From Selaginella moellendorffii (Eukaryota > Plantae > Lycopodiophyta): DNA of 64,000 nucleotides. The notes under the pieces were generated by a model. That model searched no databases. It was not told the origin of the DNA and saw only the letters and a list, made by a program, of their open reading frames with translations. Positions 1 to 64,000 of the stretch are shown here, piece by piece. Position numbers and translations under genes: made by a program. The stretch spans positions 434,001-498,000 of the forward strand of contig NW_003314350.1 in the NCBI RefSeq assembly GCF_000143415.4, written 5' to 3'. Numbering within the stretch: the stretch's first letter is position 1; each line of letters opens with the position of its first letter.

Positions 1-269
1 TTCTTCAAGAAAGAAATGAAAGAGTGGGTCTGATCACAATGGATCAAGTTACAGTCCGCTCTGTTTAAGAAAACAAATATTGGAGTGACAGTTGAAGTTG
101 GCTCCATAAATCATCTCCAAACATTGAAACCAAACTTGAATAATATTGAGATACCTTAGTTTTCCAGAAAGCCTTCATTGTAGCTGTATATCTGATCCTT
201 TGGCCTTCCACAAGTAGTTGACAATGCCAAGCTGTAAGTTCAAACTATGCGAATAAAAAGATAGGAAAA

Positions 270-2060
270 AGAACCCATGCCCTCAACCATCATCAAGACA
301 ATCTCTGTGACAATGGGTGAAGGAGACTTTGTTGTGCTGCAGCAAGACCTCAGTAACATCCACTGGTGGTGTATCTCACAATCGCATGGCAAACTCGCCA
401 TTTTCGTCAATATCTGCACCTCTGCAAGGCGAGACAGACTCTCGGGACTAAGATATATCCCCACACCATGGGTCCAAAACCATGCTTGATGACATCGTTT
501 CGAGAACACCCGTACCAAGCCTGCTGCAAATTTGCATCCCCGCCTCACACCTTGGTCGTGAGATCGCTGAGCATCTCAAATGCTTCTCGGCGAGCCTGAC
601 TGCCAGGACAGTCATAAAGAACTTTTTACACCAAAGTAACAGGCCACCGCCGAGAGTCACCCTAGCCCCGCTAGAAACGCTGCTTTGACGTCGACGAGTT
701 TTGGATCGCCAGCCTTGAGCTTCGCGAGCCTGCCACCGCTGGAACCCACAAGATTGGAGAGCTTGTTGCGGCTAGAAGTCACGTCTTCCACTTCACCACC
801 CTCATGGAACAAGCCCCGGCCGTGTCGATGGTAAAGCTCGAGCTTCCTTGCAGTGCACTCAAGGAAGCCTTTCCACCGCCAAGGAGCTTCTCCACATCGT
901 CGAGCAATCCAGGGCCCTCAATGGCTGGATCGGGCTAAAAAAACTCTCCAGCAACCGATTGAGTTCCTGTATCCAGTCCCGGTGTATGCACAAAGAACAC
1001 TGCCAGATGACAGCTCGCAAAGAAAGTCTCCGCGATTTCCCTGCGCAGTAGGTCTCGCACAGAGCAGCACTAATTTCCACGGGGAAATCCTTCTGAATCC
1101 CTGCTGTGTATGAAATCTGCTGGTTGCTAAGTGGACTCCTTCATGGCCCTCTAGGGACACTATCGCCTGGACTCCGGGTATGTCCACTGCAAGGCTGCTT
1201 TTGCTGCGATAGTCACCTTCGGATGCCTGTTAGTGCCCATCATATCACTGCCACCGTTGCTAAGTGTCAATCTCGACGGTGCCTCCAGAACAAGATCAAC
1301 TTGATCGGACCCGCTTGCTCCACCAAATTCTGTTCAGCCTTATCCTGAACATGCCTCATGTTCAAGCTCTTGACTGCTGAGCATCGGACTTGCATGCAAA
1401 TCCAGTCAAGATTGGAAACACTGCTTGCCTGACCCTATCACTGTTCCATGCAGCTTGCTGCCGCATATCAAAAAACCTCTACAGAGATAGAGTGCGGGGG
1501 GCTGCCAACGCAGTAGGGATCAGAAAGTGCGTGGTGGTGGACCTCTGGGGCATTGGCAATAACAGGAAACTCGGAATATTCCTTGTCCAAGAGGCTCTAG
1601 GTGACGTGATGAGCCACATTGCTAAAGTCCCTGTACCGCAATCTTTGATGATGATCTCTGGGGATAGTCGCCAAGGATCCAGCTCCTTGACAGGATCCTC
1701 TCCGTTGGCGGCACACCTGTTGGAGCAGGAATCAAGGTGTCAAGGACACAGGAATCTGCAGCAAAAATCTAGGAGAGATTAAAGGAGATGAACTAGTATA
1801 TAAGACTGTATACAACAAGCATTCAACAGTAGCTTTTCCCGTTCCATCATGGTATCAGAGACTATTCTGTTCAGCTCTATTCGGGCAGTGGGCTTGATCC
1901 AGTTCACTCGAGCAACGTAATGCAGATCATGAGAGCCATCACAGGTGAAGCTCTGCCTCAGTAGGGCTTCTTCGTATTCTTACTGCTGAATGCGATGTAG
2001 TAGATTTTGGAGGGGCAATGGAGATAATGCTGCTGAAGCCAGAATCTAGTCCCTAGGTAA
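270..2060 (+). mobile_element. Heavily degenerate transposase-like relic, possibly hAT/DUF659 type
   Basis: Broken frames give ...SHLGREIAEHLKCF...ARTVIKNFLHQS, LVQEALGDVMS and IFDDDLWG, which loosely match hAT transposase segments. Many stops and frameshifts. A partial homolog lies inverted at about 4340-4520. Confidence 0.3.
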
Positions 2061-4339
2061 GTTGATCTTTGTTGTAATGACTTTTATCCGCAAGAAAGTT
2101 CAAATTGAACAAACATTGTTTAGGTAAATTCATTTCGGCAGAAGTCAGAATTTTTTTTGAGCTGGTGAGTGTTTTTTTTTATTGTTAGTTTTGCACGGGA
2201 CAGCGATCTCAAGTTGATGTTGTCGAGAAGAACTTGAGAAGAACAAATCCTTTGAAAGCGGAGGCGCACACGCACAGAAGGTGAGAACTCTATATCACTG
2301 ATTATGAATGGGTAGATGGACATGGGTCATCTCATCACAATCAAGTGCCTGATCCACACATGGAATCTTAGCTTGAATCATGCATAGCATTGAGATGATG
2401 GAATTTGGGGAGCTGATGAGAAAAACATATAAAAATCAACTACCCCTAGGTCTTTGCTCTTTACTTTTCTATAGCCTCAATCCTGCCTCTAGCATGGGTC
2501 TTCGCTAGAAGCGGCTCAAGGAACGGCTCAGTTACTTTGCTATAGCCTCAATCTTGGTGCCTCATTGGCTTCAGTTATCTGTGAGGCAAATATAGCATTT
2601 TTGATTGGCATGATAAAACACCATTGAAGTTTATGCCATGAAAATAAGAGAAACCGAAAGAATTACGCCTACCAACACTTTTGTATCCAGCGACAGTCTT
2701 TTGGTACGTCTTGCAAAGCGGTGTCTCTTTGGTTTCTCGCCAGTCCTTGCGCGCCAGCACAAAACTAAGAAAACTTACTCAAGAATGAAAGTTAAAAAGC
2801 AAAATTCTCCGGACCTCTAAACGAGGGTGCACAAGATTGTTTCGCAATTAATCCAAACTTTGGATCCAAACCATAACCATCAGCCCACACCCAATTCTCG
2901 CAATAGCCTCGGATTGGAACACCCTGTAGATCGAGTCACAGCGAAAACTTCGAAGCTTGCCTTGTTCATGGGTAGGGGCCTACGAACCAAATCTGTGCAA
3001 TCCGAGACTTCTTGTCTTCCAGTTCCATATGCGGTCCTAGCTCGCCCGAGACACTTGTCGCTGTGCCCAAGCGATTCATCGCCTCTGCGTTCATGTTAGT
3101 GCCCCAGAAATGCTCGCAGATCATCCGTACCTCTAGTTAGGACCGCTGCCTAGCTTGAGTCGATTGCCCAGAAAATGTGTGTACCCACATTTCTCCAAGA
3201 TTTTACTAATGTTGTTTTTGTTATTTTTTATTTGCTCAAGCAAGACTTATAGAGAATATACCTAGATTGCATATTCAAGAATATTTTATTATCTATTGGT
3301 TATTATTCATTTAGATTAATTTTGTATATATAAATTATAAACATATTTATAATTTATAAACTTTCCTAAACATTTTCTAGTATATTCTTGTTTATTCTAC
3401 CATTTAGCAATAAGATTAATCTTGATTTATAAATCATAAAAATATTTATAATTCTTAATAAATTAGATTATTCAAAAATACTACTTTTAAGAAAACTAAG
3501 TACATGGCCAGCAAATTATTTAATTTAACAACTTATTGTTATTATTATACACAATACTTAAGATATTTAACTTATATTGAACATATAGCTACCATTCTGC
3601 AAAGTGCTATTGGTACCAATACCTAGTCACTGGGACATACAATAGTTAAACCATAGACTAGATGGTAGAGGGCCAAAAATGTCCTCTATTCTGGCAAAAA
3701 TATATGGAAAAATAATACATTTTAAATAAAGTTACTTTGATACATTTTACTTAAAGTTACTTTGTCAGGAAAAGGGATGCTAATGCCAGAAGCAATGTCG
3801 ACCACAACTTGGACACTTCAAGAAGTTAGTGAATGATGCGACATGAATTTTGCAAGAGTTACATGCAAAACTTATTACCATTTGCATCAAAATTAGTTCA
3901 ACTTCTATGCAAACAACTTATCACTACTGGGAGGATTTTTCTCTATACATAAATCAAATATAAGAAAGAAAGCCACATTGAAGCAGCTAAGCACATCAAA
4001 GTGTGACTGCTCCACAAAAAGAACTTGTTTGCAGAACAAGGGTCCTTGCCACAAAGATTCAAGATGAAACCCAAGCAAGTTGGATCATTGCAGCGCAAAT
4101 GAATCATACCATAGGTTTAAAGAATTGTAAAAAGCACAATTTCCTTCTGAATTAGAATAGTGTCACTGGGACCAGCAATATGTAAGAGAGTTAAATTAGA
4201 TGTACACTTGAAACTAACTCAACCTGAATATATAGAGAATATATGTCTTTGAGTATTTGCTTCACTTGCTTCAAGATCCATAACTACCGTTGTCCTTCGA
4301 TACACATAGAAGATTGACTCAGCTGTCATAGAAACAATA

Positions 4340-4520
4340 AGACTTACCACTTGAGAATGTGGTTTTGGCTTGAGGAGCATGATCTCCATTGCAACTACAC
4401 CACACTTGGCATCTTAGACACTAAGCTTGCCCCAGAGATCATCATCAAAGATTGTGGTAGCAAGAATTTTGGTGAAAAGCTTGTTGTCCATCAAGTTATA
4501 TAGAGCATCTTTAACTCCTT
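4340..4520 (-). mobile_element. Second, inverted fragment of the same transposase-like relic
   Basis: Minus strand reads VKDALYNLMDNKLFTKILATTIFDDDLWG...AMEIMLLKP followed by gtaag, matching 1634-1662 and about 2014-2060 on the plus strand. Confidence 0.4.
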
Positions 4521-4899
4521 AGGTTGTTCCAACATTTATTAAAGGTAGCCTCAGTTACCATTTCAAGGACATATGTCTTCATTTGTATTTGACCTCCCAC
4601 GATCATTAACTTTAATTTTAAATTCATGAGTACAATCCTCAACTATATGAAAATAATTTTACAACTTCTTTATTGTTTTGAAGTTTCTATTATTTTTATG
4701 ATCCAAACTATAGTTGTTTACCATAACTATATTAACCAATTTGCTAAGTCAAATATTTATATGAATTATTTCCTCAACTCTTTGAAGAAAACTTTCTACT
4801 ATTTCTAAGATCCCAAAGTCACTCCATTAATGATCCCTTTTCCCATATCATTTATAAGTTCACATATGAACTACAATATAGAGTTATGCCCTCTCAACA

Positions 4900-6000
4900 T
4901 GCAACTCCTTGAGTATAGCCCCACTCCTGGGACCATCACATGTCAACATAAAATAATGATATACCTGGCCACCAATAAAAGTCAAATTAAGGAATAACTC
5001 TAATACAAAATTATAAGTGATTAATTTTTCCATTCTACTTTAATCACTTAACCATACCTTTGATCACTTGAAAGAGTCTCATACACAACTTTCATAAGTC
5101 TTATTCCTGACTTAAGGAGTTGTTAGCCCTATAAATGTCCTTTATGCCACTCTGCCTTTGCATTTGGTTCAAATGCTCCATGTATTTAATTCCACAATAG
5201 ATACCCAAATATACCACTGATATATCAGCCTTTTACACTAAGGTTATGTCCATTCATCTTTATCATATTGGTAGCTCAAAACCACCCGACCACAATCCTA
5301 TCTCCCAAAGACTGGGTCATCCATCCATGAGTGGTCATCTGATGACCACATTTTAGCATTCTTGGGATGCCCAGAGATATAAGGAACACTTATCCTTAAT
5401 TTTCATTTTTTGGTCCCTACCAAGTCCCTCTCCATCCATTGTTGTGCTCACCAACACCATCATTGGGTCATGGCTTGAAGGCTCAACCACCAAGTCTTAT
5501 TGACCTTTATGACTTCTGTGGTATAATGCAAGCTTCATGGGTACTCTTCCAACCATATGGTAAGAGCAAGGTTTTTAAAAAAATGTTGGAGAAGGGTTCA
5601 TCTATTAAATGATATGAAGATTTCTCCATGTCGAGAATCAAGAATACTCCCCCCATCTTTTGCCTTTGGGTGCTCTAGCCAAATGGCTAGAGCAAGATTC
5701 TAATTAGCCATGCCAAGTATTCAAGTAAATAGTGCCTTCTACATTTAGATTGAGAATATCAACCATTCAATCTCCTAAGGGAGCTAGAATTGACTCTTGA
5801 ATATTTCACCAAGTTACTTCACTTGTCCATCCATGTTCACTCTAGCCTTGGAATCTTTAATAGTTATATCATCACCCATTATATGGGGTTAGCCTTTCTG
5901 AGTCACACTAGTCTTTCTTAACTAACTAATTCCAATGAAGTTTAACTCTCTCTACTATACTTTTTGAACCCCTCACTTGGGCACATTGTTAGTAAATTGC
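4900..6000 (-). mobile_element. Decayed Ty3/gypsy-like pol remnant
   Basis: Stop-ridden minus-strand fragments (KARVNMDGQVK, LGMAN*NLALAIWLEH, ILDSRHGEIFISF) resemble a retroviral-type protease region. The DNA is AT-rich with no long ORF. Confidence 0.3.
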
Positions 6001-6205
6001 TTCAAAGTCATGGTTTATGGTTAATATGCTTAATATAAGAACTTAACACATCTAATTTAAATACTTTGTCTAAGATAATTCAATTGCCATGGACACTTTT
6101 GCCTAGGAAAGGGCTACATACTCAAAAGTTGAAGAAACTTAATACTTATTGATGACCATGTTAAGGTACATGGACTAGCAAAGCCATGAGCTTGAGGGGA
6201 CATGC

Positions 6206-7143
6206 TTGCCTAATGCTCAAATTTTCATAGCTACATTCAAGAAAAGTTATAGCCTTGGAGAACGGAATAGCTCTTCTTTGGACATGAGGCTGGACTCCAA
6301 AGTGTTCATGGCAAGCTCTTTGATAGATCTGTACATGAAGTGTGGCACTATGGATGGAAAGTTTTCAGAGAGGACACCAGGGCGGGATATGGTTTTATGG
6401 ATGGCACTTCTGCTTGTCTACGTCTCAAATGGTGAAGAAGAGGGAGCTCTAGAGCTCGTCAAGTTTGTGGAGGTGGATGATGATGTGATCGGTCGACCAT
6501 TCCCTTGGGACTCAATCTCTGTGCGTGCTTGGGATCCAGAGGAAAATGGAGAGAGGCATGGCGTTCCACTTTCAAGCTTACCATGCCGGCTGGAATGACT
6601 ACGAGGTGGCTCGCGGCCTTGTGATGTACGTGAAGTGTGGGAGCATGGGGGATGCTCGCCGAGAGAGATGATGTCACAGCATGGAACTCGATGGTCTTGG
6701 GCTATGCCGAGAACAAGCAAGCAGCGCTGTGCTTGGAGCTCTTTCGAGAGATTCCTCCTCAAGTTTTGGACGCTCACAGATTGGCTGCTGCTCTCGAGGC
6801 TTGTGGAAGCCTGGCGTCTCTGGAACCGGGCAAAGCCACTCATGCTCTAGCTTGCCGCTTGGGGATGGAAGAATCTCTCATCGTTGGGACTAGTTTGGTT
6901 GACTTCTATGGCAAGTGTGGAAGCATGGTGGACGCTCGACTGGTTTTTGATGGGATCTTTCCCAAGAAGCTAGCGGCCTGGACAGCTTTCATGGAAGGCT
7001 ATGGCCGTCAAGGAAGCTCCAAGCTTGTGACGGAGCTTCTTTGTGGAATGGAAGAGGAGGGCTTTCGACCGGACGCTAAAACTCTGGCTAGCGTTATCAG
7101 CAAATGTGATTCCTTCCCAGATTATTCCTGGTGGAACCAATGA
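6206..7143 (+). pseudogene. PLS-class pentatricopeptide repeat gene fragment, frameshifted
   Basis: PPR motifs VFMASSLIDLYMKCG, MYVKCGSMGDARR, DVTAWNSMVLGYAEN, VGTSLVDFYGKCGSMVDARLVFD and GFRPDAKT are spread over different frames. No E/DYW domain is present. Confidence 0.85.
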
Positions 7144-7329
7144 ATTAAATGCCGCAGTAGACATGGTTAGCTCGATGGAAAGTGTTAGCAACGCTATGTT
7201 GGTGAGAATTATCCTAGATAGAAGGTGGAAGAATCTTCAGGTGGCATTCAAGCGTTTGATGGATTTGGATGAGTTTGATTCAGTGGGTTATGTACTATTT
7301 GCATCGAGCTATGATTAAGTGCAAATAAT

Positions 7330-8373
7330 TCACTTAGTTATTCTTTCTTCGTAAGAACGTGTCTTGCTCTGAATGGAGCGAGCGGCAAAGGTTAGAGCTC
7401 CAAGACCAATGGTGATAGCAATGGGGCCTCCGTACTCCAATGCCAAAGTCTGCCACATTCACGCAAGAATCGAGCATGGAGTAGCCAGCGAGTAGAGTGT
7501 GCTTCCGGCGATGTTGTAAAGAGCACGAACTGGGGCGAGCAGTGACTGGTATGCATATGGGAGGTATTCGCTTGCACCAAGAGCATTGAACAGAGAATCT
7601 AAGAACCATTCGCTGTGAACAGAGGCCACCACAAGAATGTCGTCCGAGAGTATCAAGGGGTTGTAGAGTCCCAGCTTGTCAACCTTTGAGATCTCTGCGT
7701 ATATCAAGATTGTGTTATTACAGAACATTAGGATGTGTGGTTTTTTGTACCTGTGATTGGTGAGGCTCCAGAGATTGTGGACAGGCTATCTCCAACTTTG
7801 AGATCAGCAGCTCGCTTGTAAATTGTCTCTCCTTTCGTATTAACTGGGACAAAATGACTGGTTGTAAGCTCCAAGGTGTTGGCTTTGGTCTTGACTTGCA
7901 CGAATTCAGAAACAACATCTAGATCCTTGTGACCAAATGCGTAGATATCCGAAAATGAGTTAATTCCAACAGCAACCTGTAGAAACTTATTAATCATATG
8001 AAGCAAAGTGGATTACTAGCTAGGATCTTGCCTTATCTCCAATCTTAAGTTCCTTCATGGTCTTCATTTCCCCACTGTACATATGAACCATTGCATCACC
8101 TAGATAGATATTGCATGTACTTAGCACGGTGTAATTTGTAAAGAATAACTTTATTACCTGGAAAGCAATCAGTGTTGTTTCTACATATTCCATTGTTACA
8201 TGTGAATTCTGCGCTGAAATATCAGCACTAGTGTTGCATTTCACTATATTAATAGCAAACACGGTGGAAAACAATCCAAGAAGAGAGATCACAGCATACA
8301 CAGCAGCTAGAGAAACTATTGCCTTTCAAGTATACTTAACGAAACACTAAGCTTATGAAGAATCATTGGCCAT
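7330..8373 (-). pseudogene. Hedgehog-type Hog (Hint autoprocessing) domain gene with signal peptide and short Cys-rich N-terminal peptide; frameshifted
   Basis: Removing introns 8100-8157 (GT-AG), 7977-8031 (GC-AG) and 7695-7750 (GT-AG) gives D-CFPGDAMVHMYSGEMKTMKELKIGDKVAVG...FSDIYAFGHK...LELTTSHFV...KRAADLKVGD...GLYNPLILSDDILVVASVHS, i.e. Hint N1, TxxH and C-terminal blocks. Frameshifts near 8220, 7500 and 7445. The start (ATG 8373 plus a weak GC-donor intron 8323-8370) is tentative. Confidence 0.85.
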
Positions 8374-8585
8374 GCACTGCTTAAATAGGATGAACTTAAA
8401 CGTAATTACATGTGATATGATTTTCTGGGGAAGAATATAAGTTACACCCTAAAAATTTATTTAAAACATAAATTATAGGTTTTTTTACTACGATAGAAAT
8501 TATTTAACTCACAACATTTAGGAGAATTTTAGTCCTCAGAGAACTAACTGGCTAGCCCTTTTAGAAGCGAAATGCTTGACGAACT

Positions 8586-11500
8586 TCACTGGTTCCCTCT
8601 ACCACCCCTGCCTCTGCCGCCCTTGTTAGTTTTCGGTGCTCGGACAACCCGGTTCCTCAGTGCTTCTGGGGACGAAGGAGACGCAGCACTCCGCTTTCTC
8701 TCCTTAGCTCTTTCCCGGGCCCTCTCGTTCAAGTTTATAGTGGTGCTTGTCACTGCTGGTGCTGGTGGTGTTCCTCCCGACAATCCTCCTGTTGGTGGTG
8801 TTGTTACTCCTCCTGTTACTGCTCCTGGGTTTGGTCTTTCAGCTTCAGCCATTCCGGCAGCCTCTCCTTGCTCGAAAGAAGTCTCGGCCGCCATCTCGGT
8901 GGAAGTCGTCTCCTGACCTGCGTCTTTGCCAAGCTCTTCCTGCTCTTTGACGTCTTCCATCTCAAACTCTCCTTCTGTTCCAGCCTCCTCCACAGTTCCA
9001 AGTGAAATCTCGCCGTCTTCCACGTCTAGACTCATCCCGTTGTCGTTCTCGTTACCCGTCGCTTCTCCTGCCTCTGTTGTCTCCTTTTGCTCCGGTTCCA
9101 CGTCCACTTGGAACTCGAACATTACAGGCGACTTCGGCTCAGAGATCTCAATGACTGGCTCGTCCGCTGTCCCGGAAGAACTTCCCTGCGCTAGCTGCAG
9201 CTCTGGCGACTTCTCCTTGAGCTTGCTGCCACTTCCATCAAAGTCATCTAGCAAAGACTCCGGACGAGAGAAACGGACCCGCCTCTGAGGAGCGGCAATG
9301 TCTGCGGCAAGATCAGCGCCCTCCAGCGACGGTAACTCCTGCTGCTCTTCATCAAGTTCCTGGAGCTTTGGTTCCTCCACTGCAGTCGTAGTAGCAGCGT
9401 CCACTTCTGGCTCTGTGGCTGGCTCGTCGTTCCTGGCCTTCTTTAAAGGTGGCAAGACTTCGTTTCTAGAGTCTTGCTGCTGTATGTTCTCGGTGTCCAA
9501 GCTCTCTGACGACGTTCTCTTGTGACCAGCAGGCACCGCAATCTCCATAGGTATTGCCACTAGTGCGTTCATGTCATTCTCCACCACCGCGTCAGGAACT
9601 CGAGCAGTCTCGCCCTCGGCCTCGGAAGTCCCTTCGCCAGCCGCGTCCAACGAGGATTCCACAGCTTCCGCTGCAGAGTCGGATTGGCTGGAAGTCTCCA
9701 TCCTAGGCCGGATTATACGCCTCCCAGAGCGACGAGTTTGGGTTTGGAATTTCTGGAACACACAAACGCAATTGAGAATGCCTTCAACTTAAAAATAACG
9801 TGTACCTCTTTCTCGATGATACTTGCACGAAGCGCTTGCATTGCCCTCAACTTATCATCCAGAATAGGTGCTGATGGCGGCCGTTGTACAGCTCTTGGGA
9901 ACGGAACCGACGGCCTCACTATGCTTAGATGCATGGGGACTGGAGGAGGAGTCGGAGTCGGAGTTGGAGCCGGAGCCGGAGCCGGAGCCGGAGCTGGAGC
10001 CGAAGCCGGAGCTAGCACAGCCGGAGGAGGCACGTTGGCAACTGGTGGTGTTGTAGAAGTTTCGTGCTCAGGGGCTGCGACAACTGGTGCTGGAGTAAGC
10101 TCGGCAGCCATATCATTCAGTTGTTCAACTGTCGCAGAAAAAGTTTTAGAGCTCGCCTCCGCGTTTATGATGGTGGTGCTAGTCTCAGCTCCTTGGATTT
10201 GCTGCAACTGTATCACGGCATTCACGAGACCTGGATAAGTAAGAAAAATTACCTGTCGTAGTTGCTCGTTTTCTTGTTTCACTGCCTGCAGGTCTTCGAG
10301 AAATCGTTGTTTTTCCTGAAAACCACTATGAGCGTTCAGCTGTGGAGAAGAGCAGCTTACCGTGGTTGCTTTTTGCAGCAGCTCCATCAAAGCCGTCCTG
10401 TCTTTATCGATTTTAGATTTCGATTTATCCCTTTCTTTCTCCAAGGTTTTCTCGAGCGTCTAGACAAGAAAAATGTTAAAACACAACAGTAGGAAAAGGA
10501 AAGTAACCCACTTGAATTCTTGAGTCTTTCTCGATCGCCTCTCGTTGAGCTAGCTCGTAACGTGCAACGTTTTCTCTTTGAGCTTGTTCTAACCGCAATG
10601 CAGACTCCTTTTGGCATGCCTCGAGCGCTTCTTGATGCACCGGCAACTTGCCGGACTTGAGTTCTTCAATTTCTTTTTGCATCACTTCTCTGTCCTTCTC
10701 ATATTTCCGCTGTTTCATCAAGACTTGGGTCAAAGAAATCAGGCAAGGTGAGCCTCACCTTCGTTTGGGTCAAGATCTTCCTGTTTCTCTCGACTTCGGC
10801 TCTCAGAGACGCCTGAAGAAACATATCAGTTAACGCCAACCACATGACTTTCAAATCACTCACCTCTAATTTTACAGCATCTTGAAACCTTCGCTCTAAT
10901 TCTGCTTGAGTCTCGGTTCTTAGAGCAAGCTCCTGTTCATACTTTGCGATGGTTTCGCGCCACATCGACGTCTCTGAGCCAATTCGTTCCTGCTTTTGAC
11001 CATGTAAAGCCTGTTTGATGTAAAGTACGAAGTTATACCTGTGTCTGTACCAGCAAAGCCTTCACTCTTTCATAATCATCGACATCTAGAGACTTGTACT
11101 TCTCCAACATCTGTACCCCCACATCAATCGTAGTTTAAAAAACCGCAAGTACTAACCTGAGTACATCTTTGTTCCCAGCGACGAGTTTCGGCTTTTGAGA
11201 CTTCCACTTCTTGTGCACGGGCGTGAAGTTCGAGTTGCAATTCCGTTACAGTTCTTTTAAGGGATTCATTCTCCTCTTCAAGTTTTTGAAACCTCCCTTG
11301 CAATTCCTGAAAATACAGAAGTAAAAAAGGAGCCTGCAACATTGATAGCTTTACCTTATTCTCATCAAGGACTCTCTTAATTTCCTCCTGAAGCTGCCCA
11401 TTGTTGCCGCGCAAGATATTCGTCTCCATAACCTGTGAACTAAAGTTTAGTGTAGCAAGCGTAGCTTGAGCCAATACCTGTGCCTGAAGCGCCCGAAATT

Positions 11501-14500
11501 CCTCATCAGTATACACACTAGCACGAAGATTTTCATGATGTTGACGTAGTTTCGTTTGAGCTTCTTCCGCAGAACGGGATGCTGCCTCAAACTAAAATAA
11601 ATAATAGTGAATTACCAAGAAGGAAAGTATGACAGCAATACCTGTTTACATAGACGGACTCGTTCTTGTTTAAGTAAAGAAATCTCCGTATCCGCCTGCA
11701 AAACAGATCACAATAAAATATATAGAAGTCACGACCGCGAACGCTTACCGCTTCTTTTGCTCTTCGCAAATACTGCACTACACGCTGCAGCTCGGGCTCC
11801 TCATGATTTTCGTCATCCACATCAGCACTCGTCGAGGCCCTGCGGTCCTTCTCGGCTGAGGTTATATGCTTCGCTTCCAAGCGATCCAAAAGAAAACGAT
11901 TCTGCAAAACGAAGTTGTCAAGACGCAAACTACTTTTCGGGGTTTATACCTGTTCATCGAGCTCCTGCAAACGTTTTTCCATATCAGCTTTATGCGCATC
12001 TAGCGAAGCCTTCTCCATGAAGAAAGTTACTTTCACAGATTCCTGTATAGTAGAAAGATGAGCGGTTTCTGGCCATAACTCTTGCGTAGCCTACCAGTTC
12101 TGCTTCTGCTCTTTCGGCCTTTTCACAATACTTGTTCTCCTGCTGTTCGAGGTTCGCTAGTTGCTCATTCACCGCACTCAGCTCGCGAATAGTATCCGCT
12201 TGCAACAAAACCTGCACAAAGACTATATTGGAAACAAATAGCTGCGACTGATATTTAACCTGTCTTTCGTAATTATTCTGGGCTTCCCGCCAACGTTGAT
12301 GCTCTTTTCTTAGATCCTCTTTCAAAACTTTAATTCGCTCTTCCGCTTGCTGTATCGCGCCTCTGAATGCCATCAACCGTCACAAAACCAGTTACGAAAA
12401 GCGAGACACCTACTCTTTTAGCGCCTCCGCGTTCTTTAGAGAAGCCACTTCCTTCAAAGCGTTTCGAAGTTCCGCTTCTCTATTAGCATTAAGCTGCCCA
12501 TCTTCTCTTTCCTTTTCCAGGGAATGCGACTCCACCTCAGAAAGATGCTTCTGCAGTATCTTCAATTCTGAGTCCACAATGTCCTTTGATTTCGTGGCCT
12601 GCAAAACCACAATTAGCTGCATAAATCACAAGAATAAGTGTTCACCTCCTCTTTGAACTTCGAATGTGCCTCCTCCATCTTCTTTAACGCCTCTTCATTA
12701 GCTTGCGCAATATTTTTATACTAACAAGAGATACACCAGTAATTTAAAGAATTCAAACAACTTGTATGAGATCAAACCTGCTCAACGTGGGTTTTTGAGG
12801 CAAGTAACTCCTCCCTAAGCGTTTCTAGTTCTTCACGAGCATGTTGAAGGGTGACCAGTACCTGAACACGTGAAATGTTAGAAAAAATAAACAACAGAGA
12901 GAAAGAGAGAAAGCCTTACGTTGTTCTCCATATCTTCCGATCCAGAAATTTGCTTTCCACCGGCAACGACAGCCATAATCTAAGAATAATATTTCCTGGT
13001 GAGTAACAGACAAGAGAGCATCTCTATACCTTCTCATCTGCCCTTCTGAGGTTGGCCTCAAGTTCCAGACTGCGAACCTGGGAATAAAAGAAAACTCAGA
13101 GCAAGAGATGAAGAATAGCTAACCAACCTCAGCAACCTTCGCACGTGTTTCTGATGCTGACAACGCTGCAAGCGCTTCTTTGAGTTCTAGACCCAATGCC
13201 TCTCTGCGCTCCATGGCCTTGTCCCGTTCAGATGTAATGCTACGTGCATAATTACGCTCAAGTTCTAGTTTATGCTTCGCATCGACCCATTCCCTCTGGA
13301 ATTATATGTTAGTTGAAGCACAAAATAACGGAAGTACATGCCTGCATTCGATTCACGTCATCCTCCAGTTTTTTCTTTTCCGCTGTCCAGGCTCCCTAGA
13401 AATAGATAAATGATCAGTTTTAACACAAAACTAACACGAGGAGGTACCTCGCGAACTTCATTTGTAGTTTCAATGGTATCTAGTGTTGCCTGAAAGTTAT
13501 AAAGACTGTAAGAACATGTCCAGGACGCAAACCATGTAAACCTGCAAACGATGTACTCGATCGGACAACTGCGATACTTCCTGAGAAGCCCGTTTTTCGG
13601 CAGATTCCAGCAGAGCTTTCTCGCGCTCAAGAACAGAAACCTGAAATAGAAATGCACAGTACAGGGACAGCAGCCTGAATTTCTATTACCTCTATCGAGA
13701 GTCTTCTTGCTTCATCTTCGGCTCTTTTGACGTTTTGAGTGCTTTCTCTGAGCCTACGCTGGTAATCAGTTACAGATTGAGAAAGCTCCACGTTTCTCTC
13801 GAGTATTGAGTTCGTTTGTAATCGCTGTAATTCGCATCGTCTATGACAGCAACACACGATATCACTGTCTTACCTGACTTTCAGACTCTCGCGTCAATGA
13901 CGCCAGCTTTTCCTTTGCAAAGGTTGCCTCCGCCTCGAATCGAGCGCATTCAACACGAGCCGAAGTAAGACTATGCCTGTGGAAAAAAGATGAGAATGAT
14001 CCCACGACAATAGTCACCTGACCTGGTTTGGCTCAACTCCCCTTCAACTGTTTTCATCTGCTCCAGAGCAGCATTGAGCTGCCTACGACATTCATCCTAT
14101 AAGAGAAGGAGAGCTCGTAAATTAACGAACCATTTGAAAAACATCGAATTACATGTGACGTTTCCATTAGGCTCCTTACATCCCGTCCATCACCATCTTA
14201 AACAAGGAACGAGAAACGTAAGAACAAAACTACAGAAAAGAAAACGAACCTAAAGAACGTGCTCCAGGTGTTACTGCGAATGTAGAACGAATCCCTCGCT
14301 CCTCTTCATAGAGTCTTTTATACATCCCAACCTGGGTAGAAAATCTGTATAGACCTCTCGAGACAAAAAGCAGAAACTTACAGTTCCCTGAAGCGATTCA
14401 ATAATTTGAGCCTGCTCCTCAGCCCTTTTCAGCACCATGGCTACTTTCTCAGATGCTTCGTCTATTCGACCTTTGAGGCGAGACTCAAATTCTTCCTAAA

Positions 14501-17123
14501 ACGAAACCATCAGCAAACCACATCTTGAGCTCTAGTCATTTACTCTTAGTTCTTGCTCCTTCTTTTCATTTTGTTCCGCCAGAACACGTGCAAGGGCACG
14601 AAGCTTGGTGTTGTGCTCCACCAAGCCATGGATATCCTTGAACGTCAACTGTAGGAAAAAAGAATCGTACTATGCAAAAAACGTACAAATAAGAATGTGT
14701 TACCAGTTTATCCGATATAACAGCATCCGAAGAACTTTTATCCGGTACAAGAGCACCCGCCGTTGAAGCCTCGTCCATATTTGAATCATCACCTCCAACT
14801 CCAAAACGTTTCTGGATATCTAGACACTCCTTAAGAAGAACCGCAACCTGAATGAATCCAACGAAAGTATTAAATACAATATTTTCCTTCTGACAGCGAA
14901 GACGGACCTGAGACTGAAGATCAGAAACGTCTTTTGTGGCGCCCTTCAAGTCTCGTTCTTTCCTCCGCAGTTCAGCCTATAAAAAAATATTAGTTCAAGT
15001 ACCACAGAAGAAAGCCAGCCACGGACTTTCAACTCCCTGACGGAATTTTCCAAAGCCGCTTGGTCGGACATAGACAATTTCAGTTTCTCCTCCATAATTC
15101 CGTATGCATCAAGCATTCTGGTATACTCCGCTGCATAATTGCATATATAATAACCCAATAAAAATGGTCAAAGTTGTAAAACAAACCTCGTTCTCCAAGA
15201 ATCAATGCAGCTTTCTCCTCAATCTCATGAAGAACCTTCACAGATCTAACGTTATAGCTCAACCTACAGAGCACTAGAAAATTACCCGATCCAATAAAGC
15301 TTGGCAACGGTTTCTTTCATGTCGTTCGTGTCGCCAGGCGTCTGTAGCTTCCTGATATTTGCTGTAAACAGTCCCAAGCTATTCCGGGATACTTACAGTT
15401 AGATACTTCAAGGAATGGAGATTAGGAACATACCGTCCATCCATCCCGGAGAAGTGTGGCCGCAAGAGCCGTTCCAGACACTCCATGAAACTCGGACGAA
15501 TCATTGTGATGCCTAACAATTAGCAAGTTAGTTTACAACACGGTGTAAATTTTTAATAAACATCATACGTACTGTAAGAGCAGCTGGCCGGCATCCGCAT
15601 CCAGGTCTAGAAAACCTTTATCAATACTTTTTACTTGCTGTAATTCAAGTATCCTCTTTTCAAAGTTTTCTTTCGCAGTGGATAGTTCCTGTCAAAGTTT
15701 GGATGGCTGAATAGTCAACGCAAAGGATGCATTCAAACCTTTTCAGAAGCCTCTCGAGCAGCCACCTCCTTTTGAATTTGCTCTTCAAGCTCCTCTTTAG
15801 TTTGATTCAAATGCGCCTGTAATAAAGCATATGATAAAAGGCAAAATAAATTACAAGTACCTCCAACGCTTTAATAACTCCTTCAAAATCGTTTGCTTTC
15901 TTAGACCACTCCTCGGAACTTTGTTTATAAAGTTCGGCCAGCTTTGATGCCTGTTAGATAGGAAATTCTGTCAGTAGAAAAGCAAAACAAGAAAATACGG
16001 ATCTTACAGTGGTAACTTCAATTGATAAATGTTCTTCTTTAACGGCAGCATCCTCTTTGACAAATCGCAATTCCTGACATTGCAGGTCATTATACAACGA
16101 TCTTACATCAGATAACTTACTTCAATTAATCCATGTTTTTCCGTTTCCAGATCTTTCACACGAGCTTGACTTCGTACCAGAGCGTCTTCTTTCTCCTTGG
16201 CAGCCCTTTCAAACTACAATATCCAAGTCATCAATCCAACAGCCAGCAGCAAGGAAGTCTACCTCCATATTCTTGGTTTGCAACTCAGCCTCCGATTGTG
16301 CATTTCGGTTTCGCTCTTCCAGCAAGTTGGCAGACCTCGTTGTGAGCTCTTCAGCAAGCCAGGAATTATGCTCAGCAAAAATATCCTTTTCCTGCTCAAG
16401 AAACAAAGATGAAAAGAAAAAGAAAGGCTTAGCAATCTAAACATTTTGATAGTTTACCTGTGTTACTCGAGCTTCTTGTGCCCGTGATCGGGTGAGCTCG
16501 GCCATAAGTTCGTGAACTCTACTCTCTAGCCCACTCTTCTCTTGGGTGAGAGCAAGCTTACAGGACGGAAAAAAAAAAGTAAGTATGTTAACGTCACCTA
16601 AGAGGGAGAGACTTACCACTTTCTCAAGCAATTGATTTGAGGATTCGTTCTTCTCATCCAACTCCAAGTTCTTCTTCTCGACAACGTCCAGTATTGTTTT
16701 CCGCGACTTGTGAAGCTCACTAATCTCCAACTCCCTAGTCTCGAGATCGCTGTCTCGTTTCATCTACGAGCAGCAACGATCGATCACGAAAATGCCAATC
16801 GAAAAAAATCCACTCACCAGCTCGAGCTCCAACTGATGCACTCTCGCCTGGGCTGCAGCATGCTCGGACGATTTATTCTCCAGCGCCAGGCGGAGCTGCG
16901 CCTTCTCGCTCTCCAGCCTAGCCACCTGATCCATAAGCGCCACATACTTTTGCTCCACCAGCGCGCACGTCTGCTCGGCATTGATTCTGGCCGCGTCCGC
17001 CCGAGCCTTCTCTGTCTCAAGCTGGACCTGCTGATTGCGGACGACATCGTCCGCCTTGCGCACCACCGCCGCTACATCACCACCGAGCTGCTCGAGCTCC
17101 TCATCGGTGATGAAGAGCGGCAT
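8586..17123 (-). CDS. NUA: Nuclear-pore anchor (Tpr/Mlp homolog), many short introns
   Basis: N-terminus MPLFITDEELEQLGGDVAAVVRKADD, long coiled-coil exons, WREAQNNYERQV (TPR/MLP1-2 domain), and an acidic low-complexity C-terminus ending GRGRGGRGNQ. Confidence 0.93.
9948..10022 (-). repeat. Coding hexamer repeat (GCTCCG/ACTCCG)n giving a Pro-Ala/Pro-Thr tract in NUA
   Basis: ggagccggagccggagcc... translates to APASAPAPAPAPAPAPTPTPTPPP. Confidence 0.9.
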
Positions 17124-18479
17124 TGCTTGCGCGCTCCCCCTACAAAGAACCCTAGTAGTAGAACCCTAAAACCTCATGAAAGAGTGGTTTAAGACCTTTT
17201 ACCCATAAAAACTTAACCCTATTTCACTCATCAGGTGTGAGATATAAAAGCTTCGAGATGCAGCAAAGTTGAGGTTGAAGAGAGCTTTCCTGTGATGAGC
17301 GGTGGCTTTTCTCTTCTCGTGTTTGATCCTCGGGTAGTTCATACAACAAAGATGAAGGTATGCCGATTTATTCTATCTCTTAGAAATTTGTCCTCAAGGT
17401 CATTGTTCCTTCAGATAGGATTCAAAGCTGAGCCTCCTCCCCCAGAGAAAATTTTTGTCAAGAGATAAAGAAAAGATGGAAGAAAAAACATGGACATCCA
17501 GGTGAATGTTTACATAGTGGTGTGACATAGCCTCTACGATTTTTAATAATTAAAAGTGAAGAACTTTGTGTGGTGACACTTCAACGAAAAACCATGAGGG
17601 GCCAGCTGCATTTACATATAAGTGACACTTTTTTGTTAAGAAAACCTCTGGGACGTGAACCCGGAATACTTGTTTACATCGTAGACAAGACTGATCAAAG
17701 GCAGGAAAAATAGCAAGGAAGCTATTTCCTCCAATATAATATTAAACACTAATAATATTAAAATTAATCACATAACTGATAATAATTAGGGGAGGAATAA
17801 TCTCGACAACCAAGGCCATCGCGAATCAATCCATATCTAATCAAACTGCACTCTTACAGAAGCAAAATCTTAGGAATCAAAGTAATCTTCCCTAAGGTCG
17901 GATCTTCTTGCAAGTAAGAAACACACAGCCCGCAAAGAAGGCTTTTAAGCCGAGTAAACTGGCCACACTCCTCATCTGTGTCAACGCATTAATCACATTT
18001 TCCTAATCCCCACTTTGCAGTTTTGGTTGACAACATTCCCCAGGAAACCATATATAAACAGCAGTACCCAAACACTTTAAATTCCTCTTCGTTGCTTACG
18101 AGCTGCATGGATGTATCAAGCTAGCCATATGCCACAAAGCTTCCAAGATCAGCATCACGACCTTGGCCCAGAACTGTCTGTGAATGTGAGTGTCAACGTA
18201 AATCTCAGCTTGTCGGTTCACTCTTGTTGTTGTGAGACGATGGTGGAGACCATGGACAGCCAGCCACCTTAATCTGGATTTTTTCACATTGGCTCGAATA
18301 TAAGATGTTTTGGTCCTAAATGAAACATGTAAAAAGAATATTTGATCATAATACAAGTTAACCTTCAATGTTCTTTTGCTATATGTCAATAATAATAATG
18401 TGGAAAAATAAATGAGTAAAAAACCAAAATAGCACAGCAAATTATTTCTCATTGTTTTCTCATTCTCTCCTCTCTTTCT

Positions 18480-19406
18480 CAACAGGGGTAGTCTCGGTGT
18501 ATGTTTCGGAATAATACCCAGAGAGAATGTGCTCTCCTTCACTTTTGATCCTTGCAAGCAAGTTGGGAACTAGGAACCTTGTATATCTTCAAGCCAAAGA
18601 AGGAAAAGAATTTGCTTACTTACAACTGGCGATTTCGAGCTCTTTCTTCTTCTACAAGGGCTCGTTCCTTGTCGACAGCCAGTTCCCTGAATCGTCTCTT
18701 TGTAGCAGTGGAGGATTCCCACTTGTTTTCGGGGTGAAAAGGCGAGAACTTGTATCGTCTATCAGCCATGAGAAGACCACCTGAGCAACACACCAAAGAA
18801 CTCTCAGACTTGAGCAAAGAAGAAGCGAGCACGCGGACTTACCAATCACTGCTAGATTGACGAAAAAGAAACCGGCGAAAACTCCCTTGAGGCCGAATTT
18901 GCTGTTCTCGAGTCTGGCAAAGTCGAGAGGTCTTGGAGGAGCTGGAGCTCGCCTACGTACTGCAACATAGAAGAACTAGCAGCAATTAGCTAGAACTTTT
19001 CTCTTTGTCCATCTCTTTTCTTCATACCACTGACGCTCGCAGCTAGTTGTGCTGCTCGTTCCTCCAAGGCCATGGAAGGGCCTTCACAGAAAAAAAATAT
19101 TCAAACAAAGAGTATGCAAGCTATGAGGAGAGATCACAGGGAAAGGAGAAGCAATGCTTGAGAAGAAGTGAAAAAGCAATGGGAATCAAGGTCATCGCTT
19201 ACCGGAGAGATCAGCCACTCGCTTCTCCAAGGCGCTGGGACCTTGACGAAAAACCGTGAGCAAAACGATCGATCTGGAGTAATGCAGGCATTGATTCGGC
19301 AAAAATTTCGATTACCTGGAGGATGCCCTGGCGCTGGAGCAGTATCTGGCGCTGCCGCTGGAGTAGCATCTTGCGCTGCCGCTGGAGCAGCAGTGCTCTC
19401 CACCAT
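18480..19406 (-). pseudogene. Unassigned spliced gene remnant (Ala/Pro-rich N-terminus)
   Basis: ORF 19134-19406 begins MVESTAAPAAAQDATPAAAP. Donor- and acceptor-like signals follow, but the downstream exon-like segments contain stops. No family recognised. Confidence 0.3.
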
Positions 19407-19598
19407 TTTCGACGAGAAGAGAATAGGGCTTTTGTTAGGGCTCCAGAAAGAGTTTAGAGAATATGCTGTGTCGTGGAATTGGATATTCTAAGGGCATTGT
19501 ATAAATTTTATTTTTGCACACGAAATTACACTCTTCAAGCCCTAGGGGTTTGCAGCGCCTAGGGTTTGATCAAGCGCCTAGCGCCCAGCGCCATCGTC

Positions 19599-22500
19599 AT
19601 GGATCTCCGGTTCCCTTACTCTCCGGCGGAGCTGGCGCGGGTCAAGCGCGTCCAGTTTGGGCTGATGAGCCCTGACGAAATTGTATGGATTCTCCTCGCC
19701 TTTGTAAAAGGGGGGAAAATTTCTGAGACTAATCCGTGCTTGTGGTGTTCTTGCAGCGGCAAATGTCCGTCTGTAAGATCGAGTCGAGCGAGACTTACGA
19801 CAGGGGTAAGCCAAAATCTGGCGGCCTCAGCGACCCGAGACTGGGAACGATTGACCGACAAACCAAGTGTGAGACTTGTGGCGGGAGTATGGCTGAGTGT
19901 CCTGGGCATTTTGGGCATTTAGAGCTTGCCAAGCCCATGTTTCACATCGGATTCCTCAAGACAGTACTGGCCCTCCTCCGCTGTGTGTGCTACAACTGCT
20001 CGCATATCCTAGCACTCGAGGTTTGTCGCGAAACGCTGCTACTTTGCTTTATCTTTGGTTTGGTGTGTTGACAGAACGATCACAAGTTCAAGCTCGCGAA
20101 AAAGGCGAAGAATCCCAAGCAGAGGCTCAAAAAGGTCTTAGAGTGCTGTAAGAACAAGCAGAAATGCGAGGGAAACAACAACGATATGGATGGCGAACAA
20201 GATGATCAAGAGGGCGAGCAGAAAGGCCACGGAGGTTGTGGAGCTCAGCAGCCGAAAATCACCATTGACGGGATGAAGATTATTGCCGAGTTCAAGGTTC
20301 CAAAAAAGAAAGGCGACGACCAGGATCAGTATTTGCCAGAGCCTGTCGAAAGAAAACAGCAACTTACTGCTGAAAGGGTGGGACACTTCTTTGTTAAGTG
20401 ATGGTTCCAACGTTCTATTCGTGCAGGTTCTGGGTATACTAAAGAGGATAAGTGACGAGGAATGCCGCATACTCGGTCTTGATCCTCAGTTTGCTCGTCC
20501 AGACTGGATGATTTTACAAGTTTTGCCCATTCCACCTCCACCCGTGAGGCCTTCTGTGATGATGGACAGCTCGGCCCGCAGTGAAGTAAGTTTACTTTTT
20601 TCTTGTTCAAGTTTACGTTTCTTACATTCCGTTTCTGCTGTTTTGTTCTTTTTTAGGACGACTTAACTCACCAACTTGCCATGATAATTCGGCACAATAA
20701 CAACCTGAAGCGGCAGGAGCAGAATGGTGCGCCGACACATATTATCAATGAGTTCACCCAGCTCTTGCAATTTCATATTGCGACATATTTCGATAATGAT
20801 CTTCCTGGCCAGCCAAGGGTACATGAAATGTTTGGCTTGCTTGTTACTTAATCAGAATGTGCAGGCAACACAACGCTCTGGTAGACCCATCAAATCCATC
20901 TGCCAACGCCTAAAGGCTAAAGAGGGACGGATTCGTGGGAACCTGATGGGCAAGCGTGTTGATTTTTCTGCTCGAACAGTTATCACCCCGGATCCGAATA
21001 TCAATATTGACGAGCTAGGAGTGCCATGGAGTATTGCGTTGAACTTGACTTATCCAGAAACTGTGACTCCATATAACCTCGAACGGTGAGCAATTCTTTC
21101 ATTGTGTTTATCTCTGAACTTTTTCCTTTTATGAACCAGATTGAAAGAGCTGGTGGAATATGGGCCGCATCCACCCCCTGGTAAAACAGGTGCAAAGTAT
21201 ATCATTAGAGAAGATGGTCAGCGTCTGGATCTAAGGTATCTCAAAAAGAGCAGTGATCGGCACTTGGAACTTGGCTACAAGGTAATGGATTTTTTGTCGC
21301 TGCAGTCTCTTATTTTTCTTGTTAATGTAGGTTGAGAGACACTTATGCGACGGCGATTTTGTGCTCTTTAACCGGCAGCCAAGTCTGCATAAAATGTCAA
21401 TCATGGGACACCGAATACGGATAATGCCTTACTCGACGTTTCGGCTTAATCTCTCCGTGACGAGTCCATACAATGCTGATTTTGATGGGGACGAGATGAA
21501 CATGCATGTGCCTCAGTCTTTCGAAACCAGGGCTGAGGTCTCAGAGCTCATGATCGTTCCCAAGTGTATAGTGTCTCCGCAGTCGAACAGACCCGTTATT
21601 GGAATCGTCCAGGACACACTTCTTGGGTGTCGAAAAGTAACCAAGAGGGATACTTTTATTGAAAAGGTAATTTTGTTGTCTTGCTGTCTGAAGCCTGGCA
21701 TTGATATCTTCTGTCTGCAGGACGTTTTCATGAACATCCTGATGTGGTGGGAAGATTTTGATGGGAAAGTGCCGACTCCAGCAATTGTCAAACCAAGGCC
21801 AATATGGACTGGAAAGCAGATTTTTAGTCTGATTATTCCCAAGCAAATCAATATGGTGCGAACTGCTGCCTGGCATAATGACAGTGAAACGGGCGATAAT
21901 TCTCCTGGTGACACGATGGTGCGCATCGAGAAGGGCGAACTCCTGACTGGCACACTCTGTAAAAAGACATTAGGAACATCGTCTGGGAGTTTGATTCACG
22001 TCATATGGTAAGCCTTTCTTTCTGTCTCGGAGTTTCACGTTAACTTTATACTTTTCAGGGAGGAAGTCGGGCCTGATGCTGCTCGCAAATTTTTGGGTCA
22101 TACACAGTGGCTTGTCAATTATTGGTTGCTGCAACACGGTTTCAGCATTGGTATTGGAGACACAATTGCTGACTCTGCAACCATGGAGAAGATTAATGAC
22201 ACTATCTTTAAGGCCAAGAACGAAGTGAAAGACCTGATTAAAATCGCGCAAGAGAAGCAGCTAGAGTCTCAGCCCGGTCGAACAATGATGGAGTCTTTTG
22301 AAAACAGAGTCAATCAGGTGAATTTTCCCCTCCTTTTTTATTCTTCTCGTACTAACTTATAATTATGCAGGTCCTTAACAGAGCTCGTGATGAAGCCGGA
22401 AGCAGTGCTCAGAAAAGCTTGTCTGAGAGCAACAACGTAAAAGCTATGGTGACCGCTGGATCGAAGGGCTCGTTCATCAACATATCCCAGATGATTGCTT

Positions 22501-25500
22501 GTGTGGGACAGCAGAACGTTGAAGGGAAACGAATTCCGTTCGGTTTCATCGACAGAACGCTCCCGCACTTTACAAAGGATGACTACGGCCCCGAGAGTAG
22601 GGGGTTCGTCGAAAATTCTTATCTACGGGGTCTCACACCGCAGGAGTTCTACTTTCACGCCATGGGAGGTCGAGAGGGTCTTATCGATACAGCAGTGAAG
22701 ACTTCGGAGACAGGTTACATCCAAAGACGTCTAGTGAAGGCAATGGAAGACGTGATGGTGAAATACGATGGCACAGTTCGGAATTCGCTGGGGGACGTTA
22801 TACAGTTCTTATACGGAGAAGATGGCATGGACGCGGTTTGGATTGAATCACAGCATCTCGACTCCATCAAAATGAAGAAGAAGAATTTTGATATGACTTA
22901 TAAGTTCGAGGTGGATAACGAGAACTGGAATCCGGACTACATGGCCAGCGACTGTGCAGAAGATATTAAGACCATCCAGGAGATTCGCAACGTGTTTGAT
23001 GCCGAGGTCCAGAAGCTTGAAGCCGATCGCAAGCAACTCGGTCTGGAGATTGCGACTTCTGGGGAGCCGCACTGGCCCTTGCCGGTCAATCTGAAGCGTC
23101 TCATTTGGAACGCGCAGAAGATTTTCAAGATTGAAATGAAGAAGCCATCGGACATGCATCCTATGGAGATTGTGGAGGCAGTGGACAAGCTGCAGGAGAA
23201 GCTACTGGTGGTGCCTGGTGACGACCCGATCAGTATCGAAGCTCAGAAGAATGCCACCTTGTTCTTCAACTGTCTACTTCGTAGCACGTTCGCCAGCAAG
23301 CGTGTTCTCAAGGAGTACAGGTTGACGAAGGAGGCCTTTGAGTGGGTCATTGGAGAGATCGAGACGCGGTTCTTGCAGTCACTGGTGGCACCCGGGGAGA
23401 TGATCGGGTGCGTGGCTGCTCAATCCATCGGCGAGCCGGCTACACAGATGACGCTGAATACTTTCCACTATGCTGGTGTCAGTGCGAAGAACGTCACTCT
23501 CGGTGTTCCCCGGCTGAGGGAGATTATTAACGTGGCCAAGAAGATCAAGACGCCGTCGCTGTATGTTCACTTGAAGCCTGAAGTAAGCAAGGAGAAGGAG
23601 AGGGCCAAGAATGTGCAGTGCGCGCTCGAGTACACGACGCTGAGAAGTGTCACGCAGGCGACGGAGATTTGGTATGATCCAGATCCGATGAGCACCATCA
23701 TTGAGGAGGACGTGGAGTTTGTCAAGTCTTACTACGAGATGCCAGACGAAGATGTCACTCCGGACAAGATCTCTCCCTGGCTACTGCGTATCGAGCTCAA
23801 TCGCGAGATGATGGTTGACAAGAAACTCAGCATGGCAGACATCGCCGAGAAGATCAACCTCGAGTTTGTGGACGACTTGACGTGCATCTTCAACGACGAC
23901 AACGCAGAGAAGCTGATCCTGCGGGTCCGGATCATGAATGACGACGTCAGCAAGGGTGGCGAAGTAGACCAGTCGGACGACGACGTCTTCCTGAAGAAGA
24001 TCGAGAGCAACATGCTCACGGAGATGGCGTTGCGAGGGATCCCTGACATCCACAAGGTGTTTATCAGGGAGCACAAAAGGCAGAGGTTTGACGAGCATGA
24101 GGGCTTCAAGACCGAGACCGAGTGGATGCTCGACACCGAGGGCGTCAACATGCTGGCTGTTATGTGCAACGAAGACGTGGACGCGACGAGGACGGTCAGC
24201 AACCATCTGATCGAAGTCATTGAGGTGCTGGGCATCGAGGCCGTCAGGCAAGCTCTCCTCAAGGAGCTCAGGGAAGTCATATCCTTCGACGGCTCCTACG
24301 TCAACTACAGGCACCTGGCCATCCTGTGCGACGTCATGACTTACCGGGGCCACCTCATGGCGATCACTCGCCACGGTATCAACCGCAACGACACGGGCCC
24401 GATGATGCGCTGCTCGTTCGAAGAGACGGTGGACATCCTCCTAGATGCGGCGGTGTTTGCCGAGGCGGACCATCTCAGGGGCGTCACCGAAAACATCATG
24501 CTCGGGCAGCTAGCTCCCATCGGGACGGGCGACTTCGGGCTGCTGCTCAACGACAAGATGCTGGAGCACGCGATCGAGCTGCAGCTCCCGAGCTACATGG
24601 AGACGGCCGACTTTGGCCTGGGGGGCGTGACTGGAACTCCGCACCACGAAGGGATGATGTCCCCGAGCTATCTGCTGAGTCCCAACTTGCGAGCCTCGCC
24701 GATCACGGACGCACAGTTTTCGCCGTATGTTGGTGGCATCACATTCTCTCCGGGAGCTTACAGCCCGCTTTCGCCAGCGTACAGCCCTGCGGGGTACAGC
24801 CCGGCTTCTCCAAACTACAGCCCCTCGTCGCCGACTTACAGTCCATCATCGCCAGCTTACAGTCCGGCCTCTCCGGCGTACAGCCCGAGCTCTCCAGGCT
24901 ACAGCCCGGCATCGCCCGCGTACTCTCCAACGAGTCCATCTTACAGTCCGACGTCGCCGAGCTACAGTCCCACTTCACCGTCCTACTCTCCAACCTCTCC
25001 ATCGTACTCTCCAACTTCGCCGTCTTACTCCCCGACCTCTCCATCGTACTCTCCAACCTCGCCATCTTACTCTCCGACGTCTCCTTCCTATTCTCCCACT
25101 TCGCCATCTTATTCTCCCACTTCTCCGTCCTACAGTCCCACTTCTCCCTCGTACTCTCCCACCTCGCCGTCCTACAGCCCGACGTCTCCCTCGTACTCCC
25201 CAACCTCGCCATCCTACTCTCCCACTTCGCCTTCTTACAGTCCGACGTCTCCGAGCTATAGCCCGACGTCCCCGAGCTACAGCCCGACCTCTCCGAGCTA
25301 CAGCCCGACGTCTCCGTCTTACAGCCCGACGTCACCGGCTTACAGCCCGACTTCTCCGTCTTACAGCCCGACGTCGCCTTCTTACAGCCCGACTTCTCCT
25401 TCCTACAGCCCGACTTCGCCTGCTTATAGTCCGACGTCGCCGGCATACAGTCCCTCGTCTCACACTTACAGTCCCAGCAGTCTCAAGTATAGCTCCGCGA

Positions 25501-25630
25501 GCCCAAGCTACAGGTAAGTTACAAGGATTCTTTTTCTTTTCTTCTCTCGATCTTTTTCTTTGTTAATGGTTTTTCTTGTGCTTGTTCCAGCCCGACCTCG
25601 CCCTCCTCGACGTACTCGCCTACGAGATGA
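19599..25630 (+). CDS. NRPB1: DNA-directed RNA polymerase II largest subunit
   Basis: [11 protein letters not shown] start, [13 protein letters not shown], catalytic [22 protein letters not shown] and the YSPTSPS CTD. The last intron is 25514-25590 and the stop TGA is at 25628-25630. Confidence 0.99.
24759..25624 (+). repeat. CTD heptad array, about 35 YSPTSPS-type repeats
   Basis: 21-nt periodic coding repeat with a central run of about 20 consensus heptads and degenerate ends. Confidence 0.97.
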
Positions 25631-25970
25631 GACGAAGGAATGTAAGAGTTTTTTTATATGAGAGGTTTGTGAGGTTTTGCTCGCGTTTGGTTTGGTTTGA
25701 CGGATGAGTTGTTCCAGCAGAGGCGATGGATGATTAACACACAAGTTTACTGAAGCTGTCCACAACCTGTAGAGCAGCCAGAAAATAAGAAGTTGGAAGA
25801 GAATGTAACTATTGTAGCTTATGACAGTTTTATTTATGATACGCATTGGAGGTCGTCCTTGGTGCTGCTAGGGAGCATGCGCGATTTAGAGAGAGAATGC
25901 ATGACTCTAAGTAAGATGGAATTTTTCTCTCTTGAGTGAAATGCTTTTAAATCCACTTCGCTTGATCTTA

Positions 25971-28900
25971 TTATTGATTTGATATTCTATAAGTTTCTAA
26001 AGAAACTTCAATCATGTCTTGAAGTTCTTTGTCTGGGTTTTTAAAAAGATCTACTTGCCTTACTTCGTTGTAGGTGATTAACATCATTCGCACTATCTCA
26101 AAGTTAAACCTTTTGATGTTTTTAGGTAGATCTTTCTGATGACTGATGAAGTAGCTTTCATTGAGTTCCTTTTTGGCTTTATTAAGCAAGCTTTGCAAAT
26201 ATATTATCGCATCTGCTTCAGTTGCACCCGGATGATCTTTCATATAACAAGAAACTCCTTGTGCTTGTTGTCCAAGTTTCATCTCAATCTAAAACGCAAA
26301 AATAAAAGGATTTTAGTGCTTAAAAATACTATTCTCAGAGAGACACACACATACACACACACACACAGACAGAGAGAGAGAGAGAGAGCAAACCTTATAT
26401 GTTTTCATATCATTGGAAAGCCTAGAGATGATACGATCAAGCTTGAGAGGTTTGCTATCATAAATAGTATTTAATAACTCTTCTGTTAAAAGCTCACCAC
26501 AAAAGAATATGCCCATAAGTACGTGGACCCAACTTGAGACACTAATTTCAGCATTTGCCATGTACTCCTCAAAAGTTGGAATATACCCTTGAATTTTCCA
26601 ACGAGCATCAGCAATGATAGATTTTATGACTTTTATGCACTATGAAGATTACTGTAAATAACACGAAATAGAAAAAACTGATTTAAAATACTTACAATTC
26701 CTAATAAGTATTTGTAAATGAACTCTGGAGATAAATTCTGATGTATTTTGGAAGCTGCCTCAGTCATGACAAGAACAATAGTATAAAATTCTTGAAAGAG
26801 AATCTTATATTCTAGAGAAAGTTCTTGTGACATAGAGATATCCCACCTGGAAGAACAAAAGAGCAAGCATTACTATAACTTGTAGAAGTTTATATATACA
26901 ACCTTTCAATCGCATTTTCGAGATGATCAAGCTCTTTAATGTTGGTTGTGTAGTCCAAAAGATCATCAAATAATGTGTTTATGCAAAAAGTCTTTGTAAA
27001 AAAAACTCTCAACTGGCCAAATTCTTCCTCATGGAAAGTTGAACAAATAAGATAGTGAATATAGGGGATCATGTTGATCTTAGCTTTCAGTCTAGTAGAT
27101 GGGACATTTTCAAAACCTGATGAATGCCACCAGCTAAAAAATTAAAAACACACTAAGTTAGAACATTAGAAGACTAAGAAATGTTTGTTTGCCTACTTGA
27201 CCAATTCTATCATCTCAGAAGGTTGATATGATTGACACTGTTGAGCATATCGATTTGCAAGCTCTAAAAGTACTTTGTTATTCACTAGAGGCAACCTTTA
27301 ACAAAAGAGAGGTAAGAGAAAGTTATAGGATTTTAGAAGTTTAACTATGAATGTCACTTACCGGTAAATAGTTTTAGCAATCCAAGGATCATCCACACCA
27401 TAGTGCTTAATATAGGCATTATTGTAGATTCTTGGCAAGCTGTCATGAAATGGATTTGCTAGCTCAAATGCCACCTGTAGAGACAACAAACACATTAGAG
27501 TTTCCCAGCTATTCATGAATCTCAGACCTCTCCCATGAGGTTCTTCTTCATTGCCCATTTATCCATGTGAGAGCTCTCAACATTAAGCAGATAACCATGG
27601 GAGTACTTGAAAGTCTTTGTAAGAATCTCTTCATTCGGGAAATCAATCTGGGAAGCCCGATGCAAGTTGAGCATTTCAGAGACCCCATGAGAGACTTCAC
27701 CAATAAAGCAGCAAAACTTGTCTCCAGGCAGCCAGAACTGGTTGAATGCATCTGTACGTAGTTCAAACTCATAGATTAATCCACTACAAAAACTATTTAT
27801 ACCTGAAGATACATTATACCCATGCATCCGAAGGATACGGAATGCCATTGCTGTGTCGTCGATGTCCTTGACTAGGCACGTAGATCCCCATCCAATTCCT
27901 TCGTTTGTCCAAGAGCTGGTGCAACCACCATTTAAAGAAGAGCTGCATAAGTATTAAAAGTTCAAAGGCTGTACCTATACACGTAGTTGAGGACAGCCTT
28001 GATCTCATCTCTGAAGAAGACGTCAATGCCCAGGCGCTCAATAGTGTCGACCACCCATAAACTTTCGAAAAGATCGATGGGGTAATGACACGGAACTGCG
28101 AAGTACAGCCGATTAGCACAAAGGATTTGAAGAAGATAGCTAGTTTACCAGCATAATTTTGATCTTTCATAGCTTTTTGCAAGTATTGCAACGACTTCCT
28201 GTCCTTGGTCTTCAAGTAAACACATGCTGTTGACGAGGGCGAGCTCAAAAAGGATCCATCTCTGGACTGAAGCTTAAGGATCTTTTGCCAGTCCATCTCA
28301 AGGCCTTGAAGGCCCTCCAAGGAGTATAGCAACGTCGTGGGAGCCGAATGAAGCCTATCTAAGGGAATCCTGGATGAACACCAAACGTTTTCAAAGCAGA
28401 TATTACGCACATAAAAACTCACTTGGCCAATTTCTTCTTGGTGGAAATCTCTAGCAACCTTGTGAACTCTGTGTCATACGGAAGATCAAGGCCCAGCTGC
28501 TTTGCTTCTTTGAGCATCATTGGGAACGTCACCTCGAAACCTGACAAGAGATCTCCATCGTCTTGCTTCAGCTTAATCATGTTCTCACGCAAAAACTTCG
28601 TGCCTGTGAAGAATTAAAAAGAGTCCAAGGTGTAAACAGAGCAAAAGAACGAGAAGCACACCTTGCGTAATGCAGCTGTGCCCGATGTCCCAGAGCTTGA
28701 GCGTGACCAGGCAGGAGAGCGTGGATAACACTCTGTCATAGAGTTGCAAGTGACGATCATAACCCCATGATCCATCCGAAAGTTGACTGCTGATGATCCA
28801 CTCCAAGGCCTCCGGAAACTCGGGAAGAGAGGAGTCGGATTCAGACCCGATTCGAGCCACCCAGGCGGTATCATAAGCCGAAGGACTGATTTCCCCCTTG

Positions 28901-29301
28901 CCACTCGCGAGTTTCATGAGCCATCCCTTTACTTCCGCGACAAGCAGTGACGTTTCTCTGTGATCAAGCTCCTGGACGTGATCGGCAGGGACGTGGAGAA
29001 TGCCTTGGTATGGCTGTTGCTTCTTTTTCTGGTTCTCCTGTAGGAAGAAATCTCCACTCAAGCTTGTGCTTCGACTTACTGGAGCCTCAGCTGGCTTCTT
29101 GTTATCAAAGCTCAATGAACAGCAGCTAATTCTAGTTGCGGGAGCTGCATTAACAGGCCAGTGTTAGTGCGAAACTTGACAAATTCTCGATTTACTTAAG
29201 CTTCCTTTCCGCGCCTGTGCGTTGCTCTTGATGATACCTCTGCTGGACTTGAGGCTTGCACTGATGCCAGTGTGTTTAACGCTGAACAAAACCGATGCCA
29301 T
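25971..29301 (-). CDS. Bifunctional class II/class I diterpene synthase (TPS-h type, miltiradiene-synthase-like)
   Basis: Transit-peptide-like start [12 protein letters not shown], then [32 protein letters not shown], class II DIDD, class I DDLLD and [16 protein letters not shown]. The exons I checked appear to splice in frame. Confidence 0.93.
26339..26387. repeat. Compound (AC)n(AG)n microsatellite in a terpene synthase intron
   Basis: agacacacacatacacacacacacacagacagagagagagagagagag. Confidence 0.9.
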
Positions 29302-30103
29302 TGCAGAATCTTGCCTCCCTGCCTTGAAATTTGACACGATCTGGAGCACGCATATCAATGTCACGATTAAGGAAGAATCTATCAAGACATATGAAGTAAG
29401 CAAGGGTTTTTACCTTTATTGTAGTAGTTAGGCATTTACTAGGGATTATGCTTGATCTAGGAATTGAGTTTTTCATGTTGATCTTGCTTATCTAAACTTT
29501 AATGGGTTACTTCTCTATTTGGAGGCTCTTGACATATGGGGTATTTATGTTCAGTGTTTGACTTTAAAGGCATTTATATTAGCAGTAGCGCCTAGCACCT
29601 TTCTTCAAGCCAAGGTAAATTCTAATAGTTGGTATCTATTTTTTAGTCTTTCTTGTGGCTAGGAGCTTAACACACACTGTTACAGCACAAACATTTGTAC
29701 TGCTATAAAATATACTTTATTGTTGATATTTGAGACTTGCTGGCCAAATGTGGGAGCTTATGAAACTTCTTTGATGCTAGAGATAGTTTAGAGGATATAA
29801 CTGAGCCTTTTAGGTGGAGCACCTTGAGATATGACCGAAATATGGAATTCGAGGATATATTTTGGCTTGGAGTGGTAGAGATGGTAAAGATACCATGATC
29901 ATGTATTAAATTTTAATTCTTTATTGTGTTTCTTGTCTTTTGCTCTCCAAGAGGGACTACAAACACTTGAAAACACCCTCCTTTGTCCACAAGCTGGTGG
30001 TTGAGCTGTCATACCTTCTAAGCATTTGAGGTGGGTGACTTCTGCTTTTGACCACAGAGATACACGCTCAGGCAGAGAGCCATGACATATTTGGGCCATT
30101 TCC

Positions 30104-30170
30104 ATGACAGTGTATCAACTCGCCCTTCCTGCATCATCCCGGATAAACAAGGTTTTCCATGTATCGGACC
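30104..30170 (+). mobile_element. Ty3/gypsy integrase C-terminal (GPY/F region) fragment
   Basis: VYQLALPASSRINKVFHVS matches the classic YxLxLPxxxxIHxVFHVS motif. Confidence 0.7.
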
Positions 30171-30689
30171 ATAGGCCACCACTAGAGGCAGTAGAGCCTG
30201 TCACCTGTTCTTCTTGGAGAGCGACAGCTTCTTTTCCCGGATCAGGTAGTAGGTCGATGTCCGCAGGCACAGGACTATCCCACGTTATGTGACACATGGG
30301 AGGATCTTGGCCAGCTTTTCGAATGGACTCCAGATATGGCGCCTAGGGGTACGGAAGTCTTTTTCCCCTTCCAGCTCAGCTATCTTGAGCATGATGGAAC
30401 ACGGCAAATTAGAGCAATCTACACAAACACGATTTGTCGTGTAGAAACACTCTCCTTTGTCCACAAGCTGGTGGTGCAACGTTTGGAATCAGAAATCGAG
30501 TAACAGAAACTTAAACGACAAACATTTTCGAAGTATAAACTAACAAAGGAAGAACTTGCTCCGTCTAGGCCCAGGGTGAAGGGCGCCAAAATCTTCCAAA
30601 TGTTTTTGACAGACCATGTCGAAGTCCAAAGACAGAAACCTTGTTTCTTGGAGGGCTACGCTCACAGTTTTTGCCAAGAATGAGAATTT

Positions 30690-30890
30690 TCCAAGGAGAT
30701 GAATGCACGAGAGGCATGTAATCTTCTGGAATGCGATTTCGGCTTACGTCCAAGTCGCGAAAATGGATGAAGTGCAATTCTCATCATCTCGCCCTCGCGG
30801 AATACGAGCGCCAGGAATTGAGAGAATGCCCCGTTGGACCTGGAGCCTGGTAAGCATACGCCCAGCACAGATCCGCAAGCATACACTTAA
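30690..30890 (+). pseudogene. Short PPR remnant
   Basis: MHERHVIFWNAISAYVQ resembles the PPR motif MPERDVISWNAMISAYAQ. Confidence 0.5.
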
Positions 30891-31090
30891 CTCCCTCAAA
30901 TCCCATGAAGTCCATGGGTAGGAAAGTTGGGCTCAAATGTCCTTTTAAGCGTTTGACGGGCAGCGATGCCAGGATCGATTTAATTTATTAACACTAAACA
31001 ATTAGTTTGCCATTTCATACTTTTTGGATCACACAAAGGAGAGTTTACCATCCCATCTTTTGACAGTGCTTGTCTTTCACGTTATAGCAG

Positions 31091-32844
31091 TCAATAAAGA
31101 TCGCCACAACCTTTTTGTTCGCGCTGAAATCTTACTCCAACATAAATTACTCCATCATGATCTGGTCGGGTCTGAATGGCAGGAACGTCCATCAAGAAAT
31201 CAACAACAAAAACTTGCTTTCCATGCTGCTCATGATTTCGTTTTGCTCTTTGCATGCACTCCGCCAGCTGCTCCCGTCTACAATTCACCAAAAGCTCAAA
31301 CCCCTTGGTTCCATCTTTGACGAGTGTATCTAACCGTTTTTGAGATGGCTTTGACGCATCAATCTTCTCTTTCACTTCTGGAAGGACAAGAAAATCACGC
31401 ATTGGATAAGCATGCACTAGAACAGCTTTGAGTCGGCACATGAAAGCAAACTGAAGAGCGTATTCAGCCTGGTTCTGACACTCCTCCATGGTCTGAAGAA
31501 CTTGCATGATAACCCACTTCCCATTAACAACACCCTGCACAGGTGGATCCTCAACCTCCTCACTCGTGATCACACATTGCTTGAGCAATTCGGTAAGCAA
31601 CAAGGGAGAAGAGATCCCCAACGAGTCACCGGATCCTGCCTCTTCACCGCCAAGACGCCTTCAGCTAGCAAGTCCTGCACGCTCTCCAGTTCTTGGTAGG
31701 GCTTCTCCACTGCTTGTACAAATCCCATGACCCGCTCATACCCCTCCTTGCTTCTTGCCTGCGTATTGAAACTGTCCATGATTCGCCAGTACGTAGCTTT
31801 GTCGAAAATGTAAGTCCTGAGTTCATACGAACGAACGCTCTGCCGCCAATCCTTGATCGTGAACAGCTCCATCCGGAGCATGAAAGCCAAGCAGACCCCG
31901 ACCAGTCCTTTATGCCCCGAGGTCAGCTCAAACACTGACGCAGCTATTTCCTTGACGTCCTTGACTGCGCCACCATAGTCTTCATTTGCTTGTTCCAGGA
32001 GTGAAACGATGTCGTCCAGATCAAAACCTGACGCTCGAACGTAGTAATCGTGTGGTAAGGGCGATAGCCTCCTCGGCTCCTCGATCAGACTCTTTCTTCC
32101 GTATCTTCCGTCCAGGAGATCTCGCACAGTCTCCACTCATATCAGAATGCACGACTTGAGGTTGTACAGATCCTTCCTCTGCTTCACATCACGAAGGGTG
32201 GCGAAGAAAACATCCAGGCAGTGTTGCAGCACCAAAGTACTTCGGCGATACGAGACGCATGAAACGAATCAAAGTATCAAACATGGTGGACGTGCTTCAA
32301 CTGGGATTCGCGTCCGCCAGGCCACCCAAGCGAACCGGGTACACTAAACCACTGTCCATCATCTGGCGCATAACAGCCATAGCGGCAGTTGTCTTGCCGC
32401 TTTGCCTCGGCCCCAGCAACGCGCAGTACTTGCCGGCTTCCAGATCACTCCTAAGCCCGGCGTGGATCTCTCCAGGCTCCACAAAGTAATTGGATTCGGG
32501 TGTCACAGCGAGGCCAACCCCAAACCCCCGCCTGTAGCACATCGGGGACGCTCTTGCTCTTGGTCGAAAACTTACGCGATGGCTGAATGCATCCAGAAGG
32601 ACAGGGCGTAGCGTACAGGCAACTCATAGGCGCTCGCCTTCTTCAGCACTGCAGTATTTACAAAGCCAGCACGCCAGAGCTTGGACAAATCCTCTTCCGT
32701 GAAGGCCGAGAGCTCCTGTTGATCGAGACCGCCTTGGAGCAGCGCCTCCTTCACCACACTGCACTGAGGAGCCGCCTGGATCATTTTCTTCGATCCATAG
32801 CTGCAAGCGCACAGGTGAATGCGTCCTACCATCTCCATCGCCAT
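31091..32844 (-). pseudogene. Intronless P-loop NTPase plus C-terminal REase-like protein (Crinkler/CR-effector-like), disrupted
   Basis: Walker A YCALLGPRQSGKTT. C-terminal AEYALQFAF...VLPEVKE...RLDTLV...GFELLV. N-terminal helical FTEEDLSKLWRAGF segment. Premature TGA at 32137-32139 (ILI*VETVRDLL) and several frameshifts. Confidence 0.65.
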
Positions 32845-32901
32845 TAAGCCTTCGCGTTGGAAATTAGGGTTGATATTACTTGTCCAAATTTTTTAAAGGC
32901 A

Positions 32902-34554
32902 ATGGCGAAGCTGTGGATCGCACTAATGTTCTTGCTCATTTCATTTCCATTGCAAGAATCATCAGCGCAGGAAATCGTCAACATAACGATCTTGCACAAT
33001 GCTGTCAAAGAGGGCGCAGGTATTATAATGTTTTTCTATGGTACAAGGATTTTTCTACAAATCTTTCTATCCAGTGTGTCTCGATGGAAGCCCACCAGCG
33101 TATTACTTGCGGAGAAGAAATTCCCCAAATTGGCTCCTGTTCTTGCGGGTATTTTATGATTATACAAAGAACTTGTTTCCAATTTTCCATAGGGTGGAGG
33201 TGTGTGCTATGGCGACAGCAAAGAAAGGTCCTGCTTGAGCCGCAGCACATCAGAACTTGGATCATCGCAACAGATGAGTGAGCAAATCAGCCTAAACTTT
33301 GGTATTTTGAGCATTTCTAAGAAGAACAATCCAGGTCTTTTTTCTTCTTTTTCTTTTGGTAGTGTAAGGAAAAAACTAACTAGCTTAGAAGCTTGCAGAT
33401 TTCTGGAACTGGAATCATGTAGAAATCACTTATTGTGATGGTGGAAGCTACCTTGGAGATGTTGAGAAACCTGTCCAAGTTTTTGATACTGAGACAAACA
33501 AAGTAAACAGTATTTGGAAAGTATTTGTACTATCATTTGGTATTGCAGACCCGCTATCTTTACTACAGAGGGCGAAAGATATGGAATTACACCATCAGAA
33601 ACCTTCTGCAGAAAGGCATGAAACATGCAAACCAGGTAAGGTAAAAGATAATATTTTTTGTAACTATAATTTTATTTTATTTTTTTAGGTTCTTCTATCT
33701 GGCTGTTCAGTAGGGGCTACTGCCACAGCAGTTTATTGCAACGATTTCAAACAGTTATTACCTCATGCAACAGTAAAATGCTTAATGGATGGTGGGCTTT
33801 TTGTGAACCTGTAAGTTATTATAGTGTATATACTATAATCGTAATTAAAGGTTTAATTTTATTACAGGCCTGATATTACAGGAAACTACTCGTTGCAATC
33901 CATTTTTGACATAACAGTGAGGGAACACAATATTACATTGGGCATTGAAAGAAATTATGTTCCAACAAATGCAGCATATAAGGTAAATATTCAATGTTTT
34001 ATTATTTTTATTATGAAAGACATTCTATTTCAGCAACTCTTTCCTCCATATATTTTGCCATCTATTAAGCAACCCATGTTTCTTCTTAATTCTGCATATG
34101 ATACTTGGCAGATTAGAAACACATTACTATACCCAACTGCGGAATGGAGACCATGTGTCTTAAATTCATCTTCTTGCCATCCCAGGCAGCTCCAAATCTT
34201 ACAAGGTACAAAAGATATAAACAACACTCATATTCACAGTTTATGTTTTTTCAGGCTTTAGATCAAGTTTCCTAACAAATATTTCACCTGCTTTTGAGAA
34301 AGAAAAATGGGGTTTCTTCATCAATTCATGTTTTCACCATTGTCAAGGTGACGTTTCCACAGTTCGAGTAAATAACCAGGTAGAATCAATATTTGCTTTT
34401 GGAGGTTTTACTATCTAGTTTGTATTGGCAGACAATTCTGGAAGCAATTGGAAATTGGATGTACGAAAGACAAAAGAAAGTCATCCTAGTGGATTTTCTT
34501 TCATGGCCAAATAATCCAACTTGTGTAACATATTTTGAAGATACTTGGCTTTAA
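32902..34554 (+). CDS. Pectin acetylesterase (PAE/Notum family), secreted
   Basis: Signal peptide, AVCLDGSPPAYY, LRGGGVC, NPDFWNWN, YCDGGS, GCSVG nucleophile motif, SCFHHCQ and the WPNNPTC end. Confidence 0.92.
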
Positions 34555-34723
34555 GAGACAAATATATTTTTATAAAATTTCAAAACCATTTAGAAAATAT
34601 TACACGTATAGATATGTTTGCATGGTTTATGCATGGAACCATACTAAAGTTTCCTAATCTTTTCTAAACTCAAAAGTGTTATGGCGGTGCTGGTGTTCTG
34701 GAATTTTATAACCGGGGCTTAAT

Positions 34724-37700
34724 TTATATACAACATTGGCGGGAATAACAGCAAACAAATCCCTCTACACTAAAGTGGACGATCTCGTTCTTGACATGTT
34801 TTTTCGTTGTTGATCTCGAGTCCGACCATCCACTGTAGAGTTTTACCACTGCGGCTGGAGTAACAAACTCTATGCTGCTAAGATCCAAGCATTTCAATCC
34901 CGCAGCCAATGACAACGCCTTGGATAATTGCTGGACGACTCCATCCTCTACCTCTCCTTCGTCTTCACTGTCTGCAACAATCTCAGTGCTGGAAACTTTG
35001 CTTGCATCACGGCAATTGCCAGCCAGTCTCAATTCCGCAAGGAAACTGTTACCTGCGAAAGCCATAACACGAAGATTAGATATCTGAACTTTCTCTCCAG
35101 GGTCGTACCTCGCAAAGATTTCAAGAGGCTTACGACACCATTTTGAGACAAGCCACAGTCGCTCAAGTCTAGCTTTCGCAGCACACAATTTGGCTTCTTG
35201 ATTTCCTCCACAATTAATTGGACAGACTAGAAAAGCGAGAACATTAGATCACGATTGTGCTGACATGTTGATTACTTACCTGCGAGCTCAAATGGTTTCC
35301 AGCTAAACTCAAAGTCGCCAGTGCTGGACTGGTGACGAGATGCCTGTACAGACGATCACCAACCTCGGGTAATATTTTACAGCCGGTCACGTCTACTGTG
35401 GAGAGGTCTGACGAGTTCTCACTGATGGCATTACCAATTCTCTCCCAAAATTCCTGCAAAAGCCATACAAGTTACTCCAAAGCACCAAAAAGGTGCGACT
35501 CACAGGTCTCATTTCAAGCTGCCTCATTAAGAGCTGGGACAAGGTACTCGTTTCCTGGATTAAGTGAACAATGCCTTCCACTCCCGTGGGGCCACATACC
35601 TGTAACCCGGATATATCCAAGGCCTCGAAACTATATCGGACAAAACCGACCAAAATCATTTCGAAAACCATCGAAAGTATTTCATTTTTTTTGTTACCTT
35701 GGAAGTGTTGCCAACTTCTTTAATAAAGCTGTAAGAGCATACCCAGCTATCGGGTTGTTTTTCCCTGAAGAAGCAAGTCAGCATTTTACTACAGATTCAA
35801 CATACTTGCCAATTGATAGCCTTTGCAAGCATGATCCTGATTGCAGCGCATTCGTGAGTTTCTGGCAAGTCAGAGTGGTCAGGCCGCACTCTTCCACTTT
35901 CAGCGTGTGCAATCCTGGTTCAAACTCAGGTTACTCCATACAATAAAAGCGAAGTAAAGACTCACTAGGTGCGTGTTCTAGTATTCGAGCCAAGTCATGT
36001 CCCACACCATCTGTAAGCAAGTTTCCGGATAGAATGATCACTTCTAGGCGCCGCAAGGTGATGGAACATTTGGAAATCTGCTTGGACAACCGCAAATATA
36101 AAGAAACGTATGCGAAAGTCTAACCTCAGAAAGTGAATTTGCGACCAGGTTGTTGTCGTGCAAGTCGAGCAACAAACCAGTGTCTGAGTTTTTCGTATCG
36201 CCTAGAATTTTCTGAAGACCCGTCAACCTTCCTGAAATCAAAAGCTTAAGGATTTTGGTAGATGCGAAAGTAGTAAAAAATACTTACCCAATTGATTGTG
36301 AGCAAGTTTTATGGAGAACAGTGAGCCAATATCGTCTAACGCCAGGAGCAAAGGCCAGATAGATACGTCGTCAAGGTCACAGTCGCATGCGTCTACTTCG
36401 CCAATTTTAATCTGCTGTACAACAAAATGTTTCTTAACTTAAAAGAAACATTAAGACAATAAAAAAAAAAACCTTAAGCTTGCTCTGGAGCTCCAGACTT
36501 GGCTTGAATTTATGTTTCTTACACGCTAAATCATATCGTTCGACCAACGGGACCGGTATCCATCCTAAAGCCAACATAAAACTGTAAAGAAAACCAACGG
36601 AAGTAAATGACCACACCTGTTATAGACACTGCCACCTCGTGTGAATCAACTTTAGCCAGGTCTTTGTAAATGTTACCAGAAGGTAGTATGGCACCTCCTA
36701 TGGATAACTCCCTCAAAATGGGATGAGGACCTACGAGGAAAGCCATGATAAGTTTCTCGCAGAAAAAGCAGTAATATCAAGCACCTTCTGGCTTTGCAGA
36801 CTTGTAGAGACGTAAAACTTCCTCCAAAAACGCTTCTACAGTTATGAACTCTGGATGCTGAGAAGAGGACAAGCATTTGAGATTCACATGAAGAACATGC
36901 CCGTCTACATTGACATGAACCACCTGAGATCAAATGGATAGAAGAAGATTAGTGTCCAAGCCATAGCAGAAATACAAAAGAAGCTTACGTTGGAGTCGCC
37001 ATGAAGGTTAGAAACATTGTCGACGTCCATCCGCACGGCTCTATCGGCGCTCGCATCCCAGCTCTCATTCGGAGTGAGAGGTGGAGGTGTTCTAGCTCTA
37101 TCGGCGCTAGCACCCGAGCTCTCATTCGGATTACAAGGTGGAGGCGTTCTAGCAGCATTACTTGGAAGAAAATCACCGTTTTCCGAGGTGGATCGTACTT
37201 CCGATGTGGAAGGCACTCCTATTACTTCCGGTGATCCAGGGGTAGCCTGGAAACCAGATTCTCCAGCTCTGCTGGCACTTTCTTGCTCTTCTGTGTCATC
37301 ATCAGATAGCACGATCCGGTGGCGTTTCCGAGAATTTACCGGTGGGACTTTTTTCGCTTCTTGGTGCTCAGAATCGCTGTCCGTTTCTAAGCAAACTAGC
37401 TCATCTTCAGCAGCAGAATGGCCTGGCCTGATCAGGAATTTTACTTTCGTAATCTTGGACTCCACTTCTCTGCATGAGAAAAGAAAAATTAAACGTCATT
37501 GGAGCACTATTATAAATAGTTAGTCCACCTTGCTCGGTCGAAGTCCTCAAAGCGAATATTATAAGCATACTGCATGTTTTCCAGCGCGCTCTTCTGCTGC
37601 TCCAGCATCTCTGTTTCTCCTTCAGACACCGCCAATCTATGTCCAAAAGTAAAACTCAAATGACATAGAAACCGTTCCTTACTCGTATGCTTCCTCGTAA

Positions 37701-39312
37701 GCCTTAAGAGCAGCTTCCCATTCGCCATTAGCGTCCAGAGCATTACCATAGTTGTTCTTAGCAATGGACTGGCCCTGCAAGTGAAAACATGTCAAGAAAC
37801 TACAAGTACATCTGCCATTTTGATTTCTTTTCCTCAAACTTACTTCCAAGTTCTTCGATCTTTTGGATATCTGAAAGCTTTTCAAGTGCCACTTTTTGGC
37901 CTTCTCGAACGATCGCAGATGATAGTATGCTTGTGCCACCATTCCAAAGGCGTCACCTATTTTTCCAGAGTCTCCAAGCCGCTTTGCCGCCCGCTTTTGC
38001 TGTTTCGTCAGCTTAAGAAACTGCAAGCATACACTCTCTTTCTCGGTCAAGTCTCACAAGTAAAGAAAAGAAATAAATTAGCACTGACTTACCATGTCCC
38101 AATTGCACACAGTTTCCGCCTGGCTCACGAGCTTGCCAAGTAGAATGTACTCTTTCTTGACGTTTCTTTTGTCTCGTTGTAATTTTTGAAGTTTAAGCAG
38201 CCCCTTAGATAACTCCTGCATAATCTCTTCCGCGTCTTTCACCACCTGGATATTTTCTCTCACGTTTGCAGCGAGAGCGTCTTCATCCTGCAGCTTCCCC
38301 ACAATCGTAAGGGCGCGTTTGTAAATCTTCATCGCGTCCTCATAGTTCTGCGTCTTGAACGAAAGGTCTCCCAAGTTTATCAGCCCCTTAACTTCGCCTT
38401 GCAAGTTCCCAACCACCTTGCAAATCATGATATCGAGCTGCATGTGTTCCTTGGCGTACTGCCAGTTCCTTCGCTCGGTATAGAGCCTGCCAAGGTTGTG
38501 ATGGATCCTGGATCGAACCTCGTTGTTCGGAGCAACTTCTTCATCGTCGCAAATCTTCAGAGCGTGGTACAAGTACTTCTCAGCCTCTCTGTGGTCGTCG
38601 AATACCATCTTCATGAGTCCCAGATTGTTATGGGCGTCGGCGAGCATGCAGCCAGCGTTCCCTTCCTGTGGCATCTGCGCTACCAGATTCAATGCAGTTG
38701 TGAAAAACTCTTGGCATTTCTTGATGATGGTCGAGAAAGGAATTCCAGTATCGTCGTCTCTCTCGAAGAGATCGAGGTAGCTCCGACCAAGCTGTGTGCT
38801 TGCTCGCTGCTGCTCGAGTACATCACCAGTCTCTTTGGCTAGCTGGTAGTGTCTCTCCTGTTAGGATGGAGAAAGGGAACGATCAGCAGAGAAGAGGAGA
38901 AAAAAGATGGCTGAATGAAACTACAAAGAAAAGAATGATTTTTCTCAGAAAAAGGAAGAGGGCATCGAGAGAAAAGAGGTTCTCTTTTCCTTGGGGGTGA
39001 GAGGAGTACCTGATAGACGAGAGCTTCTTTGTAGTCTTGCATTCTGCTGTAGATTTCTCCCATGGATTGGCAAGATGGCATCAATCCAGCAGGAGACATG
39101 CTCCCAGAAGCCTTTCGACCTGACGCGATCTCATAATCCAGGCGAAACCACTTGAGCGCCTCCACATACTCGCCCCGATCTTTGAACACATGCCCAATCT
39201 GGTTTGCCCATCGCGACTCCTCTTCCCTGTCGCCGATCTGCTTGGCTTCCCTGTAGCTTGCCTTCATCGATTCCACGTTGCCACATTGCCCGCCGCTCTT
39301 GCGCCTCGCCAT
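34724..39312 (-). CDS. TSK: TONSOKU/BRUSHY1/MGOUN3 (TPR/LGN repeats plus LRR)
   Basis: EEESRWANQIGHVFKDRGEYVEALKWFRLDYE, RSRIHHNLGRLY TPRs, ALENMQYAYNIRF, and C-terminal LRRs (LRKLDLSDCGL, LKCLDLS). Confidence 0.93.
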
Positions 39313-39471
39313 CGCTCTCGCTCATGGATTGGCAGAAGACCCTAAAGCTCAACAATTCTCCTAGGGTTTTGGGTCAGAATGGCGGGAAAATTTGAAATTT
39401 CGTGTTTATTGGGTAGCGCTGGCTTAGGGTTTTAGGGCAGAGCAGAGTTTTAGGGTTCTTGAGCGGCGGCG
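39313..39471. promoter_or_regulatory. Compact bidirectional promoter TSK/SNU13 with telo-box motifs
   Basis: 159 bp between divergent ATGs, with tagggttt at about 39362 and 39425 and tagggtt at about 39451. Confidence 0.6.
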
Positions 39472-40023
39472 ATGGGGTCTGAGGTGAATCCAAAGGCGTA
39501 CCCTCTGGCGGATGCGCAGCTCACCAATACTATCCTGGAAGTCGTCAATCAGGCAGCGAACTACCGGCAGCTCAAGAAGGGCGCGAATGAGGGTAAGATT
39601 TCTTCGCGAGCGTTTCTTTTGGTCTCAAACTCGATTCTTGCAGCGACCAAGACGCTGAATCGCGGCATGGCGGAGTTTATAATCATGGCCGCGGACACGG
39701 AGCCGCTGGAAATCCTCTTGCATTTGCCCCTTTTGGCCGAAGACAAGGTGAGAGTTTAGCGCTTTGCTTTTTCCTTTCGATTCTCACTTCTCTTTCGATG
39801 GGTGTAGAATGTTCCCTATGTGTTCGTACCGTCGAAGCAAGCGCTGGGGCGAGCTTGCGGCGTTTCGAGGTCCGTGATTGCAGCCTCGGTGACGTCCAAC
39901 GAAGGCAGCCAGCTCAAGAGCCAGATCGAGCAGCTCAAGGCAAGTTTCTAGATCTCTTGGATGTTTCTTTCAGTTCTCATGGGATTTTTCTTGCAGGGAC
40001 TGATCGAGAAGCTGCTGATCTGA
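39472..40023 (+). CDS. SNU13: Snu13/15.5K/NHP2-like protein 1 (L7Ae family)
   Basis: [13 protein letters not shown]...[16 protein letters not shown]...[37 protein letters not shown]...IEKLLI. Three introns, the last GC-AG. Confidence 0.97.
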
Positions 40024-40152
40024 TGACTATAGCGAAGAGAAGAAGAGAAGGAATCTAGTTTTTCTTGGATACTGATGAGATGGTCAAGGGACAAGGATGG
40101 TGGTACCGTGTGACTTGTCTATCATTGAAGTTCCAGGCAATGTTAATATTTC

Positions 40153-40319
40153 TTCAAATCTAAAAGTCATGGAGTGCATTTTAATTTTCTACCTTACGAC
40201 ATTATTGTGAAAACATGCTTTACTAGAACGATGTTTTTTCCTTTTTCTCCTTAGGAGCTTCGTTTTACAAAGATTTGAGACTAATGTTTGCTCTTCATTT
40301 ATTGTCCACTTTTGCTGAT
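40153..40319 (+). repeat. Imperfect direct repeat, copy 1 (copy 2 at 44236-44383)
   Basis: Shared blocks ttcaaat.taaaagtcatggagtgcatttt, ttaggagc and aatgttt...cttcatttat...tcca.ttttgctgat. Confidence 0.8.
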
Positions 40320-41196
40320 TGTTCAGGGCACCTTCAAAACTAGCGTGATTTGTGGTGAGCATGAGATTGTCTTGTCTGGGATCTTGTGGACCTTATCACT
40401 CTAGATGAGCAATATTTGCTCTTTTACTGCTGCAGATTCTTCCTCAAGTTCCCACTCTAATTCCATGGTGAAATCACTCTCCTTATCTACTGTTGTCCTT
40501 AGTTTGTTGCTCCAGCTCCATGGTAACATCATTTTGCTCCTCGCCCAAATTGGATTGAGTGCCCTGGATCAGCATGTGGTGGAGTGCCGAGCAATCACAG
40601 ACGTGTGGGCAAAGTAGGTGCTGCTGTTGCAAGAAGGCCATGAGCTCCTCCACGCTCCCAAATGTAACAAAAGGCTGCTGTGATGCACTGGGTAGTTTTT
40701 GAGGTGGTGGATGTACTTGATTAGCATGCATTTATCTCTTCTTACTACCAGATAGATGAAAATAATTTATTAAGGGCGATGAGAATGTACCACAACCCTT
40801 GGATTAGATTTATATTTAAAAGTGCTATGTATGGTTGCTTATATCTGAAGGTTTCATATTTGTCTCATCAAATCAAAGATCCTTTTATGGTCGTTGGTTG
40901 AGGAAAGCTTAAAGGTATTTTACTCCTTTGTTTTGTTGATTTAAATCTTATACTTATAACAAAATAACATAAGTAATTATGTTGTAATATTAAAACTATT
41001 CAAGCTTAGCAATAGTTTGAGAGAATCAAATATATATAAAAAATACCTTTTGTATTTTTTTTATTTTCCATATGAAATTTTTTTATATTAGAATAAAAAT
41101 AATGGAATAAAAAGCTAATACATTGAGATCGTCTATAAATAATAAGTCCTATCCAATAGTTTATTAATTTAATTTAAAATTAAATTTAAAATTTTT

Positions 41197-42065
41197 ATGT
41201 TTGTGTATAAGTTTATACTTTTTTATTTATTTTTTAAAAATGTATTTTCAATCACCTATGAATGGGGAGATAATGGACCAGGGAAAAACTTAGAGGAGCA
41301 AGATATTAATAATATTATAAATGGATTCATAGACTTATAAGAGATATTGATTATTATAGATATTATTCTACAACATATCAAGATTTAACTCTAATAGAAA
41401 CTTCACGAGGAATTATTTGTGCTAGGATAAAACGATTTGAGCATCAATCGAATACTTGTGGAACAGGTAAGGTAACTAATACAGTGATTAAAGGAATAAA
41501 CTTGATGCAACGCTTAAACCCATTAGTTCAAAATAATCATGAAGCAATGGTTTTAAATCGTGCAAGCTCAGCTAAAATCACATCAATAAATTATCAAATA
41601 CAATATTCTATGGCAGTATGGTGGTCACAACCACTATATATATATAATATAAGAAGTCAAAATTCAAAAGACTGTGATATTGCAAGTAATACACTTGAAA
41701 GTGGTAGTCAACTTTTATACAAGGGAGATTTCTTAATATCTCCAAATGGAAAGAATATTTTATTATTAGAATCTAAATGCAATTTAGTATTATATTCAGA
41801 AAGAAATAAAATTTGGGATACTCCAATAAATATTAATTATAATAATTGTTATCTAAAAGTTCAAAATGATGGTAACCTTGTCATATATTCATATAAAAAA
41901 GAGGTTATATGGGCAAATAATTTTTATTGCCGTTATCAACCAAATTGCCTATTATTTACATATTATACTTTGCAAAATGATTGTAATTTTATTGCTTATA
42001 AAGTTGAATCACCAAACAATATTTGGTGGTCTTCAAAAACAGCAAATCACAAATTATGTAAGTAA
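41197..42065 (+). pseudogene. Secreted protein with unknown N-terminal domain fused to a bulb-type (GNA) mannose-binding lectin domain; one apparent frameshift
   Basis: ATG 41197 gives a signal peptide MFVYKFILFYLFFKNVFS and stops at 41338-41340. A frame shift near 41335 continues to LISPNG...CNLVLY...QNDGNLVIY...QNDCNFIAY...WSSKT (QxDxNxVxY lectin motifs). Intronless and very AT-rich. Confidence 0.75.
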
Positions 42066-43149
42066 AATTAAAGATATATATGTATGTATATATACATAGA
42101 TATAACTTAGACTGAATTTAAAGAATTTAGCTTATATAGGATATTCTAAGAATATCCGTTTCAAAGATATTTTTATGAGCTAAAGACCATTTTGCAAATC
42201 TATTATATTATGGATTTTTTAGAAATCATACTGCTAGAAATCTACTCTCGCAATATCTCACCGTATATGCATTCTTTGCTTTTTTGGATTTTGACACGTA
42301 GTATTCAAGTATTCATAAATTTCATAAAAATCTAGTTCAAACAAATATTCTAATACGAATATACTATGATAAAATCTGATTGAGTTATAAACGACTCTGC
42401 GACTTCGTGAAATGGTGCAAGCGTGAACCTCATGCAAATGCACGATCCAACCAGTGAGTCTCTTCTCCTCTCAGCATTTGCCTGTAATGGGCAAATCTTT
42501 GAGGCATTCTATTTTAACTTAAACTTCTGTGAAAAGCTTTTTTGTGAAGGCTTTAATACGGAATGATGATTCTGAGACTTTAGACCACTCAATCCTTAAC
42601 ACTCAACTGGATAAGACGCTATCATGTCTTGGAACCACGTAGTTGAAGTTCCTAGTTCATATAAAAAGAATGTCACTAGCCCGGTCAGTGCAAATCGTTG
42701 TGGGCAATGTTGAAAGCAGCAGTCGATTATCTGGTGGATCATATTTCCTGCTGATCCATATAGAGTTTACAACAAGGGCAAAATCTATCAACAGCATTCC
42801 AGGTTCGTGTAAACTTGCTTTACCAAAAGTAACTCTTGTGTTCTTTTTTCTTTTTGTTTTTGTGCGTGCTAGCACAAACTCGTGCTGGGTGGAGCAGCAA
42901 GAGCAAGCTGAAATTCAGCTGGGAAAAAGATGTGGATTCCTGAGAGATGAGGAGAGGTGAAGTTTTCAGTGACTTTTTCTTGTCAATGGGGTTTTAATTT
43001 ATCCTCTATAAACCATAGAGTCCAATTTCAACCTGCTCAAAACCGGGAAAGAGCTCTTCAAGATTTTTAGGGGGGGTGGGACGAGGGGGACAAAGTAGAA
43101 CTGGTACTCAAGGCTGTGACGTCCAATCTCCAAGCTTCCGAAGTTCTTG

Positions 43150-44060
43150 GTGTTGAACTCTGTCGACTTGGGGAGGTACACGTACTTTTGTTCCTAAACA
43201 TGTGCTGCCAAATCCATATTGGTGGTTTTCACATCCATTCTTCTTCTCCAGCCTTGCTTCTTCTTCTAAAAAACGGCCACAGCTCCTTCTCTTTCACTAT
43301 CTTCCCTTCCTCGCCTCGTTTGATCAGTGTGTCCAGGTGGGCCGCGAGTGAGACAATCAATCTGGACCAAACCTTTGAGATAGTTGCTCGAGCCGAGGGG
43401 TCTGTGTCCTCGAACAACCTGGCGCAGCGAGCCTTCCATATCTCTGCTAGTGTGCATCCCTGAAGCACATCGATGAGCTCCTGGTGGAGATGCTTAATGT
43501 GTGTCCAAGTTTGGTTGAGTTGATCAAAGTGTGGGGCCTCATTGTGTCTCCACTTCCATACATCAGGATTCTTTGTTTTTCCTTGGATGAAGCTACCCCA
43601 AAGCACTAATTCATATATGATTGCAACTCCTCCAATTGACATTCGTTTGAGTACCGCTGCTGCACCTTCCCATATATCATGTGCTGCCGGACATTCCCAT
43701 AAGATGTGTCACTGTGTTTCTGTGGTGCCACAGGTCTTGCAGGCTGTGTTCGGGAGATGTATGGCCACCAGAGAGGGAAGACATTCTTGTTGGGCCAGCC
43801 ACATGAAGTAGCAGTTCTTAATTGACTAGCGCCCCTTCCAGATCTTGTTGATGCAGTGTGAGTGGTTCCTAGAGTGGATCTATTGGGCCTTTGCTTTCCG
43901 GATGAGGGAGGATCGAATCAGCACCCTGATCAATTTTCAGCCCAGCTTGGTCTCATACTGGAAAAAGTCCTTGCACATGGTTCCTCTCCAATGCCACTCT
44001 ACAGGATCCCACTTGAGTTCATCCAGGGTTTATTGGCAGAACCAGTAGAGGCGAGCATAT
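43150..44060 (-). mobile_element. LINE (L1-like) ORF2 3' fragment with zinc finger
   Basis: CKTCGTTETQ*HILWECPAAHDIW (CCHC-type zf-RVT region), followed by LAEIWKARCARLFED. Contains stops. Confidence 0.8.
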
Positions 44061-44235
44061 TGTTTTTCTAGGATTAATGGATCAATGTTAGCAGTTTTTT
44101 TCTCCATTTGAATCACTCTGATCAGTTTAGCTCTACTCAAATGACTTTTTCTTGTGAGTGTGACCTTTTGGTCTGGCTTAAACCAAAACTAATCTATTGT
44201 TTATTCAAACCTTTATATAGAGTTTAGAAACTTTT

Positions 44236-44383
44236 TTCAAATGTAAAAGTCATGGAGTGCATTTTTATTTTCTCAACTTCATTTTTACATTATGGCTTCA
44301 CTAAAATGAATTTTTTCTTTTTTTTTCTCTCTTTAGGAGCGGGACGAATGTTTTTTCTTCATTTATCATCCATTTTTGCTGAT
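44236..44383 (+). repeat. Imperfect direct repeat, copy 2 (copy 1 at 40153-40319)
   Basis: Same blocks as copy 1. Confidence 0.8.
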
Positions 44384-44429
44384 ATTGGCATACAAGAGTT
44401 TGGGGGTTTGGTTTCTAAGATAGAACACA

Positions 44430-45260
44430 ATGTTGTTGACACTGGTAATCGCAGCAGAGAGTTCTGGATCTAGTGTGGGACCGTCAGTTTCCGCGAGTGG
44501 CTCTGGTGTTGAAGCGGCAGCTTCAGTAGGATCTAGTAGTTCGTCAGCTAGCGTCATCATCAACTTCGCCAGCTTTAACGGGATCATCACCATCAACACC
44601 GGCTTCTGGAGAATCCACACTAGCGTCGTCGATGCCTGGATCGTCTACTCCAACGCCATCCGCTTCGACTAGATCAAGCACGCCAGGCCAAACTTCGAGC
44701 TCATCCCCGCAGACTGGATCAAGCTCAGCTCTACCTGGCACTGGAACTGGATATGGCACGAGCTACTTGGGTAGAGACGTCGGCTCACCTGCGAGTTCTT
44801 ATGTCTTTGGCGCTCCATCAGATGCACCACCAAGCTCTCAAACGCCTTCTCCATCGCCATCACCAGCAAATGCAAATCCTTAGCAAATTCTCTCTCCTCC
44901 TTGTCGCAATCTGTAGCAACCAGGAGCTCTTTCGCTGGTTCATCCAGAGGAGGAGGAGCTGCTGCTGGAAACAGGATCAACAACTGGACATCGGTGGGCG
45001 AGATGAGGTGGCACTACTTCCCAAACTGCCATAACGACCGACGGGTGGATTCGTCATCCCCGACGGCTCCAGGAAGTGGAACTCGCGGCGGCAGTACTTC
45101 CCGTACGAGGATTTCTCCATGCCAGCAAAGAGAACGTACAAGTCCCCGGATCCAAAGGCTGGCTGCTTTGTTCTTCCCGATGGCTCTCGCAAGTGGAACT
45201 CAATCGACGAGATGAGGAGGCACTACTTCCCAGACGAGGACTTCTCCAAGCCTCCCAAGC
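44430..45260 (+). pseudogene. Frameshifted Ser/Pro/Gly/Thr-rich protein (AGP/mucin-like) remnant
   Basis: MLLTLVIAAESSGSSVGPS... shifts frame to PGSSTPTPSAST...SPSPSPANANP*. Internal repeats ggcactacttccca at about 45010 and 45219, and ggcagtacttccc at about 45090. Confidence 0.35.
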
Positions 45261-45747
45261 CCTTTGGTTCCACAGGAAAGAGTGACAAGTAAGCTTGCGG
45301 CTTTGATGATAGCGTGTCTTTGCGTCTGGCTTAAACCAAAACTAATCTGGGAGGCACTTTGCTCAATGCTCGAGAAGTGCATGGTCATGGAAGATTTCAC
45401 GAAGGGAGTGATCTTCATCACTATCACTGCACAGACTCGAGTGACATACTGCCAGGAGCTTGGATTCTTGCTTCATTGTCAAAGGGCGGAATAACCTCTT
45501 ATGGCGATTGTGGAAGTTCCAAGTATCACAATGTTGATGTTTCACTTCTTCATTGAGAGATATCAACGAACATTTTCTTAACTTTGTAAGAAAATATTGT
45601 TATTTTCTACATAGAAAGTACAATTTGGAATTTGTAGGGCTTCCTCCAAAATTCACGGCAATTCGATTATTCCGCTAAGGGTAATTTGGCATATTCTGTT
45701 AATTATGATTTAAAGTGGAAGAAAGAAACAAATGTAGGGTTTTTGGG

Positions 45748-46478
45748 ATGGAGCCAGCGAGCGAGAAAATGGAGGGAGCTACTGCCGCAGATCCCATTCC
45801 TCCCGTCTCGTCCAAGAAGACGCCTCTCGGTAAGACGCTCGCGCTGGATTTCGATCATCGCTCACTGATGATGGAGCGATTGAATGGTTGAATCCAGGCA
45901 CTGGGCCGTGGTATCGCTATCGGCATGTCGTCTACACGCTGCTGGCTTTGAATGCCGCGATGGTGTGTAAGTATCGCTTTTCGATCCAGATAACGCTAGA
46001 TCCTACACTCTTTTTCTTCTCTGCGATTCGCAGCGTATGCGGTGTTTAACCAAGACAAATTCTTTGCGAAGAAGGAGAAGGCTCCCGAGGAAGAAGGACA
46101 AGCCAGTGTCAAAGAGGAGGCTTCTTCCGGGGAGAAGGAAAAGAAAGAAGCAGTGTTCGTCCCCGCTACTCAATCCAAGGTATGGATGAAGTAATTCTTT
46201 GCTTGAGCTCAAAGTTTTCTTCTTTTTTCTTGCTTTAGATCGATCAACCAAAGGTAGTGGCTGCCCCGGAAGCTAAAGTGGAAGAGAAAAAGATGGAGGC
46301 TCCAGTGAAGAAGCCGGAAGCACCGCACGTATCTCACGACGAGCAAATCGAGCTTTACAAGTGGATGCTGGAAGAGAAGAGGAAGATCAAGCCATCCAGC
46401 TCCGCGGAGAAGGCTCGGATCGATTTGGAGAAGGGACTTCTCAAGGATTACATCAGAGGCAAGGTACCATCGCTCTAA
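45748..46478 (+). CDS. Small conserved plant protein of unknown function with one hydrophobic segment
   Basis: Four exons. C-terminal QIELYKWMLEEKRKIKPSSSAEKARIDLEKGLLKDYIR is a recognisable conserved plant motif. Confidence 0.8.
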
Positions 46479-46591
46479 GCTTCTCACAACTAAAAAGGAA
46501 TTTTGATACTCTTGAGTGAGCTGTGATTCAATTTTTTTGTAGTAAGCTTCACAAGTTTGTGAGACGTAACGAAAGATACTTCGTCTCTTTC

Positions 46592-48807
46592 TTAAGAAGT
46601 TCCAGTGTTCATGTGGTTTAAGCCGAGCTCCTCGTTTTGCTCCCAGGAGCGCTCGTATTCTCGAACTAAACGCATGAAAACGATCGTTGTAAAATCACCA
46701 ATGACGAAAGAAAAGTTCACTCACCAGATATTTGATTGTCATCGCTTGAAGAATCCGTACATGGAGCGATGAATGAATTGCCAAGGGAATCATCCAAAAC
46801 AAGCGTCCATGACTTTTTCAATTCCAGTAGCTAGTGTCGTTAAAACACAGTACATAGTCAGCCAAAAAACCAACAAAGTATACATGACTTACATCTTGCA
46901 ATTTGGCATCAAATTCCATCCACTTTTGTCTTGTGACAATCTCCGCACTGTCTCCGATTTCAAATCCATGGACACTCTTGAGCTCTTGAAGATAATTCAA
47001 TACGTCAGAATCACTGCTTGATCGGAGAGTGCTTACTTGCTTTCAGAGATTGTCTTGACTAGTCCTTCGACTGTCGTGACGAGACCGCCAAGTGTTCCGG
47101 GCATTAGTTCAAGTTCCACCTCCGGAATCTCTACTCCCGCTGTGTCTGACTAATCGGAAAAGATTAAAAAAAAAAAGGTATATCACTACCATAAACATTG
47201 CAAGAACTTCTTACTTTGATCAAGTCTCTTGTCAAGTCTATTTGGTTTTCCACGGCGAGAGATATTTTCTTTCCTTTAGCTGATATGCTTCCACCAGGTT
47301 TCACCTAAGTGTAAGATGATTTTCACAACAAAGAACCAAAAACAGAAGCTTACTTCGGAGTTTCTAAACCCGCAAGTATCGCAAGATGCTGCCATCACTA
47401 TTACCTCCTTGAAATATGGTATATCTGGAACAAAGGATGAGTACTACAACGAAGGAAAGAGAAACAAAAAGAATACTTGTCATGTACATGCGTGTTTCAC
47501 ATCGTCCCGCACAAGCTCCACAAGTGGCTGGAAAAGTCATCACCTGTCAAAGAGCCTCTGGTAAAATTCTCAAAAAAGAAGAAACAGAGTACACACCTCC
47601 TCAGGAGCCGTGTACTTGAAAAGTGCAGCAGAGATCTGCTCGCTATTCCCCTGTGCTATAGCTTGTTGAGCAAGCTTAGCACCAACGGCCCCATGTAACT
47701 CCTCGACAACATCTTCTTCTTGCTTTCCGTCTTCGTTTTCGCGATCTACGGACAAAAACCCGAGCGCCTTTTGCTGCTCAGGCGTCCTGTCGTAGTGCTC
47801 GCACAACAAAATTGGATCCTCTTTAGGTGCATTCCTGTAGTAATGAAAACGAGGAAAAGCAAAATCAGGAAATAAGCCAAGAAAGACAAGACAACATACG
47901 GGTTTTCAATAAAGCTATTCCCAGATGGATCTTCCAGTGAAAATGTGAAAGCCTGTTCACCTCTAGCATACGCCCTTAACTTGAGGATAAACGCGTCTAT
48001 AGAAGCCGCAGTGTGAGGGTCCACTTTCTACAAAAAAATTGGATGATACTTAACGTTTAGCGCAATAAGAGAAACAATCTTTACCCGACGCTCTTCTTGC
48101 AATCGCTCCAAATCATCTCCAGCTTTGAGGAGAACTCCTTCCACCTGTAAGTAGTAATTTTGCGTTTCGATCTTTGTCTTGAAAGTAACGTAAGGCATAC
48201 TGTAGAAAGAACTCCTCGCTGGGCTTCCGGTGGCACTTCAAAATCCAACTCTGGGACCTGAGGAAAAAAATAAAATAAAATAAAAAAAACAATCAAATAA
48301 GGCATGGAATCATACCTTGATTGTAGCAGAATCTGACTTCACTACTTGGCGATTCAAGGCCTAGAAAAAAATGTTTGAGTGGGATAACGAATCGGCTTTG
48401 TCTCACCTTTAAGTCATGCTGTGGAACACTTAATGTGAAACGGCAGCCTTGCGGTTGGAGTTGCCCAGCGAATTGTACTTCATTGTTCCTAGCAAAGGAA
48501 AAAATAAAACAAAAATTTCGAGCTACTGAAATCCGAAAGAGAGAGCAAAGTTTCTAACCTCTCGTTGCAATGTGGACACTCAAACGCCATGAGAACGATC
48601 TAGATAAACCAAAATCATTCACGGATTGCATAGCTACTATTCATACCTCTCGAAAATGGGGAATCGTCGTGAGAAGCAGCCGCGTCGTCCCCTGGAACAT
48701 CAAAAACCCGCAAAATCAGTACCAGCGCAACCAGAAATCTCCAAAATCACTACATTCTCTCCGCAAGACATGCACAGGCTCTCCAGCTCGTGCGCGTCCT
48801 CCGCCAT
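46592..48807 (-). CDS. ZPR1: Zinc finger protein ZPR1
   Basis: [26 protein letters not shown]...[21 protein letters not shown], a second finger [14 protein letters not shown], and [12 protein letters not shown]. Confidence 0.96.
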
Positions 48808-49198
48808 AGCGCATAAACCCTAAAACTCTAACTCGTGATAAACCCTAAACACCCAGGCCCAACTTGAGCTAACCACAGCCATCCACGTGGCGTAACCTGG
48901 AGGTCGCATAAACTCACATTTATACTAGCGCTTGGCGTGGCTAGGAGAAAATGGGGATGCCTTGCGCCTGCCTCACGCCTTCTCCAGATTTTACAAGCTC
49001 GATCAGCTGGAAGCATCGTGGGCAGCTTTAAATCTCTCCTGCGAGGTATGTGGAAGGCTTGAATGGATGGATTGATCGATGAAACTTGTAGAACTTTCAT
49101 CGCGGATGGATCGTTCTTGAAGAGCAAAAGGGGGAACGAAGCTTTTTCTCTTGGTCACTGAATCACGCTCCAATCCATTCCACTCCAGTTTCGATCGA

Positions 49199-52018
49199 AT
49201 GGCTCCGTGGGTTCTTCTTATCAATGCCACCAAGATCGTTGGCGCCGCTGGAGTCCTCACCGTGGCTGCAAACACGATTGGCTATCTCCAGTTTCGCAGA
49301 AAAAAGCTAGCTCCGTTTGAGTGCCCAATCGACGAGAGCCAGGAGCTTCTCGCAAGCTTTCCAATCGACAAGCCTGGTAAGTTTCTCTTCGATGGTTTTT
49401 AGAAAGAAAAATCGGTACTTGACAAGAAAAAGAGTGTTTTTTTTGGTTCCAGCTGAAGATGGAGGATTTTTCTTCGCTCTAGCAACAGCCCCAGCTCACG
49501 TCGAGGACAACCTCAACGATGCATGGCTTGAATTTGCAAGGGAGACTGTTCCCGACAAGCAAGAACAGGAGTTTATCCAAGAACGAGAGATGGACAGAGA
49601 CGATGCGAGAAAAGATGAGAACACTTTCCGGCAAGCATCAGACGAGCTGTTGGCGTCAAAGTCCAAATCTGCGACGGCTGGAGAACTCACGGAGTGGGAA
49701 GTTGTCGATGAGAAGGAAAAAGCGGAAAGATCGAAATCTCCCAAGAGTGACCAGATTTCTGAGGAACAGGTGCTGGATTCGAGCTTGATAAGGAAAGAAA
49801 GTGCTACTCCTCCGGCTCTTCTTCGAGCCAAGAGCACCACTGAAGAGCCGCGTTTGCAATTCAATTATCCAAAGAAAGGGAGGAAGCTTGCCAGGGTGGC
49901 TATGGAGGCCATGATTCGAGGCATTGAAAGGTTCGCTGAGGACGAAGAGCCGGAGGATGCCAAGCTTAATGTAGCTGCCTGGCACAACGTTGTTCACCCG
50001 TAAGTTTCTATACTTTCTTTCTTTCTTTGCTCTATCTTGTTGCTGCTAGTTCTAGTTTTTTTCGTTTCTCTTCGTGATCATTCATGGTGACTGTTTTATC
50101 TTTATTTTTTTTGTGATCAGTGAAGAACGAGTTCGATTTTGGAGCGATCCAGACACCGAGCTCCGACTCTCGCAAAAAACCAACGTCACTGTTTTCCGCA
50201 TGGGAGTGGACTGGACGAGGATAGTTCCTCTGGAGCCAAAGGACATCTCGTTTGAGCAAGCAGTAAGTTCTCACGACAAAGAAAGATCGAAGAAACTAAA
50301 AACCGTGTTTTTCAGGTGAATTGGAGCGCGGTGAAGCGATACAAGCATATAATCGAGCGAGTTCGTGCTCACGGGATGCGAGTCATGCTCACGCTCTTTC
50401 ACCACTCTCTTCCTCCCTGGGCTGCGAGCTATGGTGGCTGGAAGGAGGAACGAACTGTCAAGTATTTCCTGGATTTCACGAGGTAAAGATCACGAGGGAT
50501 TCAAAGTTTCAGAGTTCTACTGAGAGTTCTTCATTGTTTTCCTAGATTGGTGGTCGAAGAATACGGAGAGATGGTGGATTTCTGGGTGACAATTAACGAG
50601 CCGCACGTCTTTGCGATGCTGACTTACTGCGCTGGAGCGTGGCCGGGTGGTCATCCGGATCTCTTGGAGACCGCAACCGCGGTGATGCCGAGAGGAGTGT
50701 TTAATCGAGTCATGGATTTGATGGCCGATGCTCACAACCAAGCTTACGATATCATCCACGAAATAAGGTGCTTGTTTTTCTCATTCTTTGTTCGCCAAGT
50801 TTTCTTATTTTCTTCTTTTGAGCAGTCGAAGACGATCCCAGACGACTCAAGTTGGGATATCTCATCACGTATCTTTTGTTCGTCCCTACGGTCTTTTCGA
50901 CGTCTCGGCAGCCGTCATTAGCAACTGGAAGACACATTTTCCATACGTTGATGCTGTGTGTAAGAAACTGGATTATCTCGGCCTCAACTATTACGGTCAG
51001 GTGATATTCCATCTATTTTCTCAAACAGAAGTAAAAAAAAAACGTTTTTTTTTTCTTCAGGAGTTCATATCAGCACCAGGATTAAAGCTGGTTGAGAACG
51101 AAGAGTATAGCGAGTCAGCACGAGCGATATATCCGGATGGGCTCTATCGTGTGCTCTTGGCATTTCACGACCGATACAAGAGCTGTGGCTTCCCTTTTAT
51201 CATCACTGAGAATGGAGTCTCGGATTGCACAGATTTGATTCGCAGGCCTTACATCATCGAGCATTTGCTGGCCATTCGTGCTGCCATGAACAAGGCGAGC
51301 TTCAAAGTTTCATCTTTTCTCTTTGCAAAAAGTTTTGTGACATAACTTCAATCTACAGGGTGTTCCAATCCGAGGCTATTGCTTCTGGACCGTCTCGGAC
51401 AATTGGGAGTGGGCTGATGGATATGGTCCGAAGTTTGGATTAGCTGCTGTGGATCGCCGAAACAATCTCGCGAGGTGTCCACGACCCTCGTATTATCTCT
51501 TTGCAGAGGTTAAGTTTTCTTTTCAACTTTTTGTTCCTGAGTAAGTTTTCTTGGTTTTGTTCCAGCTCGCAAGAACTGGAAAGGTCACGAGAAAGCAAAG
51601 AGCTACCGCTTGGAAGGAGTTGCAAGACGCAGCTGCTAAAGGTACCAAAAGACCATTCTATCGGGCGGTGGATGCAAATGGTTTGATGTATGCTGGTAAG
51701 CGTTGTTCTTGTGTTCTCTCTCTTTTTCATGGTATAAACTTTGATGATGTTTGATCAGGGGGTCTTGACGTTCCAATCGAGAGACCATTTGTCCAAAGAG
51801 ATTGGAGGTTTGGCCACTATGAAGTGGATGGTTTGCAAGATCCACTCAACAGGGCGCTGAGAGCCGTGATTCGAGTTCTCTTGTTTAGAAGAAGTAAGCC
51901 AGGAAAGAAGCCTAGCTTGGATAGTGACCAAGTCGAAAAAGTTGACACCATGAATCAACAAGAAGAAGAAGAAGTTCGTGAGGAAGCTCCACAGGAAGAG
52001 GTCCCATTGGCTGTATAA
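49199..52018 (+). CDS. SFR2: Galactolipid galactosyltransferase SENSITIVE TO FREEZING 2 (GH1 family)
   Basis: FFFALATAPAHVEDNLNDAW, RFWSDPDTEL, VTINEPHVF, IITENGVSD, DNWEWADGYGPKFG and DWRFGHYEVDGLQDPL. Confidence 0.96.
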
Positions 52019-52349
52019 CAAGAAATTAAGAAGTTAAATGGAAGGGTACAATTAAAATTTATTGTTGCGAAAAAGAAAATTAAATTTATAGTTTTATCTT
52101 TGTAAAATTTTGGGTTTAAGAATGGAGTCTTCACGAAAAGGCTGATCGATTTCATCCGCGGATGCAGTAGCGCCCGAAGAGGGTGTAATTTCTAAGGAGT
52201 CATATGGAAAAGCATTGAGACTGGAAGCGATGAGAGGACCATATGTATGGATTTTGGTATTTCATCGGACCAGCTGGCGCTCGAAAGTCCACTAGCCTGC
52301 TTGCCACTGTGAGATACCTTTCTTAAGAAGGCTGCTGCATGATTTTCCT

Positions 52350-53433
52350 GGATGCTTGAAGGTTCGGTGAGAATCGGAGCAACTCTGTTATGGAGCCTTG
52401 CGCAAGAATTCCCACCCATGGCCAGCCTTCCAACGATTTCTGAATGTGTGGCCTTTCTGATGCATTTGAAAGTAAGAGCTACGATTGTAGTGGACAGCGG
52501 TAATGTAATTTCAACAAAGAGTGGTGTTGCTGCTTTGTTAACTGGCTTTGTGAATGTCTACAATGTAGTCTTTTGTGCTTCGCTCTTTTATCTCCAAATC
52601 GACATCCTCATTCAGTGCGTACACGCCAAACATCGCAGTTCAGGTCTGGTGAATGGAACACAATGATCCACCATCCCAAAACCCATTGCCTTGAGAGCGC
52701 AGTTCTGATGCAAATCCAAAGCTACTACTTCTGTGATCTCAGCTTCAAGAGATGCAATTTCCCTTCGGAACTGGTCACCACCCTGTGCATGCACTCTTTA
52801 TGCGAGAAAAGCTTCAAAGCCTGTGGGAGCGAGTAGATATAGTGAAACATTTGACAGGAAGCTGGACAGTGGAATGTCTCCACTCTTGGATTCTGGGTGT
52901 TTGTACAGCGGCCCGGATGGTACTCTTGACTTCATTACGGATGGCTCATGGGAGCTTTGCCTACGTGAAGTTGGCAGAACTCATCGAGGAAGCTGAAGTT
53001 GACAAGCAGTGCGAGCTTGTTGGAATCTGGACAGGATCGATAAAGGGGGATGACAATGCAATTCGGATCGGCTGGAATGCGGAAGAAGCTGTGAGTTTGG
53101 CAGCCAAGCTCTTTGACTTCCAGATTTCATACTGCATCAACAAGGCGTTCAACGTGAAGAACCCCTAGGTGCAGATTTTTGGTGGACCAGTTTTACTTCG
53201 TGTGGAGCCAAATATGTTAGAATGGATTAAGCTAAATGTTGGTGGATGTTCTCAACGCGTGTCGGAAGCCTTCGCCATGCATGTACCTGCCGAAGCTATT
53301 TAGCCACGTTGTCTACCTTGAGTTCCAGGACATGGTGGTCGCATGGCATGTTTCAGTCGCAGAGAATGCCGAAGAACAGCACTATTGTACTGTTGAGAAT
53401 GCAGAAAACCTGTTTGCAGCTGCCGGGAAATAA
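52350..53433 (+). pseudogene. Unassigned degenerate coding sequence
   Basis: Several abutting ORFs with protein-like composition (for example 52752-53168). No family recognised. Confidence 0.25.
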
Positions 53434-54104
53434 AAAAATATTCTGCTATGGGTGATTCCATGCCAAGCCCAGGTGACTTCAACAGTGCACCAGGGCCTCA
53501 CGTACTTTTACGTCAAAATGCCTTTCGCTTCTGTGAGTAGCGAGCTGGATGTTAGTGATTCAAGCACGGATGCTAGCACGCATCAGGAGAGATAACAACG
53601 AAAGGTAAGGTTTTAGTGGTGCCTGGATTGCGCAACTAATATGGTTTGGCTGCAGGACACGGATATATGCTGCAAATGAAAGCGGGAGACGTGAACTGCC
53701 CCACATTCATGGCATGCGAAATCAGGCGGTTCAAGCACCTCAGTCCCTCCAGCAAGACTCTTTGCAATTGGCGTCGGATCATAGCCGACACATCTCTGGT
53801 GATGCCGGAGTAGGCAAACAGCACACCAGTTCATAGAGGCCAAGTCCCGTCGTTGGGGAGGTAAAGGACTCTTGAGAGCAAGAGCTGAAGCAGAATGCGG
53901 AAACGCAAATTCGACGTCACTATAGTCTAACATGATCCAAGCAAGCTCGGGAGTTTGTATGTGGCAAAAATGCAAAGCATGGATTGGATCAAACCAGGAT
54001 TTGTAACTTAATCTACATTTACGTGTATGTAACGTGGATATGTAAAAAAAAAATAGAGAGGGATTGTGCATTTGCCCCATATCTTGATCGTCAGATCGCA
54101 GGAA

Positions 54105-54240
54105 ATCGACAGTAGTACATGGTGATTAATATCTGCAAAGCTAGATTTTATAACATTGGCTTGGCAGTGTGGATATCGACAGTAGTACATGGAGATTAAT
54201 ATCTGCAAAGCTAAACTTTATAACATTGGCTTGGCAGTGT
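54105..54240. repeat. Tandem duplication, 70-bp period, two copies
   Basis: atcgacagtagtacatgg.gattaatatctgcaaagcta.a.tttataacattggcttggcagtgt at 54105 and 54175. Confidence 0.93.
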
Positions 54241-54681
54241 TTGATTGGAGACACTTGTCATCCACGCAGCCATGTCGTACTAACCCATTGGAACTGTTGT
54301 TGTACGGAATGCATCGTTGGCTCGTTGTTTGAAGAACCAGAGCTGGGCATTTTTCCACGCATTGGAGAGGGAGGGGGAGCGCGCTAGGGTTTGATCTTCC
54401 AGCTATTGCTCGCGATCGATCGGGGGTGGCGGCAGCAGCAGCCAGACGCCTTGCATTGTTGCGGTTTCGCTGTATAGGTTAGCGATTTGCAGCTTCGCCG
54501 ATGCTTCTCTAATCGTTGTTTGTTTCAGCGATTGTTTTGCTCACGGCTTCTCATTGCATTCGTGTGTGAGCTGGAGCGAGTGAGCGCTGCCCTCTTTTCT
54601 TCTTCTTCCAAGTATACCGCTTTCATTCTTTCTAGTGTAGTTTGTGTTTCCTTTCTTAGACTGGATTGCCTCTGATTAGAT

Positions 54682-57600
54682 ATGAGTCTCGGGAGTGCTA
54701 AGCGATCGATTACTCGGGTGACCAGTATGCGCGATCGAGTCCAGGATTCATTGCAAGAGCATCGGAATCAGCTGCTATCAGTGCTATCGAAGTAAGAGAA
54801 CTCTTTCTTTTCTTTCTCTAGGCCAGATGATGAACAAAACTTTCTTCGTATTTCCTTGTGTTTTTTCCAGGTTTGTAGCGAATGGAAGTGGGCTTTTGCA
54901 ACCTCACGAACTGAAAGATGGGCTTGCAAATGCTGTCAAGGACTCGCAGCTCCTTCTCCAGCTGCAAGATGGTATCTTTGGCCGCGTTTTGCATTACACT
55001 CAGGTCCAACCAATCTCTTCTCCCTTGAGCTTTGCTAAGATAAGTTGTTCTTCGCTACTTCATTTGTAGGAAGCGATGGTTTTGCCTCCTTGGGTCACTC
55101 TGGCTGTGCGACCCAGGCCTGGTGTCTGGGAGTATGTTCGAATAAACGTCGACGAGCTGACTGTGGAGCAGCTCTCAGTTTCTGAATACCTTGCGTTTAA
55201 AGAGTGTCTGACAAACGGAGTGTAAGTTTTTTTTTCTTCTCTCGTTCTTTTTTTACTTGTATTTTTCTCAACTTCCACCAGGTGCAATGACAAGTTTGTC
55301 CTTGAACTAGACTTTGAACCTTTCAACGCTCATTTCCCAAAGCTAACACGTCCCAAGTCGATTGGCAATGGTGTACAGTTTCTTAATCGGCATCTCTCGT
55401 CTCGTTTGTTTCGTGACCAGGAGAGCATGCAACCTCTGTTTAACTTCTTACAAGTGCACAAGTATCGTGGGGAGGTAAGTTTTTTTTGTTTTATATTTGT
55501 TTGTTTTTTCCGCTGACACAGAATTCTTGTTTTAATCAGACTCTCATGCTAAACGATAGGATCGAAACTCTGGACAGGCTTCGACCAGCACTTGTCAAGG
55601 CTGAAGAGCAACTGACACGGCTCCCTGATGACGCACCATATGCTGAATTTGCTTTGAGGTATTAGAACTTACACTAACTTTGAGGAGGCTTTTGGTCACT
55701 TAAACTCTCTTCTCTCAGGCTGCAGGAACTGGGACTAGAGAAAGGATGGGGAGGCAATGCCAGAGAGGTTCTTGAGATGATTCATCTCCTGCTAGAGACG
55801 CTTCAGGCTCCTGATCCTAACACGCTCGAGAAGTTTCTCGGGAAAGTGCCTATGGTTTTCAGCGTGGTGATTCTGTCACCGCATGGCTACTTTGGCCAAG
55901 CAAATGTCCTGGGAATGCCGGATACAGGTGGACAGGCAAGTTTACGTGAAATGCAAGCTGTTTGGTCATCTCTTTAGCATTTACCGTCTTTCTGCAGATT
56001 GTTTATATTCTGGATCAAGTTCGTGCTTTGGAGCAAGAAATGCTTAGTAGAATTAAGCACCAGGGTCTTGAGATCAAGCCTCAAATCATAGTGGTACGTG
56101 ATCTACACTCTATTTTCATGATCTCTGACCTTGTTTGGTCAGGTGACTCGTTTGATTCCCGAAGCAAAAGGAACCACTTGCAATCAGAAGGTGGAGAAAA
56201 TCAGTGGCACTGAATACTCTCGTATTTTGAGGATTCCTTTCAGGACGAAAGAAGGAATACTCAAACAATGGGTATCACGTTTTGATGTCTGGCCTTATTT
56301 AGAAACATTTGCTGAGGTAACTCCACCGAAGTTTGTCTGTATGCTCACCGGCGTACTGTTTGTCCAGGATGTTGCACATGAGATATGCGCCGAACTTTCG
56401 GGTCCTCCGGATTTGATTATAGGCAACTACAGCGATGGAAATCTCGTGGCTTCGTTGCTTGCGTACAAGCTTGGCATCACTCAGGTGACTTTACCTCTCG
56501 TCATCTAGTTTTCCTTCGTTCCTACATTTTAAATCTTCTGTTCTTTTCTCAGTGTAACATTGCGCACGCATTAGAGAAAACAAAGTATCCCGACTCGGAC
56601 ATCTACTGGCGGAAGTTTGATGACAAATATCATTTCTCCTGTCAGTTCACAGCCGATCTCATTGCTATGAACCATGCTGATTTCATCATTACGAGCACTT
56701 ATCAGGAAATTGCTGGAAGGTGCAGCTTTTTTTTTTCTCCCTCTCTCCTGCGTTCTAAAAGCTTATGCATGCAGTGATGACAGCGTGGGGCAGTACGAGA
56801 GTCATGCCGCGTTTACGCTACCAGGCCTGTATCGTGTGGTCGACGGAATTGATGTGTTCGACCCGAAATTTAACATTGTTTCGCCTGGAGCTGACATGAC
56901 CATCTACTTTCCATTCACTGAAAAAGAACGGCGACTGACTTCGTTGCATGGGCAACTTGAGCAACTTGTTTATGGTACTGAACAGAACGAAGTCCATGTG
57001 TAAGTGCTTGTTTTCGTTTTTTAATCTTCGACCAACTTAACGATTGATCTGCAGGGGAACGATAAGCGATCGATCAAAGCCTCTCATTTTCTCCATGGCG
57101 CGTTTGGACCGAGTGAAAAACATCTCCGGCCTGGTGGAGTGGTTTGCGAAGAACCCGCGACTGAGGAAACTCGTGAGCCTGGTGGTTGTTGCTGGAGACA
57201 TCGATCCGGCGAAGTCGCGAGACCGGGAGGAAATCGACGAGATTCACAAGATGCACGGGCTCATGGAGGAGTACAACTTAAAGGGCGACTTCAGATGGAT
57301 TTGCGCGCAGAAGAACCGAGTCCGCAACGGAGAGCTGTACCGTCTTATAGCGGATACTCGCGGTGCTTTCGTCCAGGTATGAGAACAGTGCGTTGCTTCG
57401 CTTTCTTTCCTGATCGACTCATATCACCTTTGACTTGCGCAGCCTGCGATTTACGAAGCTTTTGGACTGACAGTAGTGGAGGCAATGACTTGCGGTCTAC
57501 CATGTTTCGCAACCTGCAAAGGAGGCCCCGCGGAAATCATTGTGAATGGCGTGTCCGGCTTTCACATTGACCCGCACCATGGTGAAACAGCCAGCAACAT

Positions 57601-58088
57601 CATGGCCGATTTCTTCGAAAAATGTCTCGCAGACAAGGACTACTGGAACAACATCTCGGCGGCTGGCCTGGAGCGCATTTATGAACGGTACGCTGCGATT
57701 TACACATTCTCGCTTCAAGTTTCTCGCTGTTCTCTCTCTGCAAGAAGCTAAGCTATGCTTCGTTTGGCTTTGCTTTTCGCAGGTATACCTGGAAGATCTA
57801 CGCGGAGAGGCTCATGACACTGGCGGGAGTGTACGGCTTCTGGAAGTATGTGTCGAAACTGGAGAGACGAGAGACTCGACGCTACCTGGAGATGTTCTAC
57901 ATCCTGAAGTTCCGTGAACTGGTACGGGTTTTTGACACTTCCCGTGTGATTGATTGATGTGAGAAAAGAGGCAAAAACTTACGTACGATGGCAACTTGCA
58001 GGCCAAGAGAGTACCACTTTCCAGTGACAAGGAAGATGTTGACGAGAAGATTTCGAAGAAAACTCATGTCAAAGAAGGTCAGGCTTAA
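54682..58088 (+). CDS. SUS: Sucrose synthase
   Basis: [86 protein letters not shown] and [13 protein letters not shown]. Confidence 0.98.
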
Positions 58089-59133
58089 AAAGAAGAGAAC
58101 GCTTTTCTTCATCGAGTGGAGTAGCCAGCAAATCTTCGCAAGCTTGCAAGCAAGGAAGTAAAAAAAGCGAGAAGTAGAAGCGTACTACCACTGCTCGGCT
58201 CTGGAAAGAGAGCCCAAGCAAATCAAAGGAGAGAGCCTCTTGTTGGACGACTCTCTTAAAGCTTTGTGATCGATTCGATCTGCTTCTCTTTCATACTTCA
58301 CTTAAAATCGCTCCACTCGCGAAAAAAGAGTGTGATGAATAATATAAAATCTTCTTCGTCTTTCCTCCCCCACCTGTCTGTCCATGATGGAGAGAGCTCT
58401 GGCCCTTTTTAAACGAGGCGAATATTCGTCTTGCAGGACACGTGTCGGTTTTGAGCGCCCTAAATCCTCGCCACTACAGACGAGCCAAGTGTCATTTCTA
58501 ACAACCATTGGATAAGCTTGTATATTCCGACAAATGACAGCACATCGAGACCGTCGCCTCCAAATTGAATCCAACGGTGGCAGTGTAACTGATGTCATCT
58601 TCCAGGAGTTTCGCTAATTACGACGGTAAAAGACGAGCACGCGGGCGAGGGGGTCGCAGTGAAAAATGGTTTATTACCGCCTGGTGGATTCGCCCCCTCC
58701 CCTGTACAGTATACGGAAGCAGGTGGGTGTAAATGTAAAGTGGTAAGAAAGAAAATCTTTGTTACCCGGCGTTACTTGAGAGACTTACGGGACTTCTTCC
58801 CTTCCCCTTTTCTTACCTTTGGTCTTTTGATCTTCGATAGAGCGGCTATAGGCGGAGCTCTTGGCTATGGCGGTCGAGCTCCCGACGCGAGATCTTCCGC
58901 GATAATCCGCGATATTTCGTGCAATCTCTTGCTTCTCCCCCTCAATCTCGATCCAATGCTCTGTTCTTTGATCGATCGGGGGCCGAGTCCGTGAAATTTC
59001 GGGTCGATCGGGCGATAGCAGCTGGGATCGCGTCAGGGTCGAGGTGCATGTGAGGATTTTCTAGCGCTGCCAAAGGATATAGAGTTAGGAAAGAGGAGAT
59101 CGTCGCTTAGGGTTTTGGCGGCCTGATTGGAGA

Positions 59134-60711
59134 ATGATGTCCCGGGAGATGGAACGATGGCGCCTCTTCTTTGAGAACTCCGGGGAAGATCTCTGGAGTG
59201 TCATCGACTGGGCGCTCACCATTGCGGCCGTGAATTACCCCAAGGAGTTGCGAATGAGGAGGGATGGCTTTGCCGAAAAGCTGTTTGCGCCGTCAAACTA
59301 CCCACTGGTGGCGACCAATTGTGGCGGTGGAGCTCCATTGCTACTGGCTGGAGGATCGGACAGGAAGGACAGCCTCGATCGTGATCACGATGACGATCAG
59401 GGCGAGGAAGAGGAGAATGCCGATGCCCGGAACCTCGCTCCAGCAGATGACGACGAAGAAGAGGCCGTGAGGCGTGAAGTTCTAAGTATTGGGCAGACGC
59501 TCGAGAGGGATCAAAACGAGGTTTGCTTTTTCCTTGGAATTTATGTCCACTTGTTCCACTTGTATGATGTGATTCTTCCATTCCAGCCAGCGGAGAAGCT
59601 TTTGAAGCCAATTGAGAGATTAGAACAGCTCCAGATCTCTGTCCAAGCCTTAAAGGTGGGTGCGAATTCATCGGTCTTTCTAGAAATCCTTAAATCGGGT
59701 TTTTTTTTTCTTTTTTTGTGGTTCATAGGTGACTGGAATTGGGATGATTGTCAATAAATTGCGTAAGCACCACAAGTCGAGCCGCGTCAAGGCCGGTTGC
59801 AAGAAACTTGTAAAGTAAGCCCGTGACCTCCACAGAGAGAAGAGCTTCATTGTTTCTTAGCTTCCTTCCTTTTTTAACACTTTGTGCTAGGCTGTGGAAG
59901 GACGTCGTTGATGAATGGGCCAAGACAGCGGACGCGGCCGATGCAGACGAACTAGCTCTTCCCAACGAGGCAGTCAATGAGGTGGAAGTGATTGAAGAAC
60001 GGTTACCACACAGAGTGGACCTGTTAAGCAGTTCCGTGTCGAGCGTTACTCAGCCACCCCCTTTACAAATGCTTGACAACGGAGGAGAGGATAGTATGTG
60101 TAAGTCTCCCAATCTCTCACGTTTTTTCTTTCTTTCTCGAGCTAACTTTGAAGCTGCGAGTGGCTGCAGTTGGATGTTCGCCCTCTGATGACCGGGAGGA
60201 CCACCACAAGTCTCATCGGATTAGTTATCCACCGTCGGAGCATAGTAAGATGCTAAATGGACCGTCATTCCAACCCAGTGGCAAATGGATGGATGATGAT
60301 AGAACAAGGACGGGAAGAGCCCCGGTTGCAGCCCCCAGTTCTGCAAGTGCAAGGAAACCACCGACAACAAAGCCGAGTGTAAGTCTCAAGAGGTTTCCTT
60401 CAATTATTTCGCAGTCGGGAAAAGCTCACTCTTCAATTTCTGCAGAGACCGTCTTTTCAAGAGAGCGGCTCCCTGACAGAGAAGCAAAAGCTAGAAACTA
60501 CGAAGAGATTAATTCATGACCAGTATCAACAAGCTGCAAATGGTAGGATTTATTTCGGACGAGAGGTAGTGGAAAGCTGACAGCGATTATGTCTGCAGTA
60601 AAGAGGCAAAGAACTGTGCAAGTGATGGACATGCAAGATGTTCCTCAAGATCGGCCTGGTAACCATCTCAAGGCAGGTTCTGGAAACACCAGAAGGCCAG
60701 TCCAGCGCTAA
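59134..60711 (+). CDS. Mediator subunit 26-like protein (TFIIS N-terminal domain)
   Basis: WRLFFENSGEDLWSVIDWALTIAA...RRDGFAEKLF, LKVTGIGMIVNKLRKH, and C-terminal KRQRTVQVMD. Confidence 0.88.
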
Positions 60712-61318
60712 GTAGCCCAGCAGAAGAGTGTGAAGGTTCAGTTCACTATAGGAAACGGCGGAGAAGAGCCTTGTACAGAAGAAAAGAAAAGCAAAAAAGA
60801 GGGAAGGATCGTCTCACTCGTTCGTCACTATACTGCACGACAAGGCCAAGCAAAGTGAAGGAGAGATTTATCCGGCGGTGCTAGGGGTGATAACAGGTCG
60901 AGGACAGACACGCCACAGGGGGAGGAAACGAGGGGCTATAAAATTTATGGAGGAAATATTATCTCACTTGGGAAAGAAGAGAACAGACAGGACACAGGGG
61001 CAATACATAATTTTGTAGGCTAGCTTACATACAGGGATCCAGGGAAAAGGTTTCTTTAAAGGTACAGGCAGGAAAGAGAGAGCTTTAGTTAAGCTATGGT
61101 GAAAAGAAGAAAGAGCGAACAAATAATTTACAGTGACTCTTTTGGCTGGTTCTGAACAAGTAAGTTGATCCAGCACCAAATTTTGAAAGACAAGAAGAGT
61201 AAGTTGAGGCAGCGAAACACAATCACCGTAAGTAGTCATGCTTGGTGTTTTCCTAATCTCGTCCAGGAAAAAAGCTGTCAAGTTTTCAAAGCCAGGTGGT
61301 GGCCTGCGAAGAATCCGC

Positions 61319-61804
61319 TCACGCCGCGGCCGACTGCTTGATAAACTCGATGCATTCCGCGACAGCATCTTGCGAGTAAGACGAGGAGGAGGAGGAGTCG
61401 AGGCGAGCAAACGACAAGGCGGCTCCATCTCTCTCGTGCTCCTGCCGGAGGTTTGTACCGCTGTTGCTGTTTCTTGCCGCGCTCTTCTTTCTGATCGTGC
61501 TGCTTCTTTTGGAGACAGATGTGGCCGAGTTTGGCGCCGCCACCATGAGCTTGACTTTGCTCCACGCTCCCTTGAGCTTGTCGACAATGCCGGTGTGGAT
61601 GACGCTGGCCTTGAACTTGGGGAGCGTCACCTTGCACTTGTCCTTCTTGATCCAGCTCGCCTTGGTGAAGCTGGACTTTCTTTCCTCGCGCTGGCTGAGG
61701 CTAAGGTGGTGGCCTGTTCTTCGCCGCGGCGCGAGGCAGATCTGCAGGAAATCCGGGCTGCGGAGATCGATGATCCGGGAGGATGGTCTGGTGCTGCTAG
61801 ACAT
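61319..61804 (-). CDS. Small plant protein of the so-called Josephin-like family
   Basis: Single exon ending YSQDAVAECIEFIKQSA, the conserved xxxEAIxDCIEF motif. The start Met at 61804 is tentative. Confidence 0.7.
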   Translation of the reverse strand: MSSSTRPSSRIIDLRSPDFLQICLAPRRRTGHHLSLSQREERKSSFTKASWIKKDKCKVTLPKFKASVIHTGIVDKLKGAWSKVKLMVAAPNSATSVSKRSSTIRKKSAARNSNSGTNLRQEHERDGAALSFARLDSSSSSSYSQDAVAECIEFIKQSAAA

Positions 61805-62259
61805 TCTAGTCAAGATCGAGATCAAGATCAAGAGTTTTCTTTCTTTTTTTTTATGGTTCTTTAATCTCTTCTCCTGGTTTGCTTTCTTTTTTGGTGATAG
61901 GAGAGACCCCACAAGAAGAAGAAGGAAAGAAGAAAAACGAAGCAAGCAAGCGTGCTGTACTTGCTTCCACTGGAAAAGACGTGCTTTTGCTTGCTTGCCT
62001 GCCTGCTTGCTCGTGCTCGCCAAGAACCAGCACACGCGCCCTTCTCCTCTTCAAACCGAATGACGGGCTGCCACGGCCGTCACCCTGAAGGGCAGGAAAG
62101 ATCCCCCGAATCTTTAAATCTGGATATTCTTTGGATATTTCATTTGTGACGGTTACAAAAGAAGAAAAAATGGATTTTGTTCTTACCAGCGGATAAAAGT
62201 CTGTCCAGCGGGTGAAAATTCTTTCTGGGACAAAAACGAATGCGCTGCTGCTTGCTTGG

Positions 62260-64000
62260 CTACATTCGTCGCGACTTCATGGGAGGTTGATAATTCGGGT
62301 TTTGCATCGCGTCTCTCCTCCTTCCCTGGAGAAATAAAACCAGCAAGAAAGTTTATAACGTACTGTTCTACCGAGGTGATGCTATGTGCTCTGCTAAGAG
62401 CGAAAGAAAGAACGAAGTTTTTGTACCTGGTGTTGCTGGTGTTGATGGTGTTGATGCTGCTGCTGCTGCTGCTGCTGTTGTTGGTGATGAGCAACCTGCT
62501 GGAGCTGCTGGCCTCTCTGGACGAACATATTCGCGGCGAGGCCGGCCATGGCTGGCTGAGCGCCCACGTTGAAAGCTCCCATGCTCGCAGTTTGTAGCCT
62601 CTGCATTCCGACCAAGGGCATCTGCTGGTGGTGCATGGGACGAACCGCATTTGCAGTCGCACTAGCTGCGGCAGCTGATGCTGCTGACGCGGGGAGCGAG
62701 TTGGAGGTCGACATCTGAGAGCCACGAAATGTGGAAACCATCAGAAAGCTGCTGCCACCACCACACTGCAGAGGGGAAAAAAAGGCTTGTTTTCTTTTCC
62801 TGTCTCGTACCATCTGGGTGTTTTGGATGGAGCCACTGCCTTCGAAATCCGTGGAGCTATCCACGGGACGCGCAGGGTACTGCACAACTTTCTCGCCGGG
62901 TTGGCCATAGACAAGTGCACTACCTTCCAAAATTGCGCATGGTTAGATGACCCCTCACGAAAGATAAAGCAAACAAATGGTTCTGATGAGAAAACGACGC
63001 ACTTACTTTCGACCAGGGAGGGGATCGCTTCGGAAATATCTGTACAGAAAAAAAAAAAAGGAAAACACAAGCAGAGGTCAGGGTGCGTACATCCACTACA
63101 AACTACAGATCGTACTCGTGATCCAGCGCTTGTGCTGCAGTTATACGCTTTACTGGGTCATACCTGCACGTCTCGAGAAGGTTAGACAGCAAGTACGCTT
63201 GTATACAGAGAGTTTACTCGAGCATTCGTGATAGCAAGTCGAATGCTAGGCCCTTCGGTTGGAGATTGACGACGGTGTGCAAACCAGGATTATCGCTGTA
63301 GGGACAGACCAGAAAAGGTGGCATAACGCGCAGGTGAAAGTAACGACACTTACTACTTTCGACTCTGGATTAGCTGACGGTTAGCTAACCAATGCGGCAA
63401 ATTGGAAAGCATCGGCCATCTTTCTGTTGTCGGATGACCTGCACATCGGACTCTCTCCATTAGAAACTTAAGCTCAAACAACACCAACCATCACCTAAGA
63501 CTTTGAAAATTTTGTCAAGTTGGTCCAGCTGAAGTAAAGGAAAACACACAGTTGGTGAATCAAACAGGTGGCGGATAGTACCTGAAACGGATTTGGGCCT
63601 GTTTTATCCTCTGCACCCTGGAAGAGAGGCTTCAAGGTCAAAAGCTCCGCAAAAATACATCCTACTGCCCACATATCTAGTGAGATATATGATTAAGGAA
63701 CGCATACGGCGTGATATAACAAAACGATCTTAGAAAGGATACCGACAGCACAGGTGTAGTGTTTAGCTCCGAGAAGAAGCTCGGGTGCCCTGTACCATAT
63801 CGTAACAACGACCTACAAAGTGAAAGAAAACTTCATGAAACAAAATGCAAAGAGGAGAAGTTAATACTCACCCCATTGTCAGATAAAGGCTTCAATGGCG
63901 CCTGATAAATTCTTGCGAGTCCAAAATCACCAATTTTGACAAGTCCTTGCTCGTCACCGTCCCCCGACACTCCCATAACCTGACGATCCCAATGAATACT
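62260..64000 (-). CDS. CDKE1: Cyclin-dependent kinase E (CDK8 homolog), 5' part outside the window
   Basis: [54 protein letters not shown], a Gln-rich tail and the PPMKSRRM* end. Confidence 0.95.
62428..62485 (-). repeat. CAG/CAA/CAT coding repeat (polyQ/His) in CDKE
   Basis: [21 protein letters not shown]. Confidence 0.9.

What the first reader, a model, noticed from the sequence alone, without database searches (positions are those of the whole stretch)
7330..8373. Hedgehog-type Hint (Hog) autoprocessing gene in a land plant, hidden by an intron through its catalytic motif
Seen: the ORF track misses the catalytic Cys. Splicing out the 58-nt GT-AG intron 8100-8157 joins TGC TTT CCA G to GT GAT GCA, giving D-CFPGDA. 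Two further introns restore KTMKELKIGDKV, FSDIYAFGHK, LELTTSH (TxxH block B), AADLKVGD and GLYNPL..S..I.V.ASVHS. Established: this is the Hint module of Hedgehog and Hog proteins, which cleaves before Cys1 by an N-S acyl shift. In Hedgehog it transfers the N-terminal part onto cholesterol. Hog genes are absent from flowering plants as far as I know, although I recall sporadic reports from algae and non-seed plants, so the domain alone may not be new. Inference: this lineage has a secreted self-cleaving precursor system whose function is uncharacterised.
Basis: partly seen in the sequence, partly recalled or inferred. Interest (0 to 1): 0.85.

Follow-up and report, generated by a model that had tools for sequence, protein, structure and literature searches.

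The report
Decayed spikemoss Hedgehog-like (Hog) gene copy
This stretch is a broken, silent extra copy of a Hedgehog-type self-cleaving (Hog) gene of the spikemoss Selaginella moellendorffii; the gene family was published in 2008 and is already annotated, so the finding is real but ordinary.

Summary
On the minus strand, three short introns (8157-8100, 8031-7977, 7750-7695) join exons that encode D-CFPGDA, KTMKELKIGDKV, FSDIYAFGHK, LELTTSH and GLYNPL...VASVHS. This is a Hedgehog-type Hint/Hog module. An intact sister gene, spliced at the homologous sites, reproduces its RefSeq protein exactly.

The window is Selaginella moellendorffii. The locus is already annotated (SELMODRAFT_427238, "Hedgehog protein Hint domain-containing protein"). 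Hog genes of this species were published by Bürglin in 2008, and RefSeq lists many paralogs ("warthog protein 4/6"). This scan has also followed up the same family at other places in this genome.

This copy is a pseudogene. Compared with three intact sisters:
- the start codon is ATA;
- a 10-nt deletion shifts the frame in the cargo peptide;
- 9 nt are missing from a conserved Hint motif;
- a 1-nt deletion leads to a TGA at 7461-7459;
- the sisters' stop codon is lost.

The ATG at 8373 is a conserved upstream mini-ORF, not the start. The second haplotype shares two of the changes and has its own splice-site and frameshift lesions. The few RNA reads over the stretch come from a sister gene, in antisense orientation. 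The neighbouring PPR gene is also a broken fragment. Interest is low.

The parts
8356..8373 (-). Upstream mini-ORF (ATG GCC AAT GAT TCT TCA, stop TAA at 8355-8353). It lies in the 5' leader and is conserved in the sister genes. It is not the start of the Hog protein.
   Evidence: Alignments A1 and A2: the same ATG and short ORF lie upstream of the true ATG in L001 copies A and B.
8317..8319 (-). Former start codon, now ATA (the sisters have ATG).
   Evidence: M>I at 8317. The other haplotype, L003, still has ATG.
8158..8316 (-). Remnant of exon 1: signal-peptide frame (SLAAVYAVISLLGLFSTVFAINIVKC...), then a 10-nt deletion near 8213/8212 that shifts the frame, then ...AEFTCNNGICRNNTD-CFP(G). 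The Cys1 codon is TGC at 8167-8165. The residue before it is Asp (GAT, 8170-8168) where the sisters have Gly.
8100..8157 (-). Intron 1, 58 nt, GT..AG, splitting the Gly codon of CFPG. It is 60 nt long in the sisters.
8032..8099 (-). Exon 2: (G)DAMVHMYSGEMKTMKELKIGDK, Hint block A.
   Evidence: Pfam Hint, 18.1 bits, profile positions 14-39.
7977..8031 (-). Intron 2, 55 nt, GC..AG (GCAAGA donor), conserved in all copies.
7751..7976 (-). Exon 3: VAVGINSFSDIYAFGHKD...LELTTSHFVP...AADLKVGD...SPIT. Block B TxxH is kept as TTSH (the sisters have TAGH). A His sits at the position of the Hedgehog general-base Asp.
7695..7750 (-). Intron 3, 56 nt, GT..AG.
   Evidence: The contig in X2 joins 7694 to 7751.
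7459..7694 (-). Exon 4 up to the premature stop: (E)ISKVDKLGLYNPLILSDDILV--VASVHSEWFLD... A 9-nt deletion (the sisters' VNN) lies at about 7633-7630, with T>I at 7652 and G>D at 7643. A 1-nt deletion at 7489 shifts the frame and leads to TGA at 7461-7459.
7330..7458 (-). Remnant of the C-terminal hydrophobic anchor (EYGGPIAITIGLGALTFAARSI). An extra base near 7440 brings it back into frame. The sisters' stop TAG is CAG here (7371-7369), so the frame runs on to TGA at 7332-7330.
6190..7318 (+). Convergent PPR gene fragment belonging to the same duplicated block. Only residues of about 408-848 of the sister locus's 848-aa PPR protein remain, spread over three frame segments.

Best explanation
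The stretch is an unprocessed (duplicated) pseudogene of the Selaginella moellendorffii Hog family. A block of about 2.25 kb (window about 8438-6190) was copied from the Hog-PPR array now on scaffold GL377597.1. It carried one Hog gene and the 3' half of the convergent PPR gene, and it landed just downstream of a nuclear-pore TPR-like gene. The copy kept its three introns and most of the Hint sequence but has since decayed. It has lost the start codon, the frame in the cargo peptide, three residues of a conserved C-terminal Hint strand, the frame before the membrane anchor and the original stop codon. It therefore cannot make the precursor that its sisters encode: signal peptide, four-Cys cargo of about 30 residues, Gly-Cys cleavage site, Hint/Hog domain and C-terminal hydrophobic anchor. 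For the intact sisters the likely mechanism is the Hedgehog one. This is inferred from homology and was not tested. An N-to-S acyl shift at Gly|Cys-Phe-Pro-Gly would be aided by the TxxH block. The thioester would then be resolved by water or a lipid or sterol nucleophile, releasing the small Cys-rich peptide. A His stands where Hedgehog has its general-base Asp.
For: Identity: the exon 3 search returns P0001, the 165-aa public model of this very locus, at 100% identity. Its sources name it SELMODRAFT_427238 / XP_002988603.1, S. moellendorffii, 'Hedgehog protein Hint domain-containing protein'. Family membership: intact sisters hit Pfam Hint strongly (P0091 93.3 bits, E = 2e-26; P0005 94.9 bits; P0002 94.3 bits), and P0091 aligns to Drosophila and human Hedgehog C-domains in the PDB. 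Gene structure: L001 copy B, spliced at the homologous junctions, equals P0091 exactly, and copy A gives an intact 266-aa ORF. Lesions seen only against intact sisters (alignments A1 and A2): ATG>ATA at 8319-8317; a 10-nt deletion near 8213; a 9-nt deletion near 7631; a 1-nt deletion at 7489 followed by TGA at 7461-7459; an extra base near 7440; TAG>CAG at 7371-7369. No in-frame ATG precedes the Cys exon. Neutral decay: window-specific substitutions are as frequent in exons (47 of 775, 6.1%) as in introns (9 of 169, 5.3%). Second haplotype: L003 (GL377605.1) is 99.2% identical in the flanking gene but only 93-97% identical, with many indels, across the Hog stretch. It shares the 9-nt deletion and the Gly>Asp change and adds its own lesions: the intron 1 acceptor AG is now TG, 12 nt of the exon 2 start are lost, and a 7-nt deletion shifts the frame. 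Expression: two stranded RNA runs sampled at about 12% each give depth of about 100 on the neighbouring gene. Reads reach the Hog stretch only at 7385-7840 (depth up to about 10), apart from a single-read trace at 7955-8125. The 7442-7612 reads carry exactly the differences of sister gene P0105 (7498, 7568, 7577, 7582, 7587, and the extra base at 7488/9), and the 7670-7840 reads carry the sisters' intron 3 differences. All are oriented opposite to the neighbouring minus-strand gene, so they are antisense to Hog. Neighbour: the PPR gene next door is 5'-truncated and frameshifted.
Against: The catalytic Cys, the TxxH block and all six splice-site dinucleotides are still present. The window-lineage ratio of nonsynonymous to synonymous changes (28:19) is no higher than that between the intact sisters A and B (12:8), so substitution patterns alone do not prove loss of constraint. 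RNA was sampled in only two raw-read runs from one study, at about 12% each, so expression that is tissue-specific or very low is not excluded. RefSeq still carries a protein model for the locus (P0001).
Confidence: 0.9

Rival explanations
1. It is a functional Hog gene: a secreted precursor that cleaves itself before Cys1.
For: The Cys1-Phe-Pro-Gly motif, the TxxH block and the three introns are intact. The Hint HMM hits are collinear across the exons.
Against: No start codon exists for the signal peptide: 8319-8317 reads ATA, and the ATG at 8373 is followed by three stops within 18 codons. There is a frameshift between the signal peptide and the Cys exon. There is an in-frame TGA at 7461-7459. 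Three residues of a conserved Hint strand are deleted. No reads belong to this copy itself. The allele on the other haplotype is broken independently.
Confidence: 0.03
2. The locus makes the annotated 165-aa protein (P0001: MEYVETTLIAFQ joined to exons 3 and 4), a Hint fragment without the catalytic Cys that has taken on some other role.
For: RefSeq and UniProt carry this model. It scores 28.3 bits on Pfam Hint.
Against: The model starts in the wrong frame of exon 1 and skips exon 2. It lacks a signal peptide and the first Hint strands, falls below Pfam's cut-off of 29.7 bits, and ends at the frameshift-induced TGA. No sense reads were found. The other haplotype cannot encode the same product.
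Confidence: 0.05
3. The lesions are assembly or sequencing errors in an otherwise intact gene.
For: Single-base indels such as the one at 7489 are a common kind of error.
Against: There are at least six separate lesions, including 9-nt and 10-nt deletions and two point changes in the start and stop codons. The public protein model P0001 carries the same frameshifted tail. The independently assembled second haplotype shares the 9-nt deletion and the Gly>Asp change. The reads that 'correct' position 7489 carry five further differences that identify them as sister gene P0105.
Confidence: 0.02

Closest known systems
Selaginella moellendorffii Hog genes ('warthog protein 6', XP_024537580.1 = P0091; XP_024537579.1 = P0105; L001 copy A), a tandem array on GL377597.1
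   Same: DNA is 86-91% identical over about 1.1 kb, including the 5' leader with its mini-ORF. The three introns are at the same positions, including the GC-AG one. The order is the same: signal peptide, Cys-rich cargo, CFPG, Hint, hydrophobic tail. A convergent PPR gene lies downstream.
   Different: The sisters are intact at 265-266 aa, whereas this copy has lost start, frame and stop. The sisters have Gly before Cys1, TAGH rather than TTSH, and the full PLTLSGxILVNNVVASVHS strand.
Plant and algal Hog proteins described by Bürglin 2008 (BMC Genomics 9:127; PMC2362128): pSm, pSl and pPp Hog
   Same: Same species and same domain family. That paper reports Hog domains in S. moellendorffii, S. 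lepidophylla and Physcomitrella, with motifs J and K present and the motif J cysteine replaced, and notes their absence from Arabidopsis and other higher plants.
   Different: The paper reported one sequence per species. This locus is a further, degenerate copy that the paper does not discuss.
Animal Hedgehog C-terminal autoprocessing domain (Drosophila Hh-C, PDB 1AT0 and 6TYY; human SHH, 7E2I)
   Same: Shared features are CFPG at the cleavage site, the TxxH block and the PLTxxGxIxVNxVxAS strand. Sister P0091 aligns over residues 54-184 to the whole 145-residue Hh-C17 chain.
   Different: There is no Hedge signalling domain, and the cargo is only about 30 residues. A His replaces the general-base Asp, and the alignment scores best against 6TYY, whose chain carries His at that position. 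The motif J Cys is replaced. A C-terminal hydrophobic anchor follows the domain. Sterol transfer has not been tested.
Nematode Hh-related proteins (warthog, groundhog, quahog)
   Same: Both have a Hog domain joined to a non-Hedge secreted N-terminal part and form large, fast-evolving gene families that include pseudogenes (Bürglin 2008).
   Different: RefSeq's name 'warthog' is only a best-hit label. No Wart domain is present (Pfam finds only Hint).

Membership tests
Hint/Hog domain family (Pfam PF01079) | Significant sequence similarity to the Hint module | tested here: met
Exon ORFs score 18.1 and 19.4 bits, collinear, each below the 29.7-bit cut-off on its own. The locus's public model P0001 scores 28.3 bits. 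tblastn with intact sister P0091 (itself 93.3 bits on Hint) covers all exons at E = 1e-97. Homology is secure.
Hint/Hog domain family (Pfam PF01079) | Nucleophilic Cys1 in a (G)CFPG block A | tested here: met
   TGC at 8167-8165 is followed by TTT CCA G|GT across intron 1. The residue before Cys1 is Asp instead of the sisters' Gly.
Hint/Hog domain family (Pfam PF01079) | Block B Thr-x-x-His | tested here: met
   LELTTSHF in exon 3 aligns with TAGH of the sisters and TPAH of Drosophila Hh-C.
Hint/Hog domain family (Pfam PF01079) | Intact C-terminal Hint strands (PLTxxGxIxVNxVxAS, motifs F and J) | tested here: not met
   The window reads PLILSDDILV--VASVHS. Nine nt (VNN) are deleted, with T>I and G>D changes.
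Hint/Hog domain family (Pfam PF01079) | General-base Asp (Asp303 / D46 of Drosophila Hh-C), used for sterol transfer | tested here: not met
   The whole Selaginella family has His here (AFGHKD), aligned to the His of PDB 6TYY and the Asp position of 1AT0. From my own memory and not checked here: 6TYY is a D46H variant that keeps its activity.
Functional Hog precursor gene | Continuous ORF from a start codon through the signal peptide, cargo and Hog domain | tested here: not met
   The start codon position reads ATA. A 10-nt deletion causes a frameshift. A 1-nt deletion leads to TGA at 7461-7459.
Functional Hog precursor gene | Self-cleavage at Gly|Cys | not testable with these tools
   This needs expression of an intact sister with a Cys1Ala control.
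Duplicated (unprocessed) pseudogene | Disabling mutations relative to intact paralogs, with introns retained | tested here: met
   Alignments A1 and A2. All three introns are present.
Duplicated (unprocessed) pseudogene | Evolution without constraint | tested here: inconclusive
   Window-specific change is 6.1% in exons and 5.3% in introns. The two haplotypes carry independent lesions, and the stretch is 3-7% diverged between them against 0.8% in the flank. However, the nonsynonymous-to-synonymous ratio of 28:19 is no higher than between the intact sisters.
Duplicated (unprocessed) pseudogene | No transcripts of its own | tested here: met
   In two RNA runs the reads at 7385-7840 carry the sisters' diagnostic bases (those of P0105 at 7442-7612) and are antisense. 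About one read at 7955-8125 was not assigned to a copy. Sampling was limited: one study, about 12% of each run.

The most novel reading that the evidence does not exclude
The locus itself offers nothing new. The most novel reading still open concerns its intact sisters. They may release a four-Cys peptide of about 30 residues whose C-terminal Gly is esterified to a sterol or another lipid by a Hog domain that is itself membrane-anchored and uses His as general base. That would be a Hedgehog-style lipid-tagged peptide signal in a vascular plant. This decayed copy would then simply record recent turnover in that family.
Probability: 0.15. Interest if true: 0.6.

Novelty: already known. Interest (0 to 1): 0.08.

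Why it matters
It matters little. The result corrects a public gene model: SELMODRAFT_427238 / XP_002988603.1 is better treated as a pseudogene than as a 165-aa protein. It also shows that the spikemoss Hog family is still gaining and losing copies, with different lesions on the two haplotypes of one locus. The real open question is what plant Hog precursors do and whether they attach a lipid. That question belongs to the intact sister genes and has stood since 2008. I found no functional study in the searched library.

Tried and rejected
- **Start at 8373.** I tried reading the ATG at 8373 as the start. Three stops follow within 18 codons, and no GT..AG intron of plausible length removes them. 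The sister alignment shows it is a conserved upstream mini-ORF.
- **Introns to bridge the two frame breaks.** The candidates are only 13-31 nt long or give stops, against the 55-60 nt of the real introns. The sisters show simple indels at these places.
- **The 'extra C at 7488' reads as an intact allele of this locus.** Rejected. The reads carry all five other P0105-specific bases. The true second haplotype (L003) is broken in other ways.
- **dN/dS on the window lineage.** Uninformative.
- **Further Hog copies in the 64-kb window.** tblastn found none.
- **Literature search for functional work on plant Hog proteins.** Nothing beyond Bürglin 2008 and reviews.
- **Steps not run.** The window's exons were searched one by one, by reference. 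In scripts, only the intact public sister genes were spliced and translated, to compare them with their own RefSeq protein. No structure prediction or complex prediction was run, because Pfam and PDB sequence matches already settle the fold.

Full report
**What is in the sequence.**
The feature lies on the minus strand.
- Reading 5' to 3', TGC TTT CCA G (8167-8158) is followed by a 58-nt GT..AG intron (8157-8100).
- Exon 2 (8099-8032) encodes (G)DAMVHMYSGEMKTMKELKIGDK.
- A 55-nt intron (8031-7977) follows. Its donor is GC (GCAAGA), not GT.
- Exon 3 (7976-7751) encodes VAVGINSFSDIYAFGHKDLDVVSEFVQVKTKANTLELTTSHFVPVNTKGETIYKRAADLKVGDSLSTISGASPIT.
- A 56-nt GT..AG intron (7750-7695) follows.
- Exon 4 starts at 7694 and encodes (E)ISKVDKLGLYNPLILSDDILVVASVHSEWFLD....

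**Is it a Hint/Hog module?**
Scanned exon by exon, the ORFs holding exons 2 and 3 hit Pfam Hint (PF01079). They score 18.1 and 19.4 bits at consecutive profile positions, 14-39 and 50-92. A search of 1.84 billion representative proteins with exon 3 found 90 hits. The best, P0001, is 100% identical. The next hits (54-64% identity) include full-length proteins of 275-279 aa with a signal peptide, CFPGDA, the same Hint blocks and a hydrophobic C-terminus. These intact relatives score 93-95 bits on Pfam Hint. P0091 aligns end to end with Drosophila Hedgehog C-domain chains 1AT0 and 6TYY and with human SHH. The domain assignment is therefore secure.

**Whose gene is it, and is it known?**
- P0001 is SELMODRAFT_427238 / XP_002988603.1 of Selaginella moellendorffii. 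UniProt names it 'Hedgehog protein Hint domain-containing protein'.
- It is the existing model of this very locus. It begins at an internal ATG in the wrong frame (MEYVETTLIAFQ), skips exon 2 and so lacks the catalytic Cys.
- About twenty further S. moellendorffii Hint proteins on at least nine scaffolds were returned, many named 'warthog protein 4/6' by RefSeq.
- Bürglin 2008 (PMC2362128) reported Hog domains in S. moellendorffii, S. lepidophylla and Physcomitrella patens, with motifs J and K present and the motif J Cys replaced. The paper noted their absence from Arabidopsis and other higher plants.
- Earlier follow-ups of this scan reached the same view for other Hog loci of this genome. 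One of them covers three intact four-Cys-cargo genes, which probably correspond to the sister array used here.

**Comparison with intact sisters.**
The closest relatives lie in a tandem array on scaffold GL377597.1: copy A (L001:1155-1990), copy B = P0091 (L001:3001-3969) and P0105 (L004:3501-4469). Copy B and P0105 are each followed by a convergent PPR gene or gene fragment. The window aligns to copy A at 91% and to copy B plus its PPR neighbour at 86% over 2.4 kb. Copy B, spliced at the homologous junctions, gives P0091 exactly, and copy A gives an intact 266-aa ORF.

Against these sisters the window copy carries the following lesions:
- the start codon is ATA (8319-8317);
- a 10-nt deletion near 8213/8212 shifts the frame between the signal peptide and the Cys exon, and the second cargo cysteine just upstream (8221-8219) is also replaced;
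- Gly before Cys1 is Asp (8170-8168);
- TAGH has become TTSH;
- 9 nt (VNN) are missing at about 7633-7630 from the conserved strand PLTLSGxILVNNVVASVHS, with T>I (7652) and G>D (7643) beside the gap;
- one G is missing at 7489, which leads to TGA at 7461-7459;
- an extra base near 7440 brings the hydrophobic tail back into frame;
- the sisters' stop TAG is CAG (7371-7369).

It is conserved upstream of the true ATG in the sisters.

**Second haplotype.**
L003 (GL377605.1) is collinear with window 12365-5638. It is 99.2% identical in the upstream gene. It carries exactly the alternative bases seen in about half of the RNA reads on that gene (8561, 8568, 8663). It is therefore the other haplotype of the same locus. 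Its Hog copy shares the 9-nt deletion and the Gly>Asp change and still has the ATG. It also has lesions of its own:
- the intron 1 acceptor AG is now TG;
- 12 nt are missing from the start of exon 2;
- 9 nt are deleted before the Cys;
- a 7-nt deletion shifts the frame.

Across the Hog stretch the haplotypes are only 93-97% identical and differ by many indels. The locus was therefore already free to decay before the haplotypes diverged, or has been since.

**Rates of change.**
Window-specific substitutions are as frequent in exons (6.1%) as in introns (5.3%). The nonsynonymous-to-synonymous count (28:19) is not informative, because the intact sisters show the same ratio.

**Expression.**
- Two stranded RNA-seq runs of the same species were each read to about 12%. 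They cover the upstream gene at depth of about 100.
- On the Hog stretch, reads lie only at 7385-7840 (depth up to about 10), plus a single-read trace at 7955-8125.
- Those at 7442-7612 carry 7498 T>C, 7568 T>C, 7577 C>T, 7582 A>G, 7587 T>C and an extra base at 7488/9, and their clipped ends spell the intact TLSGNILVNN strand. These are exactly the differences between the window and sister gene P0105.
- The reads at 7670-7840 run unspliced through intron 3 and carry the sisters' intron differences.
- All of them are oriented opposite to the neighbouring minus-strand gene, so they are antisense to Hog. I infer that they are the 3' end of the convergent PPR transcript at the sister locus.
- One 57-nt contig in run X2 joins 7694 to 7751. 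That confirms the junction for the family, but the 57 bases are identical in all copies.
- No read can be assigned to this locus.

**Surroundings.**
The PPR sequence at 6190-7318 (+) keeps only residues of about 408-848 of the sister's 848-aa protein, in three frame segments. The whole duplicated block of about 2.25 kb is therefore degenerate. The window holds no other Hog copy.

**Mechanism.**
For this locus: none, because it is a dead copy. For the intact sisters, the mechanism below is inferred from homology to Hedgehog and inteins and was not tested.
- The signal peptide directs the precursor into the secretory pathway.
- Cys1 attacks the preceding Gly carbonyl (N-to-S acyl shift), helped by the TxxH block.
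- The thioester is resolved by water or a lipid nucleophile, freeing a four-Cys peptide of about 30 residues.

The general-base Asp of Hedgehog is His throughout the family. P0091 aligns better to PDB 6TYY, whose chain has His there, than to wild-type 1AT0. The hydrophobic C-terminal tail would keep the Hog domain on a membrane.

**Verdict.**

Noticed in passing
window 8586-9761 (-), extending upstream to at least 12365: This is the last exon of a nuclear-pore TPR/NUA-like gene. The allele on L003 is called as a 2057-aa product with Nucleoprot-TPR and TPR_MLP1_2 domains. It is well expressed, and both haplotypes are represented at about 1:1 in the RNA reads (SNPs at 8561, 8568 and 8663). Its 3' end fades out at about 8470-8520, only about 150 nt from the Hog remnant's former start.
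   Followed up: partly
window 6190-7318 (+): This is a PPR pseudogene fragment: the 3' half of an 848-aa PPR gene, with frameshifts. It was copied together with the Hog gene from the array on GL377597.1.
   Followed up: yes
window 7977-8031 (-); L001, L003, L004 homologous sites: Intron 2 uses a GC-AG splice pair (AAG|GCAAGA). It is conserved in every Hog copy compared and is used in the RefSeq model of the sister gene.
   Followed up: yes
window 8353-8373 (-); L001 copies A and B: A short upstream ORF (MANDSS-stop) lies about 50 nt before the true start codon. It is conserved in the 5' leaders of the sister Hog genes and could be a translational control element.
   Followed up: no
P0091 residues 4-50 (sister gene, L001:3001-3969): The signal peptide plus four-Cys cargo gives a weak, sub-threshold Pfam hit to Late nodulin (PF07127; E = 0.0019, 18.9 bits against a cut-off of 30.4). 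This probably reflects only the generic shape of small secreted Cys-rich peptides.
   Followed up: no
P0091 residue H in AFGHKD, equivalent to window 7934-7932 (-): All Selaginella Hog proteins seen have His where Drosophila Hedgehog has the general-base Asp. The PDB chain 6TYY, a Hedgehog C-domain with His at that position, is their best Drosophila structural match by sequence.
   Followed up: partly
L004:4519-5070 (-) and window 7385-7840: Antisense RNA reads run over the 3' part of sister gene P0105. They probably come from the convergent PPR gene fragment's transcript running into the Hog gene.
   Followed up: partly
window 2001-6000 and 40001-42000: These are AT-rich stretches (GC 0.31-0.37) set in sequence of about 45-50% GC. 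I did not examine them.
   Followed up: no

What the first reader, a model, noticed from the sequence alone, without database searches (positions are those of the whole stretch)
8168..8322. Cargo of the Hog precursor is a tiny secreted Cys-rich peptide: candidate sterol- or lipid-tagged plant peptide
Seen: upstream of the cleavage Cys lie a hydrophobic signal peptide (AIVSLAAVYAVISLLGLFSTVFA) and only about 29 residues, INIVKCNTSAD[frameshift near 8220]FSAEFTCNNGICRNNTD. Three Cys are visible. The spacing suggests a fourth (ADC) at the frameshifted codon, which would give a C-x5-C-x6-C-x4-C two-disulfide mini-domain. Inference: signal cleavage plus Hint autoprocessing would release a roughly 3-kDa disulfide peptide, possibly esterified at its C-terminal Asp to a sterol or another nucleophile. 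That would apply Hedgehog-like maturation to a CRP-type signalling or defence peptide, which I do not know to be described in plants.
Basis: partly seen in the sequence, partly recalled or inferred. Interest (0 to 1): 0.8.

Follow-up and report, generated by a model that had tools for sequence, protein, structure and literature searches.

The report
Dead spikemoss Hog gene copy
The stretch is the front end of a broken, non-functional copy of a spikemoss (Selaginella moellendorffii) gene; intact sister genes elsewhere in the genome join a small secreted four-cysteine peptide to a Hedgehog-type self-cleaving domain, but this copy cannot make that product.

Summary
On the minus strand, 8322-8168 carries a hydrophobic leader, about 29 residues with three Cys split over two frames, then CFPG (Cys codon 8167-8165).

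The window is Selaginella moellendorffii, and the gene is SELMODRAFT_427238 / LOC9638619. I aligned it with the other-haplotype copy (L001) and two intact tandem paralogues (L003; P0103, RefSeq 'warthog protein 6'). The intact cargo is 31-32 residues with spacing C-x5-C-x9-C-x4-C, in the same exon as the signal peptide and CFPG.

This copy is a pseudogene:
- The start codon is ATA instead of ATG.
- The Cys2 codon is destroyed.
- A 10-bp deletion shifts the frame.
- A 1-bp deletion leads to a premature TGA, followed by a 1-bp insertion and a lost stop codon.
- A 9-bp deletion in the Hint core is shared with the other haplotype, which has disabling lesions of its own.
- dN/dS between the two haplotypes is about 0.9.
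- The neighbouring PPR fragment is decayed too.

Plant Hog genes were published in 2008, and the scan has already flagged the intact four-Cys genes on other DNA (s1-424050). Lipidation of the cargo remains untested. Interest for this locus is low.

The parts
8317..8319 (-). Former start codon. It reads ATA here and ATG in the sister haplotype and both intact paralogues. An in-frame stop lies upstream at 8328-8326.
   Evidence: column 94: A against G, G, G
8254..8319 (-). Remnant of the signal-peptide coding part (22 codons, ending V-F-A).
   Evidence: matches residues 1-22 of P0103
8168..8253 (-). Remnant of the four-Cys cargo. Cys1 is intact. The Cys2 codon is replaced (TGCA to ATTT at 8220-8217). 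A 10-bp deletion between 8213 and 8212 shifts the frame. Cys3 and Cys4 survive in the shifted frame. The last residue is Asp, where intact genes have Gly.
8158..8167 (-). C-F-P-(G): the nucleophilic Cys codon of the Hint domain (8167-8165) and the end of exon 1.
   Evidence: alignment to Hedgehog C-domain Cys1 made on P0103
8100..8157 (-). Intron 1 (GT-AG, 58 nt).
   Evidence: exon structure checked by translating L003b to P0103
8032..8099 (-). Exon 2, the N-terminal strands of the Hint domain.
   Evidence: Pfam Hint E 2.9e-4 on this exon alone
7977..8031 (-). Intron 2 (GC-AG, 55 nt), conserved in all four copies.
7751..7976 (-). Exon 3, the Hint core. It holds the F-G-H-K-D motif and the T-x-x-H motif (T-T-S-H here, T-A-G-H in intact genes).
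   Evidence: Pfam Hint E 5.7e-4; phmmer hits
7695..7750 (-). Intron 3 (GT-AG, 56 nt).
7369..7694 (-). Exon 4: the end of Hint, the helical adduct/sterol-recognition-like region and the hydrophobic tail. It is broken in five places. A 9-bp deletion (V-N-N) lies between 7633 and 7632 and is shared with L001. A 1-bp deletion between 7490 and 7489 leads to a premature TGA at 7461-7459. There is a 1-bp insertion at 7438. The former stop TAG is now CAG (7371-7369). There is a 1-bp insertion at 7365.
6191..7315 (+). 5'-truncated, frame-shifted fragment of a PPR gene. It was copied together with the Hog gene from the Hog-PPR locus type seen in L003.

Best explanation
Window 7369-8319 (minus strand) is a decayed duplicate (pseudogene) of a Selaginella moellendorffii Hog gene of the four-Cys-cargo subfamily. 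A block of about 2.2 kb, holding a Hog gene and the 3' part of its neighbouring PPR gene, was copied next to the nucleoprotein-TPR gene.

The copy evolved under constraint for a while. It then acquired a 9-bp deletion in the Hint core and a Gly-to-Asp change at the cleavage site. Since then it has drifted neutrally, collecting independent disabling lesions on each haplotype.

The window's haplotype has no start codon, no Cys2 codon, a 10-bp frameshift in the cargo, a premature stop and a lost stop codon. It therefore yields no secreted peptide and no working autoprocessing domain. All of this is shown by the alignments.

The following applies to the intact sisters and is inferred. The signal peptide takes the precursor into the ER. 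The Hint Cys attacks the preceding Gly carbonyl to form a thioester. A nucleophile (water, a sterol or another lipid) then resolves the thioester and releases the 31-32-residue, two-disulfide peptide. The Hint-plus-helical domain stays on the membrane through its C-terminal hydrophobic tail.
For: Identity of the gene:
- The annotated product P0001 (SELMODRAFT_427238) is 100% identical to exon 3, and its locus L002 aligns to the window without a difference.

Lesions:
- The four-way DNA alignment, with two intact paralogues as reference, places each lesion.
- Under one shared four-exon structure, L003a and L003b translate to full 266- and 265-residue proteins (L003b equals P0103). The window and L001 hit stops.

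Selection:
- dN/dS between window and L001 is 0.9 overall and 0.8 in the Hint part.
- dN/dS is 0.25-0.3 between this locus and L003.

Allelic status:
- The flanking TPR gene differs by 0.6-1.9% between the two haplotypes.
- The Hog/PPR block differs by 2.2-3.5% with many indels.

Neighbour:
- The co-duplicated PPR piece is truncated and frame-shifted.

Family mechanism, tested on P0103:
- Pfam Hint scores E 2.1e-26.
- The AlphaFold model has mean pLDDT 85. Its best structural matches are the Hedgehog C-domain entries 6TYY and 1AT0 (TM 0.86, rmsd 2.1-2.2 A).
- Cys1 and T-x-x-H align with Hedgehog.
- His95 at the Hedgehog general-base position is invariant in 53 relatives.
Against: - Neither the lesions nor the lack of expression is confirmed independently of this assembly.
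- RefSeq still carries a 165-residue model for the locus (P0001).
- Exons 2 and 3 are open, and most Hint residues are intact.
- dN/dS rests on only about 30 substitutions.
Confidence: 0.9

Rival explanations
1. The gene is functional. On this view the frameshift and other breaks are assembly or sequencing errors, and the locus really encodes a secreted four-Cys peptide fused to a working Hog domain.
For: The intact paralogues have exactly this architecture. Exons 2 and 3 and the CFPG codons are open in the window.
Against: At least seven separate lesions of different kinds would all have to be errors: a point change in the start codon, a 4-nt substitution, a 10-bp and a 9-bp deletion, two 1-bp indels and a stop-codon change. 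The second haplotype carries the same 9-bp deletion plus different disabling lesions. dN/dS between the haplotypes is about 0.9. The adjacent duplicated PPR piece is also broken.
Confidence: 0.04
2. The locus is expressed as a truncated product or a non-coding RNA with a residual role. One candidate is the annotated 165-residue Hint-only protein, which starts at the internal ATG at 8192 and skips exon 2.
For: A database model of this form exists (P0001). The splice sites of introns 1 to 3 are intact in the window.
Against: That model lacks a signal peptide, the catalytic Cys and the first Hint strands. It carries the V-N-N deletion and ends at the premature TGA, so it could not fold or act as a Hint domain. 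No expression data support it. Substitutions between the haplotypes look neutral.
Confidence: 0.05

Closest known systems
Selaginella moellendorffii 'warthog protein 6' genes: XP_024537580.1 (P0103), XP_024537579.1 (P0117), XP_024541370.1 (P0120) and the tandem copy L003a on GL377597.1
   Same: 86-91% DNA identity. They share the four-exon structure, including the GC-AG intron 2, the signal peptide, the four-Cys cargo frame, the Hint domain, the helical region and the hydrophobic tail. A PPR gene is the neighbour in both cases.
   Different: These genes are intact and have Gly before the cleavage Cys. The window copy has lost its start codon, Cys2, reading frame, Hint-core V-N-N and stop codon.
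Moss and Selaginella Hog genes of Burglin 2008 (PMC2362128): pSm Hog (ESTs DN839649, DN837769) and pPp Hog
   Same: The same Hint-plus-helical-region family with a signal peptide and a C-terminal hydrophobic tail. pSm Hog matches the P0003/P0107 type at about 55% identity to the four-Cys genes.
   Different: pSm Hog has only four residues (T-N-T-S) between the leader and CFPG. pPp Hog, like P0111, has an N-terminal domain of about 240 residues. The four-Cys mini-cargo is not mentioned in that paper.
Animal Hedgehog C-terminal autoprocessing domain (Drosophila Hh-C; PDB 1AT0, 6TYY)
   Same: The Hint fold (TM 0.86), the Gly-Cys cleavage site with C-F, the T-x-x-H motif, and a helical region after Hint where Hedgehog has its sterol-recognition region.
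   Different: There is no Hedge signalling domain. His replaces the general-base Asp46/Asp303; the engineered D46H variant of Hedgehog stays active with wider sterol tolerance (PMC9163320). Val replaces Cys143. A C-terminal hydrophobic tail is added. Sterol transfer has not been tested.
Nematode Hog proteins with very short N-terminal peptides (Xiphinema Shog1 and Shog2, Trichinella Xhog3; Burglin 2008)
   Same: A signal peptide, a predicted released peptide of only 15-34 residues, and a Hog domain.
   Different: A different lineage with unrelated cargo sequences and no four-Cys pattern reported. No direct comparison was made here.
Legume nodule-specific Cys-rich peptides (Pfam PF07127, late nodulin)
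   Same: A signal peptide followed by a short peptide with C-x5-C ... C-x4-C spacing. P0103 gives a weak profile match (E 0.0019, 18.9 bits; cargo alone E 0.012).
   Different: The score is below the Pfam cut-off of 30.4 bits. The legume peptides are free-standing and never fused to Hint. The plant lineages are far apart, so convergence is the likelier explanation.

Membership tests
Hog proteins (Hedgehog-type Hint domain with adduct/sterol-recognition region) | Significant match to the Hint module (PF01079) and the Hint fold | tested here: met
   Window exons alone give only sub-threshold hits (E 2.9e-4 and 5.7e-4), but they are 92% identical to P0103. P0103 scores E 2.1e-26, and its model matches 1AT0 and 6TYY at TM 0.86.
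Hog proteins (Hedgehog-type Hint domain with adduct/sterol-recognition region) | Nucleophilic Cys at the first Hint position (Gly-Cys-Phe) | tested here: inconclusive
   The Cys codon is present at 8167-8165, but it is preceded by Asp rather than Gly and is not in frame with any start codon. Intact paralogues have G-C-F-P-G.
Hog proteins (Hedgehog-type Hint domain with adduct/sterol-recognition region) | T-x-x-H motif and a general base (Asp46 in Hedgehog) | tested here: inconclusive
   T-x-x-H is kept (T-T-S-H in the window, T-A-G-H in intact genes). The Asp position is His in all 53 aligned relatives. His supports activity in the engineered D46H Hedgehog, but this has not been tested for plant proteins.
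Hog proteins (Hedgehog-type Hint domain with adduct/sterol-recognition region) | Continuous open reading frame from signal peptide to C-terminal region | tested here: not met
   The window has ATA in place of ATG, a 10-bp and a 1-bp frameshift, a premature TGA at 7461-7459 and a 9-bp Hint-core deletion. It is a relic of the family, not a working member.
Hog proteins (Hedgehog-type Hint domain with adduct/sterol-recognition region) | Autocleavage with transfer of the N-terminal part to a sterol or other nucleophile | not testable with these tools
   This needs biochemistry. No experimental report for any plant Hog turned up in the paper library.
Hedgehog proper | N-terminal Hedge signalling domain | tested here: not met
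   The cargo is only 31-32 residues. Pfam finds no Hedge-domain match in P0103 or P0099. The RefSeq names 'warthog' and 'indian hedgehog B' reflect the Hint domain only.
Late nodulin / NCR peptides (PF07127) | Profile score above the Pfam gathering threshold | tested here: not met
   18.9 bits against a cut-off of 30.4.

The most novel reading that the evidence does not exclude
This concerns the intact sister genes (P0103, P0117, P0120, L003a and the P0099 type), not this locus. A land plant may use Hedgehog-style autoprocessing to attach a sterol or other lipid to the C-terminal Gly of a roughly 3-kDa two-disulfide secreted peptide, producing a membrane-tethered Cys-rich signalling or defence peptide. 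The natural His at the general-base position and the conserved helical region after Hint are compatible with this idea. Nothing here tests it.
Probability: 0.25. Interest if true: 0.75.

Novelty: new member of a known kind. Interest (0 to 1): 0.3.

Why it matters
For this locus the result is a clean-up. An annotated 'Hint domain-containing protein' (SELMODRAFT_427238 / LOC9638619) and its haplotype partner (SELMODRAFT_418906) are pseudogenes, and their database models are artefacts of reading around the lesions.

The comparison also has wider use. It recovers the true cargo of the subfamily, with spacing C-x5-C-x9-C-x4-C and a terminal Gly. It shows that the cargo evolves about six times faster than the Hint part while its cysteines are kept. 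And it shows that Selaginella Hog cargo ranges from 0-8 residues, through four-Cys and proline-rich peptides, to a domain of about 240 residues.

This points experimenters to the intact genes if they want to ask whether plants lipidate small peptides the Hedgehog way.

Tried and rejected
- Rescuing the frame change with a tiny intron. Candidate GT...AG pairs of 29-54 nt around 8262-8209 give the wrong phase or a stop, and the sister copies show one continuous exon. Rejected.
- Free-standing relatives of the leader plus cargo. A word search with P0103:1-60 found no candidate, and the ESM Atlas feature search of residues 1-53 gave no usable hit. Both searches have low sensitivity for such short peptides.
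- NCR / late-nodulin membership. The match is below threshold.
- EB-module match of the cargo (E 0.024). Treated as noise.
- Sequencing error as the explanation. Rejected because of the number and variety of lesions, the second haplotype and dN/dS.
- Spliced model. Searches used single exons by reference or database proteins. Exon columns were joined only inside local scripts, for translation and dN/dS.

Full report
**What is in the sequence.** The feature lies on the minus strand.
- From 8319 down to 8254, one frame reads a 22-residue hydrophobic leader ending V-F-A.
- The same frame continues through a first Cys to A-D at 8221.
- From about 8212, a different frame reads two more Cys, then R-N-N-T-D and C-F-P-G (Cys codon 8167-8165), ending at a GT donor (8157).
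- Downstream lie three short introns: 8157-8100, 8031-7977 (GC-AG) and 7750-7695.
- Three further exons follow: 8099-8032, 7976-7751, and 7694 onward.
- Taken singly, exons 2 and 3 give weak Pfam Hint hits (E 2.9e-4 and 5.7e-4).

**Identity.**
- A phmmer search with exon 3 alone (by reference) returned a 100% identical 165-residue protein, P0001. This is SELMODRAFT_427238 / LOC9638619 of Selaginella moellendorffii. Its locus L002 on GL377654.1 aligns to the window without a difference.
- That database model starts at an internal ATG (8192) and skips exon 2. It is a work-around, not a Hog precursor.
- The same 90% cluster holds P0094 (SELMODRAFT_418906). Its locus L001 (GL377605.1) is colinear with window 12365-5638.
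- Between the two, the flanking nucleoprotein-TPR gene differs by 0.6-1.9%. The Hog/PPR block differs by 2.2-3.5% with many indels. L001 is therefore the other haplotype of the same locus.

**Intact relatives.**
- A word search with the intact paralogue P0099 and the cluster look-ups show a Selaginella-specific expansion of Hog genes.
- The closest intact relatives are a tandem array on GL377597.1 (locus L003) and its haplotype partner: P0103, P0117, P0120 and copy L003a.
- Using one four-exon structure taken from the alignment, L003b translates exactly to P0103 (265 residues) and L003a to a full 266-residue protein.
- Their layout runs as follows:
  - a leader of 22 residues;
  - a cargo of 31-32 residues (P0103:23-53) with four Cys spaced C-x5-C-x9-C-x4-C and ending in Gly;
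  - C-F-P-G and the Hint domain;
  - a helical region;
  - a C-terminal hydrophobic tail.
- The leader, cargo and CFPG lie in one exon.

**Why this copy is dead.** The four-way DNA alignment places the lesions.

Specific to the window:
- ATG to ATA at 8319-8317, with an in-frame stop upstream at 8328-8326.
- TGCA to ATTT at 8220-8217, which removes the Cys2 codon.
- A 10-bp deletion between 8213 and 8212, causing a frameshift.
- A 1-bp deletion between 7490 and 7489, which leads to TGA at 7461-7459.
- A 1-bp insertion at 7438.
- The stop codon TAG changed to CAG at 7371-7369.
- A 1-bp insertion at 7365.

Shared by the window and L001:
- A 9-bp deletion (V-N-N) between 7633 and 7632. It removes the turn and the nearly invariant Val176 of a core Hint hairpin. 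That this is damaging is my inference.
- Gly to Asp immediately before the cleavage Cys.

Specific to L001:
- Loss of the intron-1 acceptor.
- A 12-bp deletion at the start of exon 2.
- A 9-bp deletion in the cargo.
- A 7-bp deletion in exon 4.

Selection and context:
- A Nei-Gojobori count gives dN/dS 0.9 between the haplotypes (0.8 in the Hint part), against 0.25-0.3 between this locus and L003. The numbers are small (about 30 substitutions) but agree with the lesions.
- The block similar to L003 runs from 8438 to 6243.
- It includes a PPR fragment (6191-7315, plus strand) that covers only residues about 408-848 of the 849-residue L003 PPR protein, spread over three frames.

The simplest history is a partial segmental duplicate (Hog plus half a PPR gene) that later decayed on both haplotypes.

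**How the family probably works (inferred; tested only on intact P0103).**
- Pfam Hint scores E 2.1e-26.
- An AlphaFold2 model built on a 53-sequence alignment has mean pLDDT 85, above 90 through the Hint and helical parts and 56-71 in the leader, cargo and tail.
- Foldseek ranks the Drosophila Hedgehog C-domain first: 6TYY and 1AT0, TM 0.86, rmsd 2.1-2.2 A.
- Sequence alignment to these chains puts Cys54 on Hedgehog Cys1 and T-A-G-H on the T-x-x-H motif.
- His95 (F-G-H-K-D) falls on the general-base position. That position is Asp in wild-type Hedgehog and His in the 6TYY D46H variant.
- A review reports that D303H/D46H keeps cholesterolysis and widens sterol tolerance (PMC9163320).
- His95 is invariant in the 53 aligned relatives. 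Those relatives were collected with an exon that contains this motif, so this is not an independent sample.
- After the Hint domain the model has helices at 190-244, where Hedgehog has its sterol-recognition region, and a terminal hydrophobic helix at 249-264. That last helix could be a membrane anchor or a GPI signal.
- The likely course is ER entry, an N-to-S acyl shift at Gly53-Cys54, and release of the cargo by water or a lipid nucleophile. Which nucleophile acts is unknown.

**Cargo diversity.** Within S. moellendorffii, the segment between the leader and CFPG takes several forms:
- absent (P0006);
- 4-8 residues rich in N-glycosylation sequons (P0003, P0104, P0107, P0128);
- the four-Cys peptide (the P0103 type, and a 36-residue variant in P0099 that shares D-x-C-T-A);
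- a 27-70-residue proline-rich stretch (P0002, P0097, P0105, P0106);
- a domain of about 240 residues (P0111), shared with the Physcomitrella Hog of Burglin 2008.
Between the tandem copies L003a and L003b, cargo dN is 0.075 against 0.0125 for the rest, at similar dS, and all Cys are kept. P0103 shows a sub-threshold likeness to legume late-nodulin (NCR) peptides (E 0.0019, 18.9 bits against a cut-off of 30.4). I read this as convergence of layout, not membership.

**Comparison with what is known.**
- Burglin 2008 (PMC2362128) reported Hog genes in Physcomitrella and Selaginella with signal peptides. Its supplement lists an EST-supported S. moellendorffii Hog whose cargo is just T-N-T-S. The paper also discusses nematode Hogs that would release peptides of 15-34 residues.
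- I found no paper in the searchable library on the function of plant Hogs or on a four-Cys cargo.
- Earlier notes of this scan report the intact four-Cys genes and other decayed copies on other DNA of this genome (s1-424050, s1-418885, s1-382088, s1-405281). I confirmed that two tandem copies are intact. I could not check the notes' statement that these genes are transcribed.

**Limits.**
- The window matches the public assembly locus L002 with no difference across the aligned gene region, so the lesions are not independently verified.
Exons were searched singly by reference, and joins were made only in local scripts.

**Verdict.** The family is known, the mini-cargo is a modest new variant already flagged elsewhere in this scan, and lipidation remains an open and testable idea for the intact genes.

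Noticed in passing
window 6191-7315 (+): A 5'-truncated PPR gene fragment spread over three reading frames. It was copied together with the Hog gene from a Hog-PPR locus like L003. The annotated 163-168-residue PPR ORF here is probably also a pseudogene piece.
   Followed up: partly
window 7977-8031 (-): Intron 2 of the Hog gene uses a GC donor (AAG|GCAAG). It is conserved in all four copies compared. All three introns are only 55-58 nt long.
   Followed up: partly
L003 3019-3990 and 5001-5969; P0117, P0121, P0124 on the same scaffold: A tandem array of intact four-Cys-cargo Hog genes on GL377597.1. Several older database models (198-211 residues) skip the cargo or the first exons and look mis-annotated.
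   Followed up: partly
P0128, P0104, P0107 (other S. moellendorffii loci): The very short cargos (for example T-N-N-Q-N-N-T-G) share the first two and last four or five residues with the four-Cys cargo. They look like the four-Cys cargo with its Cys core deleted, or the reverse.
   Followed up: no
window 8586 to beyond 12365 (-): A nucleoprotein-TPR (Mlp1/Tpr-like) gene lies upstream of the Hog relic. Its last large exon (8586-9761) has no Pfam match, and a (GAGCCG)n repeat encoding Pro-Ala runs sits near 9940-10000.
   Followed up: no
window 22365-25517 (+): A long ORF encoding domains 4-7 and the C-terminal heptad repeats of the RNA polymerase II largest subunit (Pfam E down to 7.5e-107).
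   Followed up: partly
RefSeq names of P0099, P0103, P0002: Automatic names such as 'indian hedgehog B protein' and 'warthog protein 4/6' are misleading for these plant proteins. Only the Hint domain is shared with the animal proteins.
   Followed up: yes
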